Positions 1-64,000 of a stretch of DNA of 64,000 nucleotides are shown here, piece after piece (positions within the stretch are counted from its first letter, which is position 1; every line of letters begins with the position of its first letter). A program made the translations under genes and the position numbers. This DNA comes from a phage. The stretch lies in NCBI GenBank assembly GCA_038314665.1, contig GCA_038314665.1_3677.1. One strand, 5' to 3'. The notes below the pieces were generated by a model. That model saw only the letters and a list, made by a program, of their open reading frames with translations, ran no database searches and was not told where the DNA came from.

Positions 1-10
1 AAAAAAATTA

Positions 11-38
11 TTGACACGCTGCAAAATTAAAGTAAACT
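11..38 (+). promoter_or_regulatory. sigma70-like promoter (TTGACA-N16-TAAACT)
   Basis: TTGACA at 11-16, TAAACT at 33-38, followed by GC hairpin 49-67 and RBS before the ATG at 87. Confidence 0.5.
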
Positions 39-86
39 AGACACAAAAGGCGGGAATGTTTCCCGCCAACACAAAGGAAAAAGATC

Positions 87-482
87 ATGAATAAGAACGT
101 ACGCCGCATCATGAACGAACTGGCAAACGATGAAAAAATTATTGATATGCATTTGGTCAACATTTGCCGCCGTTGTGTAACATATAACAACCGCGCCGCA
201 AAAGCGCGTGAGATGAACGCAAAAGGCACCTTAAAGCCCTTTCAGGTGGTTGTAAAATCTATAGCTAATGCAGCAGGCCAGGCGCATGACCACAACAACG
301 AGAGCACTAATATTGATCCGTCTTACGTAATGAAACGGATCCGGACTTGCAAGAATAAAGAGCAGGTGTATAACGTCATAGATTGGCTGGACTCCATGGG
401 CGATGTGGTTTATAATAGGTTTTCTGCAGCTATCGAGATCCAGCTTGACAGACTGGACGGGAAAGTACTGAAAACTTACTGA
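87..482 (+). CDS. hypothetical early protein (131 aa)
   Basis: ORF with upstream promoter and AAAGGAAAAAG RBS; no recognisable domain. Confidence 0.6.
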   Translation: MNKNVRRIMNELANDEKIIDMHLVNICRRCVTYNNRAAKAREMNAKGTLKPFQVVVKSIANAAGQAHDHNNESTNIDPSYVMKRIRTCKNKEQVYNVIDWLDSMGDVVYNRFSAAIEIQLDRLDGKVLKTY

Positions 483-530
483 GTTTATTTTTAGATGGCC
501 TTGACTCCAGGGCCATCAATAAAGTAAACT
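483..530 (+). repeat. recurrent 48-bp intergenic element, copy 1 (palindrome GATGGCC-N10-GGCCATC around TTGACT, then TAAACT)
   Basis: near-identical copies at 1102-1149 and 4816-4866, degenerate copy at 1437-1487; each starts right after a stop codon. Confidence 0.7.
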
Positions 531-561
531 AACCACAGTTGAGCGGAAAGGGGGCTTAAAG

Positions 562-681
562 ATGAGTACTACACGCCAGCACACAAAGGTAACTATTATC
601 GTTTGCATCATTGGTTACATCCTGGCGCAAATGTTGATGGGTAGCGCCAACGGTATCGCAAAATTTTTCTTAAACTTTTAA
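562..681 (+). CDS. small hydrophobic peptide (39 aa)
   Basis: ATG at 562 after AAGGGGG RBS; hydrophobic core IIVCIIGYILAQMLMG; below the ORF-track size cutoff. Confidence 0.35.
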   Translation: MSTTRQHTKVTIIVCIIGYILAQMLMGSANGIAKFFLNF

Positions 682-709
682 TTGACAAGCTAACTTAGAT
701 CAGTATACT
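682..709 (+). promoter_or_regulatory. sigma70-like promoter (TTGACA-N16-TATACT)
   Basis: TTGACA 682-687, TATACT 704-709, hairpin GGGAAAACTTCCC and RBS before ATG 760. Confidence 0.6.
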
Positions 710-759
710 AAACACATAAACGGGAAAACTTCCCAGAACACACAAAAGGAGAAAACACC

Positions 760-1101
760 ATGACTACTATGACCGCCGCAGAAAAAGCTATGCAGATCGC
801 CGCGCTGAAAAAACAGATCGCAGACCTTGAGAACAAGATCGATAACTTTGAAATCGACGAGGACAAGTACGACGAAAACTATGATGAATGGTTAGACGAG
901 ATCTACGGCGAAATTATGATCGGAAACATTTCTTTTCTTCCGTCGCGTATCCTCAAGGAGCTAGATCCTATCGCTTACCGCTGCGGATTTAGCGACTACA
1001 TCGACAGCCTGGATATTGAGGACGATGAAGAATACCAGGAATTGCAGACAGAGCTTGAAGAAGTGAAAGAAGAGCTTTCAGAGCTGGAAGAAAACGAGTA
1101 A
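760..1101 (+). CDS. hypothetical highly acidic early protein (113 aa)
   Basis: ORF with RBS AAAGGAGAAAAC; Asp/Glu-rich, coiled-coil-like N-terminus. Confidence 0.6.
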   Translation: MTTMTAAEKAMQIAALKKQIADLENKIDNFEIDEDKYDENYDEWLDEIYGEIMIGNISFLPSRILKELDPIAYRCGFSDYIDSLDIEDDEEYQELQTELEEVKEELSELEENE

Positions 1102-1149
1102 ATTTATTTTTAGATGGCCTTGACTCCAGGGCCATCAATAAAGTAAACT
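1102..1149 (+). repeat. recurrent 48-bp intergenic element, copy 2
   Basis: AATTTATTTTTAGATGGCCTTGACTCCAGGGCCATCAATAAAGTAAACT. Confidence 0.7.
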
Positions 1150-1190
1150 TTATACCGTTAACACTGAACTAATACAGAGGAGTTAAAACC

Positions 1191-1436
1191 ATGGCAGCAC
1201 TAATCACCAAATATTACGCCCCTACCAACACCAAAAGCGCCCGTATCATGGTAAAAGGCTTCGGACGTAAAAAGGTTTACACCTGGGATTATTCCCTAGA
1301 CATGGAAGACAACTACACCAACGCGATGACCGATTTTATTAATGAACTAAATAAGCAGATCTTGACAAATTATAAAGTGACAGATATTGCTTATATAGGT
1401 GAAGGCGGGATCTGTTTTGTAGGCATTGTGAAATAG
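1191..1436 (+). CDS. hypothetical protein (81 aa)
   Basis: ORF with GAGGAG RBS. Confidence 0.55.
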   Translation: MAALITKYYAPTNTKSARIMVKGFGRKKVYTWDYSLDMEDNYTNAMTDFINELNKQILTNYKVTDIAYIGEGGICFVGIVK

Positions 1437-1487
1437 TTATTTTTTCGGTGGCCCTGGCTGCAGGACCATCTATAAAGATAATTTACT
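1437..1487 (+). repeat. degenerate copy of the recurrent intergenic element
   Basis: TTATTTTTTCGGTGGCCCTGGCTGCAGGACCATCTATAAAGATAATTTACT; same position after a stop codon, palindrome altered. Confidence 0.45.
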
Positions 1488-1511
1488 AACACCATGAAAG
1501 GAGAAAGTAAC

Positions 1512-1865
1512 ATGATCAGCGGGGCTAGTTTTATTATTGGCGCTATTGCTACGGCTTTAATTGTAAACAAGATCCAGGATAAAAAGGAAAGAGGAAGTAC
1601 CGCCCTTGCAGAATATCCATTTTGGACATTCAACGATAACGAAGATTATATTATAAAGTATAAAAATAAAGAAGGTGACCAAGTAACACCGCGACCGATC
1701 CCGGCTTACAAGATGCAGGAAACACTATACCGCCTGGAAGCGGGTGGCGCAAAAATTGTAGACTTTTGGGGATACGATCACACAGATCAGGAAGCTATAA
1801 AGCGACGTATCAGGGCTATTCAGGCCAATATTGAAGTTAGCAAGGGGGGAATATATGAAGATTAA
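1512..1865 (+). CDS. hypothetical protein with N-terminal transmembrane segment (117 aa)
   Basis: start moved to the ATG at 1512, which has an AAAGGAGA RBS 7 nt upstream (ORF track starts at 1494); N-terminus ISGASFIIGAIATALIV. Confidence 0.5.
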   Translation: MISGASFIIGAIATALIVNKIQDKKERGSTALAEYPFWTFNDNEDYIIKYKNKEGDQVTPRPIPAYKMQETLYRLEAGGAKIVDFWGYDHTDQEAIKRRIRAIQANIEVSKGGIYED

Positions 1866-2052
1866 TTTTGAGAAAATTGTAAAGCGATCTCATGATTCCG
1901 AAGAGCTGCCGGAACGCCGCCAGCGTAACAATAAACTGAATAAGCCAAAAAGATTTGGGAAGATCTGGCGGAATCATTATGATCGTAAATTGCCGGGCCT
2001 CCTTTTGGAACGTGAACGGCAGGCGGAACGATACCGCCACAAAGGCAACTAA
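1855..2052 (+). CDS. hypothetical basic protein (65 aa)
   Basis: ATG at 1855 after GGGGGGAA; ORF track gives a TTG start at 1831; followed by a terminator. Confidence 0.4.
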   Translation: MKINFEKIVKRSHDSEELPERRQRNNKLNKPKRFGKIWRNHYDRKLPGLLLERERQAERYRHKGN

Positions 2053-2062
2053 CAACCACAAC

Positions 2063-2091
2063 GCCCCGCCATCGTGCGGGGCTTTTTATTT
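2063..2091 (+). terminator. rho-independent terminator
   Basis: GCCCCGCC-ATCGT-GCGGGGC hairpin followed by TTTTTATTT. Confidence 0.7.
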
Positions 2092-2212
2092 CTACCGTAC
2101 GAATAGCGCCCCTGGTTGGCCCCACAACGCCCTAAAAGCCCCCTACCCATGCAATCCCATTTCTTAACCTGAAAACATCGTCAAAGGCTGTTTTAAAGCG
2201 TTAAAAATATTG

Positions 2213-2240
2213 TTGACATCTAAAATATTCTAGATATACT
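2213..2240 (+). promoter_or_regulatory. sigma70-like promoter (TTGACA-N16-TATACT)
   Basis: hexamers at 2213-2218 and 2235-2240, upstream of the CDS at 2276. Confidence 0.6.
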
Positions 2241-2275
2241 AATCACATCAAAGCGAGAAGTAAGGAGTAAACGAC

Positions 2276-2536
2276 ATGCGTAAATTGAAAAATTTTGATA
2301 AAGTCGATGTTGTCCTAAATAGTTTTTACTACTGCAATAATAAAGCCGTTTGGTGGCGTGATAGTTCCACCGATAAGGTTAAGGCGCGCTTTCTCCAGGG
2401 GCACTGGCAAGGCCGCCCAGTGATTAAAATCATGGGGCAATTGGTAGCGTTTAAAAATTGCCGCCGTGTTGATGACGTTGAGGAGATTTTAAACATTTTG
2501 CGCCACAATAATTTAAAAAATAGTGTTGACAAGTAA
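2276..2536 (+). CDS. hypothetical protein (86 aa)
   Basis: ORF with AAGGAG RBS. Confidence 0.55.
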   Translation: MRKLKNFDKVDVVLNSFYYCNNKAVWWRDSSTDKVKARFLQGHWQGRPVIKIMGQLVAFKNCRRVDDVEEILNILRHNNLKNSVDK

Positions 2537-2553
2537 ATCTCAATAAGTATAAT
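2526..2553 (+). promoter_or_regulatory. sigma70-like promoter (TTGACA-N16-TATAAT)
   Basis: consensus hexamers; followed by hairpin GGCGGGAAAACTTCCCGCC (2564-2582) and RBS. Confidence 0.65.
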
Positions 2554-2610
2554 TAAACACACAGGCGGGAAAACTTCCCGCCACTAACAAAGAAAACAGG
2601 AGAAAATATC

Positions 2611-3234
2611 ATGACCACCGTTAACATTACCACAGGTTACAATTTATCTTTCGACGTGCTGACCGACGAACAAAAAGAAAAAGCCATTGAAATGGTCCGC
2701 GAAAGAGAAGAACACAGCGGGGATGACTTTTTTGCAGAAAGTGTAATTGAACACTACAAAGAACAAGTTTTTCCAGAGTACGGCCTTGAAGATACCGAAG
2801 TACGTTGGTCCGGCTTTTGGTGCCAGGGTGACGGCGCGTCAATCAGTGCTGAAAACGTGGATTTAGAAAAATTCTTGCGTAAAGTCAAGGCCCTGACCAA
2901 GTTCCGATCAATTCGTCACTTGTTCGGTACAATGCGCGATGGCGAACTATCAGCCAGTGTTGAACGTATCCCGTTTAGCCATTATCACCACGAAAACACA
3001 ATAGGAGGGTGCATCGATACTAATTGGCTAGACCTGACCACCAAGCAAGAGGACAAAGTTGAAGAGCTGGAAGAGCTGATCACCGAGACGGTACGGGAGC
3101 TATCCCGCAAGGTTTACGTAGACCTGGAGGAGGCCTATCTAGAACAGTTCACTACCGAAAACCTGATCGGCCTTATTGAGGCCAATGATTGGCGGTTTGA
3201 TGTGGATGAATATGGGGAGATGAGTTTTTCATAA
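2611..3234 (+). CDS. hypothetical acidic protein (207 aa)
   Basis: ORF with RBS ACAGGAGAAAA; acidic; no confident family assignment. Confidence 0.6.
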   Translation: MTTVNITTGYNLSFDVLTDEQKEKAIEMVREREEHSGDDFFAESVIEHYKEQVFPEYGLEDTEVRWSGFWCQGDGASISAENVDLEKFLRKVKALTKFRSIRHLFGTMRDGELSASVERIPFSHYHHENTIGGCIDTNWLDLTTKQEDKVEELEELITETVRELSRKVYVDLEEAYLEQFTTENLIGLIEANDWRFDVDEYGEMSFS

Positions 3235-3241
3235 ATAAAGT

Positions 3242-3269
3242 GTTGCAATAATCTAAAAACCTGCTATAT
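3242..3269 (+). promoter_or_regulatory. sigma70-like promoter (TTGCAA-N16-TATATT)
   Basis: followed by hairpin GGGGCAAACGTCTTGCCCC and RBS. Confidence 0.5.
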
Positions 3270-3323
3270 TAAAAACTCAAGGGGCAAACGTCTTGCCCCA
3301 CACAAAACAAAGAGGATAACATC

Positions 3324-3704
3324 ATGAAAAACACTACCAAGGCTATTGACACCGTTATGTTTAACCTGGTTACATTCCGTGAAGATATGAAAGATCTTCC
3401 GCGTGAAACAGTGTGCGACCATATCGAAAACTATCGCAAACTGATCAAAGAGTTGCCTTTAAAACGTGATCAATATGCGGCTAACGCCATGCTTAATGCC
3501 ATGATCAAAAAGATGATCCAGTGTGATTTAACTCTGGCCTATGACTATGCGGGTGGTCGTTTTGCAGTATACAATCAGCCCGTGCCCGGTATGGGCACCA
3601 CCGAAGAATTGCACGCGCTCAATCTAAAACAAGACGTGTGGGATAGTATGCCCCGCGTGGTGGTGTGGGCAGAAAGCGGAAAGATTTACGGCGATAATTT
3701 TTAA
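3324..3704 (+). CDS. hypothetical protein (126 aa)
   Basis: ORF with AAGAGGA RBS. Confidence 0.6.
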   Translation: MKNTTKAIDTVMFNLVTFREDMKDLPRETVCDHIENYRKLIKELPLKRDQYAANAMLNAMIKKMIQCDLTLAYDYAGGRFAVYNQPVPGMGTTEELHALNLKQDVWDSMPRVVVWAESGKIYGDNF

Positions 3705-3768
3705 TCAGGTAACAGGCGGCATATTTGCCGCCTTATTGTTAAACAGAACTGCAAAAGAGGTACATAGA

Positions 3769-4140
3769 ATGGAATTTATTATTTTGGCTGTATTGGTTGC
3801 CTTGTTTAACGCCTGGATCGCTGGCAAGATGGGCAGGTCCGCCTTTTTATGGTTTATTATATCTATTTTCCTGGGGGTGGTTGCAACTATTGTATTGGTT
3901 ATCCTTGCAATTGTTGACAAGGGGAATAATAGAAAGGGTAAAGTATTTTCAGACCTGTACGACGCTCAAACGTTTGTCAACGCCTATTATAGTGATCTTC
4001 CAGTCTCCCTACGCTGCAGCCTGGCACAACAGGTTTTTGATGAGGCTAAAACCAGAGATCAAGCCCATGAGATATGTTTAACTGAGGCGGATCGCCTATT
4101 TGAGAGGAATAGAAAATATGTGGGCCAACCGTTTAAATAA
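3769..4140 (+). CDS. small membrane protein, two predicted TM helices (123 aa)
   Basis: start taken at the ATG with AGAGG RBS (MEFIILAVLVALF...); ORF track begins at 3736. Confidence 0.5.
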   Translation: MEFIILAVLVALFNAWIAGKMGRSAFLWFIISIFLGVVATIVLVILAIVDKGNNRKGKVFSDLYDAQTFVNAYYSDLPVSLRCSLAQQVFDEAKTRDQAHEICLTEADRLFERNRKYVGQPFK

Positions 4141-4363
4141 TGCCACGTTAATTAATCCCTTTAGTGAAGATTTGAAGCCAGCCGCCTGGCGTGACGGATT
4201 CAATAACGAACGCTTTATTTTCAGGCCTGATCTTGAGGAATTTTATAACAATGGATCGAACAACAGCGGAGATAATTTTTCTTGTGGTGTGTGTCGTGAT
4301 AGGACTCCTGGGGGCCATTGTAAACCACGTCACTACTACCAGAAGGAAAGGGGGAGACGATGA
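4118..4363 (+). CDS. hypothetical Asn-rich protein (81 aa), frame uncertain
   Basis: ATG after GAGAGGAATAG; an alternative overlapping frame (4251-4376) encodes a TM peptide; cannot be resolved by eye. Confidence 0.3.
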   Translation: MWANRLNNATLINPFSEDLKPAAWRDGFNNERFIFRPDLEEFYNNGSNNSGDNFSCGVCRDRTPGGHCKPRHYYQKERGRR

Positions 4364-4479
4364 CAACCAAGGATAAGCCCAGCACCGATAAGGTGCGCCG
4401 GGTTATGGTATGGCTGGAGATCATCGCCCTTGAAATATTGTTAGGCGTAGGGATGTACTTTATCGCTGTAAGTAACTAA
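4360..4479 (+). CDS. small membrane peptide (39 aa)
   Basis: ATG after AGGAAAGGGGGAG; hydrophobic WLEIIALEILLGVGMYFIAV; followed by a terminator. Confidence 0.4.
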   Translation: MTTKDKPSTDKVRRVMVWLEIIALEILLGVGMYFIAVSN

Positions 4480-4484
4480 GAACG

Positions 4485-4512
4485 GCCCCCGATCATGGGG
4501 GCTTATCTTTTT
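4485..4512 (+). terminator. rho-independent terminator
   Basis: GCCCCCGATCATGGGGGC hairpin followed by TTATCTTTTT. Confidence 0.7.
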
Positions 4513-4614
4513 AAAAATTTTTCTTCCGTGGTGTTGCAATCCGGTCCGGAATGTGGATAATAACAATCAACGGGGAGCTAATCCCCACCACAAAAACCAG
4601 AAAGGAGAAACAAA

Positions 4615-4815
4615 ATGAGCAACAATATCCGCGTTATTAACTTCAAAAAAGAAGAAAAAATTGCCGTGCTGATTGACGGTCAAGAAATCTTCAAGGGCGA
4701 CTATGAAGATCATCAAACGGCGATTAGTATCACTCGCGTGATTGGTTACCATAATTTTTACCCCCAAGGCGCTGAGGCAGCGGTTAAACGAATCAAAGAG
4801 ATTGTAGGCCTGTAA
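4615..4815 (+). CDS. hypothetical protein (66 aa)
   Basis: ORF with AAAGGAGAAAC RBS. Confidence 0.55.
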   Translation: MSNNIRVINFKKEEKIAVLIDGQEIFKGDYEDHQTAISITRVIGYHNFYPQGAEAAVKRIKEIVGL

Positions 4816-4866
4816 AATTTATTTTTAGATGGCCTTGACTCCAGGGCCATCAATAAAGTAAATTTA
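4816..4866 (+). repeat. recurrent 48-bp intergenic element, copy 4
   Basis: AATTTATTTTTAGATGGCCTTGACTCCAGGGCCATCAATAAAGTAAAT. Confidence 0.7.
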
Positions 4867-4899
4867 AACCCTGTTAAAATACCACGCAGTTAACAAGGA

Positions 4900-5208
4900 G
4901 TGATAGACATGTTTATCCAGGCTAATAATCTTTATTTCTTTGATGGTCAGATCGTAGATGGTGTGGAAGTGGAGATCACCGGGTGCCCTGGCGGTCAGGC
5001 TATGACTTTTCGGAATAATGCCTTTAATGATTCTCATATCGTTATGAGAATGGAAGTTACGAAGCTGGATGACAAGAAAACACTTATTGACTATTCTGTG
5101 AAAGATCATCCAGACTACCACATGATCTATGGTGATTTGTGCATTGTTGACCGTGACAAGGTGAGCGGCATTGTGATCGCTATTGTGAACGATGTTTTCT
5201 CAAACTAA
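4900..5208 (+). CDS. hypothetical protein (102 aa)
   Basis: ORF with AAGGAG RBS. Confidence 0.55.
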   Translation: MIDMFIQANNLYFFDGQIVDGVEVEITGCPGGQAMTFRNNAFNDSHIVMRMEVTKLDDKKTLIDYSVKDHPDYHMIYGDLCIVDRDKVSGIVIAIVNDVFSN

Positions 5209-5225
5209 TTTCAACAGGTGATTTT

Positions 5226-5576
5226 ATGAAAGTTAAATTATATTACCTTAATGAGCTTAACCCCCTTGCCCAGGTCCACGCCCTAGCTAATACCTTGATT
5301 TGTGAGAAATCTGTATATTGTGTTGAGCTTAACGCCATGCGTGAACGTCTCAAAGGTGGTTACTTTAACATCCATGCTGCAATCAACGGCCTGAATATGG
5401 AATTTATCCGTTTACGTAACAGCCGCCGGAATCTGGCAAGAATGGAACAAGATCCGGCCCACCTTCGTAAGCTGGTTATTGAAAATCATCTGATGTTTAA
5501 TGCCGAGGGTGATTATTACCATTTTCACCGCAAACGCTGGTACCGTGGCGGCAATACAGGCAAGAATGCAAAATAA
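5226..5576 (+). CDS. hypothetical basic protein (116 aa)
   Basis: ORF 18 nt after the previous stop. Confidence 0.5.
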   Translation: MKVKLYYLNELNPLAQVHALANTLICEKSVYCVELNAMRERLKGGYFNIHAAINGLNMEFIRLRNSRRNLARMEQDPAHLRKLVIENHLMFNAEGDYYHFHRKRWYRGGNTGKNAK

Positions 5577-5613
5577 GGCCCCAGGCAGGGCCTACAGCGA
5601 CCTAAACACTAGC

Positions 5614-5645
5614 AGGCTATGCGATTGCATAGCCTTTATTGTTTT
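5614..5645 (+). terminator. rho-independent terminator
   Basis: AGGCTATGC-GATT-GCATAGCCT hairpin followed by TTATTGTTTT. Confidence 0.6.
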
Positions 5646-5777
5646 GACGTTACAACGGCCCTAAGGCGCTTAAAAAATTTTTAAAGAAGTACTTGCATCA
5701 TTCCCGACAATATGGATAATAAGAGTTGTCGAGGGGGAGGCCCCCAATCATTGACCAGATAGATAGGAGTTAAAATC

Positions 5778-6062
5778 ATGGCTATTGTTACCGCTGGCGA
5801 TGTAGTAGAAATGGAAGCAAAATACTTAAAAGCGGGTATGCATATCCTACGGAATGATCAAGAGTTATTATTAACGATGGTTGACTATAATCCCGGCCAG
5901 GATTATCCAAGCATCGACTACTTTTTTGAGTATGTTAATGAAGAGTTGAAAGAGGATGAGGCCTACTGCGGTGAGTTCTGCAACTTCTTTTGTCCTGATG
6001 AGGTTGTAAAGGTTATTTATCAACCTGGCGTAGCTTTCCCGCTGCACGCTATCAATAAATAA
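5778..6062 (+). CDS. hypothetical protein (94 aa)
   Basis: ORF with TAGGAG RBS; promoter-like TTGCAT...TATGGATAAT upstream. Confidence 0.55.
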   Translation: MAIVTAGDVVEMEAKYLKAGMHILRNDQELLLTMVDYNPGQDYPSIDYFFEYVNEELKEDEAYCGEFCNFFCPDEVVKVIYQPGVAFPLHAINK

Positions 6063-6126
6063 ACCTGGCGGGGCCGAAAAGGCCCCTACAGCATAAAATT
6101 ATGAAAGTAAAGAGAGGTAAATCATC

Positions 6127-6360
6127 ATGATGGAACAAATTAAACGCACCGAGGCTATTAATGGCAATGTGATCTATTTTGTTAGCAATAACGAGAAAGG
6201 CGTACCATATGCGGCGGTAATAGTACAGCCTGACGGTGATTATTGGTTTACTGTATACGGATCTTATTCTTTCGGGCGTCCGGTGCATGATAGAATTTTG
6301 AAAGTAGCGAACCCTACCGGGAAGAATATCACAGCAGAAAAATTTTTTGAAAATAGTTGA
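6127..6360 (+). CDS. hypothetical protein (77 aa)
   Basis: ORF with AGAGAGG RBS. Confidence 0.5.
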   Translation: MMEQIKRTEAINGNVIYFVSNNEKGVPYAAVIVQPDGDYWFTVYGSYSFGRPVHDRILKVANPTGKNITAEKFFENS

Positions 6361-6384
6361 CATGACCATATAAAACTGTAATAT
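6357..6384 (+). promoter_or_regulatory. sigma70-like promoter (TTGACA-N16-TAATAT)
   Basis: followed by hairpin GGGGCCCAAGCCCC and RBS before the ATG at 6436. Confidence 0.55.
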
Positions 6385-6435
6385 ATAAATCAAAGAGGGG
6401 CCCAAGCCCCACCAACCACAAAGAGGATAAAAATC

Positions 6436-6615
6436 ATGGCTATTATTGCAAAGACCGAGATCGTAGGCTTAGATTCTATTCTCCTCGCATATGAGGAAGC
6501 TATAGAAATGTATGTGGTTTCCTATGGTGAGTATATCCGTGAATATGAATCTATTGATCTAGCTTTTGAATGTTATATTCGCCAGGTTAATAAAGCGTAC
6601 GATGATTATCGTTAA
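6436..6615 (+). CDS. hypothetical protein (59 aa)
   Basis: ATG at 6436 with the same leader architecture (CACAAAGAGGATAAAAATC-ATG); below the ORF-track cutoff. Confidence 0.5.
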   Translation: MAIIAKTEIVGLDSILLAYEEAIEMYVVSYGEYIREYESIDLAFECYIRQVNKAYDDYR

Positions 6616-6707
6616 AATAGTTTGACAACAAACAACCATCTAACAAAGCATAATACATAAGGTGGTAGAATGATCCGCCACCCCGGAACAAAGAAGAGGT
6701 AAACACC

Positions 6708-6953
6708 ATGAAAAGCAATAAAGGTTATAACGGTTACAAAAACAAAACTCATTGGAATGTAAGCCTTTGGATTAATAACGATGAGTCATTGTACCGGTTG
6801 GCCCAAGGCTTTATTAACGCTAATGCTAATCGTAATGATGCGGCGCGGGATATGATGCTTTTTCTGGAGCTAACCGGACAAGATAAGACCCCGGACGGCT
6901 TCAAGTACAGCACTACGGCGATCCGTGCCGCGATGGTTGGAATGAAACACTAA
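6708..6953 (+). CDS. hypothetical protein (81 aa)
   Basis: ORF with promoter TTGACA...CATAAT, hairpin GGTGG...CCACC and RBS. Confidence 0.55.
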   Translation: MKSNKGYNGYKNKTHWNVSLWINNDESLYRLAQGFINANANRNDAARDMMLFLELTGQDKTPDGFKYSTTAIRAAMVGMKH

Positions 6954-7144
6954 AAGCACATAGCCGCCTTACCCTGGGGCTGTGGTAGCGGCCCCATGAA
7001 TAAGGTTACTAACAGAAGAGAATAAACACCATAAAACAGAAATTAATCGATGCAGTGATCTTGATTATTGCCCTGGGTATTGGCCTGATTGCAACCATGT
7101 CTAATATGATCTTGTCTTCCAACGGTATCGGGTGAGGTTGGCAA

Positions 7145-7360
7145 ATGATCACTAACAAAACGGGCAAAACAGAATTTTTACGCAACTTACAGATCGGCAA
7201 GCCTGAGATCTGGTACTGCACTAAAACACCGCGTGACGAAATGAAAGACTTCACCGCCACGCTGCAACGGGTAAAGATATCTATCACGCAGAAAAAGGCC
7301 TTACTAGTGGTGGAAGGGGAGATCCCCCAAACCGTTGTTATAGTTGAGCGTACAGCATAG
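7145..7360 (+). CDS. hypothetical protein (71 aa)
   Basis: ORF only; weak RBS. Confidence 0.4.
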   Translation: MITNKTGKTEFLRNLQIGKPEIWYCTKTPRDEMKDFTATLQRVKISITQKKALLVVEGEIPQTVVIVERTA

Positions 7361-7451
7361 TTTAATTTATACCGATACCCGAAAATTAACCAACAAATCA
7401 TAAACAGGCGGTTACCGCCGCCTTAAACGTAGCAGAAAGAGGATAGACACA

Positions 7452-7742
7452 ATGAAAAAGATGATCGCAGTGGTTGCCCTGGTTGTTGGACTTAGTGCGC
7501 CTGCAATGGCTAATGAGCTGGCAAAAGAGGTTAATCTAACGGATATTCATGCCGTCAATCGAATCGGGGTTACTTATCGCTTATGCCTTGCCACTAAAAC
7601 TTTTAATGACGGTACAACAGAGTACTACGGATTCGAGGGTATCCGGTGCGGTGAACTTGCTCGCGACCTTAAGGAAGATCCAGACCTGGAAGATTTGCCG
7701 ATGACGGTAAACGGTAAAGCTTACGTAAACCGCCAACAATAA
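7452..7742 (+). CDS. small secreted protein with Sec-type signal peptide (96 aa)
   Basis: MKKMIAVVALVVGLSAPAMA-NE signal peptide; RBS AGAAAGAGGA. Confidence 0.6.
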   Translation: MKKMIAVVALVVGLSAPAMANELAKEVNLTDIHAVNRIGVTYRLCLATKTFNDGTTEYYGFEGIRCGELARDLKEDPDLEDLPMTVNGKAYVNRQQ

Positions 7743-7758
7743 GTAAGGGCGATGTAAA

Positions 7759-7950
7759 ATGAATACTGAACAAGTTAGAAAGGTATTGGCGGTACTGCGT
7801 TATCATAATCATAAAAAGGTGATAGACGATCCTGATTATGTAGATTCCAGCCTGGAAGAAGACACGCTACAAGCTATAGGCCATATGCAAGAATTGCTTA
7901 AACGCATGACAGAGAAAAACCGACCGGACTACATAGGGGGTAAAATATGA
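7759..7950 (+). CDS. hypothetical protein (63 aa)
   Basis: ORF with RBS. Confidence 0.5.
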   Translation: MNTEQVRKVLAVLRYHNHKKVIDDPDYVDSSLEEDTLQAIGHMQELLKRMTEKNRPDYIGGKI

Positions 7951-8258
7951 TCGCTATTACGCCAACCGTTTTAGATTGGTATCGGCAACGCATAGCGCCT
8001 CCACTGGCTATCTTCAAAGATGCGGAAGCAAAACAACGCCGGATCTCAATACATGAGATCATCAACCTTAACGCTGGAGGCACACCATACCGCCCAGGAC
8101 CTGGCCGTGAGATGGACAATACATTGGCGATCCTGAAGATACGCCGTAAACGGTCCTCCCTTACGCTGGATTCATTACACACAATGCAGTCTCCGTTCCA
8201 GGTGACTGGGAAACGGATCGCCAGGTCCTGGACAAAGGCCAATGACCGGACCGTATAA
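7947..8258 (+). CDS. hypothetical protein (103 aa)
   Basis: ATGA start/stop overlap with the upstream ORF. Confidence 0.5.
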   Translation: MIAITPTVLDWYRQRIAPPLAIFKDAEAKQRRISIHEIINLNAGGTPYRPGPGREMDNTLAILKIRRKRSSLTLDSLHTMQSPFQVTGKRIARSWTKANDRTV

Positions 8259-8476
8259 ATAAAAAGTGTTTTGGTACTGATTTTGGGGTTGACTTGTTCG
8301 GCCCCTTTTGCTATTCTTATTAAACGGGCGGCACTTGGAAACAGGTGGAGACAATCACCGGGCCTGCCTGTCATATAAGAACTATAAAAACCGTTGACAT
8401 CTGCCATGGGGTGGGGTAACATTTATCTTGAAGGGGCAAAGGTGCCCACACAACAACCAGAAGAGAGGAAAACACT

Positions 8477-8749
8477 ATGTCAAGCTGGATTAATCAAGAA
8501 GTCGAATCACGTTTTAATGCTATTTGGGATCTCATCGAAAAAGAAGACGGCACATCAAGCCCCTACCTCAACAATTTGGAATTCCATTTTGTGGAAGCGA
8601 TGAACGCAGAACATGATCACGAAGGTGGTGCGGACGAGTTCGCTAAAGGGTATGGCTTCAACAATGCCAACGAAATGATCGAGGCGGTTGTACTCCAGGC
8701 TGAGGAAGATTATCAATTAAAAACGCTTGAATTCTGCCGCCGTAAGTAA
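8477..8749 (+). CDS. hypothetical acidic protein (90 aa)
   Basis: promoter TTGACA (8395) and RBS AGAGAGGAAAAC; preferred over the overlapping ORF 8394-8603. Confidence 0.55.
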   Translation: MSSWINQEVESRFNAIWDLIEKEDGTSSPYLNNLEFHFVEAMNAEHDHEGGADEFAKGYGFNNANEMIEAVVLQAEEDYQLKTLEFCRRK

Positions 8750-8809
8750 TAAGATAATGACACGGGCCGGGAGGCCCACTAATCAGAACCACACAAAGAG
8801 GTAAACATC

Positions 8810-9073
8810 ATGAAACGTCTTGATCAGCTTAAACTAGTTCAGTACATGGCCTACAAAGTTCTTGAAGTCCAAAAAGGTAGCAAAAAAGAGGTTTGCGAGA
8901 AAGCATATAAGATCTTTACCCGTAAAAAAGATGATTGGATGTTACGCCAGACTAAAAAAGCCGATATCCTGGGGTACCTGGAAGAAGAGATCCGACTTGA
9001 AGAGCAAGAAGAGATCCGCCGCAGTGAGGCAGATTATCAGGCAGCCTGGGAAAACTGGATGAGTAACAAATAA
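8810..9073 (+). CDS. hypothetical protein (87 aa)
   Basis: ORF with RBS AAAGAGGTAAAC and hairpin GGGCCGGGAGGCCC in the leader. Confidence 0.55.
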   Translation: MKRLDQLKLVQYMAYKVLEVQKGSKKEVCEKAYKIFTRKKDDWMLRQTKKADILGYLEEEIRLEEQEEIRRSEADYQAAWENWMSNK

Positions 9074-9140
9074 TACAACAAGTTGCACGATCAGGGGGCA
9101 ATAAAGCCCCTTGATCACATAAAAATTATGCTATCCTTGG

Positions 9141-9169
9141 TTGACAAGGATCGGCAGTTTTGCTATATT
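9141..9169 (+). promoter_or_regulatory. sigma70-like promoter (TTGACA-N17-TATATT)
   Basis: upstream of the CDS at 9219. Confidence 0.6.
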
Positions 9170-9218
9170 CTTTTTTGAAGGGAAGTTGTAAGAAAATTAA
9201 CTAAGAGGTAAAAACACC

Positions 9219-9638
9219 ATGAACATTAAATCTAATAATCCGGCATATAGCTTTGATAACGCTTTTTGTCACGGTCCGGCGGCGAAAGGATTCGAAATCG
9301 ATGGTAAACTAATTATTGTCAATGTTGACGGGGAAGAGGTTGCAGTATATCCGGTGGCAGACGTAAAAAGCCGTTTACAATGCCGCATTGATGTTACCGC
9401 CTATCAGCTTGATCCGGTCCGCATAGTTGCCCTGGTCCTGGAAGAAGAAATTAAAGCCATGCACCATAGCAACAGGTTTATTGGTGACGCTCAGGATAAT
9501 ATGAAGGTGTGCCGCCATAAAGTTAATGAAGTGCTTAAAGAGTACGGTTATAAAGATCTGATGATCAAACGTGAGGAAAAATTCCGCTACCGTAACGACC
9601 TGGCAAATCGAATCTATGAAATATACGAATCATTATAA
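9219..9638 (+). CDS. hypothetical protein (139 aa)
   Basis: ORF with AAGAGG RBS; last gene of the plus-strand early block. Confidence 0.6.
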   Translation: MNIKSNNPAYSFDNAFCHGPAAKGFEIDGKLIIVNVDGEEVAVYPVADVKSRLQCRIDVTAYQLDPVRIVALVLEEEIKAMHHSNRFIGDAQDNMKVCRHKVNEVLKEYGYKDLMIKREEKFRYRNDLANRIYEIYESL

Positions 9639-9656
9639 TTTCTTAACTAAACTATC

Positions 9657-9685
9657 AGGGGCTTTAAAAGGCCCCTTTCTTTTTG
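9657..9685 (+). terminator. rho-independent terminator
   Basis: GGGGC-TTTAAAAG-GCCCC hairpin followed by TTTCTTTTTG. Confidence 0.7.
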
Positions 9686-10292
9686 TCTGTATTTCTCCTA
9701 CCACAAACGGCCCCACCTGGCAAGTGGAATAATTGACTAGCCATCAATCCCACACACTGTACAAACATACATGTAAAATAACTATTGCATAATTTTTCAT
9801 TGTGTGGTAGCAGGGCCATTTTTACCCGTTTTCTCTCTCAAAATTGCACGTAATGCCGCTATTGCACAAAATTTAACCTGATGCATATCTTCAATAGCTT
9901 GTCAACAACTAAAAATCTTTATAAGTCATACACTTACACACTCACAAAAGCGTGTTCTACGTGAAAAATCGAGTATAACTATAGCCGCCAGATCTCAGAA
10001 TTTACGTACGTTCACCATTCTATAGTCTGCTAAGTATTTATTCCAACCATAGAATAATGGAATAGTCAATACCTGCATAAAATAATTATTCGTATAAACT
10101 GCATAACATAAATCAGCTTAGGTGTCAACATTTTTCGTAAACAGCCTGAAATTATCACGGTGAGTTATCATAAACAGAGAAATCTTTAGTCGTCTAATGT
10201 TTACTGTACATTACTATACTTACTGGAATCATTAGATGACTAAGAGAAAGATAAGAAATAATTAACAATACAATTATTTTATATGTAACAAT

Positions 10293-10483
10293 AAGGCAAC
10301 TATGCAAACGAATGGCATGGCGCGACGGAGTCGCGACATAATATAAAAGCAGTAACCATCACCCCCGTGATAGTTTGTCTGCAATCTATTAATCAGATCA
10401 TAGTTGCCTTGTATTTAGTTAATCATGACATAACAAGCAAGGCAACTATAGATCTGCTAATAGTTGCCCTGCTTTTATATTAT
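10293..10483. repeat. nested inverted-repeat / hairpin cluster
   Basis: GGCAACTAT and ATAGTTGCC alternate four times; 15-bp inverted repeat ATAATATAAAAGCAG / CTGCTTTTATATTAT; palindromes CGCGAC..GTCGCG and GTGACTAAAGGTCAC; flanked by 20-bp direct repeats ATGCAAACGAATGGCATGGC (10303) and ATGCAAACGAATGTCATGGC (10609). Confidence 0.6.
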
Positions 10484-10629
10484 GTCATAGAAACACCCGA
10501 AGGGGTGACTAAAGGTCACCTGGCATAGCCAGTGAAAGATTATTAACCTGCTAATTGTCAGCTTATTGGCTGTTAGCTTGTCAATTGTTAACTTGTTAAT
10601 TGTTATCATGCAAACGAATGTCATGGCTT

Positions 10630-10800
10630 ATCATTTTTGTGTAAACAGTCAATCATGTAAATGATAAGTATGTGAACAGTTATCCATGTAAACTATTAGA
10701 TATGTAAACTATCGGTTATGTAAACAGTAAGAGCGTGAACAGTAAAGGGAGTGAATAGTAATAGCGTGAATAGTGACAGCGTAAACAGTCAGGCATGTCA
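10630..10800. repeat. tandem degenerate short repeats (ATGTAAAC / GTGAACAGT / GTGAATAGT units)
   Basis: at least ten units, roughly 11-14 bp period, visible by eye; non-coding. Confidence 0.6.
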
Positions 10801-11363
10801 ATTATGTTTAATGTGCCCAGTATGTCAAAGGTGTCATGTTATGTCACTATTGTGTCAGACAAGTTTTTCTCCTCTTTGTCAAGTGCTGCATGAAAAATTT
10901 ACAATCTGGTATGGTAGCATTTTTGCGGCCCTGTTTACATTCAGTTGTGTATGTATAATCCTTGTTGTGCGGGCGTTTGGACGTCTAGATGGTTGGAAGT
11001 CTGCAGGTCAATATCTAATCTATCGGCTGTTAACTATATCCCACACAAATAGTAAGAAATATAATTGTTATATGCGTAAACAGTAACTCATGTTATCAAT
11101 CCCTGTATGTATCGCCAGTGGTGCGCATAATGGGTATTATGTTAAATTGCCCGTAATGATAACTATTCTCACAATGATAGGTATTCTCATTCAATCCCAC
11201 AAGATAGGTTGCAAATGTTGTGCCACTGTGTGAACGGCCTCACCTATTAATTTGCCACACTGCCCCGATATTTGAGAATTGTTATAAGAATGAGAAGTAT
11301 TCCCATTTCGTCCGCCTGGCAGCACTCCAGTCGCTACCGCTTATGACAGGGCAGAGCTAGACC

Positions 11364-11512
11364 CTCTTCAGATATTTCTGGCTGACTCTTCAGGTCTGTG
11401 TGGGAAAAGCCAATCTCTCCGGCGGCGGGGAGGGGGTCAATTAAAAAATTTATGTGGTGTATGAAGCGCTCTTCAGGTAAGGCATGTATTATGGGATGAA
11501 ACCCTCTTCAGG
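11364..11512. repeat. cluster of CTCTTCAGG motifs
   Basis: copies at 11364, 11386, 11469 and 11504, with further copies at 11894 and 12544; interleaved G-rich GGCGGGGAGGGGGT (11421) and CCCGGCGGGGCAGGGG (11566). Confidence 0.5.
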
Positions 11513-12253
11513 TGATGATATTTGTGGGTGTGATATTTGCTGGAAAGTCAGATATGACGGGACTCCCGGCGGGGCAGGGGTAGTACAGACAGGGAAAATA
11601 TGGGGATGTAGTTGGGGAAATTGATCAGACAGGTGGAGTATAGTATATGTTACAAGTATGTTAAATAGAGAGGTTTAATATCTGTAAGATTTGTGTGTAA
11701 AATCAAAGACTTAAGTGGTGTTGTGGTATTTTCTATAAATAATTCAAGTTTAATAGGGAATATTTGTCAGAAAGGCAGGTTCAGGTTATTTAAAGTGGTA
11801 TTTCAGATGCATGTTTACAGAAGCAGGTAACCCCCCTCCCCCTTCGGCTACCATTCACCTTTTCCTCTGACTGGTACTTAAACACTTATTCAGACTCTTC
11901 AGGTTATCACCCATATATCATATGGCAGTGACTGGTGTCCTCCGGCCCCTCTTTCGTCACCCGTCCGCTTCGCCATGCTAATGCCATAGCCAGTGGTTCG
12001 GTTGTTCACCCTGTTCACTCAGGTGTATCTCCATACCCCTTCAAACCGAAGAGAACAGAAAACCCGAATTACTCGGTAAAAGAAAAGAGAAGAACTTAAT
12101 TTTATCAGGATAGGCAAGAATGTCAAGGCATGACTGCTCACTAAACAAGCAAACAGTCATGTGTGGGAGGTAAGTGATTGTGGTGGTAGGAAATTTAGTT
12201 GAAAGATGTGTTATGGGTGCTCCCAGCACTTTAGCCGGGCAATTAATTGTGTG

Positions 12254-12469
12254 TCAGTCCAGTGGTTCATCCCCTACTTCACTGAAATCGATGTTCATGG
12301 TCTCCTCCCAACCATCAATCTCAGCACCAGAGTAGAGATCTTTAGGACTTACTCCCAAAGCCTCAGCAACAGAGTCCATATTTAACACCTCTGGCAGGTA
12401 TGATTCATCGAATTCAAGGTAAATCAGGCCACGAGTGTTGTCAGCTCCACCAAATATTTCTATCTTCAT
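12254..12469 (-). CDS. hypothetical small acidic protein (71 aa)
   Basis: last ORF of the minus-strand array; acidic C-terminus. Confidence 0.5.
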   Translation of the reverse strand: MKIEIFGGADNTRGLIYLEFDESYLPEVLNMDSVAEALGVSPKDLYSGAEIDGWEETMNIDFSEVGDEPLD

Positions 12470-12590
12470 GAAATCTCCTCTGGAAATGAGAGTGTGAACA
12501 GGGTTTTATACGTCCCAATGCACAGGAATTATGCACGTTTGCCTCTTCAGGCCATGCTTTAGCATGAGGAACCTGTGTGGGCTCGGTGCT

Positions 12591-12896
12591 TCATAGTCTA
12601 CCACCCCTGAACTCTTCGTGCTCAGGCATAATAGAGAACCAGATAACTACGATGTCTTCCCACGTTAGGTCATCAGCCTCAGGATCTACCTGGAGTGAAG
12701 ATGGAGAATCTTCAGAATCGAAGTTTTCCTCTTGCACTGGCTCAGTCAAGGGACATACAGTCACTCCTTTGGATGTCTCTTCAGATGCATGTGTGTTTAT
12801 CATGTTCCACCCGTGAGTATTCCGGCAACAGCCGCTATGGACATAATGATCATCAGGATCACCACAAAAACCTCTGACAATGTTCTCATTGTGCAC
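12591..12896 (-). CDS. hypothetical acidic protein (101 aa)
   Basis: ORF only; start uncertain. Confidence 0.3.
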   Translation of the reverse strand: MHNENIVRGFCGDPDDHYVHSGCCRNTHGWNMINTHASEETSKGVTVCPLTEPVQEENFDSEDSPSSLQVDPEADDLTWEDIVVIWFSIMPEHEEFRGGRL

Positions 12897-13162
12897 TCCA
12901 TATTCTTCAGACTATGTGTGGATACTATCACTGGAGCGGTAATGTGTCAACAGAAACGCCGCGAGGGTTTGGTTAAAATCCGAGCGTATGGTGATTTGGG
13001 TCAAAACGGACGTGCGTTCTCGCTACGCTCGAAATAGAGAGTTGTTTGTAGAAAGCTCTTAAACGCTCTGTAATGAGATTATCTGTCCAAGGTATGCAAT
13101 CGTGCACCAGATAAAGAAAAGGACGCCACAGAGCGTCCTAGGTGTCTTAAATTTGATATTTT

Positions 13163-13474
13163 CTATACCCATGAGGGCTTATCAAGGTTGGAGTAGCTGA
13201 AAGGTGTCAAAAGGTGACTGTCAAAATCCCTCAAACTATCCAAATCTTTTTCCTCGTCCTGACACCATCTGTGCCTACATTTATTGTTGTAGTGCATGGA
13301 ATGCATAGCGTTCTGCAACTTAACAGGCACAAGTGATTCAGGAGTAGATAGTATTGCAGGGTATGCCAGAACCACCTCAAACAGTGGAAACACATCGAAA
13401 CTAAAGTCTACCTCTGCAGAGGTTGATGGCATGTAGGAGTATTTAGCCGCCTTTGTAGACATAATCCACCTCAC
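13163..13474 (-). CDS. hypothetical protein (103 aa)
   Basis: ORF overlapping the upstream stop. Confidence 0.4.
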   Translation of the reverse strand: MRWIMSTKAAKYSYMPSTSAEVDFSFDVFPLFEVVLAYPAILSTPESLVPVKLQNAMHSMHYNNKCRHRWCQDEEKDLDSLRDFDSHLLTPFSYSNLDKPSWV

Positions 13475-13797
13475 ACAGGTTTGATAATACCTTTACCGAA
13501 TAATTCTTCGTATCTAATCTTATCCGGATCCCACTCCTGGATAATTTCGAAGACAATATCCAACCCAGGGATAATCACTTCTCCAGTGTCAAGTTTGGCA
13601 AGAACAAAACCAGAAGGCTGAATGGTTTCCCAGTTGCGACGATTGGAATAGAAGACCTCGAAAATATCACCGACCTTGATCTGTTGATCAAGATGTTCAA
13701 GATTCTCTTTCATATAGACGCAGCGGATTTTTCGTGCAGGCCATAGACCACCTGCATCACGTTCATTCAATTCTTTTACAGTGATCGGCATACCCAT
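13471..13797 (-). CDS. hypothetical protein (108 aa)
   Basis: ORF with RBS; no domain recognised. Confidence 0.5.
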   Translation of the reverse strand: MGMPITVKELNERDAGGLWPARKIRCVYMKENLEHLDQQIKVGDIFEVFYSNRRNWETIQPSGFVLAKLDTGEVIIPGLDIVFEIIQEWDPDKIRYEELFGKGIIKPV

Positions 13798-13850
13798 CTC
13801 AAGTCTCCTTCATAGATAGTAAAAAGAGGGGCCCAAGCCCCTCTTTGTCA

Positions 13851-14156
13851 TTATTCTACAGAGCGTTTGAACAGAATGTCTGCCTCAGACATGTGCTCAA
13901 CCTCTTCTTCGATTTTAGCTCGACGTTTTTCCGCCTCATAGCGAATATCGAACTCGGTAGCCACCAGAGATTTGATGAATTTAGGAGAATACAGATGATC
14001 CTGCTTCTCAACGAGAATGATATCCTTAATGGCATCTTTCAGATCTTTAATCTGAAGTTGGAGTTCCACCAGTTCTTCGATTGTTTTGCGAAGGCGATCA
14101 CGCTCTGCAGTGTCAGAAGGAAGAGAGGTGAACAGTTCAACTTTAGATTTAGCCAT
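13851..14156 (-). CDS. hypothetical coiled-coil protein (101 aa)
   Basis: AAGGAGA RBS; heptad-like EELVELQLQIKDLKDAIKD. Confidence 0.55.
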   Translation of the reverse strand: MAKSKVELFTSLPSDTAERDRLRKTIEELVELQLQIKDLKDAIKDIILVEKQDHLYSPKFIKSLVATEFDIRYEAEKRRAKIEEEVEHMSEADILFKRSVE

Positions 14157-14184
14157 AGTAAGAGTCTCCTTATGTTGTTTTAAA

Positions 14185-14436
14185 TTAACGTTCTACAAAA
14201 ATACCGTTCAGTTCAATAACCAGGAATTTCTGGTCTTCACTATCGTCTCGTGCCAGCACCTCACAGACGTATCGGTCATCTCCATCATCATCGCAGTCAA
14301 ATACAAGACTGAGGACTTTATCATGATAAACCTTCGCCACTACCGCCTCGTAAGTATTGCCGATTGTGAATCCAAGATAATCTCCAATGCATTTGACAAC
14401 AACATGATCGCCAGCATTCAAGTCAATCTTCGTCAT
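14185..14436 (-). CDS. hypothetical acidic protein (83 aa)
   Basis: start taken at the internal ATG (MTKIDLNAG...) which has an AAGGAGCG RBS; ORF track extends to 14502. Confidence 0.5.
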   Translation of the reverse strand: MTKIDLNAGDHVVVKCIGDYLGFTIGNTYEAVVAKVYHDKVLSLVFDCDDDGDDRYVCEVLARDDSEDQKFLVIELNGIFVER

Positions 14437-14591
14437 TACTGCGCTCCTTGGGTAATAATACTGTATGTAAAACTTTAACCAGAGATGTGAATAACGCCCC
14501 AAAACACACCGATAGCGCTAAAACAGACAAGGCCATCATTAAAGCTTCAGTAAAATCAGTCACTCCTCACCTCTTGTTAGTCACTATACTG

Positions 14592-14855
14592 TCATTTATC
14601 CTTGCCGTCAAGAACTTTTTTAAATCTTTCAGGGATATCGCCTGTTCTTAGATAGCTCATGACCTCACAAGGTTCCCACTTGAATTTCTTACAAAGCAGG
14701 GCGGCTGAGATTGTTTCATTGCGAAAAGAAAGGATATTAATATCCCATTCTGAGAACCCCAACTTCCGAAGGGTAGCTACAGAAATCCTCACCGCAACCC
14801 AGCAGCAAAAACATGCAACAAACGCCACTGCTATAACCCACATCAGGATGTTCAT
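14592..14855 (-). CDS. small membrane protein (87 aa)
   Basis: N-terminal TM helix ILMWVIAVAFVACFCCWVAV. Confidence 0.5.
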   Translation of the reverse strand: MNILMWVIAVAFVACFCCWVAVRISVATLRKLGFSEWDINILSFRNETISAALLCKKFKWEPCEVMSYLRTGDIPERFKKVLDGKDK

Positions 14856-14944
14856 ACAAGCACCTCACTGAAATACAAGACACAGTGTTAAGGTTACAGA
14901 CCAGCAAATAATTAACAGTGCCGTTGCAACCTTGGCAAGATTTA

Positions 14945-15232
14945 TCATAGTGCCTCTAAGATTTCATATCCTTCGGGTCGGAATACAAGCCACTCCGTGG
15001 ATCCGTTTGGTCGATACGCTTTATACAGAACAACCTGATCTCGGCACATGCACATAGCTACATAGTTTTCATCCACACCTGCAGCCTGCATTGCAGCTTC
15101 TTCTCCGGCAACTGCTTTGCTTACAACCTCCTTAGTAGGCAGGTGTGCGATCAGCTCGTCACCATCATTAATTCCAAAATGGCTGAGTTCTCCATTGGTA
15201 TCTTTAATCTTAATCTTAACCAGATCTTTCAT
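14945..15232 (-). CDS. hypothetical small acidic protein (95 aa)
   Basis: overlapping stop/start with neighbours. Confidence 0.55.
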   Translation of the reverse strand: MKDLVKIKIKDTNGELSHFGINDGDELIAHLPTKEVVSKAVAGEEAAMQAAGVDENYVAMCMCRDQVVLYKAYRPNGSTEWLVFRPEGYEILEAL

Positions 15233-15561
15233 TAGTCTTCCTCCAGGTTCAAAGGCCCTAAGATTTCATATGCCAGATTAGAAGTTACCAAAGGATCTTC
15301 TGCATCTTTAGTATTGTACCACCCATGAATAACCAGGGTCCCACTTTGTTTCATGTCCAACTGGAACTCTTCTGCCGTTTCCTCATCCAGCTCCAAGATT
15401 TCCATAAGGTATTTGATGTTAGGAAGGTATGCAGCTGTTACAGTTCCCTCCACCAAACCTTCGGGCCAACCTACATCCGGATGACAAGTAGGAACCAAGT
15501 TGGTCAGCTTAATGGTGTACGCTTTTTCTGCACGAGCTTTCAGTAACTGGTCAATCTTCAT
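15232..15561 (-). CDS. hypothetical small acidic protein (109 aa)
   Basis: translationally coupled ORF. Confidence 0.55.
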   Translation of the reverse strand: MKIDQLLKARAEKAYTIKLTNLVPTCHPDVGWPEGLVEGTVTAAYLPNIKYLMEILELDEETAEEFQLDMKQSGTLVIHGWYNTKDAEDPLVTSNLAYEILGPLNLEED

Positions 15562-15911
15562 TATTCGTCCTCCTCTTCGGTGCCTGCTTCCAGTAATAAG
15601 TTAAGAATATCTTCTGCACAAGGCTCATAAAACTCTTGGCCTTCATTATCGATGATTTTGTAGTCATCTCCACGAATAATCAGGGGATCACTCTCAAAAT
15701 TATCAAGACCTTTAACAACGACAACACGATCGATTGCCATCATTGTAAGAACTTTATCGACATCTTCCTCTGCTACACCGTACTGCAGCAGAATGTCTTT
15801 GGTAGGAGGAACAGCATCCACCACAACACCGTTACCAAAACCTTCCGGAAGATTAGCTAAAATATCTTCCGGAACCACATTAACATCAAAACCAGTAATT
15901 TCTACTTTCAT
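15561..15911 (-). CDS. hypothetical small acidic protein (116 aa), C-terminal EEEDE tail
   Basis: translationally coupled ORF. Confidence 0.55.
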   Translation of the reverse strand: MKVEITGFDVNVVPEDILANLPEGFGNGVVVDAVPPTKDILLQYGVAEEDVDKVLTMMAIDRVVVVKGLDNFESDPLIIRGDDYKIIDNEGQEFYEPCAEDILNLLLEAGTEEEDE

Positions 15912-16172
15912 TTACAGCACCTCTTCGTCAACTACTTCATAAAAATGGCCTGGGATTGCAATAGCGTTCTCACCTTCACCTACAAACACAGTTCCGTCAA
16001 GAATCAACATCATAAGAATTTCTGGAATATCCTCTTCCGGAACGTTGCCAAAACCTTTAATCAGCTTGTAGGTTGGAAGATTTACCTCTAAGATGTCACC
16101 ATCTTTAGAGCGGAAATCAACACCATCCTGAATCTCTGCCATTTCAAGGTTTTTCAGTTTAATCTTCATCAA
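15912..16172 (-). CDS. hypothetical small acidic protein (86 aa)
   Basis: ORF with RBS. Confidence 0.55.
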   Translation of the reverse strand: MMKIKLKNLEMAEIQDGVDFRSKDGDILEVNLPTYKLIKGFGNVPEEDIPEILMMLILDGTVFVGEGENAIAIPGHFYEVVDEEVL

Positions 16173-16248
16173 TCAGTCTCCTGTCTTGTTAAGATGAAGG
16201 TATTATTTCACACAGGGTTGGTGTTGTCAACACCTGTGTGCAAGAAAA

Positions 16249-16644
16249 TTACTGAAACAGTGCGGATAAATTACCTTCTGGTGGGAACTTATCTGCCAAA
16301 AACGGTGTTAGCACAGTAGCCTTCTGAAGATCTGGGGTCCACTCGTTGTTCAGAACATCCCAGTAGTACGCAATGTTGCTGTGTGGGTGCCGCATTACGA
16401 ACTTTTTCCCTTCGTAATCATCTGAAACCTCTACAGAAGAAATAACAACAGAATCTTCAAGGGTTTCTTCATAGAAAGATCCGCCTTCAAATTTCCAACG
16501 AGATGCAAGAGCTCCTGCCTTGAACGCTGCAGATAAAGGACTGTCGGCAAGAACATACATTTCTTGCACTCTGTCGCTGCGATCTTTGCTTCTTACGTTG
16601 TATACAGTATCTGAGCTATACTCGACACGGTATAGGCTTATCAT
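16249..16644 (-). CDS. hypothetical protein, paralog family B (131 aa)
   Basis: shares FVMRHPHS..YYW....WTP with the ORF at 18457-18855. Confidence 0.55.
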   Translation of the reverse strand: MISLYRVEYSSDTVYNVRSKDRSDRVQEMYVLADSPLSAAFKAGALASRWKFEGGSFYEETLEDSVVISSVEVSDDYEGKKFVMRHPHSNIAYYWDVLNNEWTPDLQKATVLTPFLADKFPPEGNLSALFQ

Positions 16645-16976
16645 TACCGCACCTCCTCAATAACTTCCACATCTGAACCAACAACAAATGCAAAAGGACA
16701 GGTTTCATGAAAGACATCCGGATCGCCGCCAAGCTTGCTAACAATTTCTCCACCATTAATAAACACAAGCTCACCAATATTCATCAGATTGCTGAAATAG
16801 TATCCATAATGATTAAAGAATGCAGCGGGGTCAGGTAGACTAGTGGCCTCAAGTTCTACATCGGTTGAGATTACTTTCTTATCATAACCTCTCGCCTTCT
16901 GAGATGCAAGATCTGCAGAATCTTCAGGCGACCGGAGATGCACAGGAATTGTTTCACCAATAAAGCGTACTTTCAT
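16644..16976 (-). CDS. hypothetical protein (110 aa)
   Basis: start taken at the ATG (MKVRFIG...) 4 nt after the upstream stop; ORF track uses a TTG at 17003. Confidence 0.5.
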   Translation of the reverse strand: MKVRFIGETIPVHLRSPEDSADLASQKARGYDKKVISTDVELEATSLPDPAAFFNHYGYYFSNLMNIGELVFINGGEIVSKLGGDPDVFHETCPFAFVVGSDVEVIEEVR

Positions 16977-16980
16977 ATTA

Positions 16981-17244
16981 TCACCCAACAACCATAGCTT
17001 CAAAAGGGGTCATGAACGAATAAACGGCATCATCATCTGCTTCAGGGAATGCTCCCAAAGACTTCATGTCTGAGCCCTTGACAAATACAAGGTTTTGATC
17101 AAAAGCTTCTTGGGGGTCAATCCGATACATATTTCGTAGAATATCACCTACCTCTTCATCAAGAGGTGAGTATGCTGTGCACGTTTTTCCGATCAAGCTT
17201 TGAGAATCAGGGTATCCACCTGAAGTTTTAAAATAAACAATCAT
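16981..17244 (-). CDS. hypothetical small acidic protein (87 aa)
   Basis: ORF only. Confidence 0.5.
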   Translation of the reverse strand: MIVYFKTSGGYPDSQSLIGKTCTAYSPLDEEVGDILRNMYRIDPQEAFDQNLVFVKGSDMKSLGAFPEADDDAVYSFMTPFEAMVVG

Positions 17245-17338
17245 ATAGTATCACCTCTGGTAAGAGATTGGGATTCCTTTCCCACAAATAATTACAAACT
17301 TCTCTTTTTATTGAGGAAGCATGCTAATCCAAGCAGGA

Positions 17339-17608
17339 TTACTCTTCTACAATCTCATACACATCAGGGGTTACAATCAACTCTTCTCCGTTACCCGGTG
17401 CAACAAACACCACCATGCCTTCAGGTGTGTGCTTTTTAGCCATCTCGATAACATCTTCTCGCAGAGCTGGTTCCATCAGATCAAAACCTTCACCCAAGGC
17501 ATCACGAACTACCTTCATGTAGTCTACTGGTTGTGCTTCAACGATCATGCCTTCAACCAGTCCACAGTTTTTGTCTGCCAGCTCGGTTTTGAATAATTTA
17601 ATTTTCAT
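17339..17608 (-). CDS. hypothetical small acidic protein (89 aa)
   Basis: ORF with GGAGACC RBS; C-terminal EIVEE. Confidence 0.55.
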   Translation of the reverse strand: MKIKLFKTELADKNCGLVEGMIVEAQPVDYMKVVRDALGEGFDLMEPALREDVIEMAKKHTPEGMVVFVAPGNGEELIVTPDVYEIVEE

Positions 17609-17745
17609 TTAGAGGTCTCCTCAATTATTTGATATTAATAGCCGTAACCTAACACATTAACTACAACTGCGATTGCAAACATAATTTCAAAGCATGCAAT
17701 CTCTACACTTGGGACTAATTTCTTAATCACGCCCATTGTAGCACC

Positions 17746-18063
17746 TCATTCTCCAAAGTCAATCTTTACTTTTCCTTTCCCTTTACCTTTCTTTCCACCG
17801 CATTTAGCCAGTTGACGTGCTGCAACATCTACCATACGGTCAGTTGCCTCGTAAGCATCACTGCCTTTAGCCTTGGCAATAACTTCTTTTCCAGAATTGT
17901 CAAAAATGAACGCCATAACTTCCTGGTGATCATTTTCAACTTTTACACTCACACGTGCATAGTTGGCAGAGGGGTGCAAACGCTCCAGCTTGGACATTTT
18001 GTGGGAAATGAAAGACACCATACCTTCAGTGATTTCTACGTTGCCAGTGATTTCAATTTGCAT
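17746..18063 (-). CDS. hpf: ribosome hibernation promoting factor / RaiA (YfiA) family homolog with Lys/Gly-rich C-terminal tail (105 aa)
   Basis: MQIEITGNVEITEGM...KLERL...ARVSVKVE...AKAKGSDAYEATDRMVDVAARQLAK matches the HPF/YhbH pattern MQLNITGxNVEITEAL..F..KLE..V.LKVEK...A.G.DMYAAID.L.DKL.RQL.K, recalled from memory. Confidence 0.7.
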   Translation of the reverse strand: MQIEITGNVEITEGMVSFISHKMSKLERLHPSANYARVSVKVENDHQEVMAFIFDNSGKEVIAKAKGSDAYEATDRMVDVAARQLAKCGGKKGKGKGKVKIDFGE

Positions 18064-18148
18064 AACGTGCTCCTTTTAAGGAAGAGAGTAACAACCATCT
18101 CTCTTTGAAAACAATAATACTACAGCTGAAGCATTGTGTCAACAGTTT

Positions 18149-18439
18149 TTACAGATTGTTGTCGATAGTATTTAAAATATCTACAGCAAGATCTGCCATT
18201 TTTCGAACATACTCTGCAAACTCAACAGGATCCTTGATCAAAGAATTCACAGGGTCGTACCCTAGAGCGTTCAAAATGGCTGCAGCATCTACAACCTTTT
18301 CATCGTTTGCAGAGATCTCTCCGTCAAACTTATATGTCCATTTTGAGTCAATCTTGGCAGGGCATGGTTTGTCTATGCTTGTTACACCATCGTCTTTAAC
18401 CTCTCCTGCGTTATCAATATTCAGAACTAAATCCATCAT
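18149..18439 (-). CDS. hypothetical acidic protein (96 aa)
   Basis: ORF with RBS. Confidence 0.5.
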   Translation of the reverse strand: MMDLVLNIDNAGEVKDDGVTSIDKPCPAKIDSKWTYKFDGEISANDEKVVDAAAILNALGYDPVNSLIKDPVEFAEYVRKMADLAVDILNTIDNNL

Positions 18440-18456
18440 AGTGGAACCTCACTGTT

Positions 18457-18855
18457 TCAGTTTAGCTTTTCTTCAACAACCCCATAGCTCGGGGCAGAGT
18501 CAAGAGCTTTTTGGTTTAAAAGTGGTGTAGCAGAATCTGCAAACGGTGTCCAAGTTTTTGTTCTGGCATTCCAATAATGCTTCACTCTGGAATCTGGATG
18601 CACTATAACAAAAACTTTTTCACTTGTCAACACATTAATCTCTTCTACACCCTTGCTGATAATTTCTCCGTCATAGCCCCCAGTCTGGTATCCTTCGTAC
18701 CAGGTTCTTGCATAGGCATAGCCAGCCTGCCAGCATGCAGCCTCCTCCGAGGTGGAGACTACGTAGAAGTGTTTCTCAAATTCTGGGATACGCCCTTGCT
18801 TTACGCTCCAAGCTCCGCGAATTTTCATTGTAACTTTGAACAGTTTATTTTTCAC
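18457..18855 (-). CDS. hypothetical protein, paralog family B (132 aa)
   Basis: FVIVHPDSRVKHYWNARTKTWTP aligns with the ORF at 16249-16644. Confidence 0.55.
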   Translation of the reverse strand: MKNKLFKVTMKIRGAWSVKQGRIPEFEKHFYVVSTSEEAACWQAGYAYARTWYEGYQTGGYDGEIISKGVEEINVLTSEKVFVIVHPDSRVKHYWNARTKTWTPFADSATPLLNQKALDSAPSYGVVEEKLN

Positions 18856-18867
18856 AACGGTTACCCA

Positions 18868-19122
18868 TCACAGCTCTACAATATCTGCATCTGACCCTGC
18901 CCCAAAGGCATAATATGAGTCCTCTCCGAAATAATACTCCGGGGCACCAGCCGCGATCAGGTCTGATCCCAAGATGAACACCACATTGTGGCCTACATAG
19001 CTGTGATTTTGCCGCACAGGATCATCCCACGGCAACCCTTCGAAGTATACAGCAGGTACTACCTTTCCTTTCAGGAAGGATTGTCCCAAGTAGACATTAG
19101 AATCAAGAATTTTAACCTTCAT
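18868..19122 (-). CDS. hypothetical protein, paralog family A (84 aa)
   Basis: MKVKILD...Y.GQ..L.GKV...DLIAAGA shared with the ORFs at 19112 and 22765. Confidence 0.55.
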   Translation of the reverse strand: MKVKILDSNVYLGQSFLKGKVVPAVYFEGLPWDDPVRQNHSYVGHNVVFILGSDLIAAGAPEYYFGEDSYYAFGAGSDADIVEL

Positions 19123-19339
19123 GATCGTCCTCCACTATCTCTACATCCTCACCTAGGGCAAAGTTGTAGGTCCACTGACTGTCAAAGCATTCCTGAGATG
19201 CACCAGCGGCAATAAGATCTGCCCCTTTTATTTTTAAAAGGTCAGGGTAATCTTCGTTAGGGACAGCAGTAAACACTTTCCCTACTAAAGGCTCCTGACC
19301 AATATAGAAGCTTGAATCTAAAACTTTAACTTTCATCAA
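19112..19339 (-). CDS. hypothetical protein, paralog family A (75 aa)
   Basis: MMKVKVLDSSFYIGQEPLVGKV...GADLIAAGA; overlaps the downstream start. Confidence 0.55.
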   Translation of the reverse strand: MMKVKVLDSSFYIGQEPLVGKVFTAVPNEDYPDLLKIKGADLIAAGASQECFDSQWTYNFALGEDVEIVEDDHEG

Positions 19340-19623
19340 CGGTCTCCATCAGGTGGTTGTGGGACGTAAACACTGTTACGAATATCGTCCGCAGTATAGT
19401 AATAAGTGTCTCCAACCCTATCTCTGGCTGCAATGTACTCTGCTATACCAATAAGTGCCATTGATTTGGTGGCGTATCTTCCCAACTCGTTAGCTCCCCA
19501 ATAGAATTTAGACCAATAGGGAATAAGACCGAACAAATATACCTTTTGACGAACTTCCCAGTAAGTGCCTTTCCCGACAAGTTTAAACTCGACTTCACCA
19601 CTGTTAATCTTTTTCATTATCAA
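19336..19623 (-). CDS. hypothetical protein (95 aa)
   Basis: ATGA-coupled ORF. Confidence 0.5.
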   Translation of the reverse strand: MIMKKINSGEVEFKLVGKGTYWEVRQKVYLFGLIPYWSKFYWGANELGRYATKSMALIGIAEYIAARDRVGDTYYYTADDIRNSVYVPQPPDGDR

Positions 19624-19916
19624 TCTCCCTCCACCGTGGTCGGATTGTCAGTAAGAAATTGAGCATTAGCTGGAGGCACACCTGACATTTTCCACACAAC
19701 CATAAGTTTGTAACCAGGCACTCTATTAAGTGCAGATCGAGTAGAGTTTGTGCACGTATACTTTCGCTTTCCAAACCCGTTCTCCATCATAATCCAGTAC
19801 CCAGTATCTTTGTCACCAGGTATTGGTAGACCACCTTCATCAACCCACTGAATGGACCACGGCACGATGGCTACAGCTTTATATTTAAACTTTTTAAACC
19901 ACTCAAAAAGTTTCAT
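19620..19916 (-). CDS. hypothetical protein (98 aa)
   Basis: ATGA-coupled ORF. Confidence 0.5.
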   Translation of the reverse strand: MKLFEWFKKFKYKAVAIVPWSIQWVDEGGLPIPGDKDTGYWIMMENGFGKRKYTCTNSTRSALNRVPGYKLMVVWKMSGVPPANAQFLTDNPTTVEGD

Positions 19917-20011
19917 AATTCAGCCTCGCATAGACATAATCACTATAAACAGGCAAACAATGAATCCGAATGCCACGCCACCCATAAACGTTAATATTGA
20001 TGCAATCATAG

Positions 20012-20197
20012 TCAATCAGCCTCGCTTGGCAACTCTTCTACCTTAACATGCCGAAAAGTGTTACCGTAATGGTTGATCCATGACATCAGCTCGCTTTCTT
20101 GCTCTTTCTCTGGGATGCACTCTCGAATGCTGACAAGTTTTAAGAAAACCCAATCACAATCTGCACCCATTCTACCAGATAGACAATAGTGCTTCAT
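20012..20197 (-). CDS. hypothetical protein (61 aa)
   Basis: ORF only. Confidence 0.4.
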   Translation of the reverse strand: MKHYCLSGRMGADCDWVFLKLVSIRECIPEKEQESELMSWINHYGNTFRHVKVEELPSEAD

Positions 20198-20215
20198 AAA
20201 ACCCTCTACCTTGGT

Positions 20216-20416
20216 TTAGAATACTGCCTCTTTTAATGATCCAAGGAGCAGTAGGTGTGAAATCTGATCCACATTCATGGTAGATTCAATCTCCTCTTTT
20301 TTGAAAGGTTCTCTGCAAAACAGTACTACATTTGGGTTTTCGCTACGCACTATATAATACAGATCGTTCAAATCATTCTCATAGTAGGTATTAAATTTAA
20401 GAATTTTGTCACTCAT
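20216..20416 (-). CDS. hypothetical protein (66 aa)
   Basis: ORF only. Confidence 0.45.
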   Translation of the reverse strand: MSDKILKFNTYYENDLNDLYYIVRSENPNVVLFCREPFKKEEIESTMNVDQISHLLLLGSLKEAVF

Positions 20417-20700
20417 TTTTTGGTCCTCTTCTTAGATTTTTGGGAAGAAACGCTTTCTGCAATACGAGACAAACGTTCTTCTGAAGCCTTACCTATCCCA
20501 GGTTTTTTGAGTGGATTATCTTTATGACCACAATCCAGCTGGATATTGGATACCTCTCCAACTTTGTAAGTCAATTCTAGCAAAAGGTTGTCGTCCTTGT
20601 CAAATGTTTTTACGATAAATTTTTTATCGTCCTCCTGAACTTCATACCTGGTACCTGCAGTATACAGCATGGTGCCATCAGCATAGGATATCCAGATCAT
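20413..20700 (-). CDS. hypothetical protein with basic C-terminal tail (95 aa)
   Basis: coupled ORF. Confidence 0.5.
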   Translation of the reverse strand: MIWISYADGTMLYTAGTRYEVQEDDKKFIVKTFDKDDNLLLELTYKVGEVSNIQLDCGHKDNPLKKPGIGKASEERLSRIAESVSSQKSKKRTKK

Positions 20701-21044
20701 TGATCCTCCTTCTGCTGCAACAGCATTAACTCTTTGTTAGAGATCTTTACTGCTGTTTTTATTGTTCCATCTTCACGGAACCACGACCAGAACTCTACAG
20801 TGTCACCACTGTCAAGCAAAGCATGCCCATGGTAAAAATCTTTGTCCTTAGACAGTTTCTCATCTATATCTGCATCAACACATTCGTGATCCATAGCGTT
20901 TTGCCTGAACGCATCGGTTATGCCAATGCACGCCTTGCTCTCAAGACTGGTATATCCGATATCTTTTAATTCAGTTTCCCAAGTCCAGTACCCTATAAAA
21001 GCCACAACAGCTACCCACATTAATATCGATTTAATCTTTGGCAT
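20697..21044 (-). CDS. membrane-anchored or secreted protein (115 aa)
   Basis: N-terminal hydrophobic segment ILMWVAVVAFIGYWTW. Confidence 0.5.
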   Translation of the reverse strand: MPKIKSILMWVAVVAFIGYWTWETELKDIGYTSLESKACIGITDAFRQNAMDHECVDADIDEKLSKDKDFYHGHALLDSGDTVEFWSWFREDGTIKTAVKISNKELMLLQQKEDQ

Positions 21045-21104
21045 TCTCTCTACCTCTTTCTTAGTTTATTTAGTTATGGCACATCCTCTGTGCCTTATTG
21101 CACA

Positions 21105-21566
21105 CTACTTAAACAACAGTTCAAGATAGTGCAAAATTAACAGAAGTTGAATTACGCCCAGCACAACGGCAAGTATGTTAATCTTAGAATCAAAAAACTT
21201 CTTAACTTTTACCCTAAAAGGTTCCTTAATGTCCTTTACGATCCTATCTATAGATGACCTCATATCTCTGATTACCATCCTGAACATTAAAGACGGATGC
21301 TCACTCTCTGTAACGGAATCGAAAACATACTCTCTTCGGTCATAAGGGCCGCCAGCTCTGCGTATTAACCTCTCCACAGATACCTCGAACGTCACACCTG
21401 TAACGTAATCATCTATAACAAGTAGTGACGGATCTTTACTGTCAAGAGGTATCAAAGTTATCTTTCCAGATTTTGTTAAAATTTCTCCTTTTTCAAGCAA
21501 GGTGTACCAATGCTCTCTGCCAAGGCTGTTGAGGCACGTTTTTACATATTTAACAAACATCGTCAC
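21105..21566 (-). CDS. hypothetical protein with C-terminal TM anchor (153 aa)
   Basis: C-terminus ILAVVLGVIQLLLILHYL. Confidence 0.5.
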   Translation of the reverse strand: MTMFVKYVKTCLNSLGREHWYTLLEKGEILTKSGKITLIPLDSKDPSLLVIDDYVTGVTFEVSVERLIRRAGGPYDRREYVFDSVTESEHPSLMFRMVIRDMRSSIDRIVKDIKEPFRVKVKKFFDSKINILAVVLGVIQLLLILHYLELLFK

Positions 21567-21766
21567 CCCTCATCGCACGTCTGATATAACCACTCTATAA
21601 AATCTTGATACCATTCACCCTCTGAGCGCTCCGTAGGCCAATAATCTTCACCCTCTCGTGCATTAAAATCTGAGTATTCAACTTTCCACTCCTTTACCAG
21701 CTCGTGGAGAAGGTTTTCAGCCTGCTCTAAAGATTTATTTTTTACCATTGCTGTCTCCTTTTTCAA
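21563..21766 (-). CDS. hypothetical acidic protein (67 aa)
   Basis: coupled ORF. Confidence 0.45.
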   Translation of the reverse strand: MKKETAMVKNKSLEQAENLLHELVKEWKVEYSDFNAREGEDYWPTERSEGEWYQDFIEWLYQTCDEG

Positions 21767-21967
21767 GATAGTTATACATCAGAACTGCACCACCTAAGAT
21801 GGCTACCAGTAACAATACCCCGGATAGCATTTCAATAAACATGGCTTGAAACACTGGAAGATCTCCCTAAATTAATGCACCATTTTAAATACATGCTCTT
21901 TTCCCATAAAGGTGCCTGGCTAAGATCTGCGTAGAACGCAATCTCTTTAAGAACAGTATAAACAGTT

Positions 21968-22204
21968 TTAGGTGCGGTCTCCATCCCTGCTCTCCTTTTT
22001 CTCCTTACGGGTATTCTTGTAGTAATCAACTAGGCACATTATTACGATGAAGATAACAACAGGCCAAAAAGGTGCAGCAGTGATGATGGTGATAAAATCA
22101 TCAAACTTCACCCTTCGTCTGGACACGATGCATACACCTGTCAAGAATACTGCCGTTATAACGGCTATTACCAGGTAACCTATTAGCGCAACATCTATAC
22201 TCAT
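21968..22204 (-). CDS. small membrane protein, two TM helices (78 aa)
   Basis: hydrophobic segments IGYLVIAVITAVFLTGVCIV and FWPVVIFIVIMCLV. Confidence 0.45.
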   Translation of the reverse strand: MSIDVALIGYLVIAVITAVFLTGVCIVSRRRVKFDDFITIITAAPFWPVVIFIVIMCLVDYYKNTRKEKKESRDGDRT

Positions 22205-22234
22205 TAGTCCTCCCTTTGTAGGTTAAATTATATA

Positions 22235-22768
22235 CTACAGATGGTTGCTGATGGTGTCAAGAAAATTATCTCGTTCTTTCTCGGAGTTTTCACGGGTGTA
22301 GTTGAAAAACATATCTAGAATAACCTTATTGATATATTCCAGCTCCTCTGTGTTCAGGTATTTAGCAGGATCTACAATGACATCCCAAGTCTCATACAGA
22401 CCACACTCATGATACCCCCAACGCTGCTCAATTGTCAAACTGATCGGCAAAGCTTTACCGTCACAAACAACCTTCCATCTGCAAATGCTGGTATCTGGGC
22501 GTACCTGTGCACGGTATACCTGCACAAAATCCAATTTGAATTTGAGATACTCGTCATACAATTTAAGTACAAAGCTCTCGATTTGTGGAGACACTTTTGC
22601 AGAAAACTGTGCGTATTTGTACTTGCACTGGATAATCTTTCTGCGTTTCGCAGTTAAATTTTTTGCAGCCAGTTGTTCTTCAGTATATCTCCATCTACGA
22701 TCAACAAACGCAACAGGGTCTTTGTCCCCATAGAGATCTTCCCAGTTAATAAGAAGCATACCTGTCAC
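22235..22768 (-). CDS. hypothetical protein (177 aa)
   Basis: ORF; no domain recognised. Confidence 0.55.
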   Translation of the reverse strand: MTGMLLINWEDLYGDKDPVAFVDRRWRYTEEQLAAKNLTAKRRKIIQCKYKYAQFSAKVSPQIESFVLKLYDEYLKFKLDFVQVYRAQVRPDTSICRWKVVCDGKALPISLTIEQRWGYHECGLYETWDVIVDPAKYLNTEELEYINKVILDMFFNYTRENSEKERDNFLDTISNHL

Positions 22769-22998
22769 TCCTCCACAACTTCAAGGCCTTTGCCGCCTCG
22801 TTCTGGTAGATTACTTAAAGATAGGTAATATGTATAGTCAGGAGAGATCCTGCCAGACTCTGCACCTGCGGCTAGTAAATCCTTTCCCTTAACCAGGACA
22901 ACATTCTCGTTTGCAGATAGCCGTTTTGCTTCCACAATTTTACCAACGCAGTCAACCAAGGAAGGGTACCCTAAATCTGTAAGAAATTTAACTTTCAT
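22765..22998 (-). CDS. hypothetical protein, paralog family A (77 aa)
   Basis: start taken at the ATG (MKVKFLTDLGY...) preceded by an AGGAGG RBS; ...GKDLLAAGA...EVVEE. Confidence 0.55.
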   Translation of the reverse strand: MKVKFLTDLGYPSLVDCVGKIVEAKRLSANENVVLVKGKDLLAAGAESGRISPDYTYYLSLSNLPERGGKGLEVVEE

Positions 22999-23037
22999 GC
23001 TACCTCCTGCTTCTACCGTCCCTGGCAAGATAAATTA

Positions 23038-23436
23038 TTACTGAACAGAGCGTGGGGCTGGGAAGGATAACTCTTCTAAGGAGAAGATTTCATTTCCTAC
23101 CACCCAAGTTGCTGGATCATCTGGATCAACAGGTTTAATAATCATTACCTCATCCGCCTCGCACACACGTTTCCCACCTGTAGTGTGGTCAGCCACCAGC
23201 ATGCGCGGTTCTTCAGAAATGCACAGGTAGCCTCCTCGGCCCACTGTTCCTTCCACGGGATCCTGCCCTTTGACCACAATGAATACCTTCTCTCCTGTGG
23301 AGATATTACTTTTCACACTAACAGTTTGACCAACTTTAGATGTACCGATCTTGGTGGCTTCAAACATTAAATCCCGAATTACTGTTGCATAGCTGCCGGA
23401 CACTTTCTTACCTTCTTTAGTAATCTCAATCTTCAT
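23038..23436 (-). CDS. hypothetical protein (132 aa)
   Basis: ORF with AAGGAG RBS. Confidence 0.55.
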   Translation of the reverse strand: MKIEITKEGKKVSGSYATVIRDLMFEATKIGTSKVGQTVSVKSNISTGEKVFIVVKGQDPVEGTVGRGGYLCISEEPRMLVADHTTGGKRVCEADEVMIIKPVDPDDPATWVVGNEIFSLEELSFPAPRSVQ

Positions 23437-23708
23437 AATCTAGGCTCCTTAAATGAATCTATGTAATCAATTAAATCCCAAGCATCGCGATGGGCTGTCA
23501 GAGGGTATACTTCTCCGAGGGGGATCATAGCAATAAGTCTATCAAAAACCCAGTCTGGACGCAACATTTTATGGTGATATTCCCACTCACCTTCCACAGA
23601 TTTTTTCTGAGTGATCAGGATCTCTGTGTAGTGTTTCGCCTGTCTTGAGTAGATTGAAAATGACTTGTACATAAATGACCCCCTCTTGTTGAAAACAACA
23701 ATACACAA
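23433..23708 (-). CDS. hypothetical protein (91 aa)
   Basis: coupled ORF. Confidence 0.5.
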   Translation of the reverse strand: MCIVVFNKRGSFMYKSFSIYSRQAKHYTEILITQKKSVEGEWEYHHKMLRPDWVFDRLIAMIPLGEVYPLTAHRDAWDLIDYIDSFKEPRL

Positions 23709-24023
23709 CTACCAAGTTACTGTCAAGTAGGCAACCGTATTATTTTTCTCTGGGGAGATGCCAACAACATCTACCTGCAGACCTCCTGCCCTTAAATCTC
23801 CAACAATGTGCGGGAAGTAATCTGAGAGATGCGAGGGTAGATTTATCGAAAATCCGCACCCCAGAAAGCCTGCTAACGCTTTATTTTGTATCTCCCCTAC
23901 AATCGCATCATAAATGGAGTTAAGCTCGTCAGGGAGCGTTACAGGGCGTTTTAGCGCTAGCTGGTGTAATTTGTCCTTAGCACTCATTTTCATTTCAGGT
24001 CTACCTCTGGGGGTGCCAACCAC
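23709..24023 (-). CDS. hypothetical protein (104 aa)
   Basis: ORF only. Confidence 0.45.
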   Translation of the reverse strand: MVGTPRGRPEMKMSAKDKLHQLALKRPVTLPDELNSIYDAIVGEIQNKALAGFLGCGFSINLPSHLSDYFPHIVGDLRAGGLQVDVVGISPEKNNTVAYLTVTW

Positions 24024-24523
24024 ATAAACGGCGGCAAGTCTAAACGGTTTTTCTTATCCCACACAAAATATGCATATGCTTGCCCGTCAGTTCTGCCGTT
24101 TGATTGAAATGATGGACGCTTAGATATTGTGATCACAGTAGTAGGTGCATTATCAAGCCACCATTCAAATCTGGCTTTGCTTTCCAGAAAATTAAGACGC
24201 AAAAGCATAATAACTACGTCAGCATCTTTCAACGCCTTGTCTACAAACTCACGAGCCAGGCTGTATGGTGGGTTGGTGATAATACAGTCAACATGGTTGT
24301 ATTCTGTATTCAGATAGTCAACACCTTCTTGTATTTCTCCCCATGCAGATCCTAACGGCATACGGGAGTAGAACACACCTGAGGCACTATTCCTGCAAGG
24401 CTCTAAGTAGGTCCAGTCTTCTGGGAACGGAATAAGGTCATACAGCCCTTCTGCACACCACTCCGGTGTCACATACTCATCGTAGGCGTTACGTTGTTCA
24501 TCAGGTTTTCTAGCACAAGTCAT
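23990..24523 (-). CDS. DNA N6-adenine (or N4-cytosine) methyltransferase, small NPPY type (177 aa)
   Basis: catalytic motif IV ITNPPY. Confidence 0.65.
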   Translation of the reverse strand: MTCARKPDEQRNAYDEYVTPEWCAEGLYDLIPFPEDWTYLEPCRNSASGVFYSRMPLGSAWGEIQEGVDYLNTEYNHVDCIITNPPYSLAREFVDKALKDADVVIMLLRLNFLESKARFEWWLDNAPTTVITISKRPSFQSNGRTDGQAYAYFVWDKKNRLDLPPFMWLAPPEVDLK

Positions 24524-24574
24524 GCAAATCTCCAGATCATAAAAGCCCTCCGAAGAGGGCTTTAGAATTAATGT

Positions 24575-25624
24575 TTAAGCTTCTTCGACAATTCCTGCAC
24601 CCAGGATTTTTTCATTGAGCTCTTTTGCTGTTTTAATAATATTGTCCACCAGACGCTTGCGAGTCTTATCTTTCACCTTAACCTCTTCACCGCCGTTCAG
24701 AGTAGTCTTCAATTGAGACAGAATATCCTGAAGTTCGACGACAGAGAATCGCTGCAGATCTTCTAAAGTAATTTCACCCAGGGCGATCCGGACGGTCTCG
24801 CCACTTTCCATCTGCAGATTCAGGAACACAGTGTGAACATCGCCTTTCATACCATTTGCTTTTGCAGACTCAACAGCATGAACCAGCTCGTCCAGAGATG
24901 TGCATTGGTGAATCTCTGGCAGGCCTGCTTCGCCTAGCACACCTTCTTCATCACTTTTTGCCAAAAGCTTTTTCGGTTTCTGTCCATTCTGAATGCGATG
25001 AATGTTTTCATCGTCCAGAATGATAGCACCAGTTCTAGATGCCAGCTCTTCTCCATCTAACCACACTTCACCGCCAGCTGTGATGGATGCTATCTCATCT
25101 TCTGTTAACACCCCACCGTAGTATTTTTCGATCAGGCGTTCAAAACGTTTCTTCCAGTAGTTGATCTGGGTATTCATGTTCACACCGTTACCATAGGTGC
25201 CACCTTGGTAGTAGTGGAACATAAACTCTGTGTCCGGAGCAACAGTGCGCTCTTTGCAACCCAGCCATAAGATTGTTCCAGCAGAGCAGCACATCCCTTC
25301 AGCATGTGCAACAACGCTTGCCTGAGACTCACGGAATGCCTGCAGATAAGCCATTGCAATGTGCACGCAACCCCCAGGGCTATTGATGATCACTCGAATG
25401 CTTTCTTCCGGCTGAGCCATACGGATCGTCTGCAGACGAGACATATGATCTTGTAAGTCTTCCAAATCGTCGATATAAAGAACGTGGTCAACAACTGGTG
25501 TTGGGTAGCTGTATGTTTCCATAATACCACCTGGCATACCAAACATTTTATTACTCATAGGTTCGAAACCGTTCTGTTTTTCTTTCATGCCGTGTACCAT
25601 GGTGCTGCGAGGTGTTAAATTCAT
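24575..25624 (-). CDS. ClpP-family (S14-like) serine peptidase with ~150-aa C-terminal extension (349 aa)
   Basis: RVIINSPGG and GMCCSAG resemble ClpP INSPGG and the catalytic Ser motif. Confidence 0.65.
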   Translation of the reverse strand: MNLTPRSTMVHGMKEKQNGFEPMSNKMFGMPGGIMETYSYPTPVVDHVLYIDDLEDLQDHMSRLQTIRMAQPEESIRVIINSPGGCVHIAMAYLQAFRESQASVVAHAEGMCCSAGTILWLGCKERTVAPDTEFMFHYYQGGTYGNGVNMNTQINYWKKRFERLIEKYYGGVLTEDEIASITAGGEVWLDGEELASRTGAIILDDENIHRIQNGQKPKKLLAKSDEEGVLGEAGLPEIHQCTSLDELVHAVESAKANGMKGDVHTVFLNLQMESGETVRIALGEITLEDLQRFSVVELQDILSQLKTTLNGGEEVKVKDKTRKRLVDNIIKTAKELNEKILGAGIVEEA

Positions 25625-25683
25625 GAGAAATCCTTAATATTGGAAGTTGAAAGCTATTTATTAAACCTGATTCACATTTACCT

Positions 25684-25995
25684 TTATTTAGCAATCACTA
25701 TAGAATACTTACGATTGTCAGAAGCATCACAACTCAATGATTGCCAGTCTACCACATACCACGTATCATTGTCAACAATTACTTTATCGCCTGTTCTGTA
25801 GCAGGTGCTGCTTTCAATAATCCGAGACTCGATAAAGAATCTGTGTCGGCGCTCACGTAGCAACGCTAAGTTGATTATATTACCACCACTGTCCTTGATC
25901 CATACATTCTTGGATCCTTTATATGCCAGAATTGTCTCGCCGTTATAGACAAACAGGCAGTATATTTTATTCAGTTTCTCTTGTACTGTAGCCAT
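25684..25995 (-). CDS. hypothetical protein (103 aa)
   Basis: ORF only. Confidence 0.5.
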   Translation of the reverse strand: MATVQEKLNKIYCLFVYNGETILAYKGSKNVWIKDSGGNIINLALLRERRHRFFIESRIIESSTCYRTGDKVIVDNDTWYVVDWQSLSCDASDNRKYSIVIAK

Positions 25996-26093
25996 ACTAT
26001 CTCCTTCTCCTTGTCCGATAATAATATCTAAAGCTTACCTGTTTGTCAACAAATGTTTTAGATATCTAAGGGTGGAATAACCACCCTTCTGTG

Positions 26094-26882
26094 TTACTCG
26101 GAAACAGGGGTCCAAATATGATTTGCACGATCCTCAATAAGATTGAGTGCAATCTGACGACCCAATCCGGAACGAACGACATCGTCTGGACTATCAAAGC
26201 TGATCATTCCAACCTCAGGATCTGGATGACGAGTAAAGAAATCCGTCACCCATGCAAGTCCAGATTTACCAGGGATGTCACGTTGGCTATTATCGCCCAT
26301 GATTACAAGGGTGGCCTGATCAGAGATCCTTGTGATAATTGACAACATTTCTTCAGGGTTAGTTTGCTGTGCCTCGTCAATCAGGACAAAGCACCGCTCA
26401 TCGAAACTACGACCACGAATGCTTTCAACCTCACAAATCTCGATACGGCTGTTCTGACCATCTCCCAGCATTGCGGCAAAAGCACCTTTGCCAACACGAC
26501 GACAAATAGTGTCCATCATGCTTCGAAGATAAGGCCACAGTTTCTGCATTGCATTACCGGGTTTAAATCCTGAAGTCTTTCCTGTCTGAACGTAAGGACG
26601 TGCAACAATGATCTTATCAATCTCGTTCTTACGCAGAAGATCACCTGCATATGCAGATGCCATGAATGTCTTACCGGATCCAAACACACCGTTTACAATA
26701 ATAATCTTACGTGACCCTAGATAATCAAGATACTTTTGCTGCTTCTTATTCATTGGTCGGAGAGCTGGAGCGGTGTGCTCTCGTTCGTCAGCAAATTTCT
26801 CAGCAGCCTTACGCAGGCGATCAGATTTGCGAGCCTCTCTAGCTTCATCACGCATGCGTTTTGTTTCTTTAGCTCGACCCAT
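26094..26882 (-). CDS. phoH: PhoH-like ATPase (262 aa)
   Basis: P-loop GVFGSGKT and Walker B LIDEAQ in a PhoH-like arrangement. Confidence 0.7.
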   Translation of the reverse strand: MGRAKETKRMRDEAREARKSDRLRKAAEKFADEREHTAPALRPMNKKQQKYLDYLGSRKIIIVNGVFGSGKTFMASAYAGDLLRKNEIDKIIVARPYVQTGKTSGFKPGNAMQKLWPYLRSMMDTICRRVGKGAFAAMLGDGQNSRIEICEVESIRGRSFDERCFVLIDEAQQTNPEEMLSIITRISDQATLVIMGDNSQRDIPGKSGLAWVTDFFTRHPDPEVGMISFDSPDDVVRSGLGRQIALNLIEDRANHIWTPVSE

Positions 26883-26920
26883 GTTGGGACTCCTTTCAGA
26901 TTGAGATGTGCCAAGTACTT

Positions 26921-27271
26921 TTACTGCAACAGTTTTTCAATAGCCGCCTCCATGCTGCTTGCAACAGCCTGAACTCGGATATTCATCTCTTCTTGGTGGA
27001 TCAGCTCCTTAAGCTCTTTAATGGTAAATTCTTTAGAGAAACCTTCCACCATAATCTTGTGTAAGGCTTCTTGCGTGCCTACTTGCAAGAACTTTTCCAG
27101 TTTGTTGGCAGAGGCTTCTAAATCAGCCCGAATACGAGGGTCATCTGTGCGATTCAGCATTAGGCGTAAGCCATCAAGATTAGTAGAAATAGCGTCTGCA
27201 TGTTGAGTAACTAACCGTGGCAAAATGAGATCTACAAACTTATTAGCCAAATCGATACGTTCTTGTGTCAC
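26921..27271 (-). CDS. hypothetical protein (116 aa), GTG start
   Basis: GTG start overlaps the stop of a small upstream ORF (GTGA). Confidence 0.5.
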   Translation of the reverse strand: MTQERIDLANKFVDLILPRLVTQHADAISTNLDGLRLMLNRTDDPRIRADLEASANKLEKFLQVGTQEALHKIMVEGFSKEFTIKELKELIHQEEMNIRVQAVASSMEAAIEKLLQ

Positions 27272-27381
27272 TGTTGCACCCCCTCTTCATCCTCATGATA
27301 TTTCTTTTCACGCTTGTGTTTTTTCTTAAGCTCAAGCGCAATTTCTTTTTTGTACGCCTTCTTCAAGGCTTTTTTAGCCAT
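27268..27381 (-). CDS. small highly basic protein (37 aa)
   Basis: strong RBS GGAGGTG; Lys-rich; coupled to the downstream gene; below the ORF-track cutoff. Confidence 0.4.
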   Translation of the reverse strand: MAKKALKKAYKKEIALELKKKHKREKKYHEDEEGVQQ

Positions 27382-27445
27382 TTGGCACCTCCTCCGCTTT
27401 CATTTTACGATAATTATACCTATCTAAACAAAACTTTGTCAACAA

Positions 27446-27919
27446 CTAGTCTACCTGAACCCAACCGCCTGGTACTTTTTTAAACATTCTTTGGTTATCA
27501 CTGCCTCGGAACGGTTTCTTGGTTGGTAAATCTTTTACATACTTACCGTCAATGATGATATCAGCCAGTTTAAGAACATCACTAGAGATATGGTCAAATG
27601 TGAACCCAGTATATACAAGAATAGTTTTCTTGTCACCAAATTTTTCCTTAATTTTCTCCATCAAGCTAATAATATCTGGCTCATTATAGTATGCTAAGGG
27701 TTCTCCCCCCAGCAGAGAGATACCGCACACAGATGGGTTATCTAAATCTGACAAGATTTTTTGTAAATCTTCTTCAGTGAACTCTCTCCCCTTATCTTTT
27801 GACCAAAATGCCTGATTAAAGCAACCAGGGCAAGCGTGTGGGCACCCAGATACCCACAAGGCAGTTCTAATACCTGGCCCTTCGGTGTAAGATATTTCTG
27901 CGTATCCGACAATATTCAT
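27446..27919 (-). CDS. nrdG: anaerobic ribonucleotide reductase activating protein (radical SAM), 157 aa
   Basis: CPHACPGC cluster; start taken at MNIVGY (ATGA overlap with the small upstream ORF). Confidence 0.8.
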   Translation of the reverse strand: MNIVGYAEISYTEGPGIRTALWVSGCPHACPGCFNQAFWSKDKGREFTEEDLQKILSDLDNPSVCGISLLGGEPLAYYNEPDIISLMEKIKEKFGDKKTILVYTGFTFDHISSDVLKLADIIIDGKYVKDLPTKKPFRGSDNQRMFKKVPGGWVQVD

Positions 27920-28032
27920 AGATACTCCGCATCGCATTCAGGGCAATGCCAAATAAAATCGTCCAGTGCCTTGCACCAACGAAGATTGCAACGACAACCG
28001 CACTTGCAAATTTTATAAATACCTGTAGACAT
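27916..28032 (-). CDS. small Cys-rich putative zinc-ribbon protein (38 aa)
   Basis: strong RBS AGGAGG; KICKCGCRC...HCPEC; coupled to nrdG. Confidence 0.4.
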   Translation of the reverse strand: MSTGIYKICKCGCRCNLRWCKALDDFIWHCPECDAEYL

Positions 28033-28093
28033 ACTGTACCTCCTAACTCGCTGTGCCAACAATATGCCACATCCTTGTGGATTTTGTCAAGTA

Positions 28094-29356
28094 TCAGCAA
28101 CCACAACTTCCGTAGTGCTTAACCCGTTCTATAACTTCCGCTTGCTTACCTTTATTGTAAGGACGGGAGTTTGGACTAGACAGGTACCCGGATACACGTC
28201 TGATCACACTGATCGTTCCCTCTTCATGGTTTCCACACTCTGGGCATACAAAGCCTTTAGCTGTTGCACTAAACTCACCAGAGAAACCACACTTGAGACA
28301 TTTATCCACAGGTTGGTTAATACCAAAATACATAATGTGTTTATACCCGAAGTCAACAAGAGCCTCTAAAGCATCTAAATTGTTTTTCAGATTTGGTGTC
28401 TCTACGTATCCGATGTTGCCGCCAGAGGAGATCATAGCAAAACCCTCCTCATACTCCCACTTATCAAAAGGAGAACTATTGATCCACACTGGCTGATGGA
28501 AACTGTTGGTGAGATATTCATGCTCGTGCTTCAACACTTCAGGATATTCACGATCCAGACAGGTTGCAGCTTTATAGCATAGACTCTCAGAAGGGGTGCC
28601 GTACAAGCTAAACGCTAGTCTACTTTCCTTCTTGTATCGCTCACAAGCATCTCTCATGTGCTGGAGTATTCCAAGAGCTAAAGCCTTGTCACCCTCCCTG
28701 CCCAAAATCTGACAGGTTTCATACACACCAATATACCCAATACTGATGGAAGCGTACCCGTCATAGAAGAGTTTATCAATACTCTCTTCAGGATCCAGGC
28801 GAGCAAGAGCGCCTTCACACCACATGATAGGGTTCTGCCCTGCTTTGGTGCCTTTCAGACGGTTAACCCTTACAAGGTGAGCTTCATATGCCAAATCCAG
28901 ATACTCGTCAAGAACGGCAAAGAAATCAACACCTTCCGTCTTAGCTTTTGCCGCAATCATTGGCAGGTTAAGACTAACAACACCCAAGTTGAATCTGCCG
29001 AGGTATTTCTCCTCACCTGTTTCCAAGTCATTGTATTTGCTAAGAAAACTCCGGCAACCCATGCTCGTTACTTTGCCATCTGTCGAGCCTGTCACTTTAC
29101 GATTTAGTGGAACAGAAACAAAGTCAGGATAAATCCTCTCTGCAGAGCATTCCAGAGCTAATCGTTTCAAATCATAGTTAGGATCTCCAGGGTTCATGTT
29201 GACACCCTCTTCTAGGAAGAACAGCACTTTAGGGAACACAGGTGTGATACGTTCTTCACCAAGACCCATTTTGTGGACTTTCAAGTAGTTTTTGGTAATC
29301 ATTCTACCAAAGACTGAGGTATCCAGTCCTAAACTTAATGTGATGAATGGAGTCTG
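28094..29356 (-). CDS. nrdD: anaerobic ribonucleoside-triphosphate reductase, exon 2 (C-terminal part)
   Basis: TPFITLSLGLDTS...EGVNMNPGDPNYDL and C-terminal CxxC..CPEC zinc ribbon plus RVSGY Gly-radical region; exon start inferred from frame, preceding G and alignment to NrdD. Confidence 0.75.
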   Translation of the reverse strand, partial: QTPFITLSLGLDTSVFGRMITKNYLKVHKMGLGEERITPVFPKVLFFLEEGVNMNPGDPNYDLKRLALECSAERIYPDFVSVPLNRKVTGSTDGKVTSMGCRSFLSKYNDLETGEEKYLGRFNLGVVSLNLPMIAAKAKTEGVDFFAVLDEYLDLAYEAHLVRVNRLKGTKAGQNPIMWCEGALARLDPEESIDKLFYDGYASISIGYIGVYETCQILGREGDKALALGILQHMRDACERYKKESRLAFSLYGTPSESLCYKAATCLDREYPEVLKHEHEYLTNSFHQPVWINSSPFDKWEYEEGFAMISSGGNIGYVETPNLKNNLDALEALVDFGYKHIMYFGINQPVDKCLKCGFSGEFSATAKGFVCPECGNHEEGTISVIRRVSGYLSSPNSRPYNKGKQAEVIERVKHYGSCGC

Positions 29357-30154
29357 CTGTCTCCTCCCCTGTGTTTCCACAGGGCCAGACTATCTCTTAC
29401 TCTACTTCAATAAGATAATAACCCTTTATTGTGAGATGCTTACCTTCGGCATTTCCTTCGATAGCCCTATGAACGTTACCTACGTTCAAATTTAAGGCTT
29501 TTGCACAGGCATAGAGTGAAGGATATTCACCCACCAAGGTTTTCCCTTTGTATGCCTGTACTTTCCTATAGCACTTACCTGGACAAAGTCCTGTTCGGAA
29601 AGCATGTCTCTTATTATCTTCCGGCAAAACCCACTCTAGGTTAGACGGATGATCATTCAATGTATTGCCATCTTTATGATTCACTTCCCAGTTTTCAGGG
29701 TCTTCTGGGACATCTGGCAAACAATACAAGGCAACAATCCTTGAGGTTTGGATTCGAATCTTTTTACCTTTGTGGTTGAAAGAGTACATATAACGGCGTT
29801 TAACATGCTTGTTACCTTTTCCATAACCTCCCCACAATATTGGGTGTAGCATTCCACGTTTTCCGTATACGTTTCCGACCTCATCAATCACATAGTTTGA
29901 TTCTTCACCATTAAGAATGATCTTTTTCATAGAGCCTCTCCATTTCGAAGTTAGTATTTCAACTAACCCCTACACTACTTGGTTCAGAAATGTTTGTCAA
30001 GCATCTCTGCCTTTCGTTAGTCGTTACAACCGTTCCAACTCCTGTAAGAACTAGTCACGGGATTGGCATAGCTTTCGCCTTAGCGTTCCCCGTTAGCCGG
30101 ATTTACCGACCCCTCTTATGAGGTTAGGAGAGTTTTACAACGGCCAGTTTGTTA
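29357..30154 (-). other. group I self-splicing intron (IA-like) in nrdD, carrying an HNH homing endonuclease ORF
   Basis: 5' exon ends in U then UAA; guide GCCGUUG complementary to exon end CAACGGU; R-like GTTGTAACGACTAACGAAAG (30011-30030); S-like AAGAGATAGTCTGG (29385-29398); GNRA hairpin CCCTGTG-GAAA-CACAGGG. Confidence 0.75.
29397..29930 (-). CDS. intron-encoded HNH homing endonuclease (177 aa)
   Basis: HNH motif EVNHKDGNTLNDHPSNLEWVLPEDNKRHA; sits between the two halves of nrdD. Confidence 0.75.
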   Translation of the reverse strand: MKKIILNGEESNYVIDEVGNVYGKRGMLHPILWGGYGKGNKHVKRRYMYSFNHKGKKIRIQTSRIVALYCLPDVPEDPENWEVNHKDGNTLNDHPSNLEWVLPEDNKRHAFRTGLCPGKCYRKVQAYKGKTLVGEYPSLYACAKALNLNVGNVHRAIEGNAEGKHLTIKGYYLIEVE

Positions 30155-31015
30155 ACCGTTGACAGAGGTTAACGTATTGATTTGATAGAGCAACGTCTGC
30201 ATGCTGTCAAACACGTCTTTATCTGTCATTTGCATTGCAACAGTCTCAGCATCTGGCAACCAGTGCTCCTGGCAAAATTTAAGATTCTTCTCATAGGTCG
30301 CCTCAGCATACTGTGCCAGATAATGATCAATATGGCTCATAGTCTGACCTCCATATTGAGCACTAGCTACTGCACTAGAGATTTGGCTAAGGATTGTTGT
30401 TGCAACCCCTATTGACTTCGGCTTACTGACATGGGCGTTGCCAATGTTGAATCCGTTTTCCAACATATCTGGATAATTTACCAAACAACAGTTTGTTAAC
30501 GGACTGATCAAGTAGTCAAGATCATGCACATGGATGAAGCCTTTATTGTGCTCTTCTGAGACACGGTCTGGCAGGATCTGTGTTGATGCAAGGTGTTTGC
30601 TAAGGATGCCTGCAAGCAGGTCACGATGAGTGTGTACATGATTGGTAGGCTTATTTGCGTTTTCTTTTGTAAATTCATCACAAGTGCGATCCAAGAAGCC
30701 ACTAATATCTGCAAGCAGTTTTCCACCTGCCTCTCTGTTATTATCTCTTGTCTGCCTATACTGGATGTATTCTCTGGCTGCACATTTTAAACCCATATCC
30801 ATAAGAGCGTCTTCAACAAGGATATGGATATTTTTTACAGAGATCGTGCACTGGTCGGTTGGTAGATTGTTAGCAACAACTTCATTAACCGCGCAGGCGA
30901 TCCGGTAAGCTTCTTCTTCAGTATGTCCAGACTCAAGTAAGGCGGACTCTGCCGCCTTGATCACCTTAATTCCGTTATAGACCTCTTCTCTACCGTCCCG
31001 TTTTACAACTTTCAC
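30155..31015 (-). CDS. nrdD: anaerobic ribonucleoside-triphosphate reductase, exon 1 (ATP-cone N-terminal part)
   Basis: VVKRDGREEVYNGIKV ATP-cone start; ORF ends at the UAA that begins the intron. Confidence 0.75.
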
Positions 31016-31290
31016 TTTTTCTCTCCAAAATCATTCTTAACAAAAGAGATGAAATCGTCGGCACCACCTACATGGACACTATCAAGATCGCTTTCTAAGA
31101 AGATCTGCGGTAACGTTCTTGGGACGATTGGACTACACTTCTCAATAAGCTCTTCTTTTGTGTATCCCTCTCCAAGTGTCTTATATACAAAAGGCAGACC
31201 TTTACTGACTGCAAATTCTTTTGCTCTTACACAATGTGGGCAGTTATCTTTACCGTAAATAATAAAGAAAAAAGATTTTTCACAGCTCAT
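31012..31290 (-). CDS. glutaredoxin / NrdH-like redoxin (92 aa)
   Basis: CPHC active site in a thioredoxin-fold context, adjacent to nrdB. Confidence 0.7.
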   Translation of the reverse strand: MSCEKSFFFIIYGKDNCPHCVRAKEFAVSKGLPFVYKTLGEGYTKEELIEKCSPIVPRTLPQIFLESDLDSVHVGGADDFISFVKNDFGEKK

Positions 31291-31293
31291 ATA

Positions 31294-32382
31294 TTAAAAC
31301 TCCCAAATTTCTTCTTCAGCGTCGTTAACAGTTGTGTTGACTCGGTAGTCGGTGTTCGACATTTCCTGGTTAGCCGTCTGTTGCAATGAAGGTTTCATCC
31401 ACACCTGCATAAACGGTAGCGGGTCCTTTGTTGGCGGCACAAAATCTTTGTCGATGTCGTAGTAATCATAAATCGGTGAGCAGTTATAGTCAACCCATTC
31501 TTTAAGCAACGGTGAGTTAAGACCTATAATCGCTCTTCCTTCGCTGAAAATATAGTCACTCCAACCGTACTCCTTGGTTCGTACTTCATCAAGAATCTCT
31601 TTTAACTCTCCCTTTATCTCAAGGAAGCTTTTCTCCCATGCTGGATCATTAAGCAGGATATCAATGATGGCAAAATCACCTTTCGAATGCAGCATTTCGT
31701 CAAGCATGATTTTTTGAACAAGCTGCGCCACCTGAACAAAAATACCCTGTTCAGCTACTGCGAAAGTGCATGCAAAACTTGCAATAAACTCAATACTCTC
31801 TAGAGCTAAAAGTGCAAAAAGCGCTCTAAGAATGCATTTCCGCACAGTATCTTCTTCAACACTAGAAGGATCCAGTCGATATTTTGCACCAATAATCTCA
31901 AGCTCTTGCATGTATTTGACAATAACTCCAGATCTGCTCAGTACGTTCTGGTTTTCCTGAATCTCTTCTATAATCTCCCGAGCATTAGGAAGGCATTGTC
32001 TAACAATCTCTGAGTAGGTTAGTGCGTGAAGAACTTCAATCTCTGACTGTTTCATCAATAGAGTGAAAAGCTCACTATTAGTGATGAATGGTGAAAAGAG
32101 GCAGATGATCGATCTTGCCGCAACGCTATCAGCCTCCCATTGCCACATCAAGGTCTGCACCATCACGTCATAAGTTGACTTGGAGCATGTTACAAAATCT
32201 GAAATAGATTGCGACAAATCCACTTCATCCTCTGCCCAGTCTTGTTCTTTTTGTTTTTTGTACAGTTCGAACAGTTGTGGATATTTTTTGTTAATAGAGT
32301 CGTACATACCCATTTGCTGTCCTAAAAACAGCGGATAGTCACCAGTTTTATGAGCAGTGTTCTCAGCATTAAATACAGCCAT
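31294..32382 (-). CDS. nrdB: ribonucleotide reductase class Ia beta subunit (362 aa)
   Basis: di-iron/tyrosyl radical region SFACTFAVAEQG...DEMLH resembling NrdB. Confidence 0.85.
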   Translation of the reverse strand: MAVFNAENTAHKTGDYPLFLGQQMGMYDSINKKYPQLFELYKKQKEQDWAEDEVDLSQSISDFVTCSKSTYDVMVQTLMWQWEADSVAARSIICLFSPFITNSELFTLLMKQSEIEVLHALTYSEIVRQCLPNAREIIEEIQENQNVLSRSGVIVKYMQELEIIGAKYRLDPSSVEEDTVRKCILRALFALLALESIEFIASFACTFAVAEQGIFVQVAQLVQKIMLDEMLHSKGDFAIIDILLNDPAWEKSFLEIKGELKEILDEVRTKEYGWSDYIFSEGRAIIGLNSPLLKEWVDYNCSPIYDYYDIDKDFVPPTKDPLPFMQVWMKPSLQQTANQEMSNTDYRVNTTVNDAEEEIWEF

Positions 32383-32421
32383 TATTCTACCTCTAAGACA
32401 GGGGCCGAAGCCCCTTTAAAA

Positions 32422-34737
32422 TTACAGTGCACAGCTTTCGCAATACGGATCTTCAACTGAACTATCTGCAATCAAAGGATAGTTCTTTCTGGTTTCATCT
32501 TCAGCCTGTTTCTTGGCATGAAGTTCCTCTGCCAAGGAGTCACCAGCACCAACCCTGGAGTTTAAATAATACCATGTCTTCATCCCGAATTTAGTGGCAC
32601 GGATAAGGTACCCTAGCTGCTCCTTCATTGAAATTTTACCATCTTTCAACTTGGTGTAGTCTATGTATAAATCCGCGCTGATTGCCTGGCCTGTGAATTT
32701 TTGAATCACAGCATACATATCGATCATGTCGTTAGTATCAACGTCCCAAGCCGAAGTGTAATACTCTTTCAGCTCATCGTATTCAGGAACGATAAACAGC
32801 ACCTGCCCTTGTGGCGATTTTTTAAAGATAATGTGCTCACGGACAGGATAAACACCGTTAGTGGTGTTTGTTGCCAGCGAAGAGCTTTCATTAGGCATAT
32901 ATGCTTCAAGAACGCTATTACGTAGCCCACCATTTTCAATGATTTCTTTACGTAACCCTTCCCAATCCTGTTTAAGAGAAGGATCTTTCACCACGCTATC
33001 GACCTCTTTGTTATAGGTGTCGATTGGTAACCAACCTTCTGGATATTTTGTTTTATGCATCCACTCGCAGACACCACGCTCTTTTGCCAACCGTAAACTT
33101 GCCTTATGCAAGCTGTAGCTGTGAAGTTCTGCAAGATCGTGAACAAGCTGTTTACTTTCAGGAGATCCGTAAGTAACCTTGTGGCTGGCAATAAAATGTG
33201 CAACATTGGTAAGGCCAACCCCGATGGATCTGCGTTTTTTAACAGTACTCTCCATATTTTCATATGGATATGTCATGATTTCCATAACATTGTCAATCAT
33301 AAGCACCGTATAGTATGCAACATCCTCATACTCCTCTGGGGTAACCCTTCCAGCTACAAGAGATGACAGGAAGCACAATGCAACCTCACCATCATCAACA
33401 TCGTACTTGAAGATATTACGCATATCTGAATAGCCTTTTGTCGGGAGGGCTATTTCTGCACACAGGTTACTTGAATAGATCACATCTTTAAAAGGTGTAT
33501 GTCTATTCATCTCATCTGTCCAGTATACGTACAGCCTTCCCACTTCGGTACGCTGTGTGATCAGCTCAACAGCAAGATCTCTAGCTCGGATCCATGTTTT
33601 AGGAATACTGTCATCTTTAGCGATACGATCAACCTCTGCATCAAACTCCTCCATAGACATGGTGAAGATACCTTCATGCAGTTGAGGCGCGTGCTTATAA
33701 GAAACAAGCATCCAATCTAAATTCTTAGCCACACGGTTGATAAACGACCTGTTAATACCTATAGAGTAATCCATGGTGTTGATTCTTTTTGAAGCAACAG
33801 TCATAGGGTTTCTCAAACGGATTAGCTCATCAATCTGCGGGTCTAGTGCAAGGAATGATACTGTTGCAGAACCGCCACGTGATTGTTGTCTGTTCTCCTT
33901 AACCCCAGCATCAATACCTCGATAATATGGAATCTTACCCATGTGTTTAATAGTGTTACCACGAACACCATCGCCTGCAGATCTTGACGATAAATAGTAG
34001 CCGATACCTGCTTGGTTAACCGTCATTGTGTACGCAACTTCACGTGCCACACCAATAGATTTTGCTGTATCGTCAGCTTTTATTACACAACAAGATGCAT
34101 ACCCTGTCTTACCTGTGCGCAGCCCGTTTAAGTACGGTGTCGGAGCATTGATCTTTAAGTCGGACAGATAATTGTATAATTTTACAACATCGTTGATACG
34201 ACGTTCTTTCGGCATATTCTTCATGACAGCCATTGCTATCCCCATAAACATCATCTGGGGAGATTCAAACAGGGTGTCTTTAAGAGTATCCTTGATCCCG
34301 TATTTGTCGCGAAACTGTTTAAGGACTGCATAGCCGTAACCGAGATCTTTACTGTGGTCAATAACAGCGCCTAAAGTATTTAGCTCGGTAAAGCTATAAC
34401 CCATATCCTCCCAATACCCTTTCTCAACCATGGTATTGTAAAATGATGGTAATGAAGGGATCTTTGTAAACCCTCCAAAAGCCTCCTTATAAATCTGACC
34501 AATAAGAACACGACCAGCCATACGGGAATGTGCTTCGTCTTTACGGCTAACACAGGAGTCTATGATAGCTTGGTTAACTTCTTTGGTCGTACATCCATCA
34601 TACAGTCGTTTGTATGCATCCAGTGCAATGTGTGACCAATTGCCGTTACCGTCGTCACCGAAAATAGCTGCCTTATTTAAACGTTCTGGATCGAATGCCA
34701 CTTCACATCCGTTGCTTTTAATTACCTTGGTGATCAA
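32422..34737 (-). CDS. nrdA: ribonucleotide reductase class Ia alpha subunit (771 aa)
   Basis: ATP-cone N-terminus and active-site region SNLCAEIALPT. Confidence 0.9.
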   Translation of the reverse strand: MITKVIKSNGCEVAFDPERLNKAAIFGDDGNGNWSHIALDAYKRLYDGCTTKEVNQAIIDSCVSRKDEAHSRMAGRVLIGQIYKEAFGGFTKIPSLPSFYNTMVEKGYWEDMGYSFTELNTLGAVIDHSKDLGYGYAVLKQFRDKYGIKDTLKDTLFESPQMMFMGIAMAVMKNMPKERRINDVVKLYNYLSDLKINAPTPYLNGLRTGKTGYASCCVIKADDTAKSIGVAREVAYTMTVNQAGIGYYLSSRSAGDGVRGNTIKHMGKIPYYRGIDAGVKENRQQSRGGSATVSFLALDPQIDELIRLRNPMTVASKRINTMDYSIGINRSFINRVAKNLDWMLVSYKHAPQLHEGIFTMSMEEFDAEVDRIAKDDSIPKTWIRARDLAVELITQRTEVGRLYVYWTDEMNRHTPFKDVIYSSNLCAEIALPTKGYSDMRNIFKYDVDDGEVALCFLSSLVAGRVTPEEYEDVAYYTVLMIDNVMEIMTYPYENMESTVKKRRSIGVGLTNVAHFIASHKVTYGSPESKQLVHDLAELHSYSLHKASLRLAKERGVCEWMHKTKYPEGWLPIDTYNKEVDSVVKDPSLKQDWEGLRKEIIENGGLRNSVLEAYMPNESSSLATNTTNGVYPVREHIIFKKSPQGQVLFIVPEYDELKEYYTSAWDVDTNDMIDMYAVIQKFTGQAISADLYIDYTKLKDGKISMKEQLGYLIRATKFGMKTWYYLNSRVGAGDSLAEELHAKKQAEDETRKNYPLIADSSVEDPYCESCAL

Positions 34738-34985
34738 TTTGCTTCCTCCACTTCATTAACGTATTTATCAAGGCAGGTATCAGTATCTTGCTGGATAAAG
34801 GTATCCTCTTCTACAGAGATATTTATAATTTTACCTGTATACTCGTCATAATAAACATCATCATACATTTTAATATCGTTTGTCAGACCGTTGAACCAAA
34901 GCCAACCAACATACTCTGCCCGACTTGCAAAACCAAGATCCTTCCACTTGGAGCTATGACTCATCTTCACCACCTTAGCTTTCAA
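34734..34985 (-). CDS. hypothetical protein (83 aa)
   Basis: coupled ORF. Confidence 0.5.
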   Translation of the reverse strand: MKAKVVKMSHSSKWKDLGFASRAEYVGWLWFNGLTNDIKMYDDVYYDEYTGKIINISVEEDTFIQQDTDTCLDKYVNEVEEAN

Positions 34986-35475
34986 TACCGAATAATTTTT
35001 CTAGGCGATGCAGATCTTCAAAATTGAAAGGTTCATCAACAATATGAATATCTTCAGCCTTTTCAGATTGTTTTGTATACTTTCTTACATTAACACGATC
35101 TTCTACTGGGATATCATACGGAAGATCTTGAACAAGCATTGCCTCACCAGGTGCTTTATCTACATCTAAAATATCTACACCGTTATACATTTGTGGGTAT
35201 CTAAAGTCTGCACGCATGACACCAGCAAATACATCTGCCTTTCGATAATGGGTTGGCTTATTTTTGCATCGAACGTTTTTTCCACGGAGAACATCAATAT
35301 TTTTTAAATCAAAGCCTACGGCGAAGAGTGCAGCTCTGAGACCGTTTCGTGTGCGAACGTTAAACCCAGGTACGGTAGATAGGAAATCTAAAGTAACTGA
35401 AATAAATGTCTTTTTAGGAATCATAACATTACTCATATCTGTCTCCATTTCTGGCTCACCAACAAAGTGAGCCAT
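34975..35475 (-). CDS. hypothetical protein (166 aa)
   Basis: ORF; no domain recognised. Confidence 0.5.
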   Translation of the reverse strand: MAHFVGEPEMETDMSNVMIPKKTFISVTLDFLSTVPGFNVRTRNGLRAALFAVGFDLKNIDVLRGKNVRCKNKPTHYRKADVFAGVMRADFRYPQMYNGVDILDVDKAPGEAMLVQDLPYDIPVEDRVNVRKYTKQSEKAEDIHIVDEPFNFEDLHRLEKLFGIES

Positions 35476-35534
35476 TATTATAGATTATCTGATAATATTA
35501 GTCAACACAAAAGTTACCTATCGCTGTGATAGGA

Positions 35535-36518
35535 TTAACCTTTCACGAAGTGGTTATTAAGCAGTTGTCTGTGCTGAACCCACCCACAAAAGTTGGCAGA
35601 CCAGAATTTACCATCACGGTCTTGATGGGTTACACCTTCCTGCCAAACACAGCTGTCTTGTGTGATTTCACATGAAGATAGATAGTAGTTTAAACGTTCC
35701 ATTGCGTTATCGTGATCCATAGGTGTTGCCTGGTGCTCGTAAGGGCTTGCATGAATACGATCCCCACCAATCAATTTTTTAGCCACACTATCTGCCTTTT
35801 CAAACGTGCTGTCAATATTTCGATAAGATACTTGTGCACAGCAACTAGCACTAATAGACAGAGCTTCTTTAGTATCGAGAATACAGAGCTTTCCTTCTGT
35901 GTCACGTACAGCGTAGTTAAACTCTCCGTCCAAATAAACGTGCTCTACATATGGTGTGTGCCATTGACCAGGTTTAAGGATTTCAGGAGTGCTATTCACA
36001 AGAGCCTCCCACATGCAATTAGCCAACATCTGAATAGTAGGGTCAGCATCGTGCCAGCAACGGAGATGGAAGAAATTATTCCACTCTGTGCTTGTTACAA
36101 CTGTTTTCATGCGCTGAAACGGCTCCACTAAGCGGTTACATACTTGCTTATGGTAACCAGCAAGGGCGAACTTCTCTGCATGCCAAGCGGCGTTTTTTGC
36201 AGCTTCTTTCCAAAACTCTTCAGGAGTTAGCTCCATGTCGGTGTACTCTACACGGATCTTTTGATCGTGTTCCCCGCCATCTTCCATCCCCCGCTTATTT
36301 ACACCGAAGCGGGCTGGCATTGCCGGATTCTCCACAATCTGTTGCAGCATCTTGCCGACAGGCACTGCACGGGAAGACATGGCGTTTCGGCTGAACACTC
36401 GGTGCGTCATAAGCTCTGAGTGAATAATTCGAGGATACTCTAGCTCAAAAGTGGTGATACGCTTACCTTTCTCGGAAATGCTGTCAGCAATGATCTTTGC
36501 AGTGCACAGTTTTAGCAT
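35535..36518 (-). CDS. thyX: ThyX-like flavin-dependent thymidylate synthase (327 aa), motif variant
   Basis: THR-X7-S (MTHRVFSRNAMSSR) resembles the ThyX signature RHR-X7-S but with Thr for the first Arg. Confidence 0.55.
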   Translation of the reverse strand: MLKLCTAKIIADSISEKGKRITTFELEYPRIIHSELMTHRVFSRNAMSSRAVPVGKMLQQIVENPAMPARFGVNKRGMEDGGEHDQKIRVEYTDMELTPEEFWKEAAKNAAWHAEKFALAGYHKQVCNRLVEPFQRMKTVVTSTEWNNFFHLRCWHDADPTIQMLANCMWEALVNSTPEILKPGQWHTPYVEHVYLDGEFNYAVRDTEGKLCILDTKEALSISASCCAQVSYRNIDSTFEKADSVAKKLIGGDRIHASPYEHQATPMDHDNAMERLNYYLSSCEITQDSCVWQEGVTHQDRDGKFWSANFCGWVQHRQLLNNHFVKG

Positions 36519-36718
36519 TATTTAGCTCTCCTTGTTTTAATTTTGGAAATTTCGTCTGGGCTTATGTTAGCCTTAAATGCAAGGTATCTGTTAAACATAT
36601 CAGAGCACATGTCTTGGGTGATCCTGGAGGCATACACTAGCTTGCCTCCCAGATCATATACCTCCAGCCAGTCACCGTATCTGACTACAGGATCGCCACC
36701 TTTAGAACATCTGCCCAT
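36518..36718 (-). CDS. hypothetical protein (66 aa)
   Basis: coupled ORF. Confidence 0.4.
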   Translation of the reverse strand: MGRCSKGGDPVVRYGDWLEVYDLGGKLVYASRITQDMCSDMFNRYLAFKANISPDEISKIKTRRAK

Positions 36719-36719
36719 T

Positions 36720-37313
36720 TCAAATACCTTCTAAAAACTTCCCTATTTTATACCAGCTATTAGCGGTATAGTCAACACTGACCTTTAACTCCTCGAATTG
36801 CTCATAAGGTGTGTCTTTTAGGATTTTAATAACTTCAGGTCGTGAAGCGAATTGGTTCAGGTATTCATGCCTGTCGTCAATTATAACATCTACAGCCACA
36901 TTACCTTTGAAATGTGTGGCGTAGAAGCCGTGACCCTGGGTGTGATCATCCAGATCCATAAAATCACTGGTCCAACGCTTTAAGAACCTTGATTTAGATG
37001 CCAGGTGACCTTTCTTGCATACCGAGATAAATGCGAGCTTGTGACCGCGAGCCACCAAATCTTTCATAACCTCAATAGCCCCCTCTTCAGGCTTAAGAAA
37101 GTCGTAGAGGAACGGATCACTCCAGAAATCAAAAGGTCCTATGATGTTTTCTTTGGGGCGATCAGGCCAATACTTTGATAGATCGTAATACATCAGCCCA
37201 TTAGAAGGTTTAACAACTGTCTTACTGGCTGGACCATACAAACGCTCCAACCACTCCCACCATGCTGTTCCTGAATCTACCAGTGTCAAATCTACATCAA
37301 TTCCGATTAACAT
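36720..37313 (-). CDS. HAD-superfamily phosphatase, likely 5'-deoxynucleotidase (197 aa)
   Basis: HAD motif I IGIDVDLT and motif IV VIIDDR. Confidence 0.6.
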   Translation of the reverse strand: MLIGIDVDLTLVDSGTAWWEWLERLYGPASKTVVKPSNGLMYYDLSKYWPDRPKENIIGPFDFWSDPFLYDFLKPEEGAIEVMKDLVARGHKLAFISVCKKGHLASKSRFLKRWTSDFMDLDDHTQGHGFYATHFKGNVAVDVIIDDRHEYLNQFASRPEVIKILKDTPYEQFEELKVSVDYTANSWYKIGKFLEGI

Positions 37314-37924
37314 TCTTCTTGGGCCTCTTTAGCATCAATATACTTGCACACAATCTCCGATGCACATTCCCAAGGTGCACCTTCAGGATTTACAACATCG
37401 AACTCAATCCCTTTTATTCCGTTCTTTTCCAGACTTAGATAGGTTCTGGAATCATTTCCCCAGTCATATCCGACACGGTGAATACGGAACAACAACAGAT
37501 CTCCACCTGTGCTGTATGCGTACTCACTAAGGCACGCCAGCTCCTCTTTAAATCCACCATCGGAGTAAACAACAACCCCTTTACCTTTAGGGAAATCTTT
37601 CTTCAATGATGTGACTGCGGCCTTACCGAAAGCATCTTCACCAAAGATAGGTTTAATCAGATTTTCACTACAATGGATCATCCACTCTCGCGGAGAAACA
37701 TGCTTGCCGTCTATCATTAAGAAAGGGCAAGGCTCTTCTTTGTAGTGGCGGTCATAAAGTGCATTCCAGAGTTGAGGAGTTACACCAGCTGCCTTAATTG
37801 CCACGCTGAAGAGCATCTCCTTAACCTCACGATGGTGTGAGTTAGGAATAGCTTCCAACAAGAGATCTGCAATGTGATCCTTACCACTGCTGGGTGGGGC
37901 GTTAAGAACAATAATATCCATCAA
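37307..37924 (-). CDS. deoxynucleoside monophosphate kinase (205 aa)
   Basis: IVLNAPPSSGKDHIADL resembles the T4 gp1 dNMP kinase N-terminus IFLSGVKRSGKDTTADF. Confidence 0.65.
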   Translation of the reverse strand: MMDIIVLNAPPSSGKDHIADLLLEAIPNSHHREVKEMLFSVAIKAAGVTPQLWNALYDRHYKEEPCPFLMIDGKHVSPREWMIHCSENLIKPIFGEDAFGKAAVTSLKKDFPKGKGVVVYSDGGFKEELACLSEYAYSTGGDLLLFRIHRVGYDWGNDSRTYLSLEKNGIKGIEFDVVNPEGAPWECASEIVCKYIDAKEAQEEC

Positions 37925-38124
37925 AAACCTCCGTGGTATTCTTCAACTGCATCAATAATACTTTTACACTTATCTACTAGCTCGTTAGCCACTACAGCAT
38001 CGTCTTCCCAAACAGCTTCCTCAATCTGATCAAGCAATGATCGCATCTTACCCATCATTTCTGGGATAAAGTTTTCTGAAAATCTGTCTGGAATTGTTAA
38101 CTTTAGTGTCATTGCGGTCTCCAA
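37921..38124 (-). CDS. hypothetical protein (67 aa)
   Basis: coupled ORF. Confidence 0.4.
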   Translation of the reverse strand: METAMTLKLTIPDRFSENFIPEMMGKMRSLLDQIEEAVWEDDAVVANELVDKCKSIIDAVEEYHGGF

Positions 38125-38139
38125 TCATACTATGCGTTA

Positions 38140-38598
38140 TTAGAAGTTTGTTTTTACACGTCCCTTTTCATCAACTTCGTTGTTAGCTAAAAGCGTTACA
38201 AAGTCTGTGAAACGGACATGAAGAACTCTTTTCTTATCAAGGTATCCTAAAGCCACCCCTGAAAAATTTAGCATCAAGGGGGCTAAAGAAGCTCTAGCAC
38301 TGAAATGCTGTTGTTCTACTCTTCCAACACCCTTAGTGTAGGATGGGTTAAGATTGTAAGTTCTGAATCCCAGTTTTGTTGGAGCTTTAGAATTAAAAAC
38401 AACTTTATAGCGTTTCTTACTCAACTTATGCTCCAGGATAAGAATTCCCTTATCACCTTTGATAAGTTGAAAATCTGTAAAGTGCTCTTTTAAGACGAAA
38501 GGTAGTGCCAGTCCCATAGCCTGGCCTCTTTGTACCGCTGTCTCACCAAAAGCTTTTGCATCAGTAAGTTCTTTGGTCAAGTCTATGCTTTTGATCAT
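38140..38598 (-). CDS. hypothetical protein (152 aa)
   Basis: ORF; no domain recognised. Confidence 0.5.
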   Translation of the reverse strand: MIKSIDLTKELTDAKAFGETAVQRGQAMGLALPFVLKEHFTDFQLIKGDKGILILEHKLSKKRYKVVFNSKAPTKLGFRTYNLNPSYTKGVGRVEQQHFSARASLAPLMLNFSGVALGYLDKKRVLHVRFTDFVTLLANNEVDEKGRVKTNF

Positions 38599-39409
38599 AC
38601 CGGGTCTCCAAAATGTATTGTAGTTCTTTCTTGCCTATACTCTTCATTCCAGCAGTCTTACCTGCTTCTTCTTGAAAAGAAGAATAGCATTCAGCAAACA
38701 CTCTGTCAACACCGTCAACTAAAGATTTTATGAAATATGTAGATTCTTCAGATTTTGGATCATCATCGCCCAATACTTTTCCAGCGTTATACCCAACACG
38801 TCTTACACAGAAGTCGTAGTCATCCGGTGTGCTAAAAGAAAATAACTTATTCTCTCCAATCTCTACAGGATCCCTATTGCACGCCTTTTTCTCCCAAATT
38901 TGGAAAACACATGGCACGTCATAAGGTTTGCCATTAAGTAAAAACGAGTTCTTAGGGCACCTTTCGCTGTGGACAAGGTGCATAGACATGTCCAGTTTGT
39001 TTGCAAAAAATATTTTTTCAAATGTCCGTGGCAAGATGAAGGCTATAGCCCCGCCAAGCTCTAGCAACGATGCACAATGGTTAAAGAATTTGCAAGCTAA
39101 AGATGAATTCTTACCAAATGGTGGGTTACCTATGAAGACATCTGCCTTGGGATGAACCTCCAAGAAGTTTGCCTGAATGCATGGTATTGGTCCTTCAAAT
39201 TCAGGATCTGGTACTAGATCGTACGACAGTATCTCTGAAAATAGTTTTGAAAAAGAACCCCTTCCAGCAGAAGGCTCAACGTATGCACAATTCCCATACT
39301 TGTCTTTTACTCTACCAACAAGATATTCTGCATACTCAGGGTTTGTGTAGTATTTGTCGTTAGACTCTTTCTTGCTCAAAGTGCCTCCAAAAGGAAAAGG
39401 GAGGCGCAA
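38561..39409 (-). CDS. DNA N6-adenine methyltransferase, gamma-class-like (282 aa)
   Basis: motif I EPSAGRGSF and motif IV IGNPPFG; N-terminal YYTNPEY. Confidence 0.65.
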   Translation of the reverse strand: MRLPFPFGGTLSKKESNDKYYTNPEYAEYLVGRVKDKYGNCAYVEPSAGRGSFSKLFSEILSYDLVPDPEFEGPIPCIQANFLEVHPKADVFIGNPPFGKNSSLACKFFNHCASLLELGGAIAFILPRTFEKIFFANKLDMSMHLVHSERCPKNSFLLNGKPYDVPCVFQIWEKKACNRDPVEIGENKLFSFSTPDDYDFCVRRVGYNAGKVLGDDDPKSEESTYFIKSLVDGVDRVFAECYSSFQEEAGKTAGMKSIGKKELQYILETRYDQKHRLDQRTY

Positions 39410-39424
39410 GCCTCCCTCTCCTTG

Positions 39425-40408
39425 TTAGATTATCTGAATCAGGGTGTTTTTCATCTCTTCTCTGGTACGGATGTTGTTACGATCACGAACAACAGATCCA
39501 CAACCTTCACAGCGGTATGTTTTAAATGCACTCAGCTGAGTATATGCCAAAGCTTCTTCCTCGTGAAGGTGTTCTCCACCACAGCGTGGGCAACGAACCT
39601 TTGGCTCCTCGTCCTGGTAGTACAATGACATGTTTGGGTGCTGCTTAGCAAACGGGCGAGCCAGCAAATACAGTCCTTCCAGAGACAGGATATCACCAAC
39701 ATTATACTCCCGCATCTGTTTAAATGCCTCAATATCACCATGGACACACTTGATCCACATTTCAAATGTGTGATCAATCAGTTTCTGTCGGGCCAGTTGG
39801 AAGTATTTGCATGCATACTCCAAAGTGTTTGCATTCAAACGGAATGCCTTTTTGATCATTTTAAGGGTGTCAACCTCTTTGTAGGGGCTTGTTGGAGGCA
39901 ACCCGTGAAATGCAAATCGTTGGTTGGCCCACCCGCAGTCAAAACCTGAATTGTGGGCTACTGCGACATCGCATTTATCCAGATAATACCACAAATCCTG
40001 AATCAATTCGAGATCATTGTGAATATCCTCATCCCACATTTTGTAATCGGGAAGAGCGCAGTCAACCACACTAGGGCTGTCTAACCACTTACCTGCGAAA
40101 GTCAGCATATAAGGCATAACTTCAATACCACAGGTTTGAATGTTGGTCTTATAGTGCCCAAAAAACCAGCCGTTTGTTGGGGATGTCTCTGTATCATACA
40201 CCCAAACTTTAGCGCCTTTGTGCTCTTCAAGGAAGCGCTCCGTTGCTTCTCCTACAATCTCTGACATATTCTCTTGTGCACGTTTAAGCTGTAGTCGGAT
40301 CCAGCTCTCACGTGACTCACGGCCTAAAAATTCACGAGCAATTTGTCTATTAGTGTATCCCTGTTGCTTTAGTGTTAAAATTTGCTCAAGAGTTAACTTT
40401 GTCATCAT
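39425..40408 (-). CDS. DEDD-type 3'-5' exonuclease with N-terminal HTH and C-terminal zinc ribbon (327 aa)
   Basis: Exo I VYDTET, Exo II AHNSGFD; CPRCGG...CEGCG. Confidence 0.55.
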   Translation of the reverse strand: MMTKLTLEQILTLKQQGYTNRQIAREFLGRESRESWIRLQLKRAQENMSEIVGEATERFLEEHKGAKVWVYDTETSPTNGWFFGHYKTNIQTCGIEVMPYMLTFAGKWLDSPSVVDCALPDYKMWDEDIHNDLELIQDLWYYLDKCDVAVAHNSGFDCGWANQRFAFHGLPPTSPYKEVDTLKMIKKAFRLNANTLEYACKYFQLARQKLIDHTFEMWIKCVHGDIEAFKQMREYNVGDILSLEGLYLLARPFAKQHPNMSLYYQDEEPKVRCPRCGGEHLHEEEALAYTQLSAFKTYRCEGCGSVVRDRNNIRTREEMKNTLIQII

Positions 40409-40420
40409 CGTTAAGATTCC

Positions 40421-40642
40421 TTAGTAAAACTGAAGAATGTCTTTTAAAGCGAAGTCACGATATTCGCCCTTGTCTACATCGAAGGCACGCATCAACCACT
40501 GCTCTTCTTTATGATACTCTGTAGAGCCAAACCATAAATTAGGCTCAGTAACGCAGCGATCTGCAACAACACCTTTCCAGTTACGGTATTTCATCCTGAT
40601 CAGGACTGAGTCGCAAGGATTGAATACCTTTTTCATCCCCAT
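40421..40642 (-). CDS. hypothetical protein (73 aa)
   Basis: ORF only. Confidence 0.45.
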   Translation of the reverse strand: MGMKKVFNPCDSVLIRMKYRNWKGVVADRCVTEPNLWFGSTEYHKEEQWLMRAFDVDKGEYRDFALKDILQFY

Positions 40643-41060
40643 AGAAATCTCTCTCCTCAGTTTTCTTTATAAACTCCTGCATGTAGAACTCAATAGCCTC
40701 ATGCTTGGTGCACTCCGGATTAATGACAAGATTGAGATCTGATTCTGCTCGTGCAATAATCGTAGCTTTAGAGCATCTCCTCAAGAACTTTGTCATATCA
40801 TCTCTGTAGTTTTTGTGGAGCGGGAAGTCGCTGTAGTCTTTCTCCAAATAGTCAGCCATCCGGCGCAACGCCTCTGATAAACTGCAATCTGTATACTCGT
40901 TACAGTATTTCATCCAGTATTTAAGCACATACCCCTCAAAGGTATTAGTGCACTGAGACAAAACACCCCTGCAACGACCAGTCAGATGATCATGATCTAA
41001 ACAAGGCTTACGAAGTGGCTCGCACAAGATCGGATCAAGACCATCCTGCTCATCTGACAA
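40581..41060 (-). CDS. endonuclease VII-like recombination junction resolvase (159 aa)
   Basis: LDHDHLTGRCRGVLSQCTNTFEG resembles T4 gp49 HLDHDHELNGPKAGKVRGLLCNLCNAAEG. Confidence 0.65.
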   Translation of the reverse strand: MSDEQDGLDPILCEPLRKPCLDHDHLTGRCRGVLSQCTNTFEGYVLKYWMKYCNEYTDCSLSEALRRMADYLEKDYSDFPLHKNYRDDMTKFLRRCSKATIIARAESDLNLVINPECTKHEAIEFYMQEFIKKTEERDFYGDEKGIQSLRLSPDQDEIP

Positions 41061-41137
41061 TTCTTTTCGAAAGTTGGCTATGTCCTTAGAATCTTTTAAC
41101 CACCCGTTATGAACTGGGGCTTTGACAGCTTTCTTTC

Positions 41138-41767
41138 TTATTTTACGCTTTGCGATAATCCCTCCAGATGAGCCCTACCTATCCAATAAGCATCTGCGAG
41201 ATCGGCCTTACCTTGTACCAAATTGATCCCGTCTAGGAACCCAGGTTCAGATACTTCGCAGGCCTTAACCATCAACTTTTTATCCATTGTAACAGGTTTC
41301 TTCACAGTATGCTCTTTACCTGTCTTTTTGTCAAGCTTTTTCTTCTCCTCAAAAGCAAGTTCTTCAGGAAGATGACTACGAGCAAACTTTTTGGCAGTTG
41401 TTGGTGTCACTGTGTGGACCTTAAACAGGCCGTCATTTGCACAATCAGCTAAGGCATCCCAAAGCATAATTTCAAGACCGTAAAACAACCCGGCCAGTTC
41501 ACGTGTGGCATCCCCGCGTGATCCAAAGGAAAGCCCTTCCATAACCACGGTGTCAACTCCGTGCGTGTGGATATAATATCTGACCTGTTTGCAGATCCAG
41601 TCAATACGCTCAGCAGCTGTTGCAAAAGAAACCGTCCCTGGTTTCTTTTCTTTTGCAGATGAGCTTTGAGTTCGTAACACAACCTTATGAACAGGCTTTC
41701 CATCGTCCCATACAACGCAGGCTGTGTGGGTAAGAGACTGATCTATAGACAGCAGTCTTTCTCTCAT
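41138..41767 (-). CDS. RuvC-like Holliday junction resolvase-fold nuclease (209 aa)
   Basis: LLSIDQSLTHTACVV and LADAYWI resemble RuvC catalytic regions. Confidence 0.5.
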   Translation of the reverse strand: MRERLLSIDQSLTHTACVVWDDGKPVHKVVLRTQSSSAKEKKPGTVSFATAAERIDWICKQVRYYIHTHGVDTVVMEGLSFGSRGDATRELAGLFYGLEIMLWDALADCANDGLFKVHTVTPTTAKKFARSHLPEELAFEEKKKLDKKTGKEHTVKKPVTMDKKLMVKACEVSEPGFLDGINLVQGKADLADAYWIGRAHLEGLSQSVK

Positions 41768-42090
41768 ACTGTTTCCTCTTCATCTGGGGAATAAGCTTTG
41801 TCTTTGAACAGCACAAGAGAGCAAAGCTTAACGTCTGTTTCCACGCTGGTAAACATGCATAGCCGCTCGCCCTCAATCAGCTCACAATCCTCTTTTAACA
41901 CAGCAGACCATACACGATCATCTGCGTAATCATCAGTATACAAGATGTATGCAATAGTGTCATCTTCATACAACCGCCACATACCTGTGGCAACAATAAA
42001 TGTATTTTTTGTTTTAAGGGCTCCTGTTGTATGATCATCCTCAAAAACAGCTTCCATAATTGCACTATCTACAGAATTTTTAGTCATCAA
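41764..42090 (-). CDS. hypothetical acidic protein (108 aa)
   Basis: coupled ORF. Confidence 0.5.
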   Translation of the reverse strand: MMTKNSVDSAIMEAVFEDDHTTGALKTKNTFIVATGMWRLYEDDTIAYILYTDDYADDRVWSAVLKEDCELIEGERLCMFTSVETDVKLCSLVLFKDKAYSPDEEETV

Positions 42091-43226
42091 ATTGCTCCAA
42101 CATTTCTAAGAACGTTAACAAGTTTTGTTTGATCATTGAATGTTCTCTTCATATACAAACAGTCAAAAATTATACTCATCCATTGACCTACGGAAATTCT
42201 ACGATCAATACCATTGAAATCAGTATACTTAACAACACCTTTCGGGAACCACTTCTTGTACTGATCAATAATAGCCACCCACATCTCCTTTGGAGTGCTG
42301 CACTGAGACAGTAGGTAGAATGCTGAGGCATCCCCGAACTTACCCTTACCGATAAGTCCTTGATACGGCTTGATATTGTCAGCAGAGTCACCACACAGCA
42401 TTTGGTATCCAAAGAACAGCATTCCGTAACCACCAACCTCTCCATTAGGCTTCATGAAGATGTTCCCCATACCGTTATCGATCAGCATAGGGGTTTCCCT
42501 TACAAAATCTCCCTTATCGTTTCGCATGGGATCGAACACAAGCCCCGGTAGTGTTCTTTGGTCCTTATCAATAGAGATAATAAACTTGTTGAACTTACCT
42601 GTTTTTTGGTAGTGGTTCCAACCTTCAAATTGCTGGATAGCTAACCAGTCGTCAGCCTCGATACCATTGATCACTTGAGCATTATACTGCTTTTGGAGAT
42701 ACTGTCTTGCATCTTCAAGCAGCAGTGGTCGAAGAGTATTGTTACGGTTAGCTTTGTATCTTTCCGGCATTGGAAGATCCAGTCTGAAGTTACCTGTGCC
42801 TCCCAACACCCCGACACATCGCTCTTCCGGAATACCAAGATAGTTAAGAACTGCATTTGCCTTACATTTTATTGTGTGCAAGCAGTTCTCTACAGGGTCA
42901 GGTGTTTGGATATCCAAGACATCAAAATCTTCACGTGTCCACGGAATAAACTCCTTACCAGACTTTTTACATGCGGCTTCACGGTTGGTATTCTCAGCTT
43001 TTAACCAACCACCAACGGTGTTCTTCTGCCTCCCCCAGAACTCTGTTCGTGTTTTAAACATCTTCTTACGTCCGGAGGCTTTGTGTGTTACCTCAATTGT
43101 CCTTTTTTCACAACTTGCCGCAGCTTGATATGCAACCTGGTCGAAGTCATAATAAACTATAGCGTCAGGTTCGAGAAGATCAGCAAGACAATCTACAGAT
43201 TCAATAAGTGGATATTCTCTACTCAA
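42087..43226 (-). CDS. 5'-3' exonuclease / flap endonuclease (379 aa)
   Basis: IEADDWLA and CGDSADNI resemble FEN/T4 RNase H-type motifs. Confidence 0.65.
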   Translation of the reverse strand: MSREYPLIESVDCLADLLEPDAIVYYDFDQVAYQAAASCEKRTIEVTHKASGRKKMFKTRTEFWGRQKNTVGGWLKAENTNREAACKKSGKEFIPWTREDFDVLDIQTPDPVENCLHTIKCKANAVLNYLGIPEERCVGVLGGTGNFRLDLPMPERYKANRNNTLRPLLLEDARQYLQKQYNAQVINGIEADDWLAIQQFEGWNHYQKTGKFNKFIISIDKDQRTLPGLVFDPMRNDKGDFVRETPMLIDNGMGNIFMKPNGEVGGYGMLFFGYQMLCGDSADNIKPYQGLIGKGKFGDASAFYLLSQCSTPKEMWVAIIDQYKKWFPKGVVKYTDFNGIDRRISVGQWMSIIFDCLYMKRTFNDQTKLVNVLRNVGAI

Positions 43227-43527
43227 AGCCCCTCCTGTTAGTTATTCTGCAAGATGGTTGGATGCTGTAATGAAATGCATCATCACTCTCTGCAATAAGT
43301 GACTCAACATCCCAATACTTTTCAAAAAGGAACGGATTAGACCCCCAGTGGTGGGTTATTTTCATCAAGGAGTCTGGTATCATATAACCACAGATCTTAA
43401 TTACATCGCCCGGTTGAATTGTGTTTTCATGAAGGTTTTTTGCCTTCTTCAGAATCATACCTTTGTGATTCTCATTTGCATACAACTGGACAATATCTTT
43501 ATCTTCAACAATAAAAATTTTAAGCAT
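43219..43527 (-). CDS. hypothetical protein (102 aa)
   Basis: coupled ORF. Confidence 0.5.
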   Translation of the reverse strand: MLKIFIVEDKDIVQLYANENHKGMILKKAKNLHENTIQPGDVIKICGYMIPDSLMKITHHWGSNPFLFEKYWDVESLIAESDDAFHYSIQPSCRITNRRGFE

Positions 43528-43586
43528 ACCTAGTTCTCCTAGTTAATAAATAGTTAACTGATAATATCAGATCAGAGACTCATTTG

Positions 43587-43880
43587 TCAAGACTTTTTAG
43601 TCTTTCTTGGAGAGCTTTTTGTTGATCTTTTTCTTTTGTGGTAAATTCCAAGTGCAGCATTTTCTTGGGCACACGTTTTAACGGTTTTTAGATCAGAGCT
43701 TTCAGCTTTAGGTAGATTAAGCTCCCACCAACCCAACCAGTAAAGCTCTGATTCCGACAGCTGCTCAGATTCAGACTTCCGATACAAGGCTTGCATACCT
43801 CTGATGATATCGTCCAAAGGTGTATCGAATACAAAAGCTGTCTTATCAAATTTCTCTTTTACAGGTTTCTTAGCCATCAA
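43587..43880 (-). CDS. hypothetical protein with basic C-terminal tail (97 aa)
   Basis: ORF only. Confidence 0.45.
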   Translation of the reverse strand: MMAKKPVKEKFDKTAFVFDTPLDDIIRGMQALYRKSESEQLSESELYWLGWWELNLPKAESSDLKTVKTCAQENAALGIYHKRKRSTKSSPRKTKKS

Positions 43881-44334
43881 GGTAACCCTCTATCCACGAA
43901 AAGTCAGTCTTCCATTCTGGGACTTTACTAAGCTCACGCCACTCTGCAAAGCAGTCTCGGTAATACGCCTCTGCCATACCCTTGGTGATCTTATTCACCT
44001 TAGCCAACTGATTAACTGCCTGAGCATACTTTCCACGGATATTTGCTAACCCAGGATGCACCGATGTGTGACAATCTGGGCACAACGCTATCAGTCCGAC
44101 AAGCCGGATCACTCCCTCTTCGAAAGTGTAAAGTTCATGACACTCCACCGGATGTTTGCTGCCTTTACCTCCGCACACCTCACAAGTGTAGTTGGCTTCT
44201 CTGTAGCACTTCTTACGGATCTTATCCCACTCACTCTTCTTCACAGCGTTTCGTAGGTTATTATACCAAGCGGTTTCTGGGATCAGTTGCACAATAAGCC
44301 TGCGTTCAGACTTCATTAAACGTCCGTCTTCCAC
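43870..44334 (-). CDS. putative HNH-like zinc-finger nuclease (154 aa)
   Basis: CEVCGG...HPVECHE...LCPDCHTSVH. Confidence 0.4.
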   Translation of the reverse strand: MEDGRLMKSERRLIVQLIPETAWYNNLRNAVKKSEWDKIRKKCYREANYTCEVCGGKGSKHPVECHELYTFEEGVIRLVGLIALCPDCHTSVHPGLANIRGKYAQAVNQLAKVNKITKGMAEAYYRDCFAEWRELSKVPEWKTDFSWIEGYLDG

Positions 44335-44343
44335 GTATTCTCC

Positions 44344-44550
44344 TCATTCAAAGAAATGGGTGCGAGGACAAGATCCAGCCTCGCCTTGTTTCACAAGCTC
44401 GTAGAGCTCACCTTGACTTGTCTCATAAAGGCAAATACGTTTACCATTGTCCCGATATACATCGACAAGATACGCTGTCTCACCTGCAAACACGACACCA
44501 CAGGCCAGACATGCTGCCATGAACAAAATTGCCAACAGAAAATCTTTCAT
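44344..44550 (-). CDS. small membrane or lipoprotein-like protein next to the endolysin (68 aa)
   Basis: N-terminal hydrophobic LLAILFMAACLACGVVFAG. Confidence 0.45.
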   Translation of the reverse strand: MKDFLLAILFMAACLACGVVFAGETAYLVDVYRDNGKRICLYETSQGELYELVKQGEAGSCPRTHFFE

Positions 44551-44613
44551 GGTTAAACCCTCCTAAACGTTTTATGAGGCAACAATACCACGTCCATGTG
44601 GTTATGTCAATGA

Positions 44614-45084
44614 TCAATCAAGGACAACACCGCCTGCCTTTTTAAACACCTCGATCAACTTCTCGATCTTCTGTTCATGCTGACCATATCCAGCACCAGG
44701 TAACGAAGCCCAGCGGGAACGGCATTTATGGATAGCCTCGTGGATACGCCCTTCGTCAATGTCGGAGAGAGCCTTGCACTCACGGATCAGTTGCAACGCA
44801 ATCTTGTCCTGACTGGCAGGGCCAAAATCTGGCAATCCTAACTGTTCCATGTAGTGTTTAGCAAACTTCTCCAAAACCTGGTAACGCCCAGCAGCGGATG
44901 AGGTAAGTTTAGCATTTAGCTTAACGTACACACCTGGATGCTTGCTGTAATCGCTAAACAGCTTGCCACCAACTATGACATCATAGCCCCGATCCTTGGT
45001 GGGTTGTCTACCATTATCTGTACCTTCTGAATATGCGATCATATCCAAGAAAGCTTTTTGTTGAACATTTTTATCAAGTTTCAT
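44614..45084 (-). CDS. endolysin, lambda R-type lytic transglycosylase (156 aa)
   Basis: QQKAFLDMIAYSEGTDNGRQPTKDRGYDVIVGG closely matches lambda R NQRKAFLDMLAWSEGTDNGRQKTRNHGYDVIVGG. Confidence 0.9.
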   Translation of the reverse strand: MKLDKNVQQKAFLDMIAYSEGTDNGRQPTKDRGYDVIVGGKLFSDYSKHPGVYVKLNAKLTSSAAGRYQVLEKFAKHYMEQLGLPDFGPASQDKIALQLIRECKALSDIDEGRIHEAIHKCRSRWASLPGAGYGQHEQKIEKLIEVFKKAGGVVLD

Positions 45085-45208
45085 TTTTCATACTCTCCAG
45101 TTTACTCATAACTAACCAGATCAACAACACTACGCAGTGTGGTTATGTAGGTGCCAATTGAAAAACCATCATTCGATTGGCTACCGTTACCTACTAAACC
45201 TTCCTACA

Positions 45209-46492
45209 TCATTCCAGAACCTCCCAAGTGTCTGGGTTAACATTTCGGACGCAGATACCGACAGGGAATTGGTAGTTGTTGTCTTCTGTCCTTGATTGAT
45301 ATTTGAAGGTGACAAACTTGCCGATCATTTCCTGCATCCTGTCATAGCTACGCTCCTCGTGCGTGCCTTTCATCTTCATTTTAACAATAACACCTTCCTT
45401 GTCAACACAGATAAGAACACCTTCGTCATTCTTATCTTTCTCAACGTCAATAACTTTCACCTCTGCGTCGTTGAACTTTTTCCATTTCAATGCTTCAGAT
45501 GTTCGCTGACCGTACTCGTATTTACCGCAGAAATTACGCATGATAGTACCTTCATATCCTTCGGACATGAATATACCAACAGAGTCTTCGCAATGATCAA
45601 CTGTGTACGCAAGCTCTGCGTCAACAACCTTGATATGATCAAGCATCAGAGTGGTAACGGTATCCTCTGCATCCATAAGATCCTTGCAGCGTCCAGACTC
45701 TGTTTCTGGATCCCACCACACCTTGTCGCTAGGAATATCAAAAATGTGATACTCCAGATCGTAGCTACAGTACCCACCGTAACGCAAATCATCACGAACA
45801 GGCTCAACATCGACAGGAATATCTACCTTGTTGAAGTTTTTATATGTTGATAAGCCTGCCTTAATTGCGGCATGACGGCGTTTTTTATCTGCCTCATAGT
45901 CTTTATCGATCTCGGCCTGAATCTCTTCTTGTGTGCGCCACCGTTTAGCAAGAGATACTATTTTCTGCAAAGGAAGACCATGAATGTATAGTTCCCCATC
46001 AAGTTGTTTAATCCCAGTGGTAGAATGGAAAGAACGAAGTTGCTCTAAAAGCTTTCCTTGAATAGGGTAGGACTTATTACCACGGGAAATAAATTTAGGC
46101 TCACCATTTTGGAAAACAACAAGCAGACGAAGGCCATCTAACTTACGCAAGATCCAGCAAGGTAATTTAAGTGCCTTGCCACGCTTCAGGTAGTCATGCA
46201 CCAGCATGGGTAAAAGGTCAACACCCTGCTCGCAATCTTCCATGTTTTCAACATACCCCAGACGGACTTGTTTTTCCCACTTACTGATCGCTTCCAGCTC
46301 GGCCTGTTGCTCAGCTGTAGTTTCATTGGCACGACCAACGTTCTTAGGTGTGCAGATCGTCTCTTTGTATTGCAGTTTACCATCAAGCTTGCCAAACTCT
46401 ACGATAACCTTATCACCATCCGTGAATACTTTCCACTGTTGGTAGCTGCCATCTTTATTCAGTGCGTACAGTGTTGTTTTGATCTGATGCAT
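45209..46492 (-). CDS. ATP-dependent DNA ligase (427 aa)
   Basis: nucleotidyltransferase motif I KLDGLR. Confidence 0.65.
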   Translation of the reverse strand: MHQIKTTLYALNKDGSYQQWKVFTDGDKVIVEFGKLDGKLQYKETICTPKNVGRANETTAEQQAELEAISKWEKQVRLGYVENMEDCEQGVDLLPMLVHDYLKRGKALKLPCWILRKLDGLRLLVVFQNGEPKFISRGNKSYPIQGKLLEQLRSFHSTTGIKQLDGELYIHGLPLQKIVSLAKRWRTQEEIQAEIDKDYEADKKRRHAAIKAGLSTYKNFNKVDIPVDVEPVRDDLRYGGYCSYDLEYHIFDIPSDKVWWDPETESGRCKDLMDAEDTVTTLMLDHIKVVDAELAYTVDHCEDSVGIFMSEGYEGTIMRNFCGKYEYGQRTSEALKWKKFNDAEVKVIDVEKDKNDEGVLICVDKEGVIVKMKMKGTHEERSYDRMQEMIGKFVTFKYQSRTEDNNYQFPVGICVRNVNPDTWEVLE

Positions 46493-46761
46493 TACTCGGC
46501 CTCTTCCTTAAAAATTTTAAACATCTCTTCTTTACTCATTACCAACCAGTCTCCCATAAAGTCAACTAGCCAATCTCCCTGGTACAAGACAAGGTTACCA
46601 AAAGGCTCGACAAGCTCACACATGCGACGAAGATCTCTGGTCCGAACAGGTGACGATGTAAACACACCTGTATCAATCCACCGTTGCAGATCAGATACTG
46701 ATGAAGAGCTTCCGTCAAACTGGTGGGCTTCTACAGGTTTAGCAAGATTAAATAACGGCAT
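46492..46761 (-). CDS. hypothetical protein (89 aa)
   Basis: coupled ORF. Confidence 0.45.
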   Translation of the reverse strand: MPLFNLAKPVEAHQFDGSSSSVSDLQRWIDTGVFTSSPVRTRDLRRMCELVEPFGNLVLYQGDWLVDFMGDWLVMSKEEMFKIFKEEAE

Positions 46762-47056
46762 TGCAGTCCTCCTTCTGTAGTAGGTCTTTTATAGGATAAA
46801 CAAGTAAGTGTGGATCGGAATAACGTATAGTCCTATTCTGCCACACTATGAACTTTATTACAACCAAATTTACAATATCTTTATCACCATGTAGCCCAAC
46901 ACACACATTTGTCCATATTTTGTGGTTGAAGATCTTGCTATCGATGTAGATTTTAGTGTCAAACTTATCTTCCATTCTACCAATAAGTTTGATCAGCTCC
47001 TTCATCTGGTCGCCAAACACAGCATCTTTTTCAAGATCTCTGGAATGCTTGTACAT
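46748..47056 (-). CDS. hypothetical protein (102 aa)
   Basis: ORF only. Confidence 0.45.
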   Translation of the reverse strand: MYKHSRDLEKDAVFGDQMKELIKLIGRMEDKFDTKIYIDSKIFNHKIWTNVCVGLHGDKDIVNLVVIKFIVWQNRTIRYSDPHLLVYPIKDLLQKEDCNAVI

Positions 47057-47118
47057 AACTAACTACCTCACTGCATACTTTCCATAATAAGTAAAGCCGG
47101 GTAATCCCGGCTATGTTG

Positions 47119-47832
47119 TTAAATATACTCTGTTACATCCTTGAAGCTCGAAGGCTTCATAATCTTACCTTTACTGTCAAGGAATATAATAACTTTATTG
47201 CCGTTGTAGAACTCCTCTTTAGCAACGAAACCTTCGTAGCGACCACCAAAACGACGCTCAAGATCTTTAATCTCCAACTCGATGAGTTGTTCAGCAGGCA
47301 TATCTGCACTGGCACCGTGTGAATGCCGTAGATGGTTGATCCGTGCAAACTTACTGTCATTAGATTTTAGAACCTTCCGCATCATCCCACACACATCCCC
47401 GCTAAGCTGGAACAGCAAAGCTGTTGACAACTCTGCTAAGCGGTAAGCTGACGCTCTTTGCTTGGATGTGTTTTTCGCAGCGATCAGTGTATCATAGAAC
47501 TCACCGATCTTGAACTTAAGACCTCGTGGATTATCAAACAGGTTTGACCACTTTTCGTGATTGTCATTAACAAGATAAGCTGCATAACTTGTGACAACGT
47601 GAAGATCGCAGGCCTCTTTTAGCAGGTGATCTCCACCATCACCTTTCTCCAGCTCTTCCAAAACCTCATTGAACTCTTCCTCAATGAAGCTAAGCTGTAA
47701 TTCGAATGGTGTGTATGATTTCTTCACTTTAGCTGCCACACGGTTCCAGTTTTCCACCCAGTTGGCAGACCAAAGGTAGTTTTCAGGCTGAGACAGTTTT
47801 TCCAGGTTGTCGATCAGTTTAGTATTTAGCAT
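47119..47832 (-). CDS. putative MazG-like NTP pyrophosphohydrolase (237 aa)
   Basis: EExxE-type helix FIEEEFNEVLEELEKGD; weak assignment. Confidence 0.4.
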   Translation of the reverse strand: MLNTKLIDNLEKLSQPENYLWSANWVENWNRVAAKVKKSYTPFELQLSFIEEEFNEVLEELEKGDGGDHLLKEACDLHVVTSYAAYLVNDNHEKWSNLFDNPRGLKFKIGEFYDTLIAAKNTSKQRASAYRLAELSTALLFQLSGDVCGMMRKVLKSNDSKFARINHLRHSHGASADMPAEQLIELEIKDLERRFGGRYEGFVAKEEFYNGNKVIIFLDSKGKIMKPSSFKDVTEYI

Positions 47833-47846
47833 TAAAAGGTCACCTC

Positions 47847-48608
47847 TTACAGTTCCATAAAGTTTTCTACAGTTTCAATAAATTCTTTATCAGAGAAAGC
47901 GTCAACAGCACCGTTAAACCATACAGGGATCCCGCGATCCTCATATTGATAAAGGTCGCTACGTGAAATGCCACTTCCATCTGCACTCTGCGAATCATAC
48001 TTGTTTACAATCAGCAGTTTTGTGCCTTTACAAGTAGCAGGAAACAATTCCCAGTTAAAATTAATAACTGTGTTAGAACAACCTACCAGGATCACCATAT
48101 CATTGCTGGTAAGAGATGTCAACAGGTCATACATGTCTGTATACTTAGGAGCAACCTCACCGAAGAACACTACATTGGGCTTAACCCAGGTATACTTGCC
48201 TGTATCTACCTCAGTGTATCCGATATTTTTAATTACATCATTACCTTCAGCATCTTCGTAGGTGATTTCAGGCAAATACCCGTGGACATGTAAAATATCT
48301 TCATGTTTTACACCAGCACGCTCCAGCAAATCATCTACATTGGTAGTAAGGTTGATTACACGACCAGACCAGCGGGAATACCACTCAGCGATCCGAAGAT
48401 GTGCAAGGTTAGGATCAACACTGCCAAGAGCTACACGACGTGCATTGTAAAAGTCATGCACCTTATAGTAGTTCTTGGCAAAGGTGTGGATATTGCACAC
48501 CTCATCGATGCTGAAATTCTCCCACATTGCAGTGCTACCAGATCGGAAAGTGGGAATACCAGATTCAGCGCTCAAACCAGCACCGGAGATAATAATCAGT
48601 CGTCGCAT
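47847..48608 (-). CDS. Sir2-family NAD-dependent deacylase / ADP-ribosyltransferase-like protein (253 aa)
   Basis: Sir2 motif ISGAGLSAESGIPTFRS. Confidence 0.65.
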   Translation of the reverse strand: MRRLIIISGAGLSAESGIPTFRSGSTAMWENFSIDEVCNIHTFAKNYYKVHDFYNARRVALGSVDPNLAHLRIAEWYSRWSGRVINLTTNVDDLLERAGVKHEDILHVHGYLPEITYEDAEGNDVIKNIGYTEVDTGKYTWVKPNVVFFGEVAPKYTDMYDLLTSLTSNDMVILVGCSNTVINFNWELFPATCKGTKLLIVNKYDSQSADGSGISRSDLYQYEDRGIPVWFNGAVDAFSDKEFIETVENFMEL

Positions 48609-48616
48609 AAGTGTCC

Positions 48617-48967
48617 TCAGTAGATGTTTTGTTTAATCTCTATTCCAAACTTCTTGAATGAGTCAGCAGCAAGCATAAATTTACGAGCTGCCGATGGATT
48701 AGAAGTATGCACGAAAATAATCACGTTGTCAATAAGTGGTGGCTTTCCGAATACAAGTTTCTCCTCTAGCGCAGAGAAGCAGTCGTACCCTTCAAACACT
48801 TCACCTAGATCATTGTCAAAATACCACTCAGATACGCGTCTGTAGAGCTTTCTCTTATCATTAAGAAAATCCATAAACTCAGAAGAATTCTTTAGCCACA
48901 GAGCGTCTGGGAGTCCATAATCTGACGGATCTCTAAAATCATCAAGCCACACAATCCACTTCTTCAT
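48617..48967 (-). CDS. hypothetical protein (116 aa)
   Basis: coupled ORF. Confidence 0.45.
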   Translation of the reverse strand: MKKWIVWLDDFRDPSDYGLPDALWLKNSSEFMDFLNDKRKLYRRVSEWYFDNDLGEVFEGYDCFSALEEKLVFGKPPLIDNVIIFVHTSNPSAARKFMLAADSFKKFGIEIKQNIY

Positions 48968-49899
48968 TGCATATAGTCCTCGTTGTGGAAATAGTAGTCC
49001 AGTATCTCACGACGCTCCTGCTCTAATAAGCAATTCCACACATCTTCTGTATAGTTGCTACGAATAAATTTTACCATACCGTAAAACTCTTCGTCAACAC
49101 GTTTAAAGATATCATCATCCCAAATCTTCCAAGCTTTACCCCTCATTACGGCCTTCCGTGCCAGATAGTATGGAGACTTGATCTTCAGCTGCAGATCATA
49201 AGGGTAGTAAGGCTTACGAATCATATACCCTTCACCTCTTGTTTCTGCAGCTAATTCTTTTGCATAGCTGAACGGAATTTCACGCACAGTGTGAGGACGT
49301 TTTGCACCAAGGTATTTGGCAATCCCATCTAAAGCTGCTTCTGGTAGCATTATTCCAGAATCATTATATCTGCAACCTATCAAATATGCGCCATGATCTT
49401 CCTGAACAATATGCGGATCTGAAGGGTGGCAAATTTCAAACATGAATGTCATGTTTTCATTGCCCATAACCTTCTTGATAAGATCTAAATTACCACATTG
49501 CTCCCTGATGGTTTCTTTTGCGAGGTTACAATATGGGGAATCAAGAGACCCGGTTGTTGAGAACAACAGTTCACCTTTATGAGATGATACCACACCGAGG
49601 AATCCGTTCTTTTTCTCTACCGCAGTAACAAGTTTACTGTCCGGTAGGTTGGTGGAGTTTTCTCCTAAGTTGAATACTTTTGTGAAAGGCCATGCCACAA
49701 CATTCCCCTCATTGCCAACAACAATACCTCGGCACTCCAGTAAACGCGGAGACAAATGCCACAGATTGTTGTAGAATACTTTTCTGGCATATTTATAGAT
49801 CTTTAATCCAAGATCTGGATAATACCGACTGGTTACAAGACCTTTGTCTACTAGGTCATCTGCATTAAAATACTTCATCATACGTTCCTCATTTGTCAT
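48964..49899 (-). CDS. RNA ligase, T4 Rnl1-like (311 aa)
   Basis: LLECRGIVV and EKKNGFLGVV resemble T4 RnlA ALECRGIMF and the KEDGSL adenylation motif. Confidence 0.6.
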   Translation of the reverse strand: MTNEERMMKYFNADDLVDKGLVTSRYYPDLGLKIYKYARKVFYNNLWHLSPRLLECRGIVVGNEGNVVAWPFTKVFNLGENSTNLPDSKLVTAVEKKNGFLGVVSSHKGELLFSTTGSLDSPYCNLAKETIREQCGNLDLIKKVMGNENMTFMFEICHPSDPHIVQEDHGAYLIGCRYNDSGIMLPEAALDGIAKYLGAKRPHTVREIPFSYAKELAAETRGEGYMIRKPYYPYDLQLKIKSPYYLARKAVMRGKAWKIWDDDIFKRVDEEFYGMVKFIRSNYTEDVWNCLLEQERREILDYYFHNEDYMQ

Positions 49900-49999
49900 T
49901 TTGTCAGTCTATCTTGCCACACAAATAACCTAGTGTCAACACTTGAAATTAACAAAACAGTTAGGTATACTATCATTAAAATTAAAACGGAGGATTGCT

Positions 50000-50410
50000 A
50001 TGTCTAAAATGCTATATATCGTGCGTGGTCTGCCAGGGTCTGGCAAATCAACACTGGCAAATGCGCTATCTTTAGAAGGCCTGTATCCACATTTTGAGAA
50101 CGACATGTTCTGGTATGACGATGACGGCAATTACAACTGGGATGCAAGTAAAGTAACACTCGCAGCAAAATGGTGCAAAGATAACGTAGAAGATATGATG
50201 CGTATGGGATACGACCGTATCGTGGTAAGTAATACGTTTACAAAAGAAAAACATGTGCAGGAATATGTTGACATGGCAATCAGTCATGGGTATAGTTATA
50301 CCGTGATCGTGGTTGAAAACCGCCACGGTAATAAAAGCATTCATGATGTTCCAGACAAGATTGTGGATCGTATGGAACGCCAGCTTAAAAACTGCATTAA
50401 ACTTAAATGA
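50000..50410 (+). CDS. polynucleotide 5'-kinase domain protein (136 aa)
   Basis: start taken at the ATG with GGAGG RBS; P-loop GLPGSGKST as in the T4 Pnk kinase domain GCPGSGKST. Confidence 0.65.
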   Translation: MSKMLYIVRGLPGSGKSTLANALSLEGLYPHFENDMFWYDDDGNYNWDASKVTLAAKWCKDNVEDMMRMGYDRIVVSNTFTKEKHVQEYVDMAISHGYSYTVIVVENRHGNKSIHDVPDKIVDRMERQLKNCIKLK

Positions 50411-50417
50411 GGAATGT

Positions 50418-50972
50418 ATGAAATACTTTGTAACAAGCGATACGCACTTTCTCCACCAGCGGGTCATGGAGTTTGAGTCATGTCAAAAACACAGATCTCA
50501 GTATGATCACAATCTTGATAGTATGAATGCTGGAATCATCACCGAGTGGAACTCTGTTGTGTCACCTGCAGACACTGTGTTCCACCTGGGAGATATTGCG
50601 TGCACTAATGATAAGAATATCAACAACTTACTTCCAGATATTCTAAATATGTTGAACGGACATATTATTCTTGTTCGTGGCAACCATGACACAAGAACGA
50701 CTGTCAGAATTATGAAAGAGTTCGGTCATGAGGTTGTAGATTATTACGAGCTTCGCCACAACAAGAATTTGATCTGTATGAGCCATTACCAGTTTGCAAA
50801 GTGGAACAGAAAGCCTCACGGATCAGTCCAACTGTTCGGTCATGCTCACGGAACCACACAACAGTTGTTTGGCAGGCAGCTTGATGTCGGTTGGGATGTG
50901 TGGGGGAGACTCTTACCATTAGAAGAGGCATACCGTATTGCAATGAGTTTTGATATTGACAGCAGGGAGTAA
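50418..50972 (+). CDS. calcineurin-like metallophosphoesterase (184 aa)
   Basis: start taken at the ATG after AGGAA; DxH...GD...GNHD metallophosphatase motifs. Confidence 0.6.
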   Translation: MKYFVTSDTHFLHQRVMEFESCQKHRSQYDHNLDSMNAGIITEWNSVVSPADTVFHLGDIACTNDKNINNLLPDILNMLNGHIILVRGNHDTRTTVRIMKEFGHEVVDYYELRHNKNLICMSHYQFAKWNRKPHGSVQLFGHAHGTTQQLFGRQLDVGWDVWGRLLPLEEAYRIAMSFDIDSRE

Positions 50973-51019
50973 TCCCTGCTATTTTAAAGAAAATTGCCAC
51001 ACAAGGAGAATCAGGAGAT

Positions 51020-51370
51020 ATGAAAGATGGGGATAAGCTGCTATATCTTAAAGTCCCCCTTGAAATACTATCTATGTCAAAAGTTTTGAATGACACAACT
51101 GGGGAGGTTGTTGTTCTTGACTTGTATGACAAGATTGTATACTGCTACCTGCACAACTGGTATAAGCTTGGAGGAAATTCACACTTCACACCAAGCACAA
51201 GGAAAATTGCAGCAGATGTTGGGATAAAGAAAACAAAAGCAGCAGCGTGCGTTAAAACTTTAGAATGTGCAGGAGTTGTTGAAACATCCACACAAGGGAG
51301 AGGTAAAAGATGCACATTTTCCAAAGTTTTGCCACCAGAAGAAGTTATTCGAATGTCAACAACTGGTTAG
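51020..51370 (+). CDS. putative DNA-binding protein (116 aa)
   Basis: helix-turn-helix-like STRKIAADVGIKKTKAAACV; lies just upstream of the iteron array. Confidence 0.45.
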   Translation: MKDGDKLLYLKVPLEILSMSKVLNDTTGEVVVLDLYDKIVYCYLHNWYKLGGNSHFTPSTRKIAADVGIKKTKAAACVKTLECAGVVETSTQGRGKRCTFSKVLPPEEVIRMSTTG

Positions 51371-51444
51371 ACCAGTAAAAACTTAAATATCTGTACTATA
51401 AGTATTTGTATGTTTTATGTTCACCATGGAACAGAAACTATTAA

Positions 51445-51526
51445 CTGTCCGTGATACGGACACTACTGCCCGTCACGCGGACACATCTGTCCGTAATACG
51501 GACACTAACTGTCCGTGATACGGACA
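51445..51526. repeat. four tandem 21-bp palindromic iterons (CTGTCCGT-N3-ACGGACAC)
   Basis: units at 51445, 51466, 51487 and 51508, followed by an AT-rich palindromic stretch to about 51660. Confidence 0.7.
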
Positions 51527-52030
51527 CATAAAGAATATAACTAAAATAACTAAATAATAAAAAATAAAAGATCTAGTACTTATGGTACTAAGTACATATA
51601 CTTAACTTATGTAGAATATACTAGATCCTAAGTACCATGTTTTAAATTTATTACTTTCTATAGGTAGTGTCGGCCCTTCATTGGCACTCGCCTACGAGGG
51701 GCGAGATGCCGGGCCTCCATAGTGCACACAATAACAGAAGTGCATACATGCAGGTCTGTTAACATGTGTGGGAGCGAAGCGATAGCGCAGGCCAAAGGCC
51801 GAGCACTAATGTGGACCACCGACGAAAGCTTGCCAGCGCCGTAAGGAGTCGGTTGAGAGCCTCCAGCGCGAGTTTGGATAAAGTTTATGTGTGGAAACGG
51901 ACAATGAGGCCCCTAAATCGCTCCACAGCCATATAAACTATACCAAGTAAGGCAATCGCACCAGTTTGATAGAAAAGCTCGTTACAAAGCGATACAGTGA
52001 GTTTTTCTATAACTTGAAGAGGAGGCAGCT

Positions 52031-52609
52031 ATGAGTCCACGCAAAGATGACCGTGAAAAGATTGCAAAACGTTATCAGAATGAAGAGCAGATGGAGAAAA
52101 CTTTCAAGTGGAAGCCAGGTTTCCAGCGTAATCATTCTAACGCTCGTGATCGTAAGCATCCGGATAAGTGGTTAACACCGCCAAATGATGGCATGCAGGT
52201 TGGTGATGAGAAGGAGCTGTCACCTGGAAAAGATGGCAACTACATTCGCACTAAGGAAGCAGGTCCAAAGGATGACAGCTATCTTGTAGATAAGGTTCTT
52301 GATGGTATTGATGTAGATGTTGACACTGCACGAAACCTTTTTCTTGGTTGGTATCGTACAGGGTTTTTCGACATCAAGGCTATTCGTCGTGTTTGCGATA
52401 TTAAAAAGTCTGCCTATGATGATGACTCTCTACATCGCACTCTGAGACAATACTCAGAGAGATACGGTCATCCAGTTATCACTCTTGACGATATTAACGA
52501 AGTGATGTATCATGCAGAGGTTGTTGCAGGTAGATTCGGTGATGCATATTTCAGTATTCTTTCTGCAAAAGATGAGGTAATGTTAAATAAGATTTACCAT
52601 GAACGCTGA
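52031..52609 (+). CDS. hypothetical protein (192 aa)
   Basis: ORF with GAGGAGG RBS. Confidence 0.55.
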   Translation: MSPRKDDREKIAKRYQNEEQMEKTFKWKPGFQRNHSNARDRKHPDKWLTPPNDGMQVGDEKELSPGKDGNYIRTKEAGPKDDSYLVDKVLDGIDVDVDTARNLFLGWYRTGFFDIKAIRRVCDIKKSAYDDDSLHRTLRQYSERYGHPVITLDDINEVMYHAEVVAGRFGDAYFSILSAKDEVMLNKIYHER

Positions 52610-52619
52610 GGAGTGCTTA

Positions 52620-52808
52620 ATGAACAACCCGGTAGCAAAGAACTGTAATAAGTTCAACAAGTCTGCAATTCACACTGACAGGAAAAAGAGCTGGTCTCCT
52701 GACATTGACGAGGAGCTTGAGAGTTACTTTGAATACCTGGTCACTAATGCAGATGAGGTTGCGATTAAAGAATACGCAGACAGGAAGGATAAGGCCGGAA
52801 TCTGTTGA
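52620..52808 (+). CDS. hypothetical protein (62 aa)
   Basis: start taken at the ATG after GAGGAGTG. Confidence 0.4.
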   Translation: MNNPVAKNCNKFNKSAIHTDRKKSWSPDIDEELESYFEYLVTNADEVAIKEYADRKDKAGIC

Positions 52809-52884
52809 CAAAAATAGTGTTACCTGATAAGATCTGCAATATGATGTGATGCAATTTTAACTTACGAGGTCTACAGGTAATGCT

Positions 52885-53127
52885 ATGTTTAAGGTTAAGC
52901 TCGTTTTTCGTTCCATGAATGAGGATTATTTAGAAGATGAAGGTGAATTTCGTGCACTGGATGATGCAATAGATTTTGCCAACGACTTAGCTTGTATGAA
53001 TACAGGTTATGGGCTATGCTGTTGGGATGGTGGTGTTCAGATCGGTGATAGCAAGATCTTCTACTTCTACCCTGAGCCTGATAACAAACAAATTAAGTAT
53101 GTTTTATTTATTTGTGCTTTACAATGA
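52885..53127 (+). CDS. hypothetical acidic protein (80 aa)
   Basis: ORF with RBS. Confidence 0.5.
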   Translation: MFKVKLVFRSMNEDYLEDEGEFRALDDAIDFANDLACMNTGYGLCCWDGGVQIGDSKIFYFYPEPDNKQIKYVLFICALQ

Positions 53128-53416
53128 GGTTGTTTTCGTGTATCATGATGAATATCCAATTTAAAGATGAATTTGATGGCTTTATCTCCGGATGCTTTGA
53201 AACAGGGTTCGGAGAAGACTGAGTTCCCCTTAGAGGGCTTGATAGTGCACCACACTTAAAATGGTAGGGGCAGCCAGCACATGACGATGTGACCCCAGCC
53301 AACCTGTAACAAGGTCGAGCCGAAGCGCGGGTAATAGGCCTCTGGTAACCCACTTGTTGGGTCTTGCTGGTCCAGGACGCTGGACAAGTCGCAGGGAATA
53401 CCACCCTGCGGCGAAC

Positions 53417-53445
53417 TTGACAATCAGTATTTGCTATGATAAAAT
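53417..53445 (+). promoter_or_regulatory. sigma70-like promoter (TTGACA-N17-TAAAAT) with palindrome TATCACGTGATA downstream
   Basis: upstream of the CDS at 53474. Confidence 0.55.
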
Positions 53446-53473
53446 CCACCTATCACGTGATAATGGAGGAAAC

Positions 53474-53812
53474 ATGGCGGATACAACTAAAAAGCGTCGC
53501 CGTAGAGGCAGACCTCTGAAAGAGGAGTCCAACGCCATTCAGCTAGAGAAGAACATCCTTGATATGAAGGAATCTTTTATAGCGATGGTTCCAGAAGCTC
53601 ACAAAGTTTTAAGAGAGCTGATGTTGGACCCGAAAACCAAACAAAATATTCGTCAAAGCATTGCAGAGTATGTTCTTGATAAGGCAGACCGAATGCAGGA
53701 AGAATATGATGAGATGTTTGGTGAAGAGGAAGAGGTGGTAGTAGAAGAGGCTGAAAAACCAGCACCTTTTATGCCATTTACCACAGAAATACAGCCTGTT
53801 AGCAATAGCTAA
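53474..53812 (+). CDS. hypothetical protein with N-terminal basic patch KKRRRRGRP (112 aa)
   Basis: ATG after GGAGGAAAC; ORF track extends upstream to 53354. Confidence 0.5.
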   Translation: MADTTKKRRRRGRPLKEESNAIQLEKNILDMKESFIAMVPEAHKVLRELMLDPKTKQNIRQSIAEYVLDKADRMQEEYDEMFGEEEEVVVEEAEKPAPFMPFTTEIQPVSNS

Positions 53813-53821
53813 AATATTTTC

Positions 53822-53850
53822 TTGACAAACTTTGCTTAACAGTGTAATAT
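53822..53850 (+). promoter_or_regulatory. sigma70-like promoter (TTGACA-N17-TAATAT) for the tRNA cluster
   Basis: about 60 nt upstream of the first tRNA. Confidence 0.6.
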
Positions 53851-53908
53851 TGTAAACATGGTCTCCCACCTTTTCTGGCGGCTAAGGTGTAAAAGAAAGC
53901 CACCCAGT

Positions 53909-53983
53909 GCCCTGTTAGCTTAGTGGATAAAGCAGCGGCCTTCTAAGCCGTTGACACTGGTTCGAGTCCAGTACGGGGTGCCA
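53909..53983 (+). tRNA. tRNA-Arg (anticodon TCT)
   Basis: manual cloverleaf: acceptor GCCCTGT/ACGGGGT, anticodon loop CTTCTAA, T-loop TTCGAGT, encoded CCA. Confidence 0.75.
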
Positions 53984-54113
53984 AGTTCTTTTTAATGTAG
54001 CTTACTTTAGCAGAGTAAATCTTCGGCAAGTGGCGGTAACCACTTTACCGATACCTCATAGTTAGTGGTGAGAACACTAGCTATTTTAAAAAGAATTTAA
54101 ATATTAGTATTTA

Positions 54114-54201
54114 GGTGAGTTAATTCCGTAGGGGTAGCGGGGCAGACTGTAAATCTGTTATCATTGCGATTCGGGTGGTTCGACTCCATCACTCACCACC
54201 A
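54114..54201 (+). tRNA. tRNA-Tyr (anticodon GTA)
   Basis: acceptor GGTGAGT/ACTCACC, anticodon loop CTGTAAA, long variable arm, CCA. Confidence 0.8.
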
Positions 54202-54315
54202 AATTTATATTTTTAAATGCATAAATCATACAGATAATGGCATTGATATTTATCGTCGTTTATACTAGTCACTAACTGCTCGAAAATCAGTGTCATTATC
54301 AGTATAATTTATAAA

Positions 54316-54406
54316 GGAGGGTAGGGAGCAATGGTGCTCAAGCGGTCTTGAAAACCGTCCCATTGAGGATGACTCGATGATGGTTCGATTCCATTACTCT
54401 CCGCCA
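54316..54406 (+). tRNA. tRNA-Ser (anticodon TGA)
   Basis: acceptor GGAGGGT/ACTCTCC, anticodon loop CTTGAAA, long variable arm, CCA. Confidence 0.75.
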
Positions 54407-54504
54407 CATTGTTGACCTTGTAATTAAGCGAAAGCCGGAAGCAGAACCGGATTATCAAATGTTACAGTCGTCATCGCCGACTAGCAACATGGTCAACATA
54501 CTGA

Positions 54505-54603
54505 GCTAGGTAAGCCCTTTGGCAAGGGCGAGGATTTTTAATCCTGAAAATAGACGAGGTAGTCGTTGAATACATAGGTGGTTCGATTCCACCGCCTAGC
54601 ACC
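54505..54603 (+). tRNA. atypical tRNA-like gene (99 nt), anticodon possibly TTT
   Basis: acceptor GCTAGGT/GCCTAGC and T-arm GGTGG-TTCGATT-CCACC are clear; loop TTTTTAA on a short stem; about 30 nt between anticodon arm and T-arm. Confidence 0.4.
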
Positions 54604-54608
54604 TTTTT

Positions 54609-54684
54609 GCTGATGTAGCACAATTGGCAGTGCAATTGATTTGTAATCAATAGGTTGCAGGTTCAAGTCCTGCCATCAGCACCA
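54609..54684 (+). tRNA. tRNA-Thr (anticodon TGT)
   Basis: acceptor GCTGATG/CATCAGC, anticodon loop TTTGTAA, T-loop TTCAAGT, CCA. Confidence 0.8.
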
Positions 54685-54685
54685 A

Positions 54686-54760
54686 GGCCCTGTAGCTGGA
54701 AGGTTCAAGCAAGCGACTCATAATCGCCAGACGGTGGTTCAATTCCACCCAGGGCCACCA
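54686..54760 (+). tRNA. tRNA-Met (anticodon CAT; elongator Met or Ile2 type)
   Basis: acceptor GGCCCTG/CAGGGCC, anticodon loop CTCATAA, CCA. Confidence 0.7.
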
Positions 54761-54771
54761 AATGGTAAATA

Positions 54772-54848
54772 CTCCGCGTAGCTCAGCTTGGTAGAGCGCC
54801 TGATTTGGGATCAGGAGGTCGAGTGTTCGAATCACTCCGTGGAGACCA
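54772..54848 (+). tRNA. tRNA-Pro (anticodon TGG)
   Basis: acceptor CTCCGCG/CGTGGAG with C1-G72, anticodon loop TTTGGGA, T-loop TTCGAAT, CCA. Confidence 0.8.
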
Positions 54849-54894
54849 CTTTCAGTTATACTTTAAACATATACACACAAAAGGAACCTTTAAA

Positions 54895-55164
54895 ATGTAT
54901 ACACTTAAAATTGTAGAGCGTGTAAATCCAACAAATACTGTAGATTTTCGTGACGATTTCAATCCTCTGGCTGTAAATCTTCGAGAGTCATATCATGAAC
55001 TCAGCTGCGATGCAGTGGTGGTCTTTTTTGAAGACAACTCTGAAGGGGCGGTAGCTTGTGTTGTTGATAGTGAGCAGAAGTTTTATATTTACAGAGATGT
55101 AGATGCATACTTGATGAATGAAAATGCAGTTACTGTTAGAATCATCCACCGAGTGCCTCGATAA
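54895..55164 (+). CDS. hypothetical protein (89 aa)
   Basis: ATG after AAAAGGAACC; followed by a strong terminator. Confidence 0.5.
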   Translation: MYTLKIVERVNPTNTVDFRDDFNPLAVNLRESYHELSCDAVVVFFEDNSEGAVACVVDSEQKFYIYRDVDAYLMNENAVTVRIIHRVPR

Positions 55165-55216
55165 GTATTAGTCTCCTTTTAGTTAGTTTCGATCTATTTA
55201 GGTTACTAAATTTTAA

Positions 55217-55252
55217 CCCGCCCCGTTAGCTGTATAGCTGCGGGGTTTTTTC
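55217..55252 (+). terminator. rho-independent terminator
   Basis: CCCGCCCCG...CGGGG hairpin followed by TTTTTT. Confidence 0.75.
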
Positions 55253-55269
55253 GTTTCTGGAGCCTTAAA

Positions 55270-55668
55270 ATGATTTCAGGTTTAACATGGCTTAGTAGGT
55301 ATAGAGGGATCATAAAAGGTTTAGTTTTTGCAGCGGCTATAGGTACAGCTTATCTTGGGGCCGTGTATTGGTTTAACTCTAAGCTTAATGATGCCTACCA
55401 AGAGGGTGTGTCAGCAACAGAGTTAAAGTGGGAACGGATCCTTGATCAGCAACAAAAGCAGGCCGACAAAATTAAAATGGGCCACGCAGAGGAGGTTAAA
55501 AACCTTGAAAAATCTCTTTCTGATCTGCAGGATAAATTAAATATAGCTGAGAGGGCAGGTAGAGAAAAGCAGATTATCTACCTCCAATCATCTGAAGGTA
55601 AGAAGTCAACACTTCCTGATCAGCTTATAGATATTTATAATGAGAGTATCAATCAGGAGGATCGATGA
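55270..55668 (+). CDS. i-spanin (Rz-like), 132 aa
   Basis: N-terminal TM helix followed by a coiled-coil periplasmic domain; immediately upstream of a lipoprotein ORF. Confidence 0.65.
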   Translation: MISGLTWLSRYRGIIKGLVFAAAIGTAYLGAVYWFNSKLNDAYQEGVSATELKWERILDQQQKQADKIKMGHAEEVKNLEKSLSDLQDKLNIAERAGREKQIIYLQSSEGKKSTLPDQLIDIYNESINQEDR

Positions 55669-55952
55669 GAGTTGCTACACTGTTTATTGTGTGCTTGTTA
55701 TTATGTGGGTGTGCAACCAGCGTTGAGAGAGAATACAGGATTGACACTCCAGATGTAGGAAGGTTGATTGTTAAACCCCCAGAAGGTGCCATGAAACCAC
55801 CTGCTAGAGCTATGCCTTTGAAGAAAGGTGCGCCAGATGCGGTGAATTCTGGCATTATGAGGGATAATAATCTGTCTTGTAGCAATGATAGAGCTAAATT
55901 GATCATTTTGCAAGACTATATTAGAACACTGTTTCCAAAGGAGAGAGGTTAA
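55665..55952 (+). CDS. o-spanin (Rz1-like outer-membrane lipoprotein), 95 aa
   Basis: lipoprotein signal FIVCLLLCGC, Pro-rich mature part; ATGA overlap with the i-spanin. Confidence 0.65.
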   Translation: MRVATLFIVCLLLCGCATSVEREYRIDTPDVGRLIVKPPEGAMKPPARAMPLKKGAPDAVNSGIMRDNNLSCSNDRAKLIILQDYIRTLFPKERG

Positions 55953-56377
55953 TGTCTAAGATTTACGGACCGTGTTCTGAAAAGCAGAAGATGATCCTAG
56001 AAAACGATGCAGATATTTTGGTAATCGGAGGTGCCGCAGGGTCTGGCAAGTCGTTCCTCTTGCAGTTGATGCCACTTAAAATTATTGATGACCCCCACAG
56101 CTCTGTGGTTATGTTCCGAAGAACAACCCCACAGTTGGAAGGTGAGGGTGGACTATGGCCTAAAGCAGTAGCTATTTATAGTGATCTGCCTGAAAACATT
56201 AAGCCAAAGTTCAGAGAGAAGGATCATAAGTTCATTTTTCCACGGTTTGATCCGAACACTGGTAAGTGGGATAGAAGCAAAAAGGGGGCTGTTGTAAAAT
56301 ACTGCCACATGGAGTATGTACAAGATAAGCTTAACCACCAGGGGCTTGAGTACACCATGGTTTGCTTCGATGAGGGT
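55952..56377 (+). CDS. terL: terminase large subunit, exon 1 (ATPase N-terminal part)
   Basis: Walker A GGAAGSGKS and Walker B MVCFDE; ORF ends at the UAA that begins the intron. Confidence 0.8.
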
Positions 56378-56696
56378 TAATTTGTAGCTCTCGTAAAACC
56401 TCCCTAATTGCGGGGAAATCTTTATTATTGACACCACCAACCTGTTATGGTAACATAATAGAGGCTTCGAAGAGAGATCGAAGGTATGGTAACAGTGTGT
56501 TAATTTAGATAATCCGCAGCGAAGCATCCGATAGGATGAACGTTCAACGACTAGTCGAAAGACGTAGAATCAAGCGATTCGAAACGGGAGGGTAAGCGGT
56601 TGTTGTCGCTTATAAGATATAGTCTGGTCTGCATGGAGACATGCAGCTGCCTGAAAATGGCGGGGCAAGACTAGCGACCTTGCCCGAACATAAACG
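56378..56696 (+). other. group I self-splicing intron (IA-like, no ORF) in the terminase large-subunit gene
   Basis: P-like AATTGCGGGGAAA 56406-56418, Q-like AATCCGCAGC 56511-56520, R-like GTTCAACGACTAGTCGAAAG 56542-56561, S-like AAGATATAGTCTGG 56614-56627; guide GCTCTC 56387-56392; ends in G. Confidence 0.8.
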
Positions 56697-57818
56697 ACAC
56701 AATTCGAATGGGAGCAGATAGACTATCTGATGTCTCGTCTGCGATCTCAGTCAAAGTATCCATCAAGGATGGTTATCAGCTGTAACCCCGATTCAGAACA
56801 CATGCTTGCCAAACTGGTTAGATGGTGGTTGGACGATGAAGGGTATCCAGATCCGGAGAAGTGCGGTAAGAAAAGATATTTTATCCGACGCGACGGTGAA
56901 TTTATTTGGGGAGACTCTAAGGAAGAGTTGATAGAGAAATACACCACGGTTAACGGACTGGGTGTAGAGATCAAGCCAAGACCGTTGTCATTCTCGTTCA
57001 TAGGCGCAACAATATTCGATAATCCTGTCTGTTTGAGAGACAACCCAGAATACCTTGCTTTCCTCGAAGGTCTACCAGAGCTGGAAAAAGCTCAGCTTCT
57101 CCATGGTAACTGGTTTGCAAAGCCTGAGGGTGCAAACTATTTTCAAAGATCTTTCCTTCGTGATGCCGATAGAGTACCCCTTGGATCAGTATCTTGCAGG
57201 GCATGGGATAAGGCAGGAACCGAGAGAACTTCTGGCAATAAATTTCCTGACTTTACTGCCAGTATTAAGGTAAGTAAAGATAGCGACGGCTTTTATTACC
57301 TGTCAGGGGATTATTGTCCTGAAAACGTGGATGACGGGAGGTATTCCACAGGTCTGGAAGGCAAGTTCTGTAAAAAGGCTGGTGAACGAGATGTGATCAT
57401 CAGGAAACAGGCGCAGTTTGATGGTGATGATTGCATAATCGTATTCTCTGTGGACCCTGGTCAGGCAGGTAAGAGTGAGTTCTTAACCTCATCCAGATCC
57501 TTGCTCGCAGAAGGGTTCAGGGTTGAAGAAGACCCAATGCCTTCCAACAAGTCTAAACTGACAAGGTTCTCACCTTTTGCCAATCTTGCCCAACAAGGGA
57601 TGGTGAGGATTGTAAAATCCAGTTTCCATCCTGATACTCTGGAAGCATTTCTGACCGAACTTGAAAAATTCAACGGGGAAAGATCAACATTTAACAGAAA
57701 AGACGACTGGGCTGACTGTGTAGCTTCTGCAATTAATTTCCTGGAGAAAGAGGAGGTAGCACTTCCTTGTGTGATTCCATCAATCTCATCACCTTCTATG
57801 TTCAAGCGTTTTATCTAA
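56697..57818 (+). CDS. terL: terminase large subunit, exon 2 (ATPase coupling motif plus nuclease domain)
   Basis: ISCNP coupling-type motif and nuclease-domain-sized C-terminus; exon 2 start inferred from frame, preceding G and continuity after Walker B. Confidence 0.75.
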   Translation, partial: TQFEWEQIDYLMSRLRSQSKYPSRMVISCNPDSEHMLAKLVRWWLDDEGYPDPEKCGKKRYFIRRDGEFIWGDSKEELIEKYTTVNGLGVEIKPRPLSFSFIGATIFDNPVCLRDNPEYLAFLEGLPELEKAQLLHGNWFAKPEGANYFQRSFLRDADRVPLGSVSCRAWDKAGTERTSGNKFPDFTASIKVSKDSDGFYYLSGDYCPENVDDGRYSTGLEGKFCKKAGERDVIIRKQAQFDGDDCIIVFSVDPGQAGKSEFLTSSRSLLAEGFRVEEDPMPSNKSKLTRFSPFANLAQQGMVRIVKSSFHPDTLEAFLTELEKFNGERSTFNRKDDWADCVASAINFLEKEEVALPCVIPSISSPSMFKRFI

Positions 57819-57920
57819 GTGTTGCCAATCTTAATTAGATGTGGTAGAATAGATTAATCGGAGATACTAGCCCTCTAACACGAGGGCTATTTTGTTATAC
57901 TGTTTTGAGGGGTAAAGCTT

Positions 57921-59477
57921 GTGTCCAAAAAGAACCGCAGGAAACACAACGCCACAGCCAAAACTGTGAATAAATCTGGGAACGCAGGCGCACCAACTCA
58001 TAATGTTCGTATGAGTGAGATCGGTTCTGGCGCACTTTCCCAAATTATGGCAGAATCGCAATCTATGATGGTTGAGGAATTGCGTTGGCCTCAGCTGATT
58101 GCTACAGTGGAGACTATGAAATGTGATTCCACAGTTGCTACTGCCTTAGATACAAAATATGTTTTCATCACGAAAGCATTTAATGATTTTAAGATCCTTT
58201 ATAATGTTAAAAGTGAAGACTCTAAGAAAGCTGCCGAGCTTATAGAGTATTCTTTGCGTAATTTGGCAAACCAACAAACCCTTCGGGATATTGCAAGAAG
58301 CGCAGCTACCTTTAACGAGTATGGTTTTTCACTGTTTGAGAAAGTATACCGCAGAGAGAAAGAAGGTAAATATGCCGGGATGCTTCTTATTGATAAAATT
58401 GCATTCCGACCTCAGGCCAGTCTGTCCAGATCAGAGCCGTTTGTCTTTGACAAGAATAGTAGAACACTGACAGGTATTTATCAGTCACCTAATGCATTTC
58501 TAAACACTCAGAATGCACGCTGGGCTGGACCTCTTGCTGCAATGCCTTCAAAAGGCTTTAATGAGCCTGAAATTTTCATCCCTGCTAAAAAGCTTATGCT
58601 CATGACCCTGTCAGGAACAGAATCTAACCCTGCAGGTGTGTCACCTATGATAGGTTGCTACAGATCTTTCCGTGAGAAAGTTCTGATTGAAAACCTTGAG
58701 GTTGTTGGCTGTTCCAAAGACCTTGGTGGTGTGCTTGAGCTGAAAATTCCTTCCAATATTTTGAACAAGGCCAGCATTGACCCGAATTCAATGGAAGGGA
58801 GAATGGTTGCAGATCTTATGCTTGACGCAGCAAACGCCCATAGTGGTGAGCAAAGTTTCTTTATACTTCCGTCTGATAGAGATAAGTCTGGTAAAGAGCT
58901 TTACTCCATGACCCTGAAGGGGGTTGACGGTATGGGTAAGCAGTATTCCACTAAAGATTTGATTGATGCCCGTAAGAAGGCGATTCTTGACCGTTTCGGT
59001 GCTGGCTTTATTAACCTCGGTAACGATAACGTTGGATCCTTCTCTCTGTCTGAGTCAAAACAGTCTATCCATGGTCATTTTGTTCAGCGTGATATAGATA
59101 TTATCACTGAAGCCTTCAATAAAGATCTTATTCCACAGCTTCTGGCATTGAATGGTATCATCCTTGAAGATGATGATATGCCTAAACTGAAACCTGGTCT
59201 GATTGAAGAGGTGGACATGGAGAGCTTCTCCAAGTTTGTCCAGAGGATCGGTGCTGTAGGTTACTTGCCAAAAACTCCTGCAGTAATTAATAAGATTCTT
59301 GAAGTAGGTGGGTTTGATGAAAGATTTGACGAGGACATGGATCAGGAAGAGCTGATGAAGCTCTTGGGCCAGGACATTAGTAGAGCTGGTGATGGAATGG
59401 CTGCAGGATCCACTGGTAACGGCACTTCTAAGATGTCATCAACCAGAGATAATTCCATATCCAACATGGAAAATTAA
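57921..59477 (+). CDS. putative portal protein (518 aa), GTG start
   Basis: size and position directly downstream of terL; no motif confirmed by eye. Confidence 0.5.
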   Translation: MSKKNRRKHNATAKTVNKSGNAGAPTHNVRMSEIGSGALSQIMAESQSMMVEELRWPQLIATVETMKCDSTVATALDTKYVFITKAFNDFKILYNVKSEDSKKAAELIEYSLRNLANQQTLRDIARSAATFNEYGFSLFEKVYRREKEGKYAGMLLIDKIAFRPQASLSRSEPFVFDKNSRTLTGIYQSPNAFLNTQNARWAGPLAAMPSKGFNEPEIFIPAKKLMLMTLSGTESNPAGVSPMIGCYRSFREKVLIENLEVVGCSKDLGGVLELKIPSNILNKASIDPNSMEGRMVADLMLDAANAHSGEQSFFILPSDRDKSGKELYSMTLKGVDGMGKQYSTKDLIDARKKAILDRFGAGFINLGNDNVGSFSLSESKQSIHGHFVQRDIDIITEAFNKDLIPQLLALNGIILEDDDMPKLKPGLIEEVDMESFSKFVQRIGAVGYLPKTPAVINKILEVGGFDERFDEDMDQEELMKLLGQDISRAGDGMAAGSTGNGTSKMSSTRDNSISNMEN

Positions 59478-59544
59478 AAATTATCAACACAGGGGGTTGC
59501 AAAACCTCCTTTGGCGTGATAAAATAATCCACATGGGGAATAAG

Positions 59545-59964
59545 ATGCCACAGGAAGAAATGATTTCCTACGAAATCATCTACGAGCCTGACACTAAAGA
59601 TGCTCACGGTGAGTGGATGAGTAAAGACACCATCAAAAAGGCTAAAGATAACTGGGACGCAGCATACGCCGCAGGACTAGTTTCTGAAAACCTTTTTCAC
59701 TTGACCTCTACAGATGCTTTCACTATTGAAAAGACGTGGATTCAAGAAGAGTTTGATGTTGTAGTAATTGGCACTGAGCAGGTCATCAAGGCTGGCTCTT
59801 GGGTTGCTAAAGTTAAATACAATAATCCTGAATTATGGGAAGCTAAGAAGGCTGGTATTGTTGGTGGCCTAAGCATTCAGGCAACTGGTAATGTTGATGA
59901 AGAGACTGGTGAAATTACCAACGTAAACTTCGGGATCAGTGTTGTAGAAGAGGGCAATGAATAA
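59545..59964 (+). CDS. putative head maturation protease-like protein (about 139 aa)
   Basis: motif YEIIYEPDTKDAHGEWM resembles XkdF/S78-type prohead proteases; start uncertain (in-frame ATGs at 59533, 59545, 59560). Confidence 0.35.
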   Translation: MPQEEMISYEIIYEPDTKDAHGEWMSKDTIKKAKDNWDAAYAAGLVSENLFHLTSTDAFTIEKTWIQEEFDVVVIGTEQVIKAGSWVAKVKYNNPELWEAKKAGIVGGLSIQATGNVDEETGEITNVNFGISVVEEGNE

Positions 59965-60941
59965 TGTCTGAAAAAACGATTACTATTAAAGAGAAGGGGA
60001 TTGCCCTGTGCCATAAGGCTCAAGGCTATAGCGCTAACAACAGACCTGTATCCCTTCTGATGAAGAGTGATCTTCGGCCTGAGCAATTAACAGAGGATAT
60101 TGTTAAGGCACTTCGCCAAGTTACTGTGGAGCTTAGTTTTGAAGAATACCTGCGTCGTTTCTTCGATATGTGGTATGATGATGCTAAAGCACTTGCACAC
60201 ATGCTTGGCTTTGAGATTGAAGAAGAGGCTTGGGCTAAAGAGCATCCTGATTGGGAATGGGCGCAAGCTGACGCAGAGTCTTGTATTGCATGGCTGGAAG
60301 AGCGTTGTGATAACGTGACCATTCATAAAGCTGCAAAAGAAGGCAAGCAGCTTAGTGTGGTAGATCAATACAGTCTGTTAAAAACACAACAGATTTTTGA
60401 ACAAGTAACCGCTGATCTCTTCGATAAAGAAGGGAACCTGATTAAGGCGGTACAGGAACCTGCTGAGGTGGATAAAACTACCGAGGCGGATGATATTGAA
60501 AAATCCGCAAATACCGAGGAGAATCCGGTGGACGTAACCAAAACCAAAGAGTACCTGGACCTGCTGAAGCAAGTAGAAGAGCTGAAAGCGACCCAGAGTA
60601 AAGCTGAAGAAATTATTAAGGCCCAGGTTGAAGTTGAAAAAGCTAAAATGCTGACTAAGGCTCAAGCTTTAAGCTTTGTTGGTGAAGAAGATCATGCAAC
60701 CTTGGTTGACTTCATGCTGGAAAAAGCTAACGAACCTATCGTAGCTATGCTGGAGAAAGCTCAAGCAAAAATTGAAGAGCTGGAAGCAGAGGTGCATAAA
60801 ACTAAAGAAGAGTTTGCCACCACTGAACATGGTAATGATGGCGAACCTGTTGTGGATGATATTGCAAAATCCGCAGAAGAAATTCTTGCTGAAAACGTTG
60901 CAAAAGCACTTGCTCGTGCACGTGCAGAATCTAACAAATAA
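59964..60941 (+). CDS. putative scaffolding protein (325 aa)
   Basis: acidic, long predicted coiled-coil; located between the portal and capsid genes. Confidence 0.5.
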   Translation: MSEKTITIKEKGIALCHKAQGYSANNRPVSLLMKSDLRPEQLTEDIVKALRQVTVELSFEEYLRRFFDMWYDDAKALAHMLGFEIEEEAWAKEHPDWEWAQADAESCIAWLEERCDNVTIHKAAKEGKQLSVVDQYSLLKTQQIFEQVTADLFDKEGNLIKAVQEPAEVDKTTEADDIEKSANTEENPVDVTKTKEYLDLLKQVEELKATQSKAEEIIKAQVEVEKAKMLTKAQALSFVGEEDHATLVDFMLEKANEPIVAMLEKAQAKIEELEAEVHKTKEEFATTEHGNDGEPVVDDIAKSAEEILAENVAKALARARAESNK

Positions 60942-60961
60942 GACATTAACGGGGGAAATAA

Positions 60962-61351
60962 ATGATTACCGCTCAATATTCTGATATCGTGCTCGGCAAA
61001 GTTGATTCTAGCGATGCTGGCTACAATTTTAAAGAGATGGAAATTACACTGACAGAGCACCATCATGCTGGCACGGTTGTGACCAAAGATGGTAGCATTG
61101 CCAATCAGGACGGTTCAGACGCCTATGGCGTTCTGGTGGATCGTGCTTTAATTCCGGACGCTGCTGGTAAAGTACATATCGCTGAACCTCTTGGCACAAA
61201 GAAATATAAACTGGTTGTTGCTGTGCGTGGTGTTACTTTTGCCAAGGATAAATTGCTGGCAACTGGTGGTGCTAAAGCAGAACAGGCTGTGTTAGACAAG
61301 CTTGAGGCTCTGGGTAACAAGGTTCAGGTCCAGACTCTTGGTGAAGAGTAA
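60962..61351 (+). CDS. putative head decoration or accessory head protein (129 aa)
   Basis: immediately upstream of the major capsid gene, as in lambda D-E order; no sequence match confirmed. Confidence 0.4.
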   Translation: MITAQYSDIVLGKVDSSDAGYNFKEMEITLTEHHHAGTVVTKDGSIANQDGSDAYGVLVDRALIPDAAGKVHIAEPLGTKKYKLVVAVRGVTFAKDKLLATGGAKAEQAVLDKLEALGNKVQVQTLGEE

Positions 61352-61399
61352 GCCCTAAATTGTTCGGGAAAATATTTAAGTTTTACTTTGGAGAAATAA

Positions 61400-62410
61400 A
61401 TGATTACTCGTAAAGATGAATTTGGCATTGTTGATTTAGGTGCTACTCTGGACCTTGTTCCGCGTCAATTCCGACTGATTACTGGTATGGATCTGTTCGA
61501 AACCCGTCTCGGCACCTCAACGATTGCTCAGATCGAGCGTGTTGATGAAGTTGTAACCGACATTCCGGCACGCCGTCGTGGTGGTGAGCGTAACTACGTT
61601 GGTAATGAACGTGCTCAGGTTAAAAACCTGAACATCCCGTTCTTCCCTCTGGACAAAGGCATCACCGCCGCAGATGTTCAGAACTTCCGTCGTTACTTCA
61701 CCCCTGATGCTCCGAAAACTGTTCAGGACGTAGTAACCCGCGTTGTTCGTCGTATCCGTGTTTCCCATGAAGCACTGCGTGAGAAAGCGCTGTTCCAGGC
61801 TATTCTTGGTAAATCCTATGCACCTGGTGACGCTACCTGCCAGTATGATTACTACACTCTGTGGGGCGTAGAGCAGAAATCTGTAGAAATCGATCCTGCA
61901 AAAGCAGATCAGGACCCGATGGAAGTTCTGGAAGACGCTCGTCTGCATATCGCCCTGCAAGCTGGTGACAACGCTGCTGGCTACCGTATCGTGGCTCTGT
62001 GCTCTCCTGAGTTCTTCAGTGCAGTCACTCACCACCCGCTGGTAGAGCTGGCATACACCTACTACGGCTCTGCTCAGGAACCTCTGCGTCGTCGTCTGGG
62101 TGCTGGCGGTCAGGACAGCGTTTATCGTGTGTTCGAACATAAAGGTATCACCTTTATCGAAGATATCTCTGGCAATATTCCTAAGAAAGAAGCTCGCATT
62201 CTGCCGATGGGTATTGATCAGATGTTCCAGCTGCACTTTGCTCCGGCAGATGATGTTAACGAAGCAAATACCCCGGCACAGGAACTGTATATGTGGTATA
62301 AACACTCTGCATACCTGCGTGAAGAGAAGATTGAATCTGAAACTTCTATGCTGGCAGTTAACACCCGTCCAGAGCTGGTTGTTAAAGCAACTCTGAAAGG
62401 TGGTGAATAA
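61400..62410 (+). CDS. putative major capsid protein (336 aa)
   Basis: size and position in the head module, strong RBS GGAGAAATAA, strong terminator immediately downstream. Confidence 0.6.
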   Translation: MITRKDEFGIVDLGATLDLVPRQFRLITGMDLFETRLGTSTIAQIERVDEVVTDIPARRRGGERNYVGNERAQVKNLNIPFFPLDKGITAADVQNFRRYFTPDAPKTVQDVVTRVVRRIRVSHEALREKALFQAILGKSYAPGDATCQYDYYTLWGVEQKSVEIDPAKADQDPMEVLEDARLHIALQAGDNAAGYRIVALCSPEFFSAVTHHPLVELAYTYYGSAQEPLRRRLGAGGQDSVYRVFEHKGITFIEDISGNIPKKEARILPMGIDQMFQLHFAPADDVNEANTPAQELYMWYKHSAYLREEKIESETSMLAVNTRPELVVKATLKGGE

Positions 62411-62434
62411 TCACTGAGGTGATTCATCCCATAT

Positions 62435-62467
62435 GGGGAGGGGGTTCTCCCCCTCCCCTTTTTATTT
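62435..62467 (+). terminator. rho-independent terminator
   Basis: GGGGAGGGGG-TTCT-CCCCCTCCCC hairpin followed by TTTTTATTT. Confidence 0.8.
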
Positions 62468-62491
62468 ATTAGGGTTTAACAGGAGTGCCCC

Positions 62492-63316
62492 GTGAAGAGA
62501 GCCGTATATCCAGTTGAGTATGATCCTCTATTAAGAGTTTTCAACAATCAGTTAAGTTTTTATCAATTTTTAGCACAATATAATCCAGAAATCAATGTTG
62601 GTTTATCAGCCCTTCTGCCACCAACAGAATTCGTTATTGGCAGTGTTCACTATCCATGTAGAACGATTGTAGACTTCTTCGAGAAGATTGCAAAACATAC
62701 AGGTCTGCCAATTGATACTGGTATTTCAACTATCCGTATGGGTGTTATTCTTCTGTTCTTCACAGAAAACCTTGATGAAAGCACTTTAACACTTCAAAGT
62801 GGTGATGTCAACATTACACTTACCCCTTCAGTGTTTAAAGAGGTAGATGCTGCTTTCAAGGTTTCCGTGGCAGAGGGCCATCTATGGGACCCTGCAGGAA
62901 TGCCTAAAAAAGTGACCATAAACGATGAGCAATGCAACATTGTTTATGAAGAAGATACCCAAACTTTCACCATTGAGTGGCCTAAGAAACGTTCTCAGGT
63001 TATAAATCTGGGTTTGACTTCTACAGTAGCACCTGAACCAGAACCTGAGCCTGAACCAGAGCCTGAGCCGCCTGGAGAGGGTGACGGTGAAGGTCCTGCA
63101 GCAGATCCACAAGATGTGGCTGTAGCCTCTTTCGCATCTGCAGCTGTTGAGAATAAGGATGAAATCCTTAAACAGGCCGCAGCTCTTAACAACGAAGATG
63201 ACAAAAGTGGTTCAAAAGATGCACTCCAAACCTTCGCTAAAGAGTACGGTGTTACCTTAAGTAAGGCAAAAACTTTCCAAAATATGATGAAAGATTTTGA
63301 GGCTGCACTGGCATAA
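62492..63316 (+). CDS. hypothetical head-associated protein with (Pro-Glu)7 linker (274 aa), GTG start
   Basis: PEPEPEPEPEPEPP encoded by a tandem hexanucleotide repeat at 63032-63070. Confidence 0.5.
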   Translation: MKRAVYPVEYDPLLRVFNNQLSFYQFLAQYNPEINVGLSALLPPTEFVIGSVHYPCRTIVDFFEKIAKHTGLPIDTGISTIRMGVILLFFTENLDESTLTLQSGDVNITLTPSVFKEVDAAFKVSVAEGHLWDPAGMPKKVTINDEQCNIVYEEDTQTFTIEWPKKRSQVINLGLTSTVAPEPEPEPEPEPEPPGEGDGEGPAADPQDVAVASFASAAVENKDEILKQAAALNNEDDKSGSKDALQTFAKEYGVTLSKAKTFQNMMKDFEAALA

Positions 63317-63325
63317 TTTTGTTAA

Positions 63326-63360
63326 GGCCCCTTCCAAATCAGGAATGGGGCTTTATTTTT
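63326..63360 (+). terminator. rho-independent terminator
   Basis: GCCCCTTCC...GGAATGGGGC hairpin followed by TTTATTTTT. Confidence 0.6.
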
Positions 63361-63375
63361 ACGAGGTATTTTCAA

Positions 63376-63996
63376 ATGGCATGGTATGAAGATGAAGAGA
63401 TTATCCCGTCCCCGCCTAACCATGATGGTGTAGTCGATACCCCAGCAGAGCCACCAAAAGAAGATCCTGTACCTCCGGAACCTGATCCAGACCAACCTCT
63501 TATTAATATTATGAGGTTGTTGCTTGGCAATGTTGATGAGGAAACCCTCCCTGATGAGGTAATTAAAACATTCCTTGACATGGAGAAGTTAAAACTAAAT
63601 TATCCGGCAGATCCTGATAAGCTTCCCCTACTTAAGTACAATGTGCTTGTGCAGCTTGTGCGGTGGCTGATGATGCAGGAAGTGTCCAGCGGTAATGCAA
63701 GTATAACTTCCCGTCTGGAAAAAATAGGTGATGAGACCATAGAGATTCGTGGTGGATCTTCCTACGCCCAATGGAAAGATTTCCTTGATTGGCTGCTGGC
63801 ACACCCAGACTATGTAGATTCTGAGCTAGATGCTTACAGCAGAATGATTATCATTGGTGGTGTTCGTGTAGATGAAGGAATTCGGGTTAAATTTAATGAA
63901 AACAGCAACGGGCCGTTCGATGTCCAGGGTATTACACCTATCAGTGGTCTAAATAACCAACCTCCTCGCCACCCAAGACGCAAACGCAGTTTTTAA
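63376..63996 (+). CDS. hypothetical structural-module protein (206 aa)
   Basis: start taken at the ATG downstream of the terminator; ORF track extends to 63319. Confidence 0.5.
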   Translation: MAWYEDEEIIPSPPNHDGVVDTPAEPPKEDPVPPEPDPDQPLINIMRLLLGNVDEETLPDEVIKTFLDMEKLKLNYPADPDKLPLLKYNVLVQLVRWLMMQEVSSGNASITSRLEKIGDETIEIRGGSSYAQWKDFLDWLLAHPDYVDSELDAYSRMIIIGGVRVDEGIRVKFNENSNGPFDVQGITPISGLNNQPPRHPRRKRSF

Positions 63997-64000
63997 AAAT

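What the first reader, a model, noticed from the sequence alone, without database searches (positions are those of the whole stretch)
48964..50972. Split RNA healing-and-sealing module: Rnl1-like ligase, stand-alone 5'-kinase and metallophosphatase
A T4 Rnl1-like RNA ligase (minus strand) sits divergently next to a P-loop polynucleotide kinase (GLPGSGKST) and a calcineurin-like metallophosphoesterase. Together these supply the three activities of the T4 Pnkp plus Rnl1 tRNA-repair pathway, but the kinase and phosphatase are separate genes and the phosphatase is a metallophosphoesterase rather than the T4 HAD type. With the tRNA cluster 3 kb downstream, this suggests a counter-defence against host anticodon nucleases of the PrrC/RloC type.
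Basis: partly seen in the sequence, partly recalled or inferred. Interest (0 to 1): 0.65.

Follow-up and report, generated by a model that had tools for sequence, protein, structure and literature searches.

The report
Phage rV5 RNA-repair gene cassette

Summary
The window is a Vequintavirus (99% identical to phiWec193; rV5 gp076-gp081). It encodes an Rnl1-family RNA ligase (48964-49899, minus strand), a 136-aa P-loop kinase (50000-50410) and a 184-aa metallophosphoesterase (50418-50972). All catalytic motifs are intact. Folds are nearest T4 Rnl1 and fungal Trl1 for the ligase, and T4 and Clostridium polynucleotide kinases for the kinase.

Context supports an RNA heal-and-seal function. Of 80 phage contigs carrying this ligase, 74 have the kinase and 62 the phosphoesterase within 8 kb, mostly as one operon. 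Relatives exist as kinase-ligase, ligase-kinase, phosphoesterase-ligase and kinase-phosphoesterase-ligase fusions. The kinase-phosphoesterase pair also partners Rnl2-type RNA ligases, and rarely DNA ligase.

Iyer et al. 2022 (Viruses 14:1977) already describe this neighbourhood, naming phage V5, as a predicted NAD-linked RNA-repair system, and BASEL records annotate the genes. Transposon data for Vequintavirus Bas54 show all six genes are dispensable on E. coli K-12.

The PrrC-type counter-defence role is plausible but unshown. RloC damage is expected to resist such repair. Verdict: real, ordinary, already known as a prediction.

The parts
48964..49899 (-). Rnl1-family ATP-dependent RNA ligase (rV5 gp078). 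The ORF is 311 aa; the likely true start is Met7 at 49881, giving 305 aa. The motif I lysine K96 (KKNG) is encoded at 49612-49614.
49900..49999 (.). Divergent intergenic spacer between the leftward (ligase) and rightward (kinase) transcription units. It contains sigma-70-like sites at 49943-49971 and 49949-49976 (+) upstream of the kinase.
   Evidence: Consensus scan only. The GC-skew sign change and the cumulative minimum fall here. No promoter function has been shown.
50000..50410 (+). Stand-alone 136-aa P-loop polynucleotide 5'-kinase (rV5 gp077). The P-loop GLPGSGKST lies at 50027-50053, and the putative general base is Asp35.
   Evidence: AAA_33 at E 3e-10 and PHROG 505 'polynucleotide kinase'. 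The family profile hits Pnkp1, T4 Pnk, PSTK and CthPnk. hhalign to the T4 Pnkp kinase domain gives 96% probability, E 4e-9, with Asp35 aligned to T4 Asp35. The AF2 model has pLDDT 86.6. Foldseek's best matches are CthPnk and T4 Pnk at TM 0.72-0.79, against 0.45-0.6 for small-molecule kinases.
50418..50972 (+). 184-aa dinuclear metallophosphoesterase (rV5 gp076), the predicted 2',3'-cyclic phosphodiesterase / 3'(2')-phosphatase. Its start is 7 nt after the kinase stop.
   Evidence: Metallophos_2 and Metallophos both pass their cut-offs. The full motif set is present: D8-x-H10, G58-D59, G88-N89-H90, H123, G141-H142-x-H144. The closest solved relative is Aquifex aq_1665 (1XM7), E 2e-23 with the family profile. 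The gene lies within 8 kb of the ligase in 62 of 80 phage loci.
48617..48967 (-). cREC (cyclic-phosphate-processing receiver-like) protein, 116 aa (rV5 gp079). Its start overlaps the ligase stop (ATGA).
   Evidence: PF20274 at E 1e-13. A Rec-like acidic pocket is conserved: D9 D10, D51-N-D53, T88/S89, K96. No solved relative is found by sequence.
47847..48608 (-). Sir2-family (sirtuin) protein, 253 aa (rV5 gp080), in the same leftward operon.
   Evidence: PF02146 at E 7e-28 and PHROG 2162. It scores below the NCBIfam CobB cut-offs. Iyer et al. 2022 predict it to be a KptA/Tpt1-like remover of RNA 2'-phosphate.
47119..47832 (-). MazG-like nucleotide pyrophosphohydrolase candidate, 237 aa (rV5 gp081), the last gene of the leftward operon.
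   Evidence: The only hit is PHROG 671, E 2e-21, and it is partial. There is no Pfam, NCBIfam or PDB hit. Iyer et al. 2022 call it MazG superfamily.
47095..47112 (.). GC-rich 7-bp hairpin directly after the MazG-like stop codon. It is the probable end of the ligase-cREC-Sir2-MazG transcription unit.
   Evidence: Terminator-like site in the scan on both strands. This is a consensus match only.
53909..54848 (+). tRNA gene cluster of 8 tRNA-like genes, including an aberrant 97-nt Lys(UUU)-like element at 54505-54601. It is a possible functional partner in evading tRNA-targeting defences and is not physically part of the module.
   Evidence: ARAGORN and Rfam. The association with the repair genes is inferred only.

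Best explanation
This is an RNA end-healing and sealing cassette of a Vequintavirus. Host or competitor endoribonucleases leave a 2',3'-cyclic phosphate and a 5'-OH on cut RNA, most plausibly in tRNA anticodon loops. The metallophosphoesterase opens and removes the cyclic or terminal phosphate to give a 3'-OH. The 136-aa kinase phosphorylates the 5'-OH. The Rnl1-type ligase is adenylylated on Lys96 and joins the 3'-OH to the 5'-PO4. In the rV5 lineage the ligase is co-transcribed with cREC, a sirtuin and a MazG-like enzyme. These probably handle 2'-phosphate or ADP-ribose-linked by-products, or provide an alternative NAD-dependent clean-up route. What is shown: domain identities, intact active sites, folds, conserved linkage, and fusions. 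What is inferred: the substrates, the order of steps, and the biological target.
Against: No member of this roughly 300-aa ligase clade, of the 130-aa kinase family or of the aq_1665-like phosphoesterase family has been assayed. The ligase falls far below the T4 RnlA equivalog cut-off (37.6 vs 242 bits). After motif V it has only about 65 residues, where T4 Rnl1 has a tRNA-specificity domain of about 120 aa, so tRNA preference is unproven. T4 Lys119 is a Thr here. The phosphoesterase is not of the CthPnkp/lambda-phosphatase subfamily. No target nuclease is known for rV5-like phages. cREC, Sir2 and MazG accompany the ligase in only 11-13 of 80 loci, so their role in repair is uncertain.
Confidence: 0.72

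Rival explanations
1. The cassette runs a Trl1/Tpt1-like pathway rather than a T4-like one. The phosphoesterase or cREC opens the cyclic phosphate to 3'-OH/2'-PO4. The ligase needs or tolerates the 2'-PO4. The sirtuin then removes the junction 2'-phosphate using NAD+, and cREC and MazG clear the ADP-ribose cyclic phosphate and nucleotide by-products. This is a sub-variant of RNA repair; the sirtuin part was proposed by Iyer et al. 2022.
For: The sirtuin, cREC and MazG-like genes share an operon with the ligase, and cREC overlaps the ligase stop. Trl1-LIG aligns over more residues than T4 Rnl1 (281 vs 248; Foldseek TM 0.63-0.68 vs 0.57-0.60). Motif I is KxNG, the Trl1 form as I recall it, whereas T4 has KEDG.
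Confidence: 0.15
2. The kinase and phosphoesterase heal DNA ends (3'-phosphate, 5'-OH nicks) for the phage ATP-dependent DNA ligase during replication or repair, and the RNA ligase association is incidental.
For: T4 Pnkp also acts on DNA (established knowledge). A DNA ligase lies 2.5 kb away (45209-46492) and occurs within 8 kb in 42 of 80 ligase-anchored loci. The phosphoesterase has weak similarity to PdeM, a ligase-associated DNA-damage-response enzyme (20.9 bits, cut-off 150).
Against: Anchoring on the kinase finds the DNA ligase in only 2 of 80 loci, against RNA ligases in 43 of 80. All observed fusions are to the RNA ligase domain. Adjacency to the RNA ligase is immediate.
Confidence: 0.06
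3. The phosphoesterase, kinase and NAD-linked enzymes act on small molecules (cyclic nucleotide or ADP-ribose-derived immune signals, nucleotide pools) as an anti-signalling counter-defence, and do not act on RNA ends.
For: Metallophosphoesterases, cREC, sirtuins and MazG all have small-molecule-processing relatives. Iyer et al. discuss cREC in ADPr-derivative processing.
Against: The kinase fold and profile matches are specifically to polynucleotide and tRNA kinases. The tight linkage and fusion to RNA ligases is unexplained by a small-molecule role.
Confidence: 0.05
4. The ligase serves mainly as a tail-fibre attachment catalyst, like T4 gp63, as many GenBank records name it.
For: The name is carried over by annotation from T4 RnlA.
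Against: The relation to T4 RnlA is distant (about 19% identity, 37.6 bits vs a cut-off of 242). The Bas54 ligase tolerates transposon insertions, whereas the T4 rnlA N-terminal domain does not. Operon partners are RNA-end enzymes, not tail genes.
Confidence: 0.02

Closest known systems
Sirtuin-centred phage RNA-repair neighbourhood, type 2, 'prototyped by Escherichia phage V5 and Proteus phage Mydo' (Iyer, Burroughs, Anantharaman, Aravind 2022, Viruses 14:1977; PMC9503650)
   Same: It is the same locus: sirtuin, T4-like tRNA ligase, cREC, nucleotide kinase, MazG and a calcineurin-like phosphoesterase, predicted to clean up and ligate RNA ends bearing 2',3'-cyclic phosphates.
   Different: That paper centres on the sirtuin and calls the phosphoesterase 'occasional'. 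In my samples the ligase-kinase-phosphoesterase triad is the widespread core (62-74 of 80 loci), and sirtuin, cREC and MazG are lineage-restricted add-ons (11-13 of 80). It remains a prediction, with no biochemistry.
Phage T4 Pnkp (PseT) + Rnl1 (gp63) tRNA-Lys repair pathway that counters PrrC
   Different: The kinase is a stand-alone 136-aa protein with no fused HAD phosphatase. The phosphatase is a separate dinuclear metallophosphoesterase. The ligase is shorter (305-311 vs 374 aa), with about half the C-terminal region, has KKNG instead of KEDG, and lies far below the T4 RnlA equivalog cut-off. No PrrC link has been demonstrated.
Bacterial Pnkp/Hen1 RNA repair (Clostridium thermocellum Pnkp: kinase-metallophosphoesterase-ligase)
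   Same: It uses a P-loop polynucleotide kinase together with a metallophosphoesterase as the 2',3'-cyclic phosphodiesterase/phosphatase (PMC2190708). The kinase fold matches CthPnk (TM 0.76). Close relatives of the rV5 ligase occur as tri-domain proteins in the same kinase-phosphoesterase-ligase order.
Fungal/plant tRNA ligase Trl1 (ligase-kinase-CPDase) with Tpt1
   Different: Trl1 uses a 2H cyclic phosphodiesterase and a GTP-dependent kinase fused in one protein, and needs Tpt1 to remove the junction 2'-PO4. Here the end-healing enzyme is a metallophosphoesterase, and 2'-PO4 dependence is untested.

Membership tests
Rnl1-type ATP-dependent RNA ligase (Pfam PF09511; T4 Rnl1 / Trl1-LIG clade) | Covalent nucleotidyltransferase motifs: I (KxxG, adenylylated Lys), III (E), IV (EG), V (KxK), plus the Rnl1-specific Arg54 and Lys75/Phe77 equivalents | tested here: met
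   K96-K-N98-G99, F154-E155, E223-G224, K239-x-K241, R57-G58 and K74/F76 are invariant in 43 family members. They align with T4 K99, E159, E227/G228, K240/K242, R54 and K75/F77. The exception is T4 K119, which aligns with T116.
Rnl1-type ATP-dependent RNA ligase (Pfam PF09511; T4 Rnl1 / Trl1-LIG clade) | Passes the curated family threshold, and the fold is nearest to Rnl1/Trl1 rather than to other ligase clades | tested here: met
T4 RnlA equivalog (NCBIfam TIGR02308) | Whole-protein score above the equivalog cut-off, and the C-terminal tRNA-specificity domain of about 120 aa | tested here: not met
   The score is 37.6 bits against a cut-off of 242. Sequence alignments to T4 Rnl1 end at motif V (T4 residue about 248). 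Only about 65 helical residues follow here.
Rnl1-type ATP-dependent RNA ligase | ATP-dependent sealing of 3'-OH/5'-PO4 RNA (tRNA anticodon-loop nicks) | not testable with these tools
   This needs enzyme assays.
Polynucleotide 5'-hydroxyl kinase clade of P-loop kinases (T4 Pnk, CthPnk) | P-loop GxxGxGK(S/T) and a general-base Asp about 20 residues downstream | tested here: met
   G10-LPGSG-K16-S-T18 is present. The invariant Asp35 aligns with T4 Pnk Asp35.
Polynucleotide 5'-hydroxyl kinase clade of P-loop kinases (T4 Pnk, CthPnk) | Fold and profile closer to polynucleotide/tRNA kinases than to nucleotide or metabolite kinases | tested here: met
   Profile hits are Pnkp1, T4 Pnk, PSTK and CthPnk. 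Foldseek TM is 0.72-0.79 to CthPnk, T4 Pnk and PSTK, against 0.45-0.6 for gluconate, shikimate and adenylate kinases.
Polynucleotide 5'-hydroxyl kinase clade of P-loop kinases (T4 Pnk, CthPnk) | Substrate-binding and lid arginines (T4 Arg38, Arg126) | tested here: inconclusive
   No Arg sits at the position aligned to T4 Arg38. The near-invariant Arg108 (ENRHG) may be the lid arginine, but the alignment there is gapped.
T4-type bifunctional Pnkp | Kinase fused to a DxDxT (HAD) 3'-phosphatase domain | tested here: not met
   The protein is 136 aa and kinase-only. The phosphatase is a separate metallophosphoesterase.
Dinuclear metallophosphoesterase superfamily (calcineurin-like) | Signature motifs DxH, GD, GNH(D/E), H, GHxH | tested here: met
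   D8-x-H10, G58-D59, G88-N89-H90-D, H123 and G141-H142-x-H144 are conserved across 33 phage homologues. Both Pfam models pass their cut-offs.
CthPnkp / lambda-phosphatase-type RNA 2',3'-cyclic phosphodiesterase-phosphatase | Sequence membership of that subfamily (TIGR04075 phosphatase region, or PrpE/ApaH/lambda-like) | tested here: not met
   There is no hit to TIGR04075 at E <= 0.01. The nearest solved relative is aq_1665 (1XM7). Activity on RNA ends is not testable here.
Bacterial Pnkp-Hen1 RNA repair system | Single kinase-phosphatase-ligase polypeptide with an Rnl4-type ligase and an adjacent Hen1 methyltransferase | tested here: not met
Iyer et al. 2022 type-2 sirtuin RNA-repair neighbourhood (phage V5 prototype) | Sirtuin linked to a T4-like ligase, cREC, nucleotide kinase and MazG (with or without a calcineurin-like phosphoesterase) | tested here: met
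   All six genes lie contiguously at 47119-50972. The window is 98-99% identical to rV5-group genomes. The description is in PMC9503650.

The most novel reading that the evidence does not exclude
In the rV5 lineage the cassette may be a bacteriophage analogue of the eukaryal Trl1-Tpt1 pathway. On this reading the Trl1-like ligase (KxNG motif I, 281 residues superposable on Trl1-LIG) seals ends that retain a 2'-phosphate. A sirtuin, not a KptA/Tpt1 enzyme, removes that phosphate with NAD+. cREC and MazG clear the by-products. This would be the first RNA 2'-phosphotransferase activity for a sirtuin. The sirtuin part of the idea was already proposed by Iyer et al. 2022; the 2'-PO4-dependent ligase is my addition.
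Probability: 0.12. Interest if true: 0.65.

Novelty: already known. Interest (0 to 1): 0.27.

Why it matters
tRNA-cleaving immune systems such as PrrC, PARIS, retron/PtuAB and Cas13 are now recognised as common. T4 remains the only phage with a proven tRNA-repair answer to them.

This cassette belongs to a much larger, untested family. The ligase profile finds 8230 proteins at E <= 1e-3 in the library of 50%-identity cluster representatives, and the ligase is present in 762 isolated phage genomes. Biochemical and genetic proof in a tractable coliphage such as the BASEL Vequintaviruses would extend the T4 paradigm. It could also supply compact new RNA-end enzymes: a 136-aa kinase and a 305-aa ligase.

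As a genome-scan finding it adds nothing new. The genes are annotated and the neighbourhood is published.

Tried and rejected
- **Single-sequence PDB searches.** Searches with the ligase and with the kinase found nothing meaningful. Family profiles were needed.
- **cREC and MazG-like proteins.** The cREC profile and the MazG-like sequence have no solved relatives by sequence.
- **Short-intron idea.** ARAGORN called a 4-base anticodon in the 99-nt tRNA-like gene. I asked whether it carries a short intron that would need a splicing-type ligase. I rejected this because the covariance-model alignment puts the extra ~26 nt in the variable arm and leaves an intact UUUUUAA anticodon loop.
- **Bacterial Pnkp/Hen1 membership.** Rejected: the ligase type is wrong, there is no Hen1, and the genes are split.
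- **DNA-end repair role.** Judged unlikely, because kinase-anchored loci carry RNA ligases (43 of 80) and not the DNA ligase (2 of 80).
- **Tail-fibre attachment role.** Judged unlikely from the Bas54 transposon data.
- **Search limits.** The word-indexed search for the phosphoesterase returned only 84 proteins and was not used further.
Full report
**Identity of the window.** The 2.4-kb region around the finding is 97-99% identical to more than 100 rV5-like coliphage genomes (genus Vequintavirus). The best match is phiWec193 at 99.2%. In phage rV5 the genes are gp076-gp081. BASEL records such as Bas49 (MZ501062) already label them 'RNA ligase', 'polynucleotide kinase', 'putative phosphoesterase' and 'sirtuin domain NAD-dependent deacetylase'.

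**Checking the observation.**
- The 311-aa minus-strand ORF 48964-49899 passes PF09511 (RNA_lig_T4_1) at E 9e-15.
- The 136-aa ORF 50000-50410 carries GLPGSGKST. It matches AAA_33 (E 3e-10) and the PHROG 'polynucleotide kinase' family.
- The 184-aa ORF 50418-50972 passes both calcineurin-like phosphoesterase models.

Both rightward genes have GGAGG/GAGGA ribosome-binding sites and are 7 nt apart. The ligase most likely starts at Met7 (49881), which follows a GAGGA sequence, as BASEL annotates it. My residue numbers use the 311-aa ORF.

**The ligase.** A single-sequence search of the PDB found nothing. A profile of 43 family members hits T4 Rnl1 at E 1e-12, and hhalign gives 97% probability across the nucleotidyltransferase domain. 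Residues invariant in the family align with T4 residues as follows:
- R57/G58 with T4 R54
- K74/F76 with K75/F77
- K96-x-N98-G99 with motif I (K99)
- F154/E155 with motif III (E159)
- E223/G224 with motif IV
- K239/K241 with motif V

**The kinase.** The family is very large. More than 8000 word-index hits were found, mostly stand-alone proteins of about 130 aa. Its profile finds Pnkp1, T4 Pnk, PSTK and Clostridium thermocellum Pnk in the PDB. It aligns with the T4 Pnkp kinase domain at 96% probability, with the invariant Asp35 on T4's general base Asp35. The model (pLDDT 86.6) superposes best on CthPnk, T4 Pnk and the tRNA kinase PSTK (TM 0.72-0.79). Small-molecule kinases reach only 0.45-0.6.

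**The phosphoesterase.** It has the full dinuclear-metal motif set. Its nearest solved relative is the uncharacterised Aquifex aq_1665 (1XM7, E 2e-23 with the profile). It is not the lambda/PrpE-like phosphatase of CthPnkp. That such enzymes can do RNA 2',3'-cyclic phosphodiesterase and phosphomonoesterase chemistry is established for CthPnkp and lambda phosphatase (PMC2190708).

**Context evidence.** I fetched 80 IMG/VR loci encoding ligase relatives and searched their ORFs with iterated HMMs.
- The kinase is within 8 kb in 74 loci and the phosphoesterase in 62. They usually form contiguous same-strand operons, ordered phosphoesterase-ligase-kinase or kinase-ligase-phosphoesterase.
- The divergent layout of the window occurs only in the rV5 lineage.
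- In about 13 loci the kinase and ligase are one ORF. Pfam confirms the AAA_33 + RNA_lig_T4_1 fusion in the two of these that hit both models (L055, L049).

A search of 1.84 billion representative proteins with the ligase profile found 8230 relatives at E <= 1e-3. They include kinase-ligase, ligase-kinase and phosphoesterase-ligase fusions. They also include many 700-812-aa proteins with kinase, phosphoesterase and ligase in that order. The N-terminal halves of these tri-domain proteins resemble bacterial Pnkp but score far below its cut-off.

Anchoring on the kinase instead (80 loci) gives a complementary picture.
- The phosphoesterase is present in 50 loci and directly adjacent in 26.
- An RNA ligase is present in 43 loci: Rnl1-like in 23 and Rnl2-like in 27.
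- The DNA ligase is present in only 2.

The kinase-phosphoesterase pair therefore behaves as a portable end-healing unit for RNA ligases. This argues against a DNA-repair or small-molecule role.

The ligase stop overlaps the start of a cREC ('cyclic-phosphate processing receiver') gene (48617-48967; PF20274, E 1e-13), which has a conserved Rec-like acidic pocket. A Sir2 gene (47847-48608) and a MazG-like gene (47119-47832) follow. A GC-rich hairpin at 47095-47112 probably ends the operon. These three genes accompany the ligase in only 11-13 of the 80 loci, all of them large Vequintavirinae-like phages.

[quoted passage not shown] They predict that it cleans up 2',3'-cyclic phosphate RNA ends for ligation, with the sirtuin acting like KptA/Tpt1 (PMC9503650; cREC is defined in PMC7824862).

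I found no biochemical or genetic study of these proteins. A transposon-sequencing preprint on Vequintavirus Bas54, which has the same gene order, gives mean insertion counts in its supplementary tables: 88-110 for cREC, 192-259 for the ligase, 171-211 for the kinase, 140-184 for the phosphoesterase and 406-443 for the sirtuin. Essential structural genes score about 0. The T4 rnlA N-terminal domain is essential in the same study. The cassette is therefore dispensable on E. coli K-12. This fits a conditional counter-defence role, and it argues against the 'tail fibre attachment' label copied from T4.

**Mechanism and target.** The best-supported mechanism is classic heal-and-seal: the phosphoesterase removes the cyclic or terminal phosphate, the kinase adds the 5'-phosphate, and the ligase joins the ends. 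The substrates and the host nuclease are inferred. PrrC-type nicks are a reasonable target. [quoted passage not shown]

The tRNA cluster 2.9 kb downstream is real. It includes a Lys(UUU)-like gene, and tRNA-Lys(UUU) is PrrC's substrate. However, the cluster is separated from the module by unrelated genes, and any cooperation is speculative.

A Trl1/Tpt1-like variant, with 2'-phosphate-dependent sealing and a sirtuin as 2'-phosphotransferase, is not excluded. I give it about 0.12-0.15.

**Verdict.** The novelty class is 'already known' as a computational prediction and in database annotation. Interest is low to moderate (0.27). Its value lies in the fact that this very abundant family of compact RNA-repair enzymes has never been tested experimentally.

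Noticed in passing
window 54505-54601 (+): This is an aberrant 97-nt tRNA-like gene. It has a UUUUUAA anticodon loop (Lys, UUU), a weakened anticodon stem and a class-II-like variable arm of about 27 nt. Rfam scores it 31 bits (cut-off 29). It folds as a cloverleaf with z = -3.7. It is conserved in about 120 rV5-genus genomes and is annotated variously as tRNA-Lys, tRNA-OTHER or nothing. tRNA-Lys(UUU) is the PrrC/PARIS target, so it may be a cleavage-resistant substitute or a decoy.
   Followed up: partly
window 54114-54198 (+): ARAGORN misses a tRNA-Tyr(GUA) gene that the Rfam tRNA model finds at 39 bits. This brings the cluster to 8 tRNA-like genes.
   Followed up: partly
window ~9800-12250: This stretch of about 2.4 kb is almost free of ORFs and lies between convergent gene blocks. 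It has the lowest GC of the window and several 15-18-bp tandem repeats, and it is unannotated in Bas49. The Bas54 transposon study reports no insertions in 'the ~2 kb intergenic' region, which is probably this one. It is a candidate essential non-coding element or origin.
   Followed up: no
window ~48000-50000: The GC skew changes sign and the cumulative skew reaches its minimum at the ligase/kinase divergence point. The cassette therefore straddles the genome's main switch between leftward and rightward transcription. A DUF6945/HTH 'replication initiation protein' gene follows at 51020-51370.
   Followed up: no
GenBank records MG0656xx (e.g. MG065654, MG065666), matched to window 48600-51000: Eighteen unannotated records named 'Campylobacter phage' are about 98% identical to E. 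coli rV5-like phages across this region. They look like mislabelled or contaminant Vequintavirus genomes rather than true Campylobacter phages.
   Followed up: no
window 49881-49899 (-): The longest ligase ORF starts at 49899, but that ATG has no Shine-Dalgarno sequence. Met7 at 49881 follows GAGGA and matches the N-terminus of the family consensus. The real product is probably 305 aa, as in BASEL records, whereas RefSeq rV5 uses the 311-aa start.
   Followed up: yes
IMG/VR loci L086-L089 and kinase-anchored loci L090-L169: The same small kinase and metallophosphoesterase pair, often with overlapping stop and start codons, sits next to Rnl2-type (PF09414) RNA ligases in many freshwater and marine phage contigs. 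Some contigs carry both Rnl1-like and Rnl2-like ligases.
   Followed up: partly

Follow-up and report, generated by a model that had tools for sequence, protein, structure and literature searches.

The lambda origin comprises four tandem dyad-symmetric initiator sites, an AT-rich tract and a palindrome, all of them in a transcribed early region. Transcription assists opening at the lambda and T7 origins, and a phage whose replisome is T7-like can dispense with an initiator and begin replication from transcripts. The iterons of RepA_N plasmids usually lie inside repA. In the RepA_N proteins of plasmids and in RepA of PLE, a satellite found in Vibrio cholerae, a C-terminal domain is thought to recruit the replication machinery. 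PLE iterons are needed for replication, and PLE RepA belongs structurally to the RepA_N family (Barth et al. 2020, PMC7145576), a placement made by structure and not by sequence; the PDB entry 4RO3 is its N-terminal domain (PMC7145576). The iterons of PLE1 are three semi-palindromic repeats of about 30 bp (Barth et al. 2021, PMC8263062). RepA and ori co-vary between PLEs, and Odn, encoded by ICP1, is a RepA-NTD-like domain fused to a nuclease that cuts the PLE iterons (PMC8263062).

Phages similar to rV5 are common isolates, with uses in the control of E. coli O157 and in therapy collections. The origin of rV5 could not be defined by skew analysis (rV5 genome paper, PMC3606486). Our literature searches returned nothing relevant on a vequintavirus origin, iterons, transcriptome, marker frequency or DUF6945, and no coverage, 2D-gel or ori-cloning data for any vequintavirus. 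The DNA analysed here, a stretch of 64 kb (“the window”), is from a Vequintavirus (rV5-like E. coli myophage). We propose that positions 50983-51668 constitute a self-contained iteron-type replication-origin cassette of Vequintavirus, a reading to which we assign a probability of roughly 0.55. No replication origin has ever been defined for this genus, and the cassette of about 690 bp, with its predicted binder, would be the best candidate so far.

The locus is a 660-bp intergenic region (51371-52030) flanked on the left by a 116-aa ORF (51020-51370, + strand; ORF79 of rV5) and on the right by a 192-aa ORF. Positions 50900-52100 matched 119 phage records with 90-99.5% identity, all of them Vequintavirus, the best matches being phiWec193/196 and LL12. 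The sole plasmid match was a 137.6-kb vequintavirus genome deposited as an E. coli “plasmid”. In some public records the array described below is annotated merely as a “repeat_region”. A sigma-70-like promoter (TTGACA, 18-nt spacer, TATTTT, upstream TG; 10/12 matches in the scan) precedes the 116-aa gene at 50956-50985 on the + strand, and the rV5 record has a sigma-70 promoter, “P76”, at the same place. Transcription from this promoter probably reads through the cassette; the scan gave no terminator-like sites in 49800-52700. The spacer between the stop codon and the array (51371-51441) is the least conserved piece of the locus (77.5-88.7% identity to relatives), and contains a promoter-like TGAACA-17-TATAGT on the - strand (51423 to 51395, promoter scan).

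Four direct repeats of 21/22 bp, the proposed iterons, occupy positions 51442-51527. Each contains a 17-bp palindrome with the half-site TGYCCGY (consensus TGTCCGT-N3-ACGGACA, a dyad of 7+3+7): unit 1, TGTCCGTGATACGGACA (51446-51462); unit 2, TGCCCGTCACGCGGACA (51467-51483), which is degenerate with 2 mismatches; unit 3, TGTCCGTAATACGGACA (51488-51504); and unit 4, again TGTCCGTGATACGGACA (51510-51526). The earlier note on this DNA had described four tandem palindromic iterons exactly 21 bp apart. The four units were confirmed, but the start-to-start pitch is 21, 21 and 22 bp (about two helical turns between centres) and unit 2 departs from the consensus; the 8-mer inverted halves of that description were also wrong, the outer C...C being direct and not inverted. 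Eight palindrome matches with at most 3 mismatches were found in the window against 1.64 expected (0/100 shuffles reached 8), the 3 exact copies all fall inside the array, and the TRF score of the array (110-128) is the window maximum. The complete 137.6-kb genome of a relative (C12) contains no copy with at most 1 mismatch beyond the four of the array. The sites are kept in 119/119 vequintavirus records, with an array identity of 94-98% across seven vequintaviruses. Their variation is confined to half-site positions 3 and 7, where T and C toggle, and the variants are not compensated across the dyad, except for unit 2 in Aya, which argues for recognition of TGYCCGY by a protein and against selection for a hairpin.

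The array is followed by a tract of 133 bp (51528-51660), the proposed DNA-unwinding element, with an A+T content of 80.5% compared with 57.4% in the window overall. This tract ranked first by A+T in the window at 60, 100 and 130 bp, and holds its least stable 100 bp (-102 kcal/mol vs. a mean of -132.5, sd 6.2; about 4.9 sd from the mean), in agreement with an earlier description of about 130 bp of very AT-rich sequence after the repeats. In C12 the corresponding tract is the most AT-rich stretch of 100-130 bp in the genome, and again adjoins the array. Its identity across seven vequintaviruses is 93-98%, and array and tract together (93-98%) are better conserved than the spacer (77-89%). In Aya, the most divergent relative, the winged-helix gene is 87.5% identical, the array 94% and the tract 93%.

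Two halves can be distinguished in the tract: an A-rich one (51528-51569), and one containing GATC and GTAC inverted repeats (51570-51638). The repeats of the latter are nested, include two GATC sites, and consist of two arm pairs: GATCTAGTA (51570-51578) with TACTAGATC (51619-51627), and ATGGTACTAAG (51582-51592) with CTAAGTACCAT (51628-51638). The palindromes previously claimed for the tract exist as inverted repeats, but they are short and modest, and their single-stranded DNA fold showed no significant structure (z = -1.3); a cruciform was rejected on this value. An oriC-type 13-mer, GATCTTTTATTTT, is located on the - strand at 51562-51574, the sole exact match in the 64-kb window to the E. 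coli oriC 13-mer consensus, GATCTnTTnTTTT. AAAAGATCT is also present in the corresponding tracts of GAP31, VIK251, Henunavirus and L019. The DnaA-box/IHF check of 51300-52050 detected no exact TTWTNCACA or WATCAANNNNTTR, and DnaA boxes, IHF sites and Fis sites are absent at the locus. The 13-mer and the two GATC sites carry little weight, because there are no DnaA boxes. DnaA/IHF sites are not a universal feature of origins.

The protein proposed to bind the sites and act as initiator is encoded directly upstream. An HTH-like protein of 116 aa had been predicted at 51020-51370; the ORF is present and its product is a winged-helix (wHTH) protein. Public records annotate it as “putative transcriptional regulator”, “DNA-binding protein” or, in RefSeq, “replication initiation protein”, the last a name that appears to derive from family similarity alone. 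Among the Pfam families, DUF6945 (PF22182) was just over threshold and HTH_36 just under. Compared with PDB sequences, the 116-aa protein on its own matched 4RO3 (E 1.7e-5), and the profile of its 17-sequence family reached the same entry at E 6.7e-14, the next entry being at 3.6e-4. Both the curated DUF6945 threshold, which the protein passes, and the homology to 4RO3 place it in the family of the PLE RepA N-terminal domain, to which it belongs by structure as well; on these comparisons, it is homologous to the DNA-binding domain that a proven initiator carries.

The structure model, built from a multiple alignment of the 17 sequences (single-sequence AF2 gave a pLDDT of 45), is a single wHTH domain and nothing further, with the DnaD-NTD-like extended winged-helix fold that is a feature of RepA_N. 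No match of the protein to RepA_N (PF06970) was obtained at E <= 1, a distant relative (P0024) reaching this family at E 0.035, and the two-domain RepA_N architecture (DNA-binding NTD plus host-specific CTD) is absent. Neither was there a match to Phage_rep_O (PF04492), for which the GAP31 homologue gave E 0.017 (16 bits vs. a cut-off of 28.7). About 8 distant relatives, nearly all with HTH_36 and/or DUF6945, were all that a word-indexed protein search and a full HMMER scan of 1.84 billion representatives yielded. One of the distant homologues (P0013) is a GIY-YIG+DUF6945 protein. With tblastn, the 116-aa protein was found in 119 Vequintavirus records only.

A metagenomic vequintavirus-like contig (L022) carries a different version of the locus. 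Its two flanks match the window with 88% identity (L022 694-1270 corresponds to 50408-50982 of the window, and L022 2135-4457 to 51669-53984), and between them it encodes a 143-aa protein, 27% identical to the 116-aa protein (BLASTP E 3e-6; hhalign against the 116-aa family, probability 96%, E 2.4e-9), of a type that is absent among GenBank phages. Five unrelated 22-bp palindromes (TCTGATRCA-N4-TGYATCAGA), spaced by 31, 33, 55 and 22 bp, begin at the stop codon of this gene; the AT-rich part is weaker than in the window and is not contiguous with the array. Homology ends at 50982 and resumes at 51669, and therefore the exchanged unit is 50983-51668 of the window: gene, array and AT tract, with the GC-rich element described below outside it. 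Protein and sites co-vary as one cassette, because L022 swaps gene, array and AT tract together. This exchange for a cassette with different palindromes, and a site which in a whole genome is unique to the locus, make it very probable that the array is bound by the 116-aa protein. The earlier suggestion that it was a candidate iteron binder is supported comparatively in the same way, by joint protein/site exchange and a genome-unique site.

More distant relatives show related arrangements. The DUF6945 genes of GAP31, VIK251, Henunavirus, a metagenomic phage (L017) and Aeromonas phage 4L372D have nearby 2-3 semi-palindromic sites, phased at 22-23 bp and abutting AT-rich tracts. In Seunavirus GAP31 and Henunavirus these are a pair of 20-bp units, 23 bp apart, of the TCAATTTGAG(C/T)ATAGGC family, and the same two sites are found in Mydovirus VIK251 as an inverted repeat; in all three, the sites adjoin a 60-75-bp A/T tract carrying AAAAGATCT. 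L017 has three CAAGGGTCA-N4-TTG sites, 23 and 22 bp apart, then an AT-rich stretch, and in 4L372D a pair of sites at a distance of 22 bp precedes about 170 bp of extreme AT content. In Seunavirus, Mydovirus and Henunavirus the homologue heads a wHTH-prs-nadV operon and gives weak scores on Pfam wHTH-PRTase_assc, and both sites fall in the interval from a -10-like hexamer to the RBS of the wHTH gene. Vequintavirus is without the prs/nadV operon that these homologues precede. A strand-switch region of Phapecoctavirus is also AT-rich with GTAC repeats; no wHTH homologue was found among its flanking genes.

The origin reading builds on the observed anatomy, uniqueness, conservation, homology and protein/site co-variation. 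At least three tandem phased sites are expected in an iteron origin, and four copies are present; an adjacent AT-rich element is provided by 51528-51660, both by composition and by computed stability; and a cognate initiator may be encoded by the adjacent gene, whose product is homologous to the DNA-binding domain of an initiator and co-varies with the sites. Host-factor sites, present in many plasmid and lambda-type origins, were not found in 51300-52050. Binding, melting, helicase loading and use as a replication start are inferred as follows. The early-expressed 116-aa protein, a stand-alone homologue of the RepA_N-type N-terminal domain, would bind the four palindromes as dimers, and the spacing of about two turns would put all the dimers on one face of the helix. 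This nucleoprotein array would stress the adjoining 133-bp, 80%-AT tract until it opened, possibly aided by transcription from the upstream sigma-70 promoter, and the phage's own replisome would then load on the opened tract. rV5 encodes a T7 gp4-like primase-helicase, a Pol A polymerase and a PIF1/RecD-like SF1B helicase.

Chief among the alternatives is an array of transcriptional operators, in which the wHTH protein would be a repressor or activator, the four palindromes its operators, and the locus without a role in replication. This is unlikely, though it has more in its favour than any other alternative: the protein has no C-terminal domain, and in the sister genera two sites are enclosed by a -10-like hexamer and the wHTH RBS. 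The targets would be promoters in the AT tract, either rightward, with TGTAGAAT serving the GC-rich element and the 192-aa gene, or leftward and antisense. TGTAGAAT is a -10-like sequence on the + strand (51610-51617), identified by sequence comparison and not reported by the sigma-70 scan; it is common to the rightward TTGAC(T/A)-17-TAGAAT promoters of GAP31 and VIK251, is conserved, and may be a promoter element; a -35 is not recognisable here. Against operators, the scan, which covered sigma-70-like promoters, found none overlapping 51442-51527. With its end 85 bp before the nearest -10-like element and its position 3' of its own gene, the array occludes no recognisable promoter; the overlap or flanking of a promoter by the sites, usual for a repressor, was seen in the sister genera but not in the window. 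The site is restricted to a single genome locus, and the only strong solved homologue of the family is the domain of an initiator, to which no regulator comes within ten orders of magnitude. An operator would need less than four to five phased sites by the most AT-rich stretch of the genome, and Vequintavirus lost the prs/nadV operon yet keeps and expands the site array. The origin is preferred over the operator because six features jointly fit an iteron origin better: a four-site array at a single locus, contact with the AT tract, an initiator-type gene, joint exchange, no overlapped promoter, and a module kept without prs/nadV.

Several observations stand against the origin. The 116-aa protein is a bare DNA-binding domain, with no domain to recruit a helicase, and no candidate partner providing a C-terminal domain was found for it. 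The site position in the sister genera is operator-like, where an autorepressor would bind, and in L022 the AT-rich part is weaker and apart from the array; DnaA/IHF sites are absent. The initiator-free start from transcripts that is open to phages with T7-like replisomes also counts against it. The origin and operator readings are not mutually exclusive, because initiators of this class often autoregulate. A stronger form of the origin reading, which we consider quite unlikely, would make the NTD-only RepA_N-like protein the true origin-recognition factor of a large, virulent Gram-negative myovirus: a phased complex of four dimers would melt the tract, SF1B or gp4-like helicases would be loaded without a CTD, and the cassette would be swapped between lineages. 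The conserved GC-rich transcript downstream might then provide an R-loop or a primer, and the swapping of gene, iterons and unwinding element would be akin to the replicon exchanges of PLE and ICP1, with satellites or nucleases that target origins as a possible selective pressure.

Another site-specific DNA transaction is improbable: the sites could serve as a decoy, in handcuffing, in exclusion directed at the origin of a satellite or co-infecting phage, or in packaging or partition. RepA-NTD-like domains have been recruited non-replicatively, as in ICP1 Odn (PMC8263062), and P0013 joins a member of the family to a GIY-YIG domain; exchange of specificity cassettes is typical of arms races, and the vequintavirus genome deposited as a “plasmid” hints at episomal carriage. 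However, the cognate sites are on the phage's own genome, beside the gene, in 119/119 records, and no target-like related sequence was found in 5,426 E. coli genomes. The wHTH gene is located in the early nucleotide-metabolism region, not near the terminase, and the public phage records start at points other than the array locus. The weakest reading, tandem RNA or DNA hairpins in the wHTH 3' UTR acting as REP-like stabilisers, terminator or cruciforms, is very improbable: the array folds strongly as a single strand (-24.8 kcal/mol, z = -6.5) just past the stop codon, where it is probably transcribed from the upstream promoter, but it has no T-run or terminator-like site and matches no Rfam family, its variants at half-site positions 3 and 7 break the pairing and are mostly uncompensated (a terminator or REP-like hairpin was rejected on the T-run and these variants), and the different palindromes of L022 accompany a different DNA-binding protein, pointing to protein recognition.

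The cumulative GC-skew minimum of the window is at 49958, by a divergent strand switch, 1.5 kb from the array, and in the complete C12 genome the global minimum is likewise 1.5 kb from the array. This position fits an origin with co-oriented replication and transcription. In rV5 every skew change coincides with a change in the direction of transcription (PMC3606486); the skew near the array is not independent evidence, because it is inseparable from gene orientation. The origin could alternatively lie in a second non-coding region (about 9640-12250, 2.6 kb), where several tandem repeat arrays occur together with the second most AT-rich stretch of the window.

Outside the exchanged cassette, a conserved GC-rich element (51661-51960, + strand) matches no Rfam family. 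Its RNA fold gave z = -3.6 on the + strand vs. -2.5 on the - strand; of the + strand pairs, a few are compensatory and many are G.U. The global structure is unstable, since the consensus changes once L022 is added and few pairs covary; a structured RNA, 5' leader or ncRNA, is possible. Rfam searches of the intergenic region at gathering and permissive thresholds returned nothing credible (rli43, scoring far under its gathering threshold, and chance-level matches to eukaryotic RNA families). “ORF78” of rV5 (51766-51936), open in 7 genomes and with mostly non-synonymous changes, was rejected as a gene and treated as non-coding. The downstream gene (52031-52609, + strand) encodes a 192-aa protein (PHROG 12226), of which a 50%-identical homologue sits in a different, unrelated context. 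This protein was rejected as the missing C-terminal domain of the initiator: it had no Pfam/PDB match, and no wHTH fusion was found among its homologues.

A defined cassette would be of help in engineering genomes and in designing phagemids or reporters that replicate. The analysis extends the PLE RepA/RepA_N fold, described as rare in Gram-negative systems, to a virulent coliphage subfamily in a single-domain form, and documents the exchange of putative initiator-plus-site cassettes between otherwise collinear genomes. Were the palindromes operators instead, this would be an ordinary operator array of modest interest.

Compared with known systems, the layout resembles lambda ori, with four tandem sites of dyad symmetry that are followed by an AT-rich tract and a palindrome, and to this extent the classic layout claimed by the earlier note is upheld; the likeness does not extend to the protein, which is no relative of lambda O. 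Lambda ori lies inside gene O, and the C-terminal domain of O recruits P-DnaB, whereas here the array is downstream of the gene and the protein lacks such a domain. In the manner of the AT-rich regions with GATC sites of P1 oriR and E. coli oriC, the AT tract of this locus has two GATC sites and one exact copy of GATCTnTTnTTTT, but here the 13-mer is single, and exact DnaA boxes or IHF sites are missing. The wHTH-prs-nadV regulators of the GAP31_179 type are of the same family (BLASTP E 7e-6, shared DUF6945), and their repeats also adjoin an A/T tract with AAAAGATCT; they have two sites directly upstream of the wHTH RBS, in contrast to the four sites downstream of the gene in the window. In its working, the locus would come closest to the PLE RepA/ori pair and to the replicons of RepA_N plasmids. 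The Firmicutes RepA_N replicons of pSK41 and pTZ2162 (4PQL, 4PT7, 5KBJ, 4PTA) belong to Gram-positive plasmid hosts and have a CTD, while the protein of the window shows no PF06970 match and no C-terminal domain. PLE RepA also has an extra C-terminal domain, compared with the N-terminal domain alone (116 aa) here, and PLE has three sites of about 30 bp, compared with four 17-bp palindromes at a 21-22-bp pitch. PLE is a satellite whose replicon function was shown by experiment, whereas the present locus is on the phage's own genome and was read from sequence. If the origin reading is correct, the cassette is of a known kind, the iteron-type origin with a RepA_N-like binder, and is unusual in its single-domain candidate initiator and in its exchange as a cassette.

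The GC-rich element located directly outside the exchanged cassette (window 51661-51960, + strand, running on to 52030) was almost invariant in sequence, and the region 51661-51960 may be a structured non-coding RNA or a 5' leader. Its RNA fold had a z-score of -3.6 on the + strand, with strong local hairpins (e.g. 51672-51715); G.U pairs were numerous on this strand and a small number of pairs were compensatory, and Rfam returned no family match for 51661-51960. A 56-aa ORF (ORF78) is annotated inside the element in rV5, and its substitutions were predominantly non-synonymous.

A second non-coding region, approximately 2.6 kb long (window ~9640-12250), was dense in short repeats, both tandem and dispersed; it might serve as another origin, as a terminus or as a hub of regulation. 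The cumulative GC-skew maximum was at this region, where TRF detected four arrays: 10571-10605, 10686-10725, 10723-10789 (15-bp unit, 4.4 copies) and 11155-11189. Its 100-bp segment 10195-10294 (79% AT) ranked second for AT-richness in the window. Only one ORF of at least 70 aa was present (10751-11086, GTG start), and conservation across vequintaviruses was 91-96%.

The strand switch of the window was flanked by an RNA-repair-like gene set (47847-50972) encoding a Sir2-like protein, a T4 Rnl1-like RNA ligase, an AAA_33 P-loop kinase (polynucleotide-kinase-like) and a metallophosphoesterase. At the equivalent junction the sister genera carry the NAD-salvage genes prs and nadV, which Vequintavirus lacks. 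The divergent strand-switch region of Schickermooser, a Phapecoctavirus of a related subfamily (locus L012, 833-1311), was also extremely AT-rich and harbored an imperfect inverted repeat of 56 nt together with CTAGTAC/GAGTACA repeats similar to the GATCTAGTAC motif of the window; no wHTH homologue was found in the genes flanking it.

Downstream, on the + strand, were a tRNA cluster (53909-54848; Arg-TCT, Ser-TGA, Thr-TGT, Met/Ile2-CAT and Pro-TGG) and a group I catalytic intron (56368-56646; Rfam RF00028, 84 bits, matching the full-length model). An unusual 99-nt tRNA-like gene (54505-54603) was called with a 4-base anticodon, and 54114-54198, an Rfam tRNA match not called by ARAGORN, is annotated as tRNA-Tyr in relatives.

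One complete vequintavirus genome (PLSDB CP057073.1, 137,565 bp), from cattle faeces, was entered as a non-mobilizable E. coli “plasmid”, a listing that could stem from episomal persistence or a carrier state, or from phage contaminating the culture.

Among the distant DUF6945 homologues, three proteins retrieved in the searches (P0008, P0011 and P0014) and Aeromonas phage 4L372D_060 (locus L016, 2396-2782) had an acidic C-terminal tail closing in D/E-x-P-F (EAPF, DTPF, DAPF or EIPF), absent from the 116-aa window protein. These tails resemble the C-terminal tip of SSB (DDDIPF), an analogy hinting that certain members of the family might recruit SSB-interacting replication proteins. In another homologue (P0013, 228 aa) DUF6945 was joined to a GIY-YIG nuclease domain, a combination like that of Odn, the origin-directed nuclease of ICP1 which copies the specificity of PLE RepA (PMC8263062).

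Follow-up and report, generated by a model that had tools for sequence, protein, structure and literature searches.

Genes and features of the locus

The window analysed here is a 64,000-nucleotide stretch of phage DNA (contig GCA_038314665.1_3677.1) that belongs to the genome of an rV5-like E. coli phage (Vequintavirus). The GC-rich element that is the subject of this report sits inside a 660-bp intergenic region, with the + strand gene order of phage LL12. The 801 bases round the element are 96-99% identical to more than 100 Vequintavirus phages of E. coli, the closest being phiWec193/196 and LL12, and the GC-rich part alone matches 119 phage records at 91-99%, which are the same Vequintavirus set and none other in the phage collection. 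The element and its surroundings are arranged as follows.

5′ of the winged-helix gene, + strand: genes for a PNK-like ATPase and a phosphoesterase (gene order read from LL12)
51020-51370, + strand: 116-aa winged-helix gene, 'replication initiation protein' or 'putative transcriptional regulator' (Pfam, PHROG)
51444-51527, unstranded: four tandem 21-bp iterons (Tandem Repeats Finder, period 21, 4.0 copies)
51535-51657, unstranded: AT-rich stretch with nested dyad symmetry and two GATC sites (GC 0.32-0.35)
51658 to 52026 (approximate), + strand: the GC-rich, hairpin-forming element
52019-52609, + strand: Shine-Dalgarno sequence GAGGAGG and gene gp073 (192 aa, hypothetical; ORF 52031-52609)

The 116-aa winged-helix protein matches PHROG 12838, 'replication initiation protein', with E = 3e-79, and, just at threshold, the Pfam families DUF6945 (E = 1e-6) and HTH_36 (E = 1.8e-5); it has no C-terminal recruitment domain. 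A sigma-70-like promoter is predicted before this gene at 50956-50985 and coincides with promoter P76 as annotated in rV5. On the other side of the element, gp073 belongs to PHROG 12226, a family of unknown function, and gave no match to Pfam or to PDB sequences; its homologues are confined to Vequintavirus apart from one 50%-identical protein. It is the first gene in a + strand run that continues through small hypothetical genes, tRNAs, spanins, terminase, portal and protease, the large terminase gene (placed downstream by the LL12 gene order) containing an intron. Within the phage collection both the winged-helix protein and gp073 are restricted to Vequintavirus, and a search of IMG/VR for related loci by means of the flanking proteins returned nothing. 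The map in the rV5 genome paper carries a 'non-coding' box that is not discussed, and the origin of that genome could not be placed by skew (PMC3606486).

The iteron and AT-rich module

Each of the four iterons is an inverted repeat of the form TGTCCGT-nnn-ACGGACA, and their copy number differs between relatives through indels of 21 bp or 42 bp. The records of phages isim, naswa and Alma carry annotations for these repeats. No part of the intergenic region is better conserved than the adjoining AT-rich stretch: among 23 phages it has 2-5 variable columns per 50 nt, compared with ~8 in the flanking genes. At the level of sequence the module presents what is looked for in an iteron-type origin, namely tandem iterons with dyad symmetry next to an AT-rich region, and the winged-helix protein is the probable binder of the iterons.

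In its layout the module resembles ori-lambda, with its O-protein iterons, AT-rich region and palindrome: four tandem palindromic iterons at ~20-bp spacing are followed here by an AT-rich dyad stretch, and a small winged-helix (HTH_36) gene lies beside them. There are also differences. The phage protein has just 116 aa, a length that corresponds to little more than a DNA-binding domain; its gene does not contain the iterons; and ori-lambda is not known to have a GC-rich hairpin array of 200-370 nt.

Composition and hairpins of the GC-rich element

The initial annotation had singled out positions 51661-52000 as a GC-rich segment that lacks an ORF of 60 aa or more and holds many short complementary segments. 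All three observations hold. The GC content is 0.46-0.545 in 200-nt windows over 51600-51999, against 0.32-0.42 on either side; the longest overlapping ORFs have 56 aa (51766-51936, + strand), 53 aa (51658-51819, - strand) and 40 aa; and the two strings quoted as complementary, GGCCCTTCATTGGCACTCGCC (51672-51692) and GGGGCGAGATGCCGGGCC (51698-51715), are both arms of one hairpin, termed H1 below. The structured part is slightly wider than reported and extends from ~51658 to the ribosome-binding site at ~52026. Taken as a whole, the 376-nt stretch has a fold z-score of -3.63 on the + strand, with 0 of 100 shuffles as good, and a less clear one of -2.52 on the - strand. The segment is confirmed as a real, hairpin-forming, non-coding element, and its description exceeds chance.

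A whole-length consensus fold was also considered, in which one long-range helix closes the structure and another sequesters the Shine-Dalgarno sequence. It varies with the set of sequences used, and in L028 (a divergent IMG/VR phage, and the most divergent one in the comparison) it is partly disrupted, with 12 of the 103 predicted pairs broken; for these reasons it is not relied on. The element is instead described by its sub-segments, all given on the + strand.

51672-51715, + strand: hairpin H1, with a GGCCC/GGGCC base helix, a 6-nt 5′ bulge, an upper stem of 10-12 bp and a one-base bulge at A51706
51725-51770, + strand: hairpin H3, of variable length, with a CACACA...UGUGUG outer helix and a UAACAGA/UCUGUUA inner helix
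51771-51812, + strand: middle segment, with putative small hairpins GCGAAGC and GGCC-AAA-GGCC and a conserved junction AAUGUGG
51813-51875, + strand: core H2, with a 6-bp stem (51818-23 with 51848-53), a 15-nt 5′ internal loop and a CC/GG apical stem
51876-51954, + strand: variable linker, with motif CCCCUAAAUCGC, found in the plasmids described below as well
51955-52015, + strand: highly conserved 3′ segment, with a possible long AU-rich hairpin and the boxA-like sequence GCUCGUUA

H1 is the most stable of these parts. Folded alone it reaches -28.1 kcal/mol and accounts for 92% of the ensemble (z = -4.45, 200 dinucleotide shuffles), and its helix pairs are invariant in 26 phage sequences. H3 also folds better than expected (z = -3.29) and shows one double change, A-U to C-G, in L028; in rV5, Murica and C2 it has lost 18 nt between the direct repeats GTGCAcACA and GTGCAtACA, and a shorter hairpin remains. 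The middle segment is 86% identical to L028, and its junction AAUGUGGACC is present in every plasmid copy too.

H2, folded alone, is thermodynamically unstable (z = +1.27). Its 15-nt 5′ internal loop, GAAAGCUUGCCAGCG, is invariant across the phage and plasmid copies, the apical loop (51841-44) is of the GNRA type, either GUAA or GGAA, and four of the six stem pairs are invariant in the 26 phage sequences. Pairing of the 3′ tail of H2, CGCGCGAGYU, with the internal loop would give a possible pseudoknot; the sole variation in this helix is a one-sided change between G-U and G-C.

The linker is 65% identical to L028, varies in 34 of 80 columns among Vequintavirus and is more variable than the neighbouring genes; a helix predicted in it is broken in L028. 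The 3′ segment is 95% identical to L028, compared with 84% for the whole homologous stretch, while its fold is unexceptional (z = -1.22). This segment may serve gp073 as promoter or operator, or it may act as an RNA hairpin. The boxA-like sequence within it, at 51977-51984, is a 7/8 match, with an estimated ~0.14 chance matches expected in the region. The element is modular: the cores are H1 and H2, with variable small hairpins between and after them.

Conservation in Vequintavirus

In L028, which is 84% identical overall, H1 is 97% and H2 91% identical to the window, and a further G-U pair is found in the H2 stem. Homology between L028 and the window starts at the 5′ edge of the element (51669); upstream of this point L028 has a different winged-helix protein, iterons and AT-rich stretch in place of those of the window. 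Covariation among related phages, which the initial annotation had put forward as a check, did not emerge within Vequintavirus, where the measures over 26 phage sequences are no better than shuffles. The helices in that alignment are near-invariant, so it yields no significant covariation.

Mydovirus and Seunavirus, two other genera of the Vequintavirinae, have a different gene order, and a covariance model of H2 has no hit in their loci. In the window, and in each of the plasmids and contigs described below, the same model has exactly one hit. Scans with exact motifs over IMG/VR, metagenomes and GTDB returned only sequences of the Vequintavirus type and of the plasmid type, in addition to chance matches in coding sequence (Collinsella and others).

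Copies on E. coli plasmids and compensatory changes

A sensitive blastn search against all complete E. coli genomes and PLSDB gave no chromosomal match that would point to the host chromosome as the source of the segment. It did return short matches at 82-85%, all of them in unannotated DNA, on a few circular E. coli plasmids that are non-mobilizable and 13.2-13.7 kb in size and, at three places, on a 39.6-kb plasmid; two contigs from metagenomes, 13.9 and 15.5 kb long, belong to the type of the 13-kb plasmids. The genes of these phage-like plasmids include those for a major capsid protein, a Dit-like tail protein, a tail completion protein and a tape-measure protein, and one for a 302-aa protein that weakly resembles PHROG replication-initiation families, an 'O-like' family among them (E = 5e-4), a slight likeness to ori-lambda on the plasmid side as well. 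The phage collection contains no relative of their capsid protein, and no protein similarity was detected between the plasmids and this part of the phage, nor any gp073 homologue in the plasmids. We considered the plasmids as a simple fragment of an rV5-like phage and rejected this, because their capsid protein is without a phage relative and they have no proteins in common with the window.

The DNA shared by phage and plasmids consists of two blocks, 51660-51718 and 51808-51870, at ~83% identity, and in these blocks base pairs have changed on both sides. In H1 of plasmid NZ_CP020521 two G-C pairs are replaced by U-A, and 12 of 12 pairs are kept in the six sequences compared. In the H2 stem of the plasmids three of the six pairs are changed on both sides (A-U to G-C, C-G to U-A, A-U to C-G), and G-U intermediates occur in two phages, Aya and L028. 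Paired cells make up 96% of the H2 stem, against 27-41% when the partners are slid by 1-3 columns; for the proposed structure of H1 and H2 together the values are 96-100% and 27-67%, respectively. Between phage and plasmid, H1 and the H2 stem therefore hold five pairs changed on both sides and none broken, so that selection has kept both hairpins folded in both lineages. All five double changes fall on one deep branch, that between phage and plasmid.

The plasmid arrays follow the order iterons, G-rich and AT-rich repeats, hairpin array, strong sigma-70 promoters, small ORFs and Rep. They are modular as well: cassettes of two or three small hairpins have been gained or lost between TGTGTG junctions, while a block of ~105 nt that includes H2 is identical in six of six plasmid copies. 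Such turnover, in plasmids that are otherwise near-identical, would be expected if the element were a palindrome-rich selfish or recombination-prone filler, functionless and spread among E. coli elements by recombination, and the 18-nt deletion between direct repeats in rV5 and a linker (51876-51954) that varies more than the neighbouring genes would fit the same picture. It is, however, at odds with the H1 pairs and most H2 stem pairs, which are invariant over 26 phages, and with the five compensatory changes between lineages. The single copy per replicon and the lack of any copy on an E. coli chromosome, where a search for REP- or BIME-like dispersal found zero places in 5426 genomes, are likewise not the pattern of a dispersed repeat. 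We regard a functionless filler as improbable.

Comparison of these contexts also bears on which neighbours belong to the element. From the arrangement in L028, in the plasmids and at the gp073 homologue discussed below, it travels with iteron and AT-rich modules and not with gp073, although its independent contexts are few, in effect two. The structure and conservation of the element, its non-coding nature and its position are established.

Coding potential and known RNA families

According to some records the region encodes small proteins (ORF78 of rV5, 56 aa; ORFs of 31-33 aa). The 56-aa ORF at 51766-51936 is annotated in four of them, those of rV5, HdK5, PMBT16 and JohannBauhin, and is intact in 24 of 27 sequences. 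It is broken, however, in the remaining three, which are L028 (premature stop) and two other phages; its variable sites are distributed over the codon positions as 13:17:11, with no third-position excess; and it begins with GTG and has no clear ribosome-binding site. Moreover, the H1 and H2 blocks do not coincide with the ORF, and the compensatory changes would be senseless in a coding sequence. A coding function is thus very improbable, and the segment is, as judged from its pattern of substitution, not protein-coding.

The non-coding part of the initial proposal, which had read the segment as a non-coding RNA or a long structured leader, has held up, with hairpins kept by compensatory change, whereas neither an Rfam family nor a promoter and terminator for a discrete RNA was found. 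The Rfam search that had been suggested (Rfam 15, 4227 models) gave no family in the element at the gathering threshold, the hits in the whole window being just tRNAs and a group I intron elsewhere. At permissive E-values the best model is rli43, with 27 bits against a threshold of 100 and mostly in the AT-rich part, followed by snoRNA and miRNA noise; the plasmid copy gave nothing at E <= 1. ARAGORN predicts no tRNA or tmRNA in the element, its genes lying only at 53909-54848. As for the RNA I/RNA II system of ColE1, Rfam returned no RNAI match in the phage or the plasmid copy, and no promoter is predicted at the right place, ~550 nt upstream; in place of a Rep-independent origin the locus has iterons and a Rep-like protein. 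No terminator-like site (a GC stem with a U run) was found on the + strand over 50900-54000.

The idea of a long leader belonging to the downstream gene is weakened from two sides. In the plasmids the element lies 5′ of the promoters of the next operon, and the 50%-identical gp073 homologue, on a metagenomic phage contig, is preceded by a 60-nt gap without the element; the constant 5′ UTR placement of a riboswitch or leader of gp073 was not found among relatives. Since the plasmid promoters lie downstream of the element, a leader role there would require an upstream promoter that has not been seen.

The segment might also give rise to a trans-acting non-coding RNA, that is, a decoy or regulator such as an anti-defence mimic of a resident E. 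coli RNA, either acquired by the 13-kb phage-like plasmids or shared with them. There is a precedent in PhiTE, a phage described as rV5-like, which expresses a functional non-coding RNA, pseudo-ToxI; this RNA imitates an antitoxin RNA borne by a plasmid, and recombination with the copy on the plasmid is possible (PMC3475682). The likeness lies in an ncRNA locus, in a phage described as rV5-like, that is related in sequence to an RNA of a host plasmid and alters by repeat expansion or recombination (PMC3475682). The plasmid side of our comparison is in line with such traffic: positions 1-3200 of plasmid L024, which cover its non-coding region and rep, gave 121 hits in 50,697 phage records, and essentially all of these, 120, are to Vequintavirus; no shared proteins were detected between the two replicon types, and modules are swapped as cassettes. 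Pseudo-ToxI differs, however, in being made of tandem 36-nt repeats processed by ToxN, while the present element is free of tandem repeats and much larger, with no toxin partner identified. Tandem Repeats Finder reports no tandem repeats of ~36-45 nt, as in type III antitoxins or pseudo-ToxI, within 51658-52026, its repeats being confined to the iterons and the AT-rich part; the Rfam antitoxin families have no match in the region; no endoribonuclease toxin gene lies beside the element, the neighbours being the winged-helix protein, the phosphoesterase and genes of unknown function; and no defence gene was identified beside the plasmid copy. With no discrete transcription unit, promoter or terminator predicted, we consider a trans-acting RNA quite unlikely.

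RNA or single-stranded DNA

Several features bear on whether the element acts as RNA and from which strand. With the minimum free energy structure predicted from the window sequence alone, substitutions on the + strand give G-U in 100 cells and A-C in 46, and on the - strand the reverse, 37 and 78; the asymmetry is gone when counted per pair (23 vs 20). C(UUCG)G loops occur in the plasmid modules in the same orientation, and many loops of these modules are 3 nt long and would suit DNA hairpins equally. The element is co-oriented with the downstream genes in phage and plasmid alike. No promoter is predicted directly upstream of it, and a repeated phage promoter motif was sought there and not found; the literature as searched yielded no transcriptome for any rV5-like phage. 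An RNA read from the + strand is the more likely reading, though not an established one. As a promoter is predicted at 50956-50985 and no terminator before gp073, we infer that the element would lie on a read-through RNA that crosses the iterons; the expressed non-coding RNA of PhiTE (PMC3475682) is a precedent.

The presence directly upstream of the iterons and the AT-rich module, on which the initial annotation was silent, makes an origin-associated role a serious alternative, in which the element would work as DNA. The winged-helix protein would bind the iterons, the AT-rich stretch would open and the GC-rich region would be exposed, its single-stranded hairpins serving as a signal for priming or primosome assembly, or as an unwinding boundary. 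Signals of this class are known from plasmids, for example the G4-type 'G site' ~400 bp from oriR of plasmid R1 and ssiA and ssiB of RSF1010; ssi signals are orientation-specific, hairpin-forming and non-coding and lie within a few hundred bp of initiator-binding repeats. The element is like the G site of R1/R100 and ssiA/ssiB of RSF1010 in position and in its hairpin-rich nature, the two features compared, and differs from them in its GNRA and UUCG loops, its G-U bias and a longer, modular array. GCGAAGC, which occurs as a heptamer in the middle segment, is an unusually stable DNA mini-hairpin.

The arrangement itself speaks for a signal in single-stranded DNA, since iterons, AT-rich stretch and hairpin array follow each other in this order in the window, in L028 with its different winged-helix protein and iterons, and in the plasmids with their O-like Rep. 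The plasmid element lies in an ori-like region, upstream of the operon promoters, and the element is not tied to gp073; the many 3-nt loops and the lack of a promoter before the element fit as well. On the - strand at ~10.5-11.1 kb the window has another non-coding region, in which repeats, an AT-rich stretch and a triple-hairpin module follow one another in a similar order (an Rfam search gave no family there). On the other hand, the GNRA and C(UUCG)G loops and the per-cell excess of G-U favour RNA of one strand, and it is more typical for RNA to have an invariant internal loop of 15 nt that may form a pseudoknot. The iteron module is, moreover, only a candidate for a role in replication, the skew of rV5 having revealed no origin (PMC3606486). 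On balance a single-stranded DNA signal is unlikely, and yet it is the alternative that we take most seriously.

Proposed role and biological meaning

The element is a conserved structured non-coding element, in a phage intergenic region, of a family not yet described. The reading that we favour, tentatively and with somewhat less than an even chance, is that of a cis-acting structured RNA of a new family, read from the + strand and placed at the edge of an ori-lambda-like module. A read-through transcript would start at the sigma-70 promoter before the 116-aa winged-helix gene, cross the iterons and the AT-rich stretch and continue through gp073 to the genes for tRNAs, lysis and packaging, and the element would act in cis on this transcript. 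The invariant loop of H2 may dock a factor of E. coli or of the phage, or make a tertiary contact, and H2 may in this way control how the transcript is processed, how stable it is or whether elongation continues where the ori-like module borders on the downstream operon. Transcription, strand and mechanism are here what we infer from position and fold.

Conserved intergenic hairpins in long phage transcripts have parallels in the RNase III sites of T7, the put sites of HK022 and the boxA/boxB of the lambda nut sites, which are cis-acting via host factors and to which the element is likened by description. The specific points of likeness to such processing and antitermination RNAs are the ~17-bp interrupted helix of H1 and the boxA-like sequence, the latter being a partial match.

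The most novel proposal, and an improbable one, is that H1, H2 and other short structured motifs common only to Vequintavirus and the ~13-kb plasmids form a recognition module between them. A plasmid satellite might, for example, copy an origin-proximal RNA or DNA signal of the phage and be replicated or expressed during infection by rV5-like phages. If true, this would be a new helper-parasite interface that operates via structured nucleic acid and not via shared proteins.

The rV5-like phages are widely used models and therapy candidates, several of the phages compared here, such as JohannBauhin, being part of the BASEL collection (PMC8594841). The element offers a concrete, mutable target beside the best origin candidate of the genome. 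Should it prove to be RNA, it would add to the known structured RNA families one whose invariant asymmetric loop is probably the binding site of a conserved partner; as a signal in single-stranded DNA, it would mark a site of replication priming. Its presence in otherwise unrelated 13-kb plasmids shows that non-coding modules of this kind pass between lytic phages and elements resident in the host, for which the phage and plasmid pair provides a natural comparative system.

Module replacement upstream of the structured element

The divergent Vequintavirus-like phage L028 was compared with the window over the stretch leading into the structured element. In L028 1972-2700 (minus strand), set against window 51020-51668, unrelated counterparts take the place of the winged-helix protein, of its iterons and of the AT-rich stretch alike, and homology between the two phages restarts where the structured element begins on its 5′ side. 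A 60-nt block (51955-52015) is 95% identical to its counterpart in this phage, which is 84% identical overall. The block contains GCUCGUUA (51977-51984), a 7/8 match to the boxA antitermination motif GCUCUUUA; this resemblance may be due to chance.

We also noticed that 18 records titled "Campylobacter phage" in the phage collection are 94-99% identical to E. coli rV5-like phages in the region around the structured element. At least one of them is flagged UNVERIFIED and several are unannotated, and the Campylobacter host label on these records is doubtful.

A second non-coding region and its plasmid counterpart

The window contains a further 3.5 kb (9640-13160) without any ORF longer than 111 aa on either strand, which is probably the "non-coding" box on the map of phage rV5. 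Read along the minus strand, numerous short repeats of the TGTTTAC/TGTTCAC type come first (family D1 with four copies), followed by TTAACAAT/TTGACAAT-like repeats, a triple-hairpin module and inverted GGCAACTAT repeats.

10539-10489, minus strand: triple-hairpin module, 51 nt, with CCC-UUCG-GGG at its 3′ end

The module is 88% identical to positions 10884-10934 of the 13.7-kb plasmid L026, where the counterpart lies within a Rep-like gene, antisense to it, and the mismatches between the two copies are located in the loops. The plasmid arrays consist of cassettes that resemble it in having three hairpins but differ in the sequences of the stems.

L026 (NZ_CP020521.1, the whole plasmid) belongs to a family of circular, non-mobilizable E. 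coli plasmids of ~13 kb, together with L025, L031, L036, L056 and L057. Their gene products include a capsid protein, Dit-like, tail-completion and tape-measure proteins and an O-like Rep, and about 2.9 kb of their DNA is non-coding. No relative of the capsid protein was found among 50,697 phage records; one 39.6-kb record has three matching places.

Neighboring RNA genes

Downstream of the structured element, a second GC-rich gap (53222-53474, GC 0.55) carries no annotated genes and gave no Rfam match; it contains a near-consensus sigma-70 promoter (53417-53445) and precedes the first of the following features.

53909-54848: tRNA cluster
56368-56646, plus strand: group I intron within the gene for the large terminase (Rfam RF00028, 84 bits)

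Within the cluster, the 99-nt "tRNA-???" at 54505-54603 is given the four-base anticodon string "atcc" by ARAGORN, the tRNA at 54114-54198 is detected by Rfam and missed by ARAGORN, and the tRNA-Tyr annotated beside tRNA-Arg in the closely related phage LL12 has no call. The LL12 annotation includes the same intron in its large terminase gene. A short way upstream of the structured element, in the same neighborhood as the tRNA cluster, a divergent promoter region is flanked by genes for an RNA ligase, a PNK-like ATPase and a metallophosphoesterase (48964-50972), which as a group look like an RNA-repair gene set.
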